DNA of 39,921 nucleotides from Basidiobolus ranarum (GCA_040143965.1 JASJQH010000040.1:1-39921); one strand, 5' to 3'. Shown: positions 1 to 39,921, counted from the stretch's first letter. Notes: a model not told the origin generated them from the letters alone. Numbers and translations: made by a program.

Positions 1-191
1 CATGTGTGCAAAGTTTGGGGCTTCTAGCACAAGTTTGAAAAATCTATATATCTGAGAACTTCTAAGTTGGTAAAAATATTCTAAGTAAATTCCGATTGAG
101 AATAATTGATAGTATCTTAGTGAGTTATAAGATAACTAAGTGCTAAGCTATATATGACTATATAGGTGTTTAGGCAATGCTAATTTCAACA
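1..191 (-). mobile_element. LTR-like repeat, 5' portion (runs off window start)
   Basis: Reverse complement begins TGTTGAAATTAGCATTG and aligns by eye with 33517-33670 and 39540-39710 (e.g. CCCAAACTTTGCACACATG is shared with 39692-39710). Confidence 0.75.
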
Positions 192-1043
192 AATTGTAGT
201 AAAGGCACATTGTTCTTTTTTAGCCTGGAGTAAAACTTTGATTTCAGATGGTTTTCCATTGTTTTCTTCTCCTGCAACAGTGTCCTTTCTGTGTCAAGAA
301 GGTCAAAGTCTGATGCTTGCAGCCTACAGAATAATTTTAGGATTGAGAATCAACATGCTAAGTTGGAAGTAATAGTAATTAAGTAATCAATCAGCTCGTT
401 ATTGAAATATTGCTCAGGAAAAATTAAGACAGCTGGAGGATAAGATGAGCTTTGTTAACTCATTGATAATACACATGCATTTAAATATGCATTTAAAATA
501 AATTGATATCAAAGTGCATATCAAATAGCTGATTGTAAAATCATTCAGCACACAAAATGAGTTGGAATATTCAAATAGCTCAATTGTAATGCTATTCAAC
601 CTTTGTATAATACTATATTCACAATATTATATTTGAGTTGTAGGACCATTTCTGTACTAATTTTATAGCCAAGACAACTTTCGAGTGGGCATATTTCTTG
701 ATTGTATTCTGGTTATTAAATGAGTGACATCAATATCACAATGATGAGCTTAAATGAGGGGATGAGGTTATATATACAAATGAGGGGATGAAACCATTGG
801 TCATAGTCATGTTTCTTCGCCAACCTCACACAACACTGCATCAACTATGGTTAGAACATATCTACATTCCCTAACTTGAGTAAAGTGGGTGACATAAGAG
901 ATGAATATATATATGGTTAATGACCACGGACAACAAGTACCACACATCTTGGAACATATCTAGCCAAGCTATGGTAACGCTCGCGAATCACTAGATTACG
1001 AAACATGCCAATGCTTGAATATAAATAAATAAGCTGAGGTGCA

Positions 1044-1158
1044 GTTCTGATCTGTTGATGATTCTGGATATTTAGTGTTCTGATCTGTTGATGATTCTGG
1101 ATATTTAGTGTTCTGATCTGTTGATGATTCTGGATATTTAGTGTTCTGATCAGTTGAT
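1044..1158. repeat. 33-bp tandem repeat, ~3.4 copies (GTTCTGATCTGTTGATGATTCTGGATATTTAGT)
   Basis: Identical units start at 1044, 1077 and 1110, with a partial unit at 1143; there are no spacers. Confidence 0.95.
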
Positions 1159-1415
1159 TTATCTCATGGTGCAATCAGTTAATCGCCAACTGCTCCAGTT
1201 TCGAAGAAATATAGCCGATGTCAAGATGGCTTCATATCCGTTCCACCTCGGAATATTAATATGGAAACGTTGGAGTTAGAGGCTGAATGTGAGCGGGAAT
1301 GGGAATGGGAATTGGAATATAAATGAGGAAATAGAGCTAAACAATACCTGGGTACTTCCAGTCGGTTAATTGATAGTTAGTAACTTCGACCTCTGATTAC
1401 TTTCGTTTCGTTGCA

Positions 1416-1724
1416 ATGAGATTCATGGTATCTTTGCTTTACATGGTGGTTCTTATCAATATTGTTTTGATCAGAGCTCAAGAAACTTCAGAGGAAGAGC
1501 TTATCGATTCATCAGAAGGGGATGACGATGTTATTGAAGATAGTGAAGAGACTGAGGCCGAGAAGCACCCATCTGTGACCATTATCCTTACAGAATCTAT
1601 CCCTGCGGCGACTACACCCGCCTCTTCACTGCTCATTCTTTCAACCGGCGCCGTTACTAACCATGCATTTCCCACCAAACCCCCAGTCGTACCAACGTTT
1701 GTTTCGGGTGTAAATGGGCCATAA
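1416..1724 (+). CDS. Small secreted acidic, Ser/Thr/Pro-rich protein (frame continues to 1910 beyond the TAA)
   Basis: Signal-peptide-like N-terminus MRFMVSLLYMVVLINIVLIRA|QE, then an acidic tract and a Pro/Thr-rich tract. TATAAAT lies at ~1318. Confidence 0.6.
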   Translation: MRFMVSLLYMVVLINIVLIRAQETSEEELIDSSEGDDDVIEDSEETEAEKHPSVTIILTESIPAATTPASSLLILSTGAVTNHAFPTKPPVVPTFVSGVNGP

Positions 1725-2852
1725 AAGTCCTTGAAGAGTGCACATCCACCTTGCACTTCTTCATGCGTCGCACAAACGGGAATCCTAAGACCTTCGATTG
1801 CCAGGGCAAATCAAAACGTAGCAGAATTGGCGTATACCTTTTCACCACTACTTCTGGTCTCTGGATTACTAACAAGTTATGGTTTGGCTCAATATGGTAG
1901 CTTACAATAGACGCAAATGCAAATGCAAACGCAGCTCAATACAGTCGATTCCTCACCCAATCCTATTAATGCTTATCAACCCTTGTTATTTGCCGAAGAT
2001 CCCCATTAATTATTGAACTGATCAATAAATCTTTCCCAACCCGCATAGTATAAGGCATAGTATATTGCATAGTATAGAGCGTATAGTGTATACCAGCTCG
2101 TGCAAGCTTACATATGTAGCTGGATGTGCGTTGGTAAGTGGAAACAGAAGCAAATAAATAACAACTGTCCCTAGATTAGCAGAAATACCGACACAATGCA
2201 TGATGAGTACAATATCAATTTAATAATATGCATTCAAGATATGCGTGGAATGCAGAGGAATCTACCATTTGTTAACGATCCATGGCAACAAAGCCATCTC
2301 ACTAAGCTATCAATGAGGGTTCAGCGCTCAGCGCTCAGGGCTCAGCGCTACGGTCGAATCAGGCAGAATAACTAAGACCAAATCATTTATTGCAAGCTAA
2401 TGGTCATCAGCTGAAATGGGTGATGAGTGATTAGTGATGAGTGTCAAGGCTGATGGTCCAATGGGCGAATTGAGAAACAATGAAGAAGCTAGACATTAGA
2501 TAATGAAACAACACCAGTCAACACCAATGCTCAATGAGATTGAAGATGGGCTGTCATTGCTAGTAATATATAATTGATTGACCGAACCAATCAAGCCCGA
2601 TAACCTCCTTAATCTCTAACATTTTGTCAGTTTGTGTTTGGTTTAATAGGTTTCATCATGCATCCTTCAAGCATATATTCTTTTTGAACAATCCATTAAC
2701 AATCCATTTCTCCACAGGTATCTCCCCGATTCTTGTGACCACTTTCTTGGAAGTTTTGTACCACAATTCCTTTCCCTCACCTCAACCTATCTTTATATTT
2801 TTTTTTGGTTAGAAAAGACTTTACGCCACTACCTATTTGTCACACTTCGAAC

Positions 2853-3380
2853 ATGGTTCATAACAAATTCCGCTTATCATATGTTTCTATCTTAATTCTC
2901 ATCAGTTGTCTTCAAATCACTGCCCAAAGCACTCGAACAAGTACGAATATTGTGACTGCCACTGGTGCTGGAAGTACTGTGACCAAAATAGTTGCCACTC
3001 AAACAGAATATCCTACCCCCACCCAAAACCCACCATCCGACGGTGATAACTCTAATAGCAACTCCAACCAAGGTAGTAGTAGCAGTGGTATAAGTACAGG
3101 TGGAGGGAGTAAAACGGTCATTGCGGCCAGTGTTTCAGTTGGGGTAATTGTGGTTCTCTCAGCCATTGGGATATTCATATTTCGAAAGTGGAAATTAAGG
3201 GTAACTTTAAGTTAGTTACTACTCTCTTATAAACAGTTAAAACTAACCCACCTCTCTTTAAAATAGCCCACGAAAAAATTCGAAAATAAGCTTCAAGCAG
3301 ATAATAATTACTTTCGGCCACCTGTTCATGAAAACAGTCGCAATGATACGGTATTTCTACGGGAACTTAATGAGCCATAA
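2853..3380 (+). CDS. Single-pass type I membrane protein, Ser/Thr-rich ectodomain (Mid2/Wsc-like architecture); 2 exons (2853-3200, 3267-3380)
   Basis: Signal peptide, S/T/N-rich linker, TM VIAASVSVGVIVVLSAIGIFIF, then the basic stop-transfer RKWKLR. A GTAACT...CTAAC...TAG intron leads to the tail PTKKFENKL...VFLRELNEP*. Confidence 0.8.
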
Positions 3381-3705
3381 TCAGTTAACATCTAAATGCA
3401 TGTATCCTCATATATACACTCTGATTCATTTTACTTATTCCATTGAATTCACTGCCTCTAATGTACAGCCGATCTATCAATAAAATAAATCAGAGCCACT
3501 ACCACACACGATACTGTACACCCGCACATACTGATAGATTTGCATGGATTTGGTTAGCAAGTAGTGGAAATCCAAATCCATTTTTTTAACGTGATTAAAT
3601 CCATTTTTTTGCCACATTCAATCTAATGATAAACCAGTGGAATTTTTTCCTATTAAAAGAGTTCTAATCATTGGGAATATCCCACCTTTACCCTACAAGT
3701 ATAAT

Positions 3706-5405
3706 ATGAACTTAGAAAATATCTCCTCCTTTTTTAAAGAACAAAAAGTCCAACTTTTACTAACAGCTGGAGTTAGTTCACTTATCACCGGTTTCTCTTT
3801 ATTAAAATTACAAAGAGTTCAAGCTGAGAAATTGTCCAAGAAACTTAAAGCTGAAGTAAAAGAAGATTATTTAGAATATAACGTAGAGGACTCCAACCTT
3901 ACAGAAGTTCCCTTATCCGAGGAAGATGACCGTTTATTAAACGAACAATTCTCAAGAAATATCGTATTTTTAGGGGAGGAGGGTATGAAAAAATTACGTA
4001 ATTCTTCGGTGGTTATCGTTGGTTGTGGAAGCATCGGTTCTTGGGTTGCACTGATGTTACTTCGTTCTGGTGTGGGAAAAGTGAGAATCATCGACCATGG
4101 TAAAGTCACTAGAGATACTATAAACCAACATGCTTTAGCTACTATCGAAGATATTGGTATACCCAACGCTATTGTCTTGAAGAAGCATATCAAAGAGATA
4201 GTTCCCCACGCCAAAGTTGAGTCTGTAATCGATACCTTCAATAAGGATACTGCTCCTTGGTTACTTGAAGGTAAGCTAATAACTGAAATGATTCGATTCA
4301 AATAACACTCAATTCAAATGTCGATATATTAGGGAATCCTGACTATGTACTGGATTGTGTTCAAAACCTCGAAACCAAACTTGAACTACTGAAATATTGC
4401 CATGATCAACAACTTCGGGTAATTTTCTTACTTTCCATGCAAAGGAATTATTTATTAAGAGAAAATCCTTCACATAATAGGTGATAAGTTCAGCATATGC
4501 TGGTGGGAAAGCGGATCCTTCCAGGATTCAAATATCGGATCTGAGCGATACTTACGGTTGGTCTTCTCTTTTGCACAAACCATCATAGTTGCATAGGCTA
4601 ACATATTTAGACGACCCATGGGTTCGCGTGCTTCGTAGAAAGCTTAGAAAACTCGGAGTAGAGAATAACATCAGCTTGATCCACTCCATCGAGAAACCAA
4701 CCGAACTAAAGCCAGGTAAGTAGCCAAACCTCAATCAAAAGGAACCATGATATTTACCACTGAATATTCACGATCTAGCTGAGTCTACTTCGAGTGAGGT
4801 TGACCAATATGCCATCCTCCCAGAAGGCCGAATCCCCACTTTGCCAACATTTGGTAAATATATAGAAGATATCATCGACAGTAAATATGATCTAAATTGT
4901 CTCCTCTTCAAAAGGTACCCTCTCTGCCATTTTCGGTATGAGTATGGCGTCTTGGGTTATCTGCGAGTTAGCTGAGCATAAAGTCCAACAGTTATTCATA
5001 AAGCAGAAAGAAAAAACATTCTCGAAACTCAAGAGAGATTTGACAGCTCGTGAAGAGAGGAATGGATTCAAGTAAGACCCCTAATTCTTATTGAAATTAT
5101 GCTCCAGAAGAGGCTAACATTTGATGTGTTTCAGCTCTTCGGTTACTCTTAGTAAATCAGAGGTCGGCTATATCCTTGAAGAATTATGGCGTAGTAGAAG
5201 TGCACTCTCAGGTGCTCTAGATAAATTGACGCTAACCCGTTGGGATCGCCGTCAGGCTCTAACAATAGATAATTGTATATGTCTTACCGTAGAAGAGGCT
5301 AATACTCACGATAACATATTAGGTAAAGTAGAAGACTATTACCCAGAGGAATTCGTCAATTTTGTGCAATCCCGTTTCTTGGAAGAATCTAGAATATCTG
5401 AATAA
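3706..5405 (+). CDS. TCD1/TCD2: tRNA threonylcarbamoyladenosine dehydratase-like (ThiF/E1-like family), 7 exons, degenerate ATP-binding motifs
   Basis: N-terminal TM anchor; EQFSRNIVFLGEEGMKKLRNSSVVIVGCGSIGSW...LLRSGVGKVRIID; spliced GNPDYVLDC and ADPSRIQISDLSDT; C-terminal VGYILEELWRSRS...LTRWD typical of fungal TCDs. All six introns are GT-AG (first 4271-4332). Confidence 0.85.
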
Positions 5406-5654
5406 ACCTTTGGTTGAATGACAACAATACGAAACTTCACTTTGCGAAATATATATAATATAAATTGTGTGAATGTATTAAAGATTTGTGTACTTCTATT
5501 GGTAAAGAAAATATAGCAGAATGGTAAATAGTGGGTATAATGTGCAATTTATTGTTCGTACATAAAATGATGGAGACAATAAAAATAGAGGATTTCTATT
5601 TAACGGAGAACGTTACAACAGGTTATGTTGAATGTTCATAGCTGATTGCAGAAT

Positions 5655-5732
5655 TTATTTGGATCTGGCTCTCATCTTTCTTCTTTTACGCTTAAGACGT
5701 CTCTGTCTCTTCTTCTTCCACTTATCTCTCAT
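5655..5732 (-). CDS. RPL41: Ribosomal protein eL41 (eS32), 25 aa
   Basis: Translates to MRDKWKKKRQRRLKRKRRKMRARSK*. A 5'UTR intron 5733-5801 (GTAAAT...TAG) ends immediately before the ATG, and TATAAAT lies at 5850-5856 (-). Confidence 0.95.
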   Translation of the reverse strand: MRDKWKKKRQRRLKRKRRKMRARSK

Positions 5733-5984
5733 CTAAATAACAAAGCAAATGGGTCAACAAATGAAATACTGAGGAGAATTTAGTAGGAAACGGATATTTA
5801 CCTTGGATCAAAAGATGTGGGCTGAGTTGTAATATTCCAACAATCCCCTCATTTATACTCGGAATGAACTGAAAAAAAAAGTGAAAAAAAAAAGATTTCC
5901 GCTTCTTTCCTATTCCACCGTAGATCCCGTACTAATTGAATCTCGATTGATTGTAATCATGGATTTATTTACAACAAAACAGGA

Positions 5985-6015
5985 GTATAAATGTGTATAA
6001 ATGTGTATAAATGTG
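5985..6015. repeat. 10-bp tandem repeat (GTATAAATGT)x3
   Basis: Directly visible between the chromodomain gene 3' end and the RPL41 promoter. Confidence 0.85.
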
Positions 6016-6072
6016 CATAGCAATAGCAGTATGTAGTCTACTTAAACTCTATTAATGTCTAACGGCAGTGCT

Positions 6073-9000
6073 TTAAAGCTTTTCCAGATTAAACCACTTG
6101 TCCACATTGGAAGGCTCTAGAAATTGAATCTGTATTCAAGTTAGATAGGAAAGTGGTGGAATTGAATGTTAAGATGCTTACTCCCATGTGGCTCGGTGCT
6201 AATTTCTCCTTAGTGGTAAGGATGATAAAGTGTCTACACTCTGCTTTTAGTAGACCTTGCAATTTGAGTAACATACCAAAGGTTTCGGTATGAGTATCGG
6301 TCTCGGTCGTAGATTCAGCCTAGAAGAAACTCATTAGTACTGTAGCTTTGAATTAACCAACATTTAAACATACTTCTTTTGAAACATCGGGTACAATACA
6401 CTTGATTCGCTCGGATTTGATCAAATCTTCAACAATCTGACAACTTTTGATTGCTCTATATTAGAAGAAACAGTTGGATTATGACTGGATTGAGGGCAAA
6501 GTATGATGGGAATTCGTACTTGGCATGATTATTCGCAGCCTCCTTCCGAAGAATAGACACTGTGGAGTCGGAGATTACTATTTTCCATGCTTCAGTATGG
6601 CGTTTCTGTAGCATATCAGTGAATAATTGAGGTTTTGAGAAGTTCATTGGATGCTCTATTTACCAGATCTTTGTACTCCATTAGTTTGTGCAGTACTCTG
6701 TCGTTTGTTAACAGCAATTCACTTGTTATCGCCACCACACCACCAGACGGGAAAAGGATGTTTGGCAGTGCTTGATCCTGTGGAATATTGACCGTGAACC
6801 CAAACACGATAAAGTTGAAGGCTTCACGTTGCTTTAGATCGTTGAGGTGGGGTATCATATGGATCTGACTCAGAGACGAGCGATGTATCTACACGAAAAG
6901 GTACAATGAGACATGTTTCGACTCAATATTGAATCAAGTATTGCAACGTACCAAGAGTGCTTTTGTATTGACATCATTCATTGTAGGGTCGAGAGAAATG
7001 CCCCGGTGTTTCAAAATGGCCTCCATTCCTAAGACTTCGGGATGGCGAGAAGGTCCGAACATAGAGACTTGACTACAGCTGTGATCCGTCTATAAATCAT
7101 TCAAGTTTAAATTGAGAGCATATAACCAATATCTTTTCTGGCAATGAATAAACCTTAATTTTCAGGATATTTTCCCAGGTTCGGACGAGCAGATTGCTGG
7201 GAGTTACTGGGTATTTCGAAGTAAACTCGATAGTTTCAGGCAGCCTAGAACAATCAAGTCTTAAGTTTAGTTCAAGAATCTCAAATGAATTCAGTGGAAA
7301 CACTATCTACAATTTATCGTAGTTCAATCCCTCTTTGGCGAGCTTATGATCGTTGATAAGTAAGAGGCACATACGGCCCAAGCTTTCCGATGGATTTCGC
7401 AGTAGCGTGAGCAAGTCGGAATTGACTGGAGATGCAACAATAGTCACATTTTCGTATGCGGTGATACCAACCTATGTAGCTGATAGTAAGCATACGAGAT
7501 CAGTACATGCGAAATAAAAAGGTTCGTACCAATCCCCCGCGAGCTAAGAAGCCAGTGAATTTATTATACTTCTCCTCGTTGATGCTTCTATCCGTAGGGT
7601 GAACATAGCAAATAGATAGGGTTTCATTCCCAATGGATTGCTCAACCAAAGACTTTATGTAAGAGAAACGGATCATTTTGGAGAAGCACAGCTTGCTTAT
7701 CTCTTTGCTATATCATCTGACTGTTAGTGGCCCGCGTCATATAGCTTGAATATAACAGTTGTAACATAGAAATTTACATAGTATCGAATAGCTTAATGTC
7801 TTGACCACCAATAGCTCCTATACGAACTAGCCCCATCTCCTTCATTTTACCCTTGTAAAGGCGGCAGATCCACTTTGGCATAATATCAGATTAGAAATAA
7901 GTCACACAATTGATTCCGAAAATACTTACATCAGTAGCTCGGATGTTATATGTGGGATGTTCTGAGTTGGGCTTTGGTAGATAAGTTGGCTTCTGGGCAA
8001 ATGATCGCGGTGGTCGCTCTTTCGGGTCAGTATAATCGAGGGTCCCAGATGATTCAGTATCACTATTAACAATAGGATTGCTGGATAGAATTGGATTTCT
8101 GCTGAATAAAGGAACTGATCCAAACATTGCTTCAGCTGTTGATTGCGGTGTAGGAACAGGAGTACCAGCCTCAGAATCGGTTCTGTTAACGGTAGGCGAG
8201 ATCAGTGTAGGCGCTTTTCGCGGGTCTGCGATATTCTTACTAATAATGGTGCTACGGTTATCGTGACTGACTGGATTCGAAACCAGCTCACGAGCTCGGT
8301 TTCTTGTAGGCGAATGATTAGATTCGCGAGTTCGATTTGCATTAGGTGGACGATTTGGTTCGTGATTTTGATTTATTTTTGGTGAACGATTTGGCGCCTG
8401 GGTTGCGTTCAACTTTGGTGGGTGGCTTGGCTCTTGGATTCGGTTTGCTTTTGGAGAACGATCTGGCTCACGCATAGGATTCATCTTTGGAGAGTAGTTT
8501 GATTCGCGAGCTGAGTCTCCTCTTGTTGCATGGGTTGCCCCATTAGTTTGATGTCTCTCAGGTGCAACTGGTGGCTTACGTATAGGCAAGCTCTCTGTGG
8601 TTGAACTAACTCTGGATGATTCCATTGGAGTTGCAATTGTTGTTTTACGAACCACCTCTTTCGGAGGGGAAGCTCTGATCTCCGGTTTTTTTGAAGTTGC
8701 TTCCACCTCTTTAGTCTGAGACGATACAGAATGATTTGGTATAATGGAAGGTAATACAGACTCTTTCTCGTAAGAGCGGGACGTGGAAGGGAGGTTTGTG
8801 CGAGTTTTCTTAAATCTTGGAAGCGATGCGTACTGACTATTTAACGATTGTATCAGGTTTTCTACCAAGAAAGTATATGTTAAGATACTGGGATTTGAAA
8901 AATTGCGTGTTCGACCACTAAATTACCTCGTGTGCGTAGCTGATTTTCCCATTCCTTTTCAGTCTCTGACTATGATGTGTTATAAAGTGGTTTTAAATTT

Positions 9001-9853
9001 TAAGTAACAAATGGAATAATTAATGTAGGGATTTACTCTTTGTATGGAAGCGTCATATCCGTGCTTTCGCTTATATCCTGGTAAAGGATCTACTCCTTTG
9101 GCTTTATCTGATTTAGTGGTTTCTAGAGTCTTCTTAAACTTGGCTACGGAAGAAAATCCCCCAGCACCCTGATCCATTATTCTTCGTGATTTCGAACGGG
9201 GAGTGGCCTAGGAATGATAAAAATGAAAGGTTCGTAAATACCAGACTGGGGCTTCGAGTAGAAAACCAACTACCTGAGGGTGAAAACTAGAGGATTTTTT
9301 GAGCGATTCAAATTGAACACTTTTGAGATTTGAACGGTCAAGGAAATCCAGTAAAAGGTCCGGACAGTTCAAATGATCTAGAGGTTCCCAGCTGGAATAT
9401 AGTTGAACACAAGTTAATTGAGAAACATGAATAAACCCTGATTTAAACTTACGTCAGCTCATCGTATCCACGCCATTTGATCAAGTACCACTCTTCTCCC
9501 TACGAAACCGAATATGTTCTATATATGTCTCCATTCCAAGAGATTTACCAAAACTGATCGTTTACCTTGACAATCTTCTGTTTCATAATGTCTTCTACCT
9601 CCCATTCGCTCACTTCCTCATCGTCGTCTTCCTCTTCATCGCTTTCCTCCTCTTCGACAACTTCGTCCTTTTCTTTCGCCTCTCTCTCATTTTCTTGCTT
9701 TACTTTTCCATTCCTGGTTAGTCGAGGAGTAATGATCTCTACTTCGAAGGTATTTCTCGGCTTACGTTCGGTTTCTTCGTTCATGTCTTCATCCCTTACG
9801 ATGAAATCGTGTAAACTATCTTCTGAAGATAGCTCTTCAAGCCAGTCACTCAT
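6073..9853 (-). CDS. Chromodomain protein with long disordered linker and C-terminal SPOC-DomII-PIN-like module (Chp1/TASOR-like), ~16 exons
   Basis: Spliced chromodomain WEVEDIMKQKIVK|GEEWYLIKWRGYDELT|WEPLDHLNCPDLLLDF. SPOC-like WICRLY...LCFSKMIRFSYI...KYNKFTGFLARGGL|VGIT...TIVASP. DomII-like LLIHRSSLSQIHMIPHLNDLK...LFPSGGVVAIT...WKIVI. PIN-like LLKLQGLLKAECRHFIILTTK...MG|IQFLEPSNVDKWF. All joins are GT-AG and in frame. Confidence 0.8.
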
Positions 9854-10149
9854 GTTCTACAGTGAGTTAGGTTCCAAACAAACAATAATATTTAAACTCA
9901 TTGATTAACATGAAGTTTATCTAATTAAATGGTATTTGGCTTAGCGACCAAATTTAGTTATTCTTTTCCATAAAATTTCTTGATCTTGATTTATTTCCCA
10001 AAGCAATCTATTTGGGGGAGGGGGTAAAGATTAGAAAAAAAAGGTCCAATATGAAAATTTCGCACTTCTCACGTATCAAAGGAAATTCAATTCAATTGAT
10101 TAACCATTGTTGCTTATAGAACTTGAAGTAACTATTCGAAAAGTTCAAC

Positions 10150-11139
10150 ATGCTCAGCTCAAGATGTCAAGTTGGCGCTCTTGGTAAGAAATAATAGACT
10201 ACTATACTTACGAATACTGGGAAAAATATATGAACTAAGATATATATTGTAGCCTCCGCCTTTAACTTGTGTAGAATTAACAACACAAGAAGTGTGAGTG
10301 TTGGGTGAGTCTATCAACTTGCTTGTGTTAATTTCTTTTGAACTTGTAATAACTCTTCGTTTTCCCTAAGAATTCGTCATTTCCATGCTGCCTCACCAAA
10401 ACTTGATCTCTCCCGACCTGAGATCTCTGCCTCCCCTTTGTTTAACCAAATCGCTGAGAAAGTTGAAACTGCAGTAGAAAAGAAGGGTAAGAAGGTTATT
10501 CTTGAAGGAGAAAAAGCTCAAAACGAAATAGTAGGAAAAGAAGTATGTGCTTATCAGTGGAACATATTAGAGTTATTCTTCCGATAACTAACTATTTTTC
10601 TTACGTTGACTTGTTATAGTACCGTTTCTCTACTGCTAACTTCAAAGGCAGTCCCAAGAAACTTCGTTTTATCTCCAAACAAATTGCTGGCCTTCCTTTG
10701 GAAAAAGCCATTGTCCAAATGGAATTCTCTCCCAAACGTTCTTCCAACAAAATTCTTCACAATTTGACTTTCTTGCGTAAGAATGCCGAACTCCAGAAGG
10801 GTATGGATCCCAAGAAGATGTATGTTGGTAAGTAATTTATTTAAAGTAACACCTGAGTCATATTGACACACTTGCTAACCCATTATTCATTTAGCCCAAG
10901 CTTGGGTTGGTAAAGGCCAATATCTTAAGCGTGTTCAACCTCACAGTCGTGGTAGACACGGAGTTAAGCACCATCCTAGTGCCCACATGAAGTTCATCAT
11001 CAAGGAGATTGAGGAACAGCCAGACCTTGGTAGAGCTAGAAGAAGAAAGATTCATCGCTTCACTGAGACCAAAAAAGTATGGAACTCTTTAGGAAATAAC
11101 AAACCCGTATACAACCCCAAGCCTTATTACAATTGGTAG
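10150..11139 (+). CDS. MRPL22: Mitochondrial ribosomal protein uL22m, 5 exons
   Basis: Arg/Ser-rich presequence, then the spliced L22 core TANFKGSPKKLRFISKQIAGLPLEKAIVQMEFSPKR...MYV|AQAWVGKGQYLKRVQPHSRGRHG; ends KPYYNW*. Confidence 0.9.
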
Positions 11140-11836
11140 ATTTTAGAAAGTTTCCTTCCTTTTTAGCATAACTTATTTCATCTATGTAAGGTCATCTCAA
11201 TCAAAATAAATATTACTCTGGCATTCTACACTTGTGGTTTATTAGAAGTTGGCGGGCGCTCTTACCAGATACCGTGAGACTGGACTCTCCATACAGCCTG
11301 TTAGTAGTTACCTAACAAATGGTTACATGTATCATGATTGCGTAGGGTTGGAACTTATTCATGCCCTGATTCATTCACACGAGTTCGAGGTCCAATTGCT
11401 AGGCCAGAGATGTTGATTGTGGTCACGCACTTGCAAATTTAAGTTAGACTAAAGCGTCCAATCCCATAGCCAGTAACGTGCATTCTAGCGACACCTCACA
11501 TACCAATCAAATGGCCCGGACGACCCATCAGGTATTGGAAATGACGGATTTGGAAATTCTAAGCGAAACCTGAGACCAAACTTCTTTGAATCCAAGTATA
11601 TCTTGTCATACACCGGATTCCTCATGACTGTTGAGGATTAGTAAAAAGAACATTGTTCAAGAATGGTCATTGTTACGCCGTATAAATACTTACCCTTTGC
11701 TGTCCAGTACTCATACCAAGAGATTTTCCCAGTGATATTAGCTTATACATGACTTCTAAAAACATTCTTTCTTGAGCGAATTTAAAGAATTTCCAAGTAA
11801 TATAGCCCTTTCTGTCTAAAGAAATAAAACTAAACC

Positions 11837-12849
11837 ATGATTGAGTCACCGTAAGTATACCTTGACTGTATTGTAAACATGGCCACTTCCTTATCATTGG
11901 CTTTTCAGGTCTAAAGATAAGCTTGAGACTCCCATCGAGGGCATCTCTCGGTCTGAACGAGTACACCAATTGGTATTCTCCAAATTTTATACTGCTTTAT
12001 ACATTATTATGGCGATACTTTCCCTAATATCAGTAATAATAGTAAGTGATGTTCAAACGTTCAAAAATCTCTCTCGGCTTCTCATTTACTAACGGTCGTT
12101 TCCTGCTTGCTCCCATAATTCGCGGGATCTAGTCTCTTCTACAACAATGGTAAGTGTCTACTGAAAATATCTTGCCATTCCAATGTACTAATTGTAGTTT
12201 GTTGGTGGGGGAAATATTAGCCCTGGAACGTTTTATATTGTGCTTGAAATCATTGTCAACACAGTGATGATAGTCGAAGTTACCATTCGCTTGGTTGTTT
12301 ATGGGAAGGTAAGTAGTGCAATGGCAAATAGCCCAAATAGCTGATCAACCAATAATCTTTGAAATCTATAACAGAAATTTTGGAAATCTTGGATGAATAT
12401 CCTCGATGTAGTCATAGTACTTCTATGTATCATTACAGTCGTATTTTTATTTATGGATTGTTCAACGATTCGAGGACGTGGTGAATTAGCCTCCACTTTA
12501 TTCTTGGTATTTCGTAACACCACACAGTTCTTCCGTTTGTTCATCATGATTCGAAAGTAAGTGGCATCTAGAAGTTGGCGTTAATAATCCATGTTAACCG
12601 TTCCATCTCTCTCCCAGAAATAAGCAACATCTCACTGGAAGAAAACGCAATACCATTGAATTTAAAGGAGTGGTTTCAGAAATAGAAGAGGGAAATTTGG
12701 ATACCGTTCACTCTGGTTTCTCGCCGGGGTATATTTTGGAAGAAGAGTCCGACGATGAACCCTCGGCACCAACCTCGCGTACCTCTACTCATCGCTCCCT
12801 GGCAGGTCTAAAAGAGATTACAGTGATTCCAGCTGCATTAAAGAAGTAA
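11837..12849 (+). CDS. Ion-transport (voltage-sensor-like S1-S4 only) membrane protein, 6 exons
   Basis: Five GTAAGT...AG introns join FSKFYTALYIIMAILSLISVII (S1), LEIIVNTVMIVEVTIRL (S2), FWKSWMNILDVVIVLLC (S3) and LFLVFRNTTQFFRLFIMIRKNK (S4) to an acidic tail. No pore helices are present. Confidence 0.8.
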
Positions 12850-14090
12850 GTCCTGGGTTGAATAAGGCAGACATTACGGAGTAAACAATTCATAATACAC
12901 TTAACCCCAGCCAACTAACCATAACACATTCCCGGTGTCAATATTTCTTCACCCAACCCTTTACATTACATTCAAACGAACTGGTTTAGCGCATCCTCGA
13001 AATCATGTAATTTTGACATTGTTTAGTTAATATGCAAGCCAAATGGAATAAATACCGATCTGTATATATAACATAACACCCAAAGACTCTGCAGATATGA
13101 CTTCAATCATGTATACGGATTGGTTTGCTCCTCGCATAAATCCTGTACGAGGATTACAAGTTTGATTCAATGTTTTAGAACCTCGAAATAGCAAGTGAAA
13201 TGGCCAGAAGAATGTTACGTGGATTCTCATCCAAGACCAGACAAACATGAGCAGAAACCTGTGTCATGATGTTCGCCTTAATATACATATCGTACAGAGA
13301 ATGGTTCCTTGAAATTACTGTTCAAACTAATAAAGTTGAATGTGCTTTGTTACACCCAATGTGAGATTAGAATTAATATAGAAGAGAATGTACGACAGAA
13401 CAGTGTCGAGAAGTGACTGACACCAAGCAAATAAGCGACTATCTTCCCAAGGCAAGCGCAACCTTAACGAACACCCGACCCCAATACGCTATCGCATCAA
13501 TAAACTCAATCTCATGGAATGGATCATCGCGATAACTAAACCAGAACAAGTGAAAGACCAAACCTTAATTGAATTGAATAGGAGTAAAATACTGTGCCAA
13601 GAATTGATTGGCCAATACTCCCTCCATAAGAAATCAATTGTAGCACCAACCAATCCAATACTGGGCGACTTGGCGACTGGGCGATGCTGCTCCAAGCGCA
13701 TTCAAATTCGCACCAACGCGCTCTATGTCATTCAGCAATAGAACGCGAGACTCCAACTGCATAAGACATTGATGATTTATTTTGAAAATGGGATGTTTTG
13801 CCTGCTTTAATCTATCAGAAATGGCATCCTGGAAAATAGGGGATATCACAGCCGAAAAAGAGGTCTATATGTACAATCAATCCGGGGACTTGTTCATATT
13901 TTTCATTCCTCATCTGAAGTCTGAAGCCCAGTTTACTGGAATACGGATATTTCATTTTTCTTGATACTATAGATAAACCCATTAACCAACCCTCGATTCT
14001 CCATTGTTTTATTTTACTCGTATATCTCCCCTAATCCAACTCTAACCTTGAGACGTCTATAGAGTAGACTCGTCAAAAAAATTCAAAATA

Positions 14091-15070
14091 ATGTCAACCA
14101 TTGGAAGATCTTGGGAAACCGCCGAGACTAAAATGCTCATTAACCTACGGCAAGATATGGACCACGAATTCTCCTCCGTGAAGCGTAACGCTCCCCTCTG
14201 GATGAAAATATCTGACCATATAAACAGTGCTGGCTATCAAAGGACCGACAAACAGTGTAAAGAAAAGTGGAAAAACCTACTTTCAGAGTTTAAAGTAAGT
14301 TTGTGTATCAATATCCATGATTGACGCTTATTAGTAATCACCCTTTTTTACAGAGAGCTGAAATGCAGAAAGAGAGTGAGCAACGGGCCTTCCCTTATTA
14401 TGAAGTGTTGAAAGACTTTCTATCTAGACAAAGTTCATATGTTGAATCTCCGACGCAGCCACTAGAAGAGTCCGCCGCCGTAAACTACTCTTCTTCACCT
14501 ACACCTGTAAGTAGACTCATGAATGAACGTGGTCCTGCTATGGGTAGTTGCCTTCCTCCGGTGAACTTACTACCGCCAGTTGGTTATTCTTCTGTAGTTC
14601 GATATTCACCGTCTGCCCCAGCCTTCTCTTACCATACGACGCGTTCACCAAGTGCTCATATTCCAACTCCTATCTACAAATCTCTAACTCGAGAATTAGT
14701 TGATCATGAGTTTGTCGCATCTCCTGTCGTTAAACGTAGAAGAAGTTCCAGCGATAGTGAGAAGTCCTACAGTATAGTTCTCGGGGATATCGTGGAATTA
14801 CTTCGTCGAGAGATTGGAGAGCGTAGAAAATGGGAGGAAAAACTAGAAGTAAACCGAGTGGAAAACGAACGCCGAAGAGAACGCCAAGAAAAGCGCCGCG
14901 AGAGAAGAGAGAAAGATCGTTTGGAACGGCAACATGCGCAAACACTACTACTTGTGGCCATTGCTTCTAGAATTATGCCTAATGTTGGTGATTTGATCCA
15001 CTCAGCAAACATTCGTGATGTGGCAAGCTCAGATTCTGATAGAAATGAGAACGCGGCCGATCCCAACTGA
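14091..15070 (+). CDS. Myb/SANT-like trihelix (GT-1-type) DNA-binding protein with C-terminal coiled coil; intron 14295-14353
   Basis: W-x-x-x-ET..LI..R...F...KRN..LW..IS......GYQRT..QCKEKWKNL...FK, spliced in frame to ...FPYYEVL; Arg/Glu-rich coiled coil near the C-terminus. Confidence 0.85.
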
Positions 15071-16063
15071 ATGAAATAGAAAGATACCTAACCTAACCCT
15101 CTATTCAAATTACTGAAGAGTGTGTGGACAAAGATCCTTATTTCTTATTCAAGCCCTTGTCGTCAGTTGAAGCCTGGTAACAATCTTGACTAAGCACAGG
15201 TTCTTTGTAGATTTAATGGTTTATTCCTTGTGTGGTTTTTAAAAAGAGCTCCTCGAGTGCTCCCATTCCTACTCCTTCTGTACATTATAGCGGTTTAAGT
15301 GGAAACCTTGAATTTTAGAAGCTATCTTTGCACCGTATAACGTCTTTACTTTTCGGTTTTTTGATAAATTGAAGTTTCTCGATACATGTACAAAATTTCG
15401 CACCGATTTTACTAGTGATTTCAGTTGGAATCTGGCGCGCATCATCTAACTATTAGTGTATTAGCGTAATGGCGTAAGATGCTGATGTGTGGTGGCCGTT
15501 TAATCTAGATAGAATTCGATCCTGGTTTCGATGGAGTTTCTATTATAGGTCAATCATTACTATATATACATCGGTGGATCTGGATGTATCGATCGTAAAT
15601 ATACCAATTTTATTCCCTTTTCAAATGATGTTTGTTACTGTGTATATGTATATATAACCCCATATAACCCTAACCCTTAACCATATATTCATCATCACAA
15701 CTGTACCATAACCATCACAACCGTACCATAACCGGATCATTGGAGTTGATCTCTTAGCGCAATCCATTTCATCTGTACGACAAACAGGTTGCTTTCTTGA
15801 ACTTGCTTTCGACATGTATCTTAGATTATCCCATATCCCACTTGGATCCTTCTACGTGTTGTGTTAGGGTTAGCTTAGGTTAAAAACTCTTTCATGGTGT
15901 TTCAGTATCACGTGATATATAACCTCTACACTGTGTAGGTTTGTATGAATATTATTTGAAGGTACATTAGAAAGGGTTGTATTTTTATTTATTTGGAAAG
16001 AATGATTACATGAGTATTCTTGGACATGGCAGAATGAAGAAGCTCGGTGTGTACTTTTAAGGC

Positions 16064-16985
16064 TTAGATATCAGTGAAGACTTGGGGCTCTTTGAATTCT
16101 TTGGCAATCTTGGCACCAGAGTCTTCAGAAGCGTCACCGTGAAGTTCCATCAATTTACCAACATCGAATTTGGGGGCCTTGAGGATCTTGACTTTGTGAA
16201 GGTAGACGTTTTGAAGAGGATAGATACCTTGGCAAGCCTTTTCAATCTCGCGACCAATAACCTCAGGAATGAACTTTTGAACCAAAGATTTCAAATCGCA
16301 AGTACTAGCTTCACGGGTCATAATTTCGAACATCTTCTTGCGAATTTGACGAATTTGAGCTGATTGAGCATAGGTGGTCTTCTTGAGTTGGTTGGGTCTT
16401 CTACGAGTGAAACCAATGGAGAAAAGACGAAGAAGGTAACCATCGGTGGTCTTAACATCAACATGAGCTTCGATGAGAGATTGCCATTTTTTGACAAGGG
16501 ATCTCAACTTATCCGATGTGAAAGTCATACCGTGGAAGTTGGTGAGGCAGTTTTTACCTTGGACTTCGTCAACTCTGAGGCGAATCTTACGGAAAGATTG
16601 CTCCTCATCCTTGTTCAAATCAGCAAGGGAAACTTCGAGAACGCGGCCCTTCAAGTAGTCAACAGCGTTCTTCAAACCTTGAGTACGGTTGACAAGGGTC
16701 TTGCCAACGTTACGGACCTCGAAGAGAGAAGGAGCCTTGATATCATACCAGTCCTTACGGGTGAAGGGATCGACACTAATAAGTTGAATACCTTAGGTTA
16801 GATGGATGGAACAGATTACAAATGATGATTATTAAAAAATGAACGTACATCTTCTTCTTCAAACCCTTCTTTCCTTTACTAAGACGTCTGCATAAAAAAG
16901 TTAGCAATCAAAGCAATGGTTATGACATCAAGCACCCAAGCAAATAAACAGAAACTTATACGTACTTGTTCTTTCCGACAGCCAT
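16064..16985 (-). CDS. RPS1: 40S ribosomal protein eS1 (S3a), 3 exons (introns 16888-16965, 16776-16848)
   Basis: [35 protein letters not shown]...[12 protein letters not shown]...CLTNFHGM, with strong codon bias. Confidence 0.97.
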
Positions 16986-17423
16986 GTTGTATGAATTTGT
17001 TCACAAGCGAAAGTTCGAATGTAAACGCAAAAGGAAGGTACAAATTCAACTTCATCAGGTATTTAAGAGGATTTTCATCAACCAATGAAATGGCCAGTAA
17101 GGATTTGGGCATTTTCCACCACTTTAATCACACTTTTTGAATAGCGTCTTAGGTACTAGTAATAGCCATATTAACAGGCTGTACTTGACTGCACTTACAA
17201 AGAAGTAGCATATAGAGCTCAGAAAGATATGTAGCTTGACGTGGTTGCAACTTCTTTTAATACAAGCACGTTGCCATGATTTTCTAGAGTTGGGCGGTTA
17301 TTTGATAATAGGTGAATTCAATTGGTGAATTTTCATACAAGAAGGGCAGATCAATTGGTGATTTCTCATACATGTATATCGTTATTAGCGCGTCTGTTTG
17401 AAATTCTAGCATTTCTCATCTTT

Positions 17424-17436
17424 GGGTTAGGGCTAG
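17424..17436. promoter_or_regulatory. Telobox-like motif GGGTTAGGGCTAG in the RPS1/TBC divergent promoter
   Basis: The same motif family recurs in several intergenic regions (see findings). Confidence 0.4.
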
Positions 17437-17892
17437 AGTTGGACAAAGCTACTGTAGAGGCTACAAATGATCTCATTGGTGGATAAACATGAAATATTTA
17501 CCCATTCCATCGACAAGCAAGTTGTGCAAGATAGTATTGCTAGGAAAATGTTAGGTAACCTATGTACTCATTGGAATGACAGCTGAGAATGGAGGAATTG
17601 TAACATTAGCTGTGCAACTGATCCCCCCAAACTCCCCCCAACTCCCGACCATTTTATCTTATCTCCCAGGAGTTACAATCTAACTAGTCTAAGCTTCTAA
17701 TGCATAAATAATCCCCCATTGTGAGCCTATTTTGGTCAATCGGAAAAAAATTCCTTTCGAAATCTATTCGTATATCAACGTAGAACGAAAGATTAGACTC
17801 AAAGAACACCGAATATCAATATATTCTTGATTGTCGATTTCTCTCTTTTCACTCTCAATACACACTAGAAGTATTTTATTGACCTTCATTCT

Positions 17893-19256
17893 ATGATCCA
17901 ATACTATGGCCCAACTATTCCGCCTTCTCCCAGACCTAAAAGAGAGAAGATATCTTATATGCTAGATACTCTAGGTGAATTTGAAGAGATTTTAAATGCC
18001 GAGATGTACGTGGATTTGGGAAAGCTACGTCGCTCATCACGTCATGGCATTCCATCTGAAGTCAGAGGGGTACGCATCCAATTCCACTCTTTCCTCATAG
18101 TTTGAGAAATGTGCTATTTTGAACGAGATTGAAACATCCAATTCAAACCCCCACGTGCTAAACTTTTCTCTCCTTCCTGAATAGGAAGTTTGGAAGTTCC
18201 TCCTCGGTGTGGAGCAAGCAGACAGATGTAAGTGTTGCTGTGGAAGTTTTTTCAATTCAAACAAATCACTTATCGAGCATTTGCAGCTCACGAAATGTCC
18301 AGCATCAAAGCTCGCGCGGAAGAATATCAGTTAATGGATAAAGAAAATACCGAATCATCCAAGCGCATTCATGGGGAAGTGTCCCGGTATTGCCGTAAGA
18401 TGGGTATTTCCACACATAATGGGAAACTTACTACTTTTGAGAATGTAATTTCTGCATATTTAAACCGAAACAAGGCGGTTGAATATACGCCCGCTTTAGT
18501 TTCATTATGTGGTCCTTTCGTAGAAACCATAGATAACGAGTCCGAGGTCTTCTTCTGCTTTGAGCGTTTAATGACTATACTAAGTAAGTAAATCCAACCA
18601 CTCTATCCACGCAATTTGGTTATTGATGGTTGTGTTTAGGCGAACATTTTGAAGAGTGTGGAGTCAATGAAATCGTAGCCAAGTTCTTGACTCTCTTCCG
18701 TATATCTATCCCTGATCTGTATCTTTTTTTGGTTCTTCCACATTTGATCTTTCACCAATCTTGAAATATGCTCCTTAAATCGACATTCAACAGATATAAT
18801 TATTTCCAAGAAGAAGAAGTCGATCTGAATGAGTGGGCCACTTCATGGCTTCTTCACCTTTTAGCTAAAGAGCTGCCTCTTGAATGTCTACTCAGGTTGT
18901 GGGATTCGTATTTTTCAAGTAACGATTTCCTAGAGTTGCACTTGTACGTCTGCATTGGTATGTTTTCAATCGATCATTTTGGTTTTGACTTGGACCTAAC
19001 CAACGCTCAAAACACTTACTAGCAATGTTGAGGTACTACAAAGACAACCTCGAAGAACTTGAACACTCTGAGATTAGAGCATTGCTGTTACGCCTTCCAG
19101 AACTAGATATGGATCAGGTAAGGCGCTATGCATATTGTATTTACTATTCTTCCCAATCCTAGTACCGGGACTAACGCTATAGTTCATCAGGTCATTCATC
19201 AAGCTATATATCTTATGCATGAAATCAAAGAACGTGAGATCTCAGACACATTGTAA
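17893..19256 (+). CDS. TBC (Rab-GAP) domain protein, 7 exons; start may be the ATG at 17959
   Basis: VDLGKLRRSSRHGIPSEVRG|EVWKFLLG, ESEVFFCFERLM, PDLYNYFQEEEV...W..SWL..LLAKELPLECLLRLWDSYF, LHLYVCIA. Confidence 0.85.
18719..18793 (+). other. U12-type (minor spliceosome) GT-AG intron in the TBC gene
   Basis: The 5' splice site is GTATCTTT, and a branch-like TCCTTAAAT at 18772-18780 lies close to the terminal CAG. Removal restores IPDL|YNYFQEE in frame. Confidence 0.75.
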
Positions 19257-19848
19257 CTTGTCACCTCCGTAAGAATATCTCCCCCAAGAGCAACTTGGCT
19301 CCCTGTTTATTAGAGCGACCCTGTATTCGTTAGCGCCTGCATTTATTTATGTGTGTTATTTTTAGACTTCTCTTCACAAGTGTACTCAATTAATTTCCAC
19401 TTTTCTTTCAGTTTGCAATTCATCATACACATTAGTAATTCCAAGCTTTAATATGCTTAGTGTTGTTTGAAAGTACTCAACATATTCAATTGATCTTTTC
19501 TGTTAATGTCGTATCAAAGAGAGTGCTAGACTGTTACGTTCACCTGTGTATTCATCTGCTCTCCATAAATCACACCACTCGTTTTATTCGATCGTGTTTG
19601 TATACACTATGTGTTGGTATACCGATACAAGTACGCTCAGACTCGGTGTTTTACCGATTGTACGTGTACATATTTCGATACAATGCAACTTCGCCTACTG
19701 AGCCACATTAGAAGTTCAACCATTATTTTACAACTCGACCAATTATATTTATATATTTGATGAATTCTCGAGAAAACTATACTAAATCGTTCAGCTATTA
19801 TAAGGGAAGCAAATTACATGACAGAAAGGATATATATCTTGGAAGGAA

Positions 19849-20564
19849 TTAGATAAAATGCTTTGCTACATAAACATTCGTGATAATGAACAGAAGGCCA
19901 AGTAGGATTATTTTGAATAGAATGGACTTCCACTAAAGTCAAGAAAAGATAGGTTATTTACTGATTGCACAACTACATAATCAGAGATAACTTACAACGC
20001 TGCTTGGTTTTTCTACTGCTTTCAAAGTTAATTCACGTTCACGTTGTTCGAGTTCTTCACACAGTGTCTTCAGTTCCAACCACCTTTGTTCTTTCTCGTT
20101 TATGGCTTTATCTCTTTCGCTAATCTCCTGTTTCACTAAATATATTGAAAAGAATGTTTAAAGAACTGGTATTATATTATATAGAGAATAAACCCTTTCG
20201 AAAAAAAACATACCTTGAGTAAACATTGATTTAAAAGTCAATATCTTCTCTTTCATATCAGTCAAGTTACGTTCCATAAGTAAAATTTCGTCAGCTTTTT
20301 CTTCGGATATCTAAAGAAAGTCCTTGTAAATCTTTGATACTTTTGGTCGAGTTGAAAAAATAACTTTACTTTTTGTTGAGCGGTTAAAAGTTCTAACTTT
20401 TGGTTTAATTCTTGCTTTTCTTGGCCCAATGTTCGAAATTCATGGGCTAATTCATCAGCACTATCTTTGAAATCTCGTGGCAACAGCTTCATCGGAGTAG
20501 AAATTACCAACGTTTTATGCAAGGGATTCCTTGCTGGAGTGGGTGCGGTCAAGATGTTTACCAT
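19849..20564 (-). CDS. Small coiled-coil protein with C-terminal transmembrane tail anchor, 4 exons
   Basis: In-frame GT-AG joins give ...LTAQQK|ISEEKADEILLMERNL...FTQ|VKQEISERDKAINEKEQRWLELK...KPSSV|WKSILFKIILLGLLFIITNVYVAKHFI*. Confidence 0.7.
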
Positions 20565-20986
20565 GTTTCGTGTAGTTCACTATCGTGTAAAGGAAGAAGG
20601 TATAACTGGATTATTATTGACGTAACAGCCTTAAGAGTAACAGCTAGTAAGTTAATTTGTATAGGGTAAAAAAGGGAGATTCATCCATATCTGAGGAAAA
20701 TTCTTGTGGTCACAATAAAGCAGGGATATTTTGTTACTTGTTATCAACAAAGGATAAGTTGGTAAACAATCTGAATTGTATGATGATTATCTCCAAATAT
20801 GCTTAATCATGGCCGTTGAGGAGACGATATGACCATTGGCCAAGCAGTCTCGAGTAAGAGCATATATGGAACCCGAATATTATAATGGTTGGAGTAATAC
20901 GAATGTAGATGATCTTGGAATATCCTATGTGAATTGAATACTCTCTTTCATTTGATAATAGAACGTAATACCACTTCATTTTTACC

Positions 20987-21908
20987 ATGAAGTCTTCTTC
21001 CCAGACCTTTAAATTTCCTTCCATTCACAACTTTCCACCTTTCTACACGTATGTTAAGTCTATTATTGTTACCGTTACCGTTACTGTTACTATTGTTATT
21101 TGTTATGTTTAAAGTTACTTACTCGAAAGCGTTTATGCTACTTGATTTATAATAGACAACAACCTACGCAGTCAACTTGGCAGCATCAGATACAACTATG
21201 GAGTAACTTGATATTGTCTTATTATCGTCATCATAAACTTTGCGTGCTAGAGTTGACGAATGAATTGGACAAAGAATTATTCAATAATAGCAAGATTAAC
21301 CGTATGAAATATGTTGATGTAATATATTGAAACAAGTTGACGCTAAACTTCTTTTTTCCTTGAATAGGAAAGCTAGATCTGGTCACCTTACAGACCATCA
21401 TAGATGAACTGGTGAAACAAGGTTAGTCCACAAAGAGTTATTTACTTATCAAAGAGGTTTTAAACAAACATTGGATATTTATTCTTAGGTATGGCTGAGT
21501 GGTTGCCTCCAACAACCCAAAAATCTAGAGCTTTAATATTTTGGCGTAAACCTGAGGATTGGGCTAGCATGATTTACAACTGGGTACATAATTATGAGAA
21601 ACTACATCCTTTTATAAATATTAACTAATCCTTGGTTTCCCTCTAGGTCAAAGAAAGCGGACAAACTAATACCGTACTCACTGTTTTTGAAATACTGCAT
21701 GGAGAGAATACCGAAGATTTAGGTAGTGTAAAGAGACCAAGCCCCTCCCTCATTGTATGGTATAATATTAACGATTGGGTGAATTCTAGAATTTCATGAA
21801 CTTGATGATATTTTGTTTCAAAAGGCTTTGAAGATTCTAATTGATCAAGGAAAAGCACAAACGCTAACGGGCACTAGTAGCGATGATATGGGCGTAAAGT
21901 TCTATTAA
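20987..21908 (+). CDS. VPS25: ESCRT-II subunit Vps25, 6 exons
   Basis: FKFPSIHNFPPFYT|QQPTQSTWQHQIQLWSNLILSY...LFNNSKIN|RKL...ALIFWRKPEDWASMIYNW|VKESGQTNTVLTVFEI...GVKFY*. Confidence 0.93.
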
Positions 21909-22377
21909 ATCCCTCTTCAGATTCATTCATTTCATATACATATTCCTATACATCGGTCATATTATGGGTATTTTGGATACCGCGATTGGTTATTAGTTCG
22001 TATGCACATACACACTTTAATGTCAAAGTATTTGATATTTGTGTAATGTGACTGGATTTCGTAATCTATAAAATAAAAATGATTTCCTGGTAGATTGGGT
22101 TTACCAGTCCGAGAACATGATTAAGAGGGATACGCGCGATAAAGGACAAACATCCAACGCATAATTCAAGACTATCGCTACTATTTTGAAATGATTTGCG
22201 AGGAGTGTTACGTGGAACACAGAATAAGAATAGCTAGCCACTTGATCTTGGATGTGAAAAGAGGACGTGAGTTTGTACATTAATAAATAGAGATGGAGGG
22301 AGGCGCAAAGATGTTATCATAGGTTGTAAGCTAAACGTCAACAAAGGGGTCTTGGTGAATTTCCAAATACCAAATGG

Positions 22378-25300
22378 TTAAGACCGTTTCTTGGTGTTAA
22401 TCCAAGATCCCAGGAGCTTCTCTACCAAGCTTTGCACGGTCTTGGAGTGACTAAGGTACAGCCCAACAAGCCAGAGTACGAAGCCATTTGTAATGTAATG
22501 CACTAGGTATGGGAATCGAACCCCATATATTAAAGTGACGACAACAATCATGTTGACAATATAACGAGTCCAATTGGATAACCTACACAAAGGCGTTCAA
22601 TATAATGGTAATTTGGTTAAACAACTGAATAGATGTTACCTCTCTGAGAAGCGTGGAAGCATCTTGTTGATGGTCATCTCTACGTAGACCATGATTGGAG
22701 CTATGGCAAAAAGGCTGTGGTCTGCTGGTGCTTGAGTAAACCAGTGAGCTGCCAAATTACGAATCCAGACAATCAATACTGGAATGTTGTATGGAAGCAA
22801 TGTAAACATCAACATTAGCATGCTAGACTGATAATGGTAACGATCCCAAAGAGCTTGAGAAGAATCTTTTCCCTTGTTCTAACAAATACCCGATCACTTT
22901 AGTGCGACGCATTCACATATATAATAGTGTATATCGGAAAGAAAGGTAGCTTACCGAAATTTTGGCTCGTAGCATGGTGCGTACACAGGAAAAGAGTTGA
23001 ACTAAGAAAGCACTACAATACGCAAACTGAAAAGGAACGAAGGTAGCAACCAATAGGAACAAGATCAAGGTGGTCACCACTCGGCGTCTTAGTCGCTTGG
23101 CATCCGACTCATTCGGCCTATAATATAATCGGGTGAGCTTATGCTATACAACATATCAACTACGATGTGAATTACCTGCTGATAAAGCCAGCTAGCCCTG
23201 GGATACGGTTCTCAATGAAACCAGACACTTCGGCAATAATGATGATAACCAACGTGACAAGCAACCATATGACTATTACAGTACCTACAGCCACCACTAG
23301 GAATATGGGGTTTAATAGCCACAAAATAGAACCTCTATCTCCAACAAGAATGCCACTGATATTGATAGGTAGATTTTCTAGGGAAAGAATAGAGGCACTT
23401 TGAAGCATTGGAAGAAATATCGATTGCACAACAGCCAAAGAAGAAATAAGAACCACGATTTTCCAGAGATGATTCCATATGAACAGCTTCAACGCATGAC
23501 CGAAAGTAGGGAACACGCCTAGTTAGATGAGAGAGTTAGCTTCATACAGGAACATAGTACATACGTCAATACATCCAATTCTAATTACCGTTCTTGTTCC
23601 AAAATGAAAATTGAATTTGGAATAATTTGATGATAATCAAGAAGGGGAAAGCTGCAAGAACCATATCACATCTCCTTGCTGTCCTTCCAAGACTACCGTA
23701 CCAGTCTAACCAAAACTCCACCTTATATTGGGTGTTTATCCTCGGGTCTATCCAGAATTGAAACTCCACCCCTTTCCATGCTGGGCGTACGAAAGGCTCC
23801 AATAGAGATGGCTGCATCATGGCAAAAGGGGTAGGTCCATGATAATTGACATTTACTTCACTGATGTTGTGCCAAAACTTCGATTCGTGCATAGGCGAGG
23901 AAGAGTATTGACGGACCATTGGTAGAAATAGGGCGGGTTGCGACGACTCTTGGTTGTCGAGTGGGGTGACAGACATACGATAGGCAAGGAGTGGGTTTTC
24001 TTCGATATCAATGTTAAGAGTGGTAAATAGTGACCTTCTTTTCGGAAAGGGTGAGACTTGGATTTTCTTAAACAACAAGTTAGAGAGAGTGAATTTAACA
24101 TCAAGTCTATTTTCTTCTGGGTTGTAAAATTCAGCAAACAGATAGTGATTGGAGCTCCAATATCCTTCGCGATTGTAACTTATTCCTACATATGAATAGG
24201 ACTGAAGCATATCTTCTTCCAGATTCAAGAACCATACGCGACCATTGGCTCCTTGGTTCGAATCTCCTGGAAGTGGAGCAGCGATATGGGAGACATCAGC
24301 GCAATCAATTGTTTCTTTTTGGCCGATTCTCTTACAAAGGACGAGATTAAAGAAGCCATGCTTTTCAGGCTTTTGATTGGTAAAAAGTGAAAAAGAAAAG
24401 TTGGCAGTTGATTGCTCAGGTATCGAATACAGATGAAACTTAGGGTAGGTTTTTGGCGTCTCTTGTCTTCCATTGAGTACAAGACGCTCATCAAAAGGAA
24501 CGATTTCATGTGATGTAGTATTGAGATCAATAGCGGAAAAAGAGTCTATGAACACGAATGCTAAGTTAAGTCCTGGATTGTGTATTATCATAGTTCAAAT
24601 GAGACTACTTACCACTAGTGTTATCAATCAACTGCTGAACCATATCTGTCTCCAACCCACTCAGTAAATTCCGTCTAAACTCAAATACTCTCTCAGATAT
24701 GAGCTTTGTTTGTCCGGGATGCTTGGCATCGACTACGGACAACAACGTCTTTGCAAGTGTACGGACAATTTCTGCACACCAAAGAATACATTGATGGTCC
24801 ATCGTGAGCCAAACGTCAGGGATAGTTGTAGTGAATACAGTGAATCCGTTGGAAGGAGGAACAATAGTACTAATGTCAGAAAAATCGGAAGAAATTATGG
24901 TATCATGGTTACCACCAGCTATAGATATCAAAGCCATGTTCTCAAAGGCACTGGAAGTAACATTAGTGGTGTATCCAGATTTCCAGTATTCGGTAATGCG
25001 GGCATAGAGATTTGTTCCAACCCGTTCAATAGGGGCTGGTGATGCCATGTGAGGCGTGGCTAGAGTTACAATGGTGTTGATAGAATCATTCAAGTAGTTA
25101 GGCAAGGTAATCAGTGTTCTAGCAACTACACCGCCCATTGAATGACCAATAATCAAGACAGATTTCGGTGTTGGGAACTGAGCGGTAGGGTATGTTGGAT
25201 AGGAGTTTCGCTGATTATACAAAGCAAGGATGTATTTAATGGCATCATTAACGTACTCGGCTTGTTCAAGCAGAGAATGCCCGTGGAGAGCAGAGAGTTC

Positions 25301-25942
25301 TTCATTAAAATCAACTAAAAATTCATCGCGTCTCGGTTAGGTTGTAGAACAGTTGGACGTCACAAATGTTGGAATAGTTACCGGAAAAAAAGTCCAAATT
25401 CAAAATGCCATTCTTTGCTGCGCCTTCTTGATGAGCTACCGTATCATAGTATAGCTCGGCAGCTCCTGAAGCAATAGAACGTACTTGCTTATAACTACCG
25501 GCATTTCCAGGAATGAATAGAACCGGAATTCCATTTGGCGGCTAAATTTTCCATTTAGCTGTCATCTTTAGAAGATTTTCAATAAGAAACCACTTACCGA
25601 ATTTGTTTGGTCATATCCATGTTCACGATAAAGATAAAGTTCATACTTCTTGGTATATTTTGTATGCAAATGATTGAAATCGTTCTGCTTCAAAAATACT
25701 GGACGCATGTAAGACATCTCACAGCCTTTGGGATCAAGCTGATGATTTAAAAAAGAGTCTAAAACAAACCCTAAGAATGCTAGTGTAGCTAGTGCTACTA
25801 ATATAACAGGCCATGATAAATTGAATATTCGGCGATTATTTAGCTCTAAAAGAGTCTTGGACGAGGAGGCTCTTTTATCTATCAATATATAGGGTTCAGG
25901 TTTTACTTTATCGCTTTTTCTCATTGTGTGGTTGTCCGCCAT
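22378..25942 (-). CDS. BST1: GPI inositol-deacylase (PGAP1/Bst1), multi-exon
   Basis: N-terminal [27 protein letters not shown], lipase motif [20 protein letters not shown], and multiple C-terminal TM helices. Confidence 0.93.
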
Positions 25943-26400
25943 AATTCTTGTAACATAAGCAACTGATGAAGAAAAACGAAGAAGCGGAACTACAGGTAAC
26001 TATATCACGATAGTATCCCAAAAGTAGAGAAACAGTATTAACTTGGGGGGTGGATGAATTAAATCAATAACACTGAATATCCATCGTATTTGTTCTAACT
26101 AGGGAATGATCGCCATTTATAGATAGAAATTTTCTCAGGAAGATATCATCCATATCTTGGTAGTCTGCGAGTTTCGCGAGATAGCGAATGAATTAGGTCA
26201 GTGGAAAATTAGCGATGAGCAAATTATTTATCGAAAACAGTGATAATGACGATCATATCATCTATCGATTATCCGACTTCATTCACATGCCAGTAATAGC
26301 AGTAAGTGGTAAATTATTAGTAGTCCAATTCGCAGATTTGCTAATGAACTACACATTCAAAGTAATCAGCTTCATTATAGGCGGTTTAACAAGATTTATT

Positions 26401-26444
26401 ATGGCTAGCAGCATGGCTAGCAGCATGGCTAGCAGCATGGCTAG
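26401..26444. repeat. 12-bp tandem repeat (ATGGCTAGCAGC)x3.7
   Basis: Directly visible, downstream of the GPAT stop. Confidence 0.9.
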
Positions 26445-26583
26445 GAACAGGTACAATGATTTGTCACAAAAGAATGAAAGAAAGGAATGCAAAAATATGG
26501 TTAGAAATGTAGTTATAATCTAAGGCGGGTCAGAAAGTAGGTCAGTTAATATCACAAAATTCATTGCAAAATGGCGGATCGAC

Positions 26584-29102
26584 CTAGATATCCTTCTTTT
26601 GTTCTACTTTTTCATGGTTATCGTGAACGTCTAAGGTATTTCCGAAGCGTTTGGTAGCTGAAGTCAAATTGAGGCTGGGGAGATCGACCTGACTAGCAGA
26701 TGTGCTGGATTTGCCTGAACGTCTCAGTTTACCGTCTAATGCTTTGAAAAAGAAGCTTTCCTCGTCGACATTTTCCCAATTGAAAATACTATCGTTAAGA
26801 TATTCGATTGGTGACATGATCCATTCACGGAGTCCTCGAGGAGTTCCAGGAACCGATGGAGTACCGGATGCACTGGATTGTGCGCCAGATTGAAGCTTGG
26901 TGGGATCGAAGTCTGGGAATATTTGGGGGCCAAGTTCGTTAATTAAAGCGGTGATATCGTTGGATAATTCTTCACGAATAATTGGAAGAGTTTTCGCGTG
27001 ATTTCCACTGGGGAATAGAGCAAGGAACAAAGGACGCATAGATCTATATGTATGAATAAAATCTTAGCTACTGGAGTTAACAATACTTCACCATTAGCAT
27101 GCACCTACCTGAGAATATCTAAACCCGTTTCTCCAAAGCGAACACTGGCATAACTGATGAATGGAAGGGTGATAAAAGTAAGAATAGGTCCAAATATCTT
27201 CCAAGTCAATGACCAGTCGCGACGGATTCCGATATATAGGACGATAAAAGCATAGATCCAATAGAAAGTAGGGAGCAAGACTAGAGCGACTAGAACCTTC
27301 CAGGTTGCCAAAACATCACGACCGGCAATCTTAACAGTGGAGTTTCTGAGAGCCTCTGGATTTAAGAAGAAATATGTAAATAACCTGCATGTGCTAGTAT
27401 ATTCGAAAATATCGTTACTAACCTTCGGCCTTTTTCTTACTGATGAATCTGGCAATGACGGCAACAGGAGCATTCAAGATGGCACTACAATCCAAAGAAC
27501 ATTAGAAACACAGTTGACAACAAGTCAGAATGGGCCACATACCCTGGGAGAGCAACTAGAGCCATGAACACGAAACTGATCAATCTCCATGTAAATAGCG
27601 CCAAAGCATGCCCAAAGCTCATCTCTACTCTTTTAACTTGATGGTCACGGATGCCAAGACTCTTGAGAAGTCTGTTGTAGGCTAAAACACGGTCGTGAAT
27701 ATCTTTCACAGCAGGCTCGTCTTGGAAATGCAAGTAACCAGCAATAAATCTACGAGTAAGGTCAACCACTTTGGTAGTACGCAATTTCTGGTGGGCAGGC
27801 TTGTAGAGACGACGACCGGCTTGAATTACCTAGATTAGGAAATATTCAGCAACGATAAGAGGTAATGAATTGAGCAAAGATCTCAGTACCATTAATGTTT
27901 CGTAATCTGGAGTGTTGACGGTAACGCTCTTTAGTCCGTCCGAGACGCTATTCATCAACTCGCCAATAGCCTCTCTCTTGCTCATACCGCCCTCCTTGTA
28001 TTTCTCGACCAAATTACGGGGGATGGTAATGGGATCTCCAAACTCGACAACAGCTCTAGAGCGGAAACGATGTGGGTGGAAATAATTCAAACCTAGAATG
28101 TGTTACTAATGCGGCACAGTAACAACAATGTTTACTTCTAAATGGACATACCACATGGAACAATTTTAACATCCAAATCAGGATACTCGACCATGGCTCC
28201 TAAAGACATAATAGCGACACCCACTGAAAACGCACATTCGTAAATCGTAGCATAAAAAGACTTGTACTCATGAGTTAAATACCTTTAAGTGGAAGCATTT
28301 CAGTACGATCGTGAGAGCCTCCTTCTGGGAAAATACCTACACATCCGTTGTTGTGTAAGCGTTCGTGGACAGAACCATATACGTTAGACTGATCAAGATG
28401 TGGGACAATCTTATATGGAGTTCCTTGAGAAGCAGTCAATAGCTCAAGTGCCTCAAGCTCCTTAAACTCCTTCTTGACAATTAATTCCGTGTCAGAGATG
28501 ACTTCATGGACGACGGAGACACCGATGTTATTGGGCAACGCTATGCTAGCGCCACTGTCAATCTCAGTTTTGAAGTGAGTGCCTACACCAGTTATGCGAG
28601 TAGGGTCAGCATAGCGATCAAGGAGTTGAATGGTACCAGATCCCTTCTTAGCGTGATCCATAGCTCTCTCTACGGGAACTGAAAATTCAAAGCAAAAAAA
28701 ATTAAGTACCTTCTGAATTGAAAGATGATTTTTTCACCAGTGTTTCCAAACCATTAAAGATATATACATTAAATACATACTTGAATTAATAGAACGACCG
28801 AAAGCCCCGACGTATTTACGTTTCATCGAAGAAGCCGCCATCAAAAAGCTAATGGGGCGTGGGCAATGGAACAACAACAAAAGTGGGTCCATGAACTATC
28901 AAAACCAAGTTAAAACTATGTACTACATATATCACATTTTGAATAAATAGTATACCTGATTAGCATGGGGACCAGCCACAAAGAAGATGGGGCCTTCCTT
29001 CGGGATTTTGTGAGCTCCTCTTTGGCTAATATCTTTGAAAAATATTTTGACTACAAGCCAAAAAAAGTTCAGAGCCATATTGTAAACGGAAAATTCGAAC
29101 AT
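26584..29102 (-). CDS. SCT1/GPT2: Glycerol-3-phosphate/DHAP O-acyltransferase, multi-exon
   Basis: HKIPKEGPIFFVAGPHANQ|FMDP, IPVERAMD, GIFPEGGSHDRTEMLPLK, LNYFHPHRFRSRAVVEFG, GRDVLATWKVLVAL. Confidence 0.93.
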
Positions 29103-30034
29103 GGCGGGTACTCTTTACACAGAGGTGTAGATTATTTGTAAGGTTAGTGGAGTTAGGGTTAAAGGTACTTATGAGAATCGTTTTTGTTGGAAGGTCTTCT
29201 ATGATCGACTTTTATGTGTGAGCTTTATACAATTGTGGAACCAGTAATAAATGGGGATGTTTTCATCCAAAACTACATAATTGGTAGAGGATTTTCATAT
29301 CGAATAAGCACGAGAAAAAGATTCCAATTATAATCCGAATACTCAGTACAAATTTCAGCATCATTTAGGAAGACTAATGAAAGAGCTGGGACTAAACCTT
29401 AAAGGCAGTCCGGATCCCTTGCACAAGCTGGTCACGAAGTTATCATTTTCATATGATAATTGAACAGATGGAACCTTCTTGACACTTCGAAAACCCTCGA
29501 GACGAACTTGTGTTGGAGCTGGACTACGAAGCAGACCGAGTTATGAGAATGCAAATGTGGTCCCAGTAACCTAATAAGAGAATAGCAAAATCCTGTCATG
29601 AATGAACCACCGGAAAGACCATGTTTAGCTTGAACTCAGAGGACTGCAGATGGCTGCTTCGTAACTTGATAAGATATTCACGTGAAAGTGGCATTTTTTC
29701 AAAATAATTTCCGCCATTTCCGCCATTTCCATTTTAAAATTTCTGCCAATCAAGTTCATCTATTCTTAAGCCTTTATCCTAGGGATCTAACTCACTTTTA
29801 AGCAGCTCAAGCTCTGTTTCATACAGTGGGGTTATACCATATGTTCATGATTGTGTGGCTGAAAGCGCTCTGTATAGACCTGTTATCAGTGTGTAAGAAA
29901 AAGAGATCAAATAGTAATAGTCAATAAATAGGGTTAGGGTTAGTCGATAAATAGTGCTTCATCAATTGCTGTTATTGATGAAGCACTATTTGAGTTCAAG
30001 CTTAGGGCTAGGGTTCATTCGGAACTGCTTATTG

Positions 30035-30085
30035 TTACCATTACCATTACCACTACCATTGCCATTGCCATTACCATTACCATTG
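30035..30085. repeat. Hexanucleotide microsatellite (TTACCA/TTGCCA)n
   Basis: About 8 imperfect units; these explain the spurious LP/NG-repeat ORFs. Confidence 0.85.
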
Positions 30086-30925
30086 GTATTTAACGCATCC
30101 CCAAAAATTTGTTTCGGAACAATCATACACATGTTATTTCTCCGATTGAGGTTTGTATTTATCCTGATATTTAAGACTAGCCGTCCCAGCGATAAAATTG
30201 ATCTTACATCAAAATAGCGGTAAAAATGGACTCTTTCAACAAAATACAATTAAACAGGATTCTTACAACAAAGTGCACTTTAACAGATATGCACATCTAA
30301 TCTTTCTCAAATGTGGCTTGTCTACGATGGCTTGTTCGTGGAGATTAGATGATCTTTTGTGAGGCTGATGAACCTACTGCTGGTTTCTAGAACGACAGAT
30401 GGGTGAGCATGGCGGCAATAGAGCTACATACAGCTAGCTGGGGAGAGGTTGATAGAACAGCAATTAGTATTGTATGATTATGAGCGTAGTAGCTTGCGTC
30501 ATTGGATTACAAGATTTGACAGCAAAGATACGCATTGGGAATTTACACAACTGCCAAATATGGAGACAAGTAAAACCGATGAACCGATGTTTTTACTCTC
30601 TCAATGCTGAATGCTGATGGAATATATGCAAGGTCTTTCATAAATCGGCAATCATCATACACGTTGGGTGAGAACTATCTTACTTTGTGTCAACCCTCTA
30701 CCCCATTCTTATAGCTCCTTGAGTCATGTGTAACTATTTTACATTCAAAATTAAAGTTCCTTCAACAGCTAATCTTGTCCTAAATATGCTAATCATAGTA
30801 TCCAAAAAGACTCTAGTAAAGCTACCCCCAGGCCACACCAGATCAGGCCAGGTGATCCATGACGACCACTTAGCTTTAAATACCCCTTTTTGCCAGTCAT
30901 CGGAACAATCAACTTGCTTTGAATA

Positions 30926-32400
30926 ATGCTCTCCTCTATCCAAAAAGTCTCTTGTACCATTAACCCCCAGCGTCTTGCTCCCCTTGGAGTGGCAGCTCGT
31001 TCCTTTATCTCCACCTGGAGCAATGTCCCTATGGGTAGGTATTTTTTTGTTATGTTCCTGTCCACATCAGTGATCTCAAACTCTCAACTTCAGGACCTCC
31101 TGATGCCATTCTTGGAGTTACTGAAGCATTCAAAGCTGACAAAGATCCCAAAAAAATGAACCTTGGTGTTGGTGCCTATCGCGATGATAATGCCAAACCT
31201 TACGTTCTAAGCAGTGTCCGCAAGGTATTCTTCAACTTATTCCCCATTACCAATATAAAACTTGACAACTTAACAATATTTATATATCAGGCTGAAAAAA
31301 TCATCAGCGATGGACTTTTGGATAAAGAATACTTGGGAATTTTGGGACTTCCTACTTTTACCAATTTAGCTGCACAATTAGCTTATGGCACTGAACTTGA
31401 TGCTTTTCAGGAGAAGCGTGTACGCCTTTCAACTAAAATCATATCTTTAAAAGTAATTTATTTATTTTTGTCAAAATAGATTGCTGTTGCTCAATCCATC
31501 TCTGGTACTGGTGCTCTTCGTATTGGTGGAACTTTCTTGAAACGTTTCTATCCTCATTCTAAAACTATCTATATTCCCACTCCTACTTGGGGAAACCATA
31601 AGGCTATTTTCAATGATAGTGGACTTGAAGTTTCTCAGTATAGATACTACGATAAAAATACCATTGGTTTAGATATTAATGGCATGCTTGAAGATTTAAA
31701 GAATATCCCCGAAAAGTCCATTGTTCTTCTCCATGCTTGCGCCCACAATCCTACCGGTGTGGATCCCACCAAGGAGCAATGGAACCAAATATCCGACGTA
31801 ATTAAAGAGCGTGGTCACTTCTGTTTGTTTGATATGGCATACCAGGGCTTTGCATCAGGAAATACTGATGCTGATGCACATGCTCTTCGTAAGTTCGTTT
31901 CCGAGGGCCACAATGTAGCACTTTGCCAATCATTTGCAAAGAACATGGGTCTCTATGGAGAGCGTGCTGGTACCTTTTCCGTCATTTGTAATGATACAGA
32001 AGAACGCTCCAAAGTAGAATCACAATTGAAGATCTTGATTCGTCCAATGTATTCCAACCCACCCCTTACTGGTGCCAGAATTGTCAGCACTGTACTTGAG
32101 AACCCTGATCTCAAACAAGAATGGCTCGGTGAAGTCAAGATGATGGCTGATCGCATCATTGATATGAGAGTCTCTCTCAAGAAACATCTTCTTGAAGATT
32201 ACGGCTCCAAGAAAAACTGGAACCATATCACTGACCAAATTGGTATGTTCTGCTACACTGGTTTGACTCCTGAACAAGTTAGTCGCTTGACTAAGGAGTT
32301 CCACGTTTACCTTACCAAAGACGGGCGTATCTCTATGGCTGGTATCACAACCAAGAACGTTAAGCATTTGGCATATGCTATTCATGAGATTACCAAGTAA
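30926..32400 (+). CDS. GOT2: Mitochondrial aspartate aminotransferase, 4 exons (introns 31035-31093, 31225-31290, 31420-31479)
   Basis: Presequence, [59 protein letters not shown], and the PLP lysine in [12 protein letters not shown]. Confidence 0.96.
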
Positions 32401-33516
32401 ACTTATCGATGGACAAGGTTTATTGTTTGAAGCTATCCCCTTCCCCTTCCCCTTCATAATAGCATTTGTAAAAAGCATTTACACATCTTACGTGTGTATA
32501 AAATAAACGAAGCATTATTCCACACTGCACTACCACTTTGTTACCATTTAATAGTAATAGCTGAAAGCTCATGCAATGAACTACGTAATCCTACACCTCT
32601 AATCGTGAGTACAGCTTATGCATCAAATACCAAAACTAGTTTCTCGGTTGTATGTAACATCACATGTGAGTCTCCACCACTCATGTTGCTTGCCTCGAGA
32701 AAAGCCGTCCAAGCCTCAAGTGGCCGTAGACATCTACACGCGAAAGTTATTGAATATCAAGATAGCCATTATACGTGTAACACGTGGATTAACCAATCAT
32801 CAATCTCCAAGCCCATCCGAGACCTTCATAAGGCATATTGCCATAAAAAGATATACCTGAGAGCTTCCAAGACATCATTATGGCTTTGATAGGTAGAAGA
32901 ACCAAATGAGATTCCCACATTTCTTCCTTGTAGCGTGGGATTATTGTTGCTGGTAAAAGGGCGGCAAGTGATTTCTTACCACAGAGTCGGTTAAAATGGT
33001 ATGGCTGAGCATTAACTATCACAATACCAGGTATTTCACGAAGCATCTGTTTATTGTGTCATGAAATATTGCCAAATTCTAGGCACTAATCGCCATCACC
33101 TATCGGTCGATTTAGTTACATCTTTAGTAATGGTATACTCATATGGTTTGACTAAACTCCATGTCCAGATCATCTTCAAATCTTTCTTTTTTACTATCAT
33201 TGATATTCAGGTGCCTTTCCCGACATTTATGACAATCATTGTTTACCACAATTCTCAGTAGTGCTCTGTGAGTCATGCTAGCCAGACATTAGCCATGGAT
33301 ACCTGGAAAGGCTAATGATTTCTCATTTTCTTTTCTTTTAACTAGCTTGTAGATAGGACTATTCTATTAATAAAGAGAATCACTCCATGACGTCATAGTA
33401 AGCAGAGTATCGGAGAACCAAGCTAACCCTAGCCCACAGTAATTGACCATCTAATAGTTACGCAAACAAACATGACTACAGCCAATGCACCTAGAAATTG
33501 AGAAACATACCTTAAG

Positions 33517-33829
33517 TGTTGAAATTAACATAGCTTAAACATATATATGGTCATATATAGCTTAGTATTTAGTTATTCTACCTTTCACTAAGATATCTCC
33601 CACTATTCTCGAGGAATTTACTTCGAAGATTTTTCAAACTTGTCCTAGAAGCCCTTAACTTTACACACACGTTCCTGGGACCTTTCTTAACACATTCTAC
33701 ACGTTCTTTTGTCTACCTCTTGACAAATTTATAAATGTCAACTTTCTACTCAATAAATCAATAAGTGAAAACCACCAATTTTTCTGGTTCTCCAAGCCAC
33801 TTCTAACAAATTCCCAAAATACTTCAACA
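33517..33829 (+). mobile_element. Solo LTR-like element (~313 bp)
   Basis: Terminal inverted ends TGTTGAA...TTCAACA, internal TATAAAT (33730) and AATAAA (33752), and homology to three other segments in the window. No target-site duplication was found (TTAAG vs TAGTA). Confidence 0.7.
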
Positions 33830-35869
33830 TAGTAATGATATGATAAATGTAGGTAAGAAGTATCGTAGTTAGAGAAAGAATCGTTATTCTCCCTAGTAAA
33901 CAGTAGAGCTTGTAGAAACATATGATCCATTTGATATATCTCGAAAATGTAAAAAATGGGATATTTTTTCTCGAATAAGGAAAAAGGATGTAAGGCATGT
34001 GGTGCTTTGACCAGATGGCAATATTATGTCTTTTTCCAAATATAAGAAATATGTGGCTCAGAAAATATCTTAAGATAAATGACTAAGTTTTGAGGACATG
34101 TTGAAGATGAGGTGTAGTATTGCAATATTACTATACTCCTGATTCTAAAACGTTGACATGTATATTCTGATCTAAAACTTCCAATGAAACCATTACTAAT
34201 AGCACAGGTTTGACATCCATCTTCGCTAGAATAAACTATGAGCTAGGCACATTACTCTTCACAAAAAAGTAACTCCATCATTGTGACTCTCTTGCTATTT
34301 TACAAGTAGATGCAATGTGTTACAAATAAAGTTAATAAATAGTCTAAAAGAGGATTGACAGGGATCAGGACAAATGTCACCTGCATCCTCTGCCCTGTAG
34401 TATCATAGGGGCCCAATATATCAAGTAAAATGGTTTTGAATGAGCCAGCATAATGAGAAAATTAGAAGTCTAAGATATATAATTAGATTCCAATCATCAT
34501 GCATATATTACTAGTAGAATATGTATCAGACAGCATACGATATTCCAATAATAGTTACTTGTTCTCAAAATACTCCGCTATATTCTGATTGTTTATCCAA
34601 AATCCGATCGTATTTCAGTCTCAACTGGGTCATTTAGAACACTTGGTAGAATCTTTCTTTCTAAGTTTGTTTAATGAAGTGAATTCCGCCGGTTCAGTAT
34701 GATGTAATTGAGAAACCGATGTGTAGTTAAAGATATCTCAAAAGGTTCTAGAGACTTGAATATCCGTCCAAATACAGCCCTTCAATTATGGAGTCAGCCA
34801 TGTGTTCTACGCCTGACATATGTCAGCAGAGATGAAACATGGTTTATACTGCCCCGTCAGGGATGATGAGCAGCTATACCTATGGCGAATACCATTAACT
34901 GCCCTTATCCTTAGGCACTACGTACCCTGCTTTGGCTGTCCTGTATACTGGAACATCCCCCACAACAATAATGTACGAGTCTCTTGCTACAATTCTACTC
35001 TGCATGCCCAGAATATCTTGTGACATGGCAAGGGTATTAATAGCAAATGTATATATATACTGACTTCTGATTTGTTAGATCATTAAGCTTATCTTTACAT
35101 CGATACCAGATTATTTTTTCAGCAACCAGCTATGGTACGCCCTTCTATTTGGTGCACAGTTTCAGAAGGGCAGTTTGATTCGTGGATCGAAAAAGGTTAA
35201 TAAATGATTAATCGATAATGATACACGAAACAACCAATAAGGATACTCGCCTTCCAATGATCAGAACAAAGATGTTGTATTCATTACAAAATCCCCTAAC
35301 CCTACATTGTGTACATGCAATGGCGGTTAGCTCAAATCTGCATCAGTGCCTGCAAGTAGTATACTAAAGTATGTATACATACAAGCCCCTGAATGGGAAT
35401 GCAAACAGTCCTACGCTGCATGTAAATGTTACGCTCATAACCTGAGCCTAGCCTAATTGGCCTGTAACAATTGTTGCCTTTAGCAGTAACAATGTCGGGA
35501 AATAGATTTACTCAGAGTGTGACGCGAACAGCGCGACGTTTGGCGTATTCAAGAATTTGCACAGATATCGCGCCAGGTCTGCCTAATCCAACTAGATTGC
35601 CATGAATAGATAAAGCCTAGATTGGAAGCTTGGTGTTTGCATGAACCTGTTTATATTATTATCGATGTTTCCTTTCAGTGGGCTTCCAAATTAGGGAGGG
35701 TAATTTATTGGTGTCATATGGATTGTTGGTATGAATTCAATATATTGATATAATGTTTCAATGCTGCAACCAACTACAATTATCCGAGGTTGGTTGAAAT
35801 CGGTGAGATATATAACGGTCCCCTCATCCACTCCATTTTTTATCATCATTCATCTGAGTTAATTCCAAG

Positions 35870-37354
35870 ATGCCTATCCCTACTCCTGATATCGAGATTC
35901 TTCGCCAACGTTTAGTTGCTGCCGGACAAGAGCACCTTCTTGATTTCTTTGAAGAGCTCTCCCCATTGGAACAAAGCGGCCTTATCGGTCAACTCAATGC
36001 TCTTGACGTGCATCGTGTAAATCGTATTTTTAAAAAAGCCACCAGCGGCTCTGAATCTTCTCACCAAGATTCAGCCTCGATCGAACCACTTCCTGAAGAT
36101 TGCTTTGAATCTGCTTTGAACTGCAGCCCCTCAAAGATTCAGGAATGGGAAGATTTGGGTTTGAAGATGATCGCTGAGGGTAAGGTAGCTGTCATCCTTA
36201 TGGCCGGTGGCCAAGGCACTCGTCTTGGTTCTTCTCTCCCCAAGGGTTGTTATGATATTGGCCTTCCATCCAAGAAGGGCTTATTCCAACTTCAAGCAGA
36301 GCGTATTAGTCGTTTACAACAAATTGCTCAAGAGCGTCATGACAACAACAAAAAGGTGGTTATTCCCTGGTACGTCATGACTTCCGGTCCTACCAGACAA
36401 GCTACCGAGGAACATTTCAAATCTCAAAACTACTTCGGATTGGAGGAAAATAATGTCTTCTTCTTTAACCAAGGTACTCTTCCATGCATGACTAATGATG
36501 GTAAGATCATGCTTGAAAAGAAGGGTCAACTTGCCGTAGCTCCCGATGGCAATGGTGGAATTTACGCCGCTCTTCGTCAAGAAGGTGTTCTAACCGATTT
36601 GGCTAACCGTGGTGTTGAATTCATCCACTCATACTGCGTTGACAACTGCCTTGTCCACGTTGCTGATCCAGTTTTCATTGGTTATTGTGTTTCCAAGAAT
36701 GCCGATTGTGCTGTGAAGACAGTTCCTAAGAGTAGCCCACAAGAACCTGTAGGTGTGGTTTGTCTTCGTAACAAGAAGTTCGGTGTTGTTGAATACAGTG
36801 AAATCAACGAAGAGATTGCTAACCGTACTCGCAGTGATGGAAAACTTGCCTTTGGTGCTGCCAACATTGCCAATCATTTCTACACACTTGATTTTCTTAA
36901 CAGTGTAATTTCGTTTGAGGACAATCTTGAATATCACATCGCTAGAAAGAAGATTAAGCATGTTGACCACACCCTTGGTGAAATCGTTGTTCCTACCAAA
37001 CCCAATGGTCTCAAGTTGGAGTTGTTTGTCTTTGATGTGTTCCCTTTCACCAAGCGTTTGGCTGTATTCGAAGTTGATCGCAAGGAGGAGTTTTCCCCAC
37101 TTAAGAATGCCCCTGGCACTGGAATTGATTGCCCTGAGACCAGTCGACGTGATATTATTGCCCAACAAATTCGATTCATTGAGAATGCTGGTGGTAAGGT
37201 TGATCTTCGTGGAGAATCTCCCGAGACTGCCATGTTTGAAATCTCACCACTTCTGTCCTACGCTGGTGAAGGTTTAGAATACTTTGAAGGTAAAACCATC
37301 ACCGCACCCGCCATCTTCCAAACCGTTGAAGATGTTGAGAAATACTTTGGTTAA
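35870..37354 (+). CDS. UAP1: UDP-N-acetylglucosamine pyrophosphorylase, intronless
   Basis: LMAGGQGTRLGSSLPKG, PWYVMTS, APDGNGG, YCVDNCL, VVEYSE, KLELFVFDVF, EFSPLKN, EISPLLSYAGEGL. Confidence 0.97.
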   Translation: MPIPTPDIEILRQRLVAAGQEHLLDFFEELSPLEQSGLIGQLNALDVHRVNRIFKKATSGSESSHQDSASIEPLPEDCFESALNCSPSKIQEWEDLGLKMIAEGKVAVILMAGGQGTRLGSSLPKGCYDIGLPSKKGLFQLQAERISRLQQIAQERHDNNKKVVIPWYVMTSGPTRQATEEHFKSQNYFGLEENNVFFFNQGTLPCMTNDGKIMLEKKGQLAVAPDGNGGIYAALRQEGVLTDLANRGVEFIHSYCVDNCLVHVADPVFIGYCVSKNADCAVKTVPKSSPQEPVGVVCLRNKKFGVVEYSEINEEIANRTRSDGKLAFGAANIANHFYTLDFLNSVISFEDNLEYHIARKKIKHVDHTLGEIVVPTKPNGLKLELFVFDVFPFTKRLAVFEVDRKEEFSPLKNAPGTGIDCPETSRRDIIAQQIRFIENAGGKVDLRGESPETAMFEISPLLSYAGEGLEYFEGKTITAPAIFQTVEDVEKYFG

Positions 37355-38059
37355 TTCTTCCATAGAGTACCTCATCGTTCGCTACCCTCATACCTTTTCT
37401 TTACTTTCATGAATATGTACTACTACCCACATTCTGATCATTACATGTATCCATAGCCATTAATCTGTTCACCCTAGTCCTGCACAAATACAATAAACAC
37501 TTGCTATAAAGTTTAATCTCTAGCCTCATCTCACGCTAACAATTAGTATGTCACACATAATTAAGTGTAATAATCATAAGTAAAATCTAGATCGATCCCA
37601 GTTGAGTTTGATTGCTTCCATGGTGAATGAGTTACTCAAGTAAATATTCAATAAAGCCAAGCATATTGTTTACATTACGCCATATATACAATCCATCTAT
37701 TTACCGTCACACCATTCACCGCTATGAGTCAATCGAATGTAGTAGTAATGGAAGCCCAAATCAGTTAGGCTGTATGTTGATCTTGTTACTTAAACGTCTC
37801 TCGTCGTACAGCTTATATTTGGCTCAATTGTTCATTCTTTGGGCCTTACTCCAGTCGAGCGAAGTATCAAGCGAAATGGTATCATTTAGTACGATATCGA
37901 TTCAGTACAATATCCAAATTAATGGTGCACTACTTCCATATTCTGAGAGATAAAGCATCCAATCAACAATTCACCTCACCCAATCTGTCCAGTGGTTTTG
38001 ACATATCTCTATGGCGTACGAAGTAAGATTGTCAAACTCGGTCAGTGTAAACATCATCT

Positions 38060-38132
38060 TTTCTTGAAATACCCTTACAATATATATCCTAGCTTAATTT
38101 CTTGAAATACCCTTACAATATCCTAGCTTAAT
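38060..38132. repeat. Tandem ~38-bp duplication differing by a (TA)2 indel
   Basis: TTCTTGAAATACCCTTACAATA(TATA)TCCTAGCTTAAT occurs twice, back to back. Confidence 0.85.
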
Positions 38133-39392
38133 GTAATTGGTCATTCCAAAGAGTGCTATGGTTACATCTAATGGATCTCTTACGCCCCAGTATTGACCCT
38201 CATATATCAGTAAAGATCGGTATCCAATACATTATCGTGATTATTATTATCAATCATTGATAACAATCGCATTGGTTAGGAGTCCTTGAAAACCAATCAT
38301 ATGTCCACATTTTAACTGAGCAATTTTAGCTGAACAGCGTTTCTTTGTTTGCCTTCAATTAGTTACTGTAATGCACATATAGATATTTGAAAACTGTTGG
38401 ATACGAGTAATGCTCAATAAATAGATAGCGTGTAATGCTCAATAAACAGATAGAATAGTCATTGTAATATATGTATCTTGTATACTACTAACTACAATCT
38501 TTCTATAAATACTTGATTGTGGTAGCTTTTTGAAATAGATCCATATGCTTATGAAAGAGCCTAAATAAGTGCCCATCTAAATTGCTACCGACAGTTCTGT
38601 AGATAGAGTTGCAGGAAATCTAACCATTAATATCACTACTGATATAATATTGGGCTCAAGTGACACTTAATTCACTGAATCCATTTTTACCTTTGTATCA
38701 ATAATGTTGAATTTGTGTGAATGAACAGATCTATTTTAAAAGCCTTTCAAGTTCTACCTTACTAAATATACATTTTGCATATGCTTTTACACATAATACT
38801 TGTGCATTATATATGTATTATGTCGCGTTTGTCGTCCTCGTATTGGAGAAATCGCTGAACTGTTTATATATATAAATCTGTGTACTCAGTAATTTCTCTG
38901 CTTCAGTTGCTCTTTAGAAATATATTCCTAATGTATTTTCATTTTATTTCATACCCAGATAAAACTGATTCATCTCAAATCCATAAGATAGGTAATACAA
39001 ACATTTGTTTTTATACTAAGCACTAATCCATCGCATTTACTTCTGGCAAGTTAAATATTTTAGATAAAATACCAACATTTGGTCATAAACTGCCATTCCA
39101 TTCCATCCGGTTTGTTGCTTTAAAGAATCGAGAATAAGTTTCTATATAGATGTTGGAAGTAAAACCATTGTGATCTGTTCCTAGTTACTAAAGAGGCAGG
39201 AGAAAAGCTTAGGGAGTTTTCGGATGAGGTTGAGGATTTTGTCTTCTCGACATTTTACAGATAAATGTAGAAAATGGTATTATTTGAATTTTAATATTCA
39301 ATAAATAAATATAACATAGTGTATAAATTTTCAACAGTTTAAATCTGATACCTCTTCATGTATTTATTCTTACAGCATGGCTCTCTCTCTCT

Positions 39393-39490
39393 CTCTATAT
39401 ATATCTGAGAACTTCCAAGTGTCAAAAAGAACATAGCTTAAGTATCTATATAGTCATATAGCTAGCTACCTAAATTTCACTATGTTATTA
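39393..39490. mobile_element. Degenerate LTR fragments in opposite orientations
   Basis: TATATCTGAGAACTTC.AAGT matches ~47-67 directly, and ACATAGCTTAA...TAGTCATATA matches ~33528-33560. Confidence 0.55.
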
Positions 39491-39539
39491 TGAGATATCT
39501 TCATAAAGAATGTACGCTCAATATTGAGACCAGCTTGGC

Positions 39540-39790
39540 GTTGAAATTAGCATTGTCTAAATACCTATATAGTCATACATAACTTAGTATTTAGTTATCC
39601 TATATTGAACTAAGATATCCCGAATTATTCAATATCAGAATTTACTTAGAAGTTTGAAAGTATATAGACTTTGATAACTTGTGTTGGAAGACCCAAACTT
39701 TGCACACATGTTCCTGGGACCTTCCTTAACATACTCTACCTGTTAGCTTATTAACATCTTGACAAAACTATAAATGTCAACTGAATACTC
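39540..39790 (+). mobile_element. LTR-like copy, 3'-truncated
   Basis: Colinear with 33518-33751 and the reverse complement of 1-190. Confidence 0.75.
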
Positions 39791-39798
39791 GATATATC

Positions 39799-39921
39799 TG
39801 TTAAAGTATTTGGGAGCCTGTTGGAAGTGGTTTGGAGAATTAGAGGAATTGGTGGTTTTCACTTATTGATTTATTGAGTAGAAAGTTGTCATTTATAGTT
39901 TTGTCAAGATGTAAACAAACT
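39799..39921 (-). mobile_element. LTR-like copy, 3' end (runs off window)
   Basis: Reverse complement matches 33715-33829 (ACTTTCTACTCAATAAATCAATAAGTGAAAACCACCAATT is identical) and ends TTTAACA. Confidence 0.75.

Follow-up and report, generated by a model that had tools for sequence, protein, structure and literature searches.

A candidate Chp1-like chromodomain-SPOC-DomII-PIN protein in the early-diverging fungus Basidiobolus ranarum

A gene on the minus strand of a 39,921-nt stretch of Basidiobolus ranarum DNA (hereafter the window), at positions 6073 to 9853, probably codes for a chromatin reader and scaffold of the Chp1 type. Predicted fold and profile comparison together show that the C-terminal module of its product is homologous to the core through which S. 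pombe Chp1 binds Tas3. The overall layout is also that of Chp1: in both proteins an N-terminal H3K9me-type chromodomain is followed by a long spacer and then by the SPOC, DomII, and PIN domains. Even the lengths are similar, 949 amino acids compared to 960, the latter figure being implied by the residue numbering in the accessible text of PMC5391189, where the C-terminus of Chp1 (residues 504-960) is described as binding Tas3 residues 9-83 and as needed for silencing.

Gene model, chromodomain, and linker

The annotated product of the gene, P0001 (hypothetical protein K7432_001690, Basidiobolus ranarum, 949 amino acids), was threaded exactly onto the minus strand with 0 mismatches. All coordinates of protein features given below refer to that strand. 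The coding sequence of 2,850 nt (949 codons and the stop) runs from the ATG at 9853-9851 to the stop codon at 6075-6073 and is divided into 16 exons, of which exons 1 to 8 lie at 9853-9566, 9499-9453, 9391-9274, 9207-9037, 8969-8927, 8861-7930, 7872-7778, and 7707-7530, and exons 9 to 16 lie at 7471-7311, 7244-7154, 7089-6952, 6888-6664, 6605-6520, 6455-6374, 6319-6182, and 6129-6073. All 15 introns are GT-AG and each is 52 to 70 nt long. Manual splicing of the raw sequence, performed independently of P0001, gave identical junctions in every exon worked through. A first-pass annotation of the window, made from the DNA alone, had proposed that unrelated-looking ORF fragments splice in frame, through GT-AG joins, into one protein of ∼950 amino acids. 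The exact threading bears this out at the same coordinates, 6073-9853, and the 10 motif strings quoted in that annotation were all found in P0001 (WEVE at residue 84, KWRGY at 104, LCFSKMIRFSYI at 571, KYNKFTGFLARGGLVGI at 611, TIVASP at 634, LLIHRSS...DLK at 753, LFPSGGVVAIT at 799, WKIVI at 836, LLKLQ...TTK at 902, and GIQFL at 931). The host had also been taken for an early-diverging fungus, correctly, as Basidiobolus belongs to the Basidiobolomycota.

The gene model could in principle be an artefact in which automatic annotation merged two adjacent genes, one carrying the chromodomain exons and the other the SPOC-DomII-PIN exons. There are two weak splice donors, one at 7310 (GTAGAT, opening a 66-nt intron whose removal eliminates an in-frame TAG) and one at 7153 (GTTTAT), and both P0001 and its B. 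meristosporus orthologue, P0002 (910 amino acids), are predicted proteins. However, the frame is unbroken across the 16 exons with their uniform introns, and, from the region after the chromodomain, the 932-nt exon 6 reaches up to 57 nt from the first SPOC exon. Furthermore, P0002 was predicted independently with the same fusion; it is collinear with P0001 over the full length, every junction is conserved, and the chromodomain and the C-terminal module again reside in one protein. A merger is therefore highly improbable. Whether the chromodomain and C-terminal exons belong to separate genes had been raised at the outset; they are annotated as parts of a single protein in two Basidiobolus species, so that the evidence for a single gene consists of two gene predictions plus conservation.

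The locus itself gives no functional hint, since the neighbors are housekeeping genes. The first-pass annotation had mentioned an LTR family in the window. The only long direct repeats in the window (33518-33759 and 39540-39798, 77 to 79% identical) flank a UDP-glucose pyrophosphorylase ORF, and no match to a reverse-transcriptase or integrase family was found in the 10 ORFs scanned of the 14 window ORFs of at least 150 amino acids.

As the first-pass annotation had described, the N-terminus is acidic: residues 1-82 (9608..9853) end in a run of E and D right before the chromodomain and are 46% identical between P0001 and P0002. The chromodomain itself (residues 84-131, exons 1 to 3, 9334..9604) matches Pfam PF00385 with E=1.3e-9 and 38.2 bits (cut-off 25.1). 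A Pfam scan of single exons gave nothing significant; the domain is split over three of them. Aligned to CBX1, whose cage residues we take to be Y21, W42, and F45, P0001 has aromatic residues at all three cage positions (W84, W104, and Y107), in keeping with the intact cage claimed earlier; a 2-residue deletion follows the third of these. P0001 and P0002 share 92% identity over residues 83-135, compared to as little as 41% in the linker, which points to strong constraint on the chromodomain. Its best PDB matches are HP1, CBX1, and CBX5 (E=6.7e-11 to 6e-9), compared to E=4.5e-5 to 1e-4 for MPP8 and E=0.005 to 0.013 for the chromodomain of Chp1. P0001 thus resembles HP1/Swi6 proteins in its chromodomain and in the acidic run ahead of it, but its C-terminus consists of SPOC-DomII-PIN rather than a chromoshadow domain. 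The sole chromoshadow signal (PF01393, E=0.17, residues 86-128) falls on the chromodomain itself.

The linker (residues 136-531, 7936..9321) is of low complexity, rich in S, P, T, R, and K, and 17 to 21% hydrophobic, which agrees with the ∼400-residue Pro/Ser/Arg linker noted before. It is 41 to 64% identical to that of P0002, depending on the region, with 39 gapped positions. Sequence scanning detected no Pfam family at E<=1 in these residues and no RRM. Residues 346-414 (8287..8493), read by eye, form a degenerate 12-residue tandem repeat of ∼5.5 units, [SP]PKxNxxxExxx, and a similar run of 12-residue repeats is seen in the P0002 linker. GW/WG motifs are absent from P0001, and this was counted against the Chp1-type reading.

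Predicted structure of the C-terminal module

The first-pass annotation assigned the C-terminal region to SPOC-like, DomII, and PIN folds, and named an unrelated fold as grounds for rejection; the structure predicted for this region does show SPOC, DomII, and PIN. In the AF2 model, a SPOC beta-barrel spans residues ∼532-672 (end of exon 6 to exon 9, 7328..7935). It is followed by an alpha/beta DomII at residues ∼713-802 (6745..7077), supported by the submodel and the alignment and bearing the signature ...LLIHRSSLSQIHMIPHLNDLK...FIVFG. Last comes a PIN-like domain at residues 803-949 (6076..6744), assigned from VIA-align and a weak Pfam match, which includes the strings FPSGGVVAIT..., WKIVIS..., and ...CRHFIILTT... 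and ends in GIQFLEPSNVDKWFNLEKL. The model of the C-terminal 427 amino acids had a pLDDT of 73.3, and a submodel of DomII-PIN had a pLDDT of 81.8 and a pTM of 0.78.

Several comparisons pointed to the Chp1-Tas3 core. First, the top match of the C-terminal model among 350,542 PDB chains was 3TIX_B (Foldseek E=2.5e-17), with an alignment of 456 columns that covered all three domains in identical order. Second, the whole module aligned to 3TIX in VIA-align with Z=17.4 over 380 residues. Third, the DomII-PIN submodel aligned to 3TIX_D with Z=20.0 and an rmsd of 3.2 Å over 228 of 242 residues (Chp1 688-958), whereas the next VIA-align match after 3TIX was 7 Z units lower; submodel and 3TIX compared with a TM of 0.72 to 0.75 and an rmsd of 4.4 Å. 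Sequence identity to Chp1 in these structural alignments was ∼14 to 15%.

Taken separately, the SPOC part (model residues 1-149) was closest to FPA (VIA-align Z=16.2, rmsd 2.0 Å, 120 residues), followed by SHARP (15.7), PHF3 (15.4), SPOCD1 (14.5), and RBM15 (13.5). Over all SPOC matches, the rmsd was 2.0 to 3.2 Å over 120 to 140 residues, with Foldseek E=4.8e-6 to 6.5e-4, and the SPOC-like fold that had been read from the sequence is thereby supported. For the PIN domain, the VIA-align Z scores were 13.0 for the SMG6 PIN, 12.0 for SMG5, 11.8 for Rrp44, and 11.5 for Nmd4. All 11 aligned sequences have the same H and P in DomII. In the PIN domain, the column closing strand 1 was equated by motif analogy with the first catalytic Asp; it is a Thr in P0001 and an Asp in only 1 of the 11 sequences, P0010; this mapping would make the P0001 PIN domain probably not a nuclease.

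Relatives and comparison with Chp1 and TASOR

Direct sequence comparison gave no significant match to Chp1, and the sequence link is an indirect one. P0001 alone matched 3TIX_B with a nonsignificant E=0.14, and a profile of the two Basidiobolus sequences found no Chp1 match in the PDB at E<=10. The Pfam model Chp1-like_PIN (PF21484) scored 12.5 to 14.3 bits on P0001 against a cut-off of 27 (E=0.041 at 14.3 bits), and neither Chp1_domII (PF23340) nor Chp1-like_SPOC (PF22380) was among the matches listed for this protein. An 11-sequence profile matched Chp1 3TIX_B with E=1.5e-14 and 57 bits over chain residues 97-453. A phmmer search with the C-terminal 427 amino acids returned only 11 matches at E<=1e-3 among 1.84 billion representatives, and relatives are known in this way from Glomeromycota, Endogonales, a chytrid, an amoebozoan, and a metagenome. 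The family is therefore taken to be old and widespread, yet too divergent to be picked up by routine homology searches. P0001 is placed in a sparse, fast-evolving Chp1/TASOR superfamily, of which the four taxa just named also have members.

Outside Basidiobolus, the proteins nearest in sequence (E=3.8e-11 to 2.8e-4) are SPOC-DomII-PIN proteins of Geosiphon (P0004, E=3.8e-11; P0005, E=4e-9), Racocetra (P0006), Acaulospora (P0011), Jimgerdemannia (P0008, Endogonales), and the chytrid Spizellomyces (P0009), all annotated merely as hypothetical proteins. They have in common with P0001 the motifs VLIHR..QI..IP.L..LK, FP.GGIV..T, W.I.IH, and RHF but are only 18 to 25% identical to it, and P0005 exceeds the cut-off of PF21484 (34.4 versus 27). 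In hhalign, the Basidiobolus pair aligned with the Glomeromycota group with a probability of 99.3% and E=1.2e-20 over 393 columns, all three domains included. Other relatives, from an amoebozoan and a metagenome, are of the TASOR type: P0010 scored 63.1 bits on the Pfam model PIN_TASOR and 28.2 bits on TASOR_alpha-beta, and P0007 had a TASOR-type match of 26.8 bits. The pair aligned with P0007 and P0010 with a probability of 97.8% and E=9e-13 over 170 columns. Because its relatives are divided between the Chp1-type and TASOR-type Pfam models for DomII and PIN, P0001 bridges the two families, as the first-pass annotation had suggested.

Some searches were set aside. P0003, a Grus japonensis record that matched with E=1.1e-20 in 16 stretches, is a protein of ∼62-residue tandem repeats; we attribute its score to summed matches with query residues 190-231, and it was excluded from alignments and counts. 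Word-indexed profile searches with the full and trimmed alignments scored 7,999 candidates and brought back only P0001, P0002, and P0008; they missed members of the alignment itself and so have no bearing on the range of the family. In the ESM Atlas, the top cluster (score 0.85, TM 0.52) was a family of 714-amino-acid hypothetical proteins whose 95 members come predominantly from Basidiomycota, which is a lead only.

The TASOR link raises the question of whether P0001 is a fungal orthologue of TASOR, the HUSH component, with a fused MPP8-like chromodomain, acting independently of RNAi through transcript sensing and recruitment of an H3K9 methyltransferase. TASOR and Chp1 have homologous SPOC, DomII, and PIN domains in common, according to the accessible text of Douse et al. 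Apart from the matches of P0007 and P0010 and their alignment with the Basidiobolus pair, the DomII exon of P0001 gives a weak TASOR_alpha-beta match (E=0.17 to 0.19), and a TASOR cluster ranks fifth in the ESM Atlas (score 0.77, again a lead only). The TASOR-type DomII model PF23314 scores 12.3 to 12.5 bits on P0001 against a cut-off of 27, and the TASOR-type PIN model PF24630 is not among the matches listed. The DUF3715 pseudo-PARP (PF12509), which sets TASOR apart from Chp1 in the same text of Douse et al., has no match in P0001 or P0002 at E<=1. In addition, the SPOC domain of P0001 adjoins DomII-PIN as in Chp1, whereas in TASOR, as far as that text describes it, ∼600 to 700 residues and DomI, to which MPP8 binds, lie between them. 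In P0001 a single chain also carries the chromodomain, whereas in HUSH the partner MPP8 supplies it. The Chp1-type Glomeromycota group is also the closer one by hhalign, in both E value and columns aligned, and TASOR-like proteins have been reported in Metazoa. TASOR orthology is thus quite unlikely. The first-pass annotation had left the choice between an MPP8-plus-TASOR-like and a Chp1-like single-chain reader; the Chp1-like layout stands, with 3TIX as the best PDB match, the TASOR orthology does not, and since the pseudo-PARP is missing, "Chp1-like" is the better label.

However, P0001 also differs from S. pombe Chp1. Chp1 has an RRM between chromodomain and SPOC (PMC5391189, accessible text), and P0001 has none by Pfam at E<=1 or by composition; its chromodomain is nearer to HP1/CBX than to that of Chp1; and its lineage is Basidiobolomycota rather than Taphrinomycotina. 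The first two differences would be expected if an ancient SPOC-DomII-PIN protein without a chromodomain had gained one of HP1 type in the Basidiobolus lineage, the likeness to Chp1 being convergent. A protein of such origin would require no RNAi partnership and might instead serve to hold a complex at heterochromatin, for RNA processing or for some other function. None of the four relatives that have N-terminal sequence (P0004, P0005, P0009, and P0011) showed a chromodomain in whole-protein Pfam scans, and hhalign gave a chromodomain probability of at most 0.3%. For P0004 and P0011, the N-termini gave nothing relevant in Pfam at E<=10 and only chance matches, to barstar and designer PPR repeats, with phmmer against the PDB. 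A maximum-likelihood tree of the DomII-PIN region, compatible with such a gain, left 4 of 7 inner branches open and joined long branches; its 10 rows left out P0012 (which has no PIN), P0003, and any Chp1 or TASOR reference sequence, and it does not discriminate between Chp1-type and TASOR-type affinity. On the other hand, the absence of a chromodomain from fast-evolving N-termini in only four full-length relatives is weak evidence, the N-terminal stretches of P0004 and P0011 have a hydrophobic spacing that looks chromo-like by eye, and inheritance is the simplest explanation for the domain order that S. pombe and Basidiobolus have in common. Independent fusion is therefore a possibility to be taken seriously, if not a probable one.

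Proposed role and origin

As a Chp1-type protein, P0001 would be anchored on H3K9-methylated nucleosomes by its chromodomain, and the SPOC-DomII-PIN module would act as a noncatalytic platform on which an adaptor or effector docks. By analogy with RITS, this could be a Tas3/GW-type bridge to Argonaute; by analogy with HUSH, it could be a Periphilin-type RNA-binding protein. Silencing activity may then be held and reinforced at heterochromatic repeats and transposons.

According to two papers, Chp1 and Tas3, the subunits specific to RITS, are not present in fungi other than fission yeast; one of the two (PMC12863538) reports their absence from four Mucor species. Both conclude from this that early-diverging fungi would need novel components if they couple RNAi to heterochromatin at all. 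Our search of the literature text found no published description of such a protein in these fungi. The Basidiobolomycota locus has the full Chp1-type layout despite surveys that, in the portions available, place Chp1 in fission yeast only. This makes three questions testable: whether Chp1-type tethering is a fission-yeast peculiarity, how RITS and HUSH are related, and what partner the SPOC-DomII-PIN platform recruits in a lineage belonging to neither the yeasts nor the animals.

The first-pass annotation went further and took the protein to point to an ancestral opisthokont transposon-silencing complex. With the branches of the tree open, the chromodomain nearest to HP1/CBX, and none detected in four relatives, an ancestral single-chain reader is kept only as a tentative scenario. 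Under it, a chromodomain-SPOC-DomII-PIN reader would have existed in the fungal-animal ancestor, or even, given the amoebozoan relative, in that of Amorphea. Basidiobolus and fission yeast would have kept it, animals would have split MPP8 from TASOR, and in most other fungi the chromodomain, or the gene as a whole, would have degenerated or disappeared. If this is true, RITS and HUSH would both descend from a single ancient machine that coupled transposon silencing to heterochromatin, and the question of its original effector could be put to Basidiobolus as a third, independent lineage.

Gene model and surroundings

On the minus strand of the window between 9853 and 6073, open reading frame (ORF) fragments are spread over different frames. 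Exons were first joined by hand from the raw sequence, and the model was then checked against the database. With the 75-residue exon at 6664-6888 as the query, two proteins were matched: P0001, a 949-aa protein of Basidiobolus ranarum that is 100% identical to the query and is named "hypothetical protein K7432_001690 [Basidiobolus ranarum]", and P0002, its 910-aa Basidiobolus meristosporus orthologue, which is 79% identical. Exact-match threading placed P0001 onto the window without mismatch in 16 exons (2850 nt, or 949 codons plus the stop), coinciding precisely with the 6073-9853 interval that the first-pass annotation had assigned to a Chp1/TASOR-like protein, and all 10 of the motif strings quoted there are found in P0001. 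The 15 introns are 52 to 70 nt long, and every one is GT...AG. The donors at 7310 (GTAGAT) and 7153 (GTTTAT) are weak; the 66-nt intron belonging to the former takes out an in-frame TAG. The evidence for assigning the chromodomain and the C-terminal exons to one predicted gene comes from two independent gene predictions and from conservation over every junction.

Pfam searches of the ORFs showed that the neighbors of P0001 are housekeeping genes in an ordinary gene-dense region. These are a ThiF-family enzyme (3595-4305, plus strand), ribosomal protein S3Ae (16064-16792, minus strand), two fragments of PGAP1 (24605-25336 and 23581-24594, minus strand), and a class I/II aminotransferase (31480-32400, plus strand). 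The ORF at 35858-37354 encodes a UDP-glucose pyrophosphorylase (UDPGP; PF01704, E=3.6e-53) and is not a retroelement. The UDPGP gene is flanked by the only long direct repeats in the window, at 33518-33759 and 39540-39798, which form two pairs of adjacent repeats (91 and 133 nt, 77 to 79% identity) lying ∼6.0 kb apart; these may be dispersed-repeat copies or solo LTRs. Beyond them, the LTR family expected in this window from the first-pass annotation was not found, and among the 14 ORFs of at least 150 aa, the 10 that were scanned gave no match to reverse-transcriptase or integrase families. The neighborhood of the locus offers no functional clue.

Chromodomain and linker

P0001 carries a chromodomain at residues 84-131 (Pfam PF00385, E=1.3e-9, 38.2 bits versus a cutoff of 25.1), with an acidic run directly ahead of it. 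Its best matches among PDB sequences were HP1-type chromodomains, namely CBX1 (E=6.7e-11), CBX5 (E=6.3e-10), and Drosophila HP1 (E=2.4e-7), compared to E=4.5e-5 to 1e-4 for MPP8 and 0.005 to 0.013 for Schizosaccharomyces pombe Chp1. In the alignment to CBX1, W84, W104, and Y107 fall on the three cage residues, which we take to be Y21, W42, and F45 of CBX1, and two residues are deleted in the loop past the third. The chromodomain is 92% identical between P0001 and P0002. The linker that follows (residues 136-531) is 17 to 21% hydrophobic, is rich in S, P, T, R, and K, has no Pfam domain in the Pfam scan, and is only 41 to 64% identical between the two orthologues, with 39 gapped positions. An RRM, a chromoshadow domain, and a GW/WG motif were all absent from P0001 by Pfam scan and sequence inspection. 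At residues 346-414 (window 8287-8493, minus strand), the linker holds ∼5.5 units of a degenerate tandem repeat with a 12-residue period (type [SP]PKxNxxxExxx), and the orthologue from B. meristosporus has a similar run.

The C-terminal module and its relatives

The C-terminal module of P0001 (residues 523-949, comprising SPOC, DomII, and PIN) belongs to a sparse family. A phmmer search with its 427 residues against 1.84 billion representatives found only 11 proteins at E≤1e-3. The matches were to B. meristosporus (P0002, E=7e-173), Geosiphon (P0004, E=3.8e-11, and P0005, E=4e-9), Racocetra (P0006, E=1.1e-6), the amoebozoan Paradermamoeba (P0007, E=2e-6), Jimgerdemannia (P0008, E=5.1e-6), Spizellomyces (P0009, E=2e-5), Acaulospora (P0011, E=2.8e-4), and two metagenomes (P0010, E=7.1e-5, and P0012, E=7.7e-4). 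A tandem-repeat bird record from Grus japonensis (P0003) was dropped as a relative, its E=1.1e-20 being judged a repeat-summation artifact. P0003 and P0013, both Grus japonensis "hypothetical proteins," contain a ∼62-residue tandem repeat with 16 matches to query residues 190-231. Separately, the ESM Atlas cluster nearest to the module (feature score 0.85, TM 0.52 over 292 residues in the structure comparison) is a 714-aa family without a name. Most of its 95 members come from Basidiomycota, a hint that Basidiomycota may also carry Chp1-like modules.

By Pfam, the relatives of P0001 split between both named families, Chp1-type and TASOR-type. P0005 exceeds the cutoff for Chp1-like_PIN (34.4 bits versus 27), and weak Chp1_domII matches occur in P0004, P0005, and P0006. 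P0010 passes both PIN_TASOR, with 63.1 bits, and TASOR_alpha-beta, with 28.2 bits, whereas P0007 at 26.8 bits lies slightly below the TASOR-type cutoff. The SPOC score of P0009 comes close to its threshold (23.5 versus 25). In hhalign comparisons, the Basidiobolus pair matched the Glomeromycota group across all three domains (probability 99.3%, E=1.2e-20, 393 columns) and two TASOR-type sequences over 170 columns (probability 97.8%, E=9e-13). The 11-sequence profile found Chp1 in chain B of 3TIX, the S. pombe Chp1-Tas3 core (E=1.5e-14, chain residues 97-453), and no other credible match. P0001 alone reached only E=0.14 against the same chain, and the two-sequence Basidiobolus profile gave no Chp1 match at E≤10. 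On Pfam, P0001 scored 12.5 to 14.3 bits for Chp1-like_PIN, below the cutoff of 27, and an equally weak 12.3 to 12.5 bits for TASOR_alpha-beta.

The fold of the module was also predicted. First, an AlphaFold2 model of residues 523-949, built from the 11-sequence alignment and no templates (mean pLDDT 73.3), ranked 3TIX first among 350,542 PDB chains in Foldseek (E=2.5e-17, 456 columns spanning the whole model), followed by the SPOC domains of FPA, SPOCD1, PHF3, SHARP, and RBM15 (E=4.8e-6 to 6.5e-4) and then by PIN domains (SMG6, E=3e-3). The global TM-score to 3TIX was only 0.44, which was attributed to a different inter-domain pose in the model. Second, VIA-align gave Z=17.4 over 380 aligned residues for 3TIX_D and Z=13.5 to 16.2 for SPOC domains (rmsd 2.0 to 3.2 Å, 120 to 140 residues). 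Third, when DomII-PIN was folded alone (residues 708-949), confidence rose to pLDDT 81.8 and pTM 0.78, and the submodel matched Chp1 as a rigid body (Foldseek, E=4.2e-12, TM 0.72 to 0.75, rmsd 4.4 Å). In VIA-align it fitted Chp1 688-958 with Z=20.0 and rmsd 3.2 Å over 228 of 242 residues; the second-best match, the SMG6 PIN (Z=13.0), covered the PIN part only. Since the models match Chp1, SPOC, and PIN structures, the C-terminus does not model as an unrelated fold, and the SPOC/PIN fold proposed for it in the first-pass annotation is borne out at the level of prediction. Direct scores between P0001 and Chp1 are weak, and thus their homology is established through predicted structure and sequence intermediates, not through direct sequence similarity.

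The PIN domain may be non-catalytic, as suggested by positions mapped by motif analogy. In P0001, the column equated with the first catalytic Asp, where PIN strand 1 ends, holds a Thr; only 1 of the 11 aligned sequences (P0010) has Asp there, and the remaining acidic positions are likewise unconserved in the family alignment. P0010 is a 275-aa JGI metagenome protein with a TASOR-type DomII/PIN, and its motif at this position, VVMDSNAL, is similar to the canonical one that active PIN nucleases use for catalysis.

Chp1-like identity and proposed function

Whereas TASOR is defined by a pseudo-PARP domain, none was found in P0001 by Pfam scan, and SPOC adjoins DomII-PIN in P0001 as it does in Chp1. 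Therefore, the right label for P0001 is "Chp1-like." Its chromodomain is HP1-like rather than Chp1-like, which bears on whether the fusion is ancestral or convergent. Four relatives include N-terminal sequence (P0004, P0005, P0009, and P0011), and no chromodomain was detected in them by Pfam or hhalign, or by PDB phmmer with the N-termini of P0004 and P0011. The small tree of the DomII-PIN region left 4 of 7 inner branches open. Residues ∼30-80 of P0004 and of P0011 show, by eye, a chromo-like hydrophobic spacing lacking cage aromatics; no tool called a chromodomain there.

According to Douse et al., to a 2025 HUSH review, and to PMC5391189, the Chp1 chromodomain binds H3K9me, and its C-terminus (504-960; SPOC, DomII, and PIN), which silencing needs, binds the N-terminus of Tas3, the bridge to Argonaute within RITS. 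The same sources describe SPOC/DomII/PIN as common to TASOR and Chp1, TASOR having its chromodomain via MPP8 and Periphilin as a Tas3-like partner. For the Basidiobolus protein, with the architecture and homology demonstrated here, we infer by analogy H3K9me binding, a partner, and a silencing role. Its chromodomain would anchor it on H3K9-methylated chromatin, its SPOC-DomII-PIN platform, on a flexible tether of ∼400 residues, would then be open to binding by an adaptor or effector, and that recruited factor would reinforce repeat silencing.

TASOR-like proteins have been described across Metazoa (PMC10578480). The SPOC review does not name Chp1, and the literature, as covered by the main text of the surveys, gave no account of an early-diverging fungus with a Chp1/TASOR-type protein. 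Chp1 and Tas3 are reported to be missing outside fission yeast, and a 2026 paper (PMC12863538) again reports them as absent from four Mucor species. B. ranarum belongs to the phylum Basidiobolomycota and is an early-diverging fungus, and P0001 is a deeply divergent Chp1-like protein. P0001 contradicts the published absence call for Chp1, and it and its relatives are sequence-level stepping stones linking the Chp1 and TASOR families.
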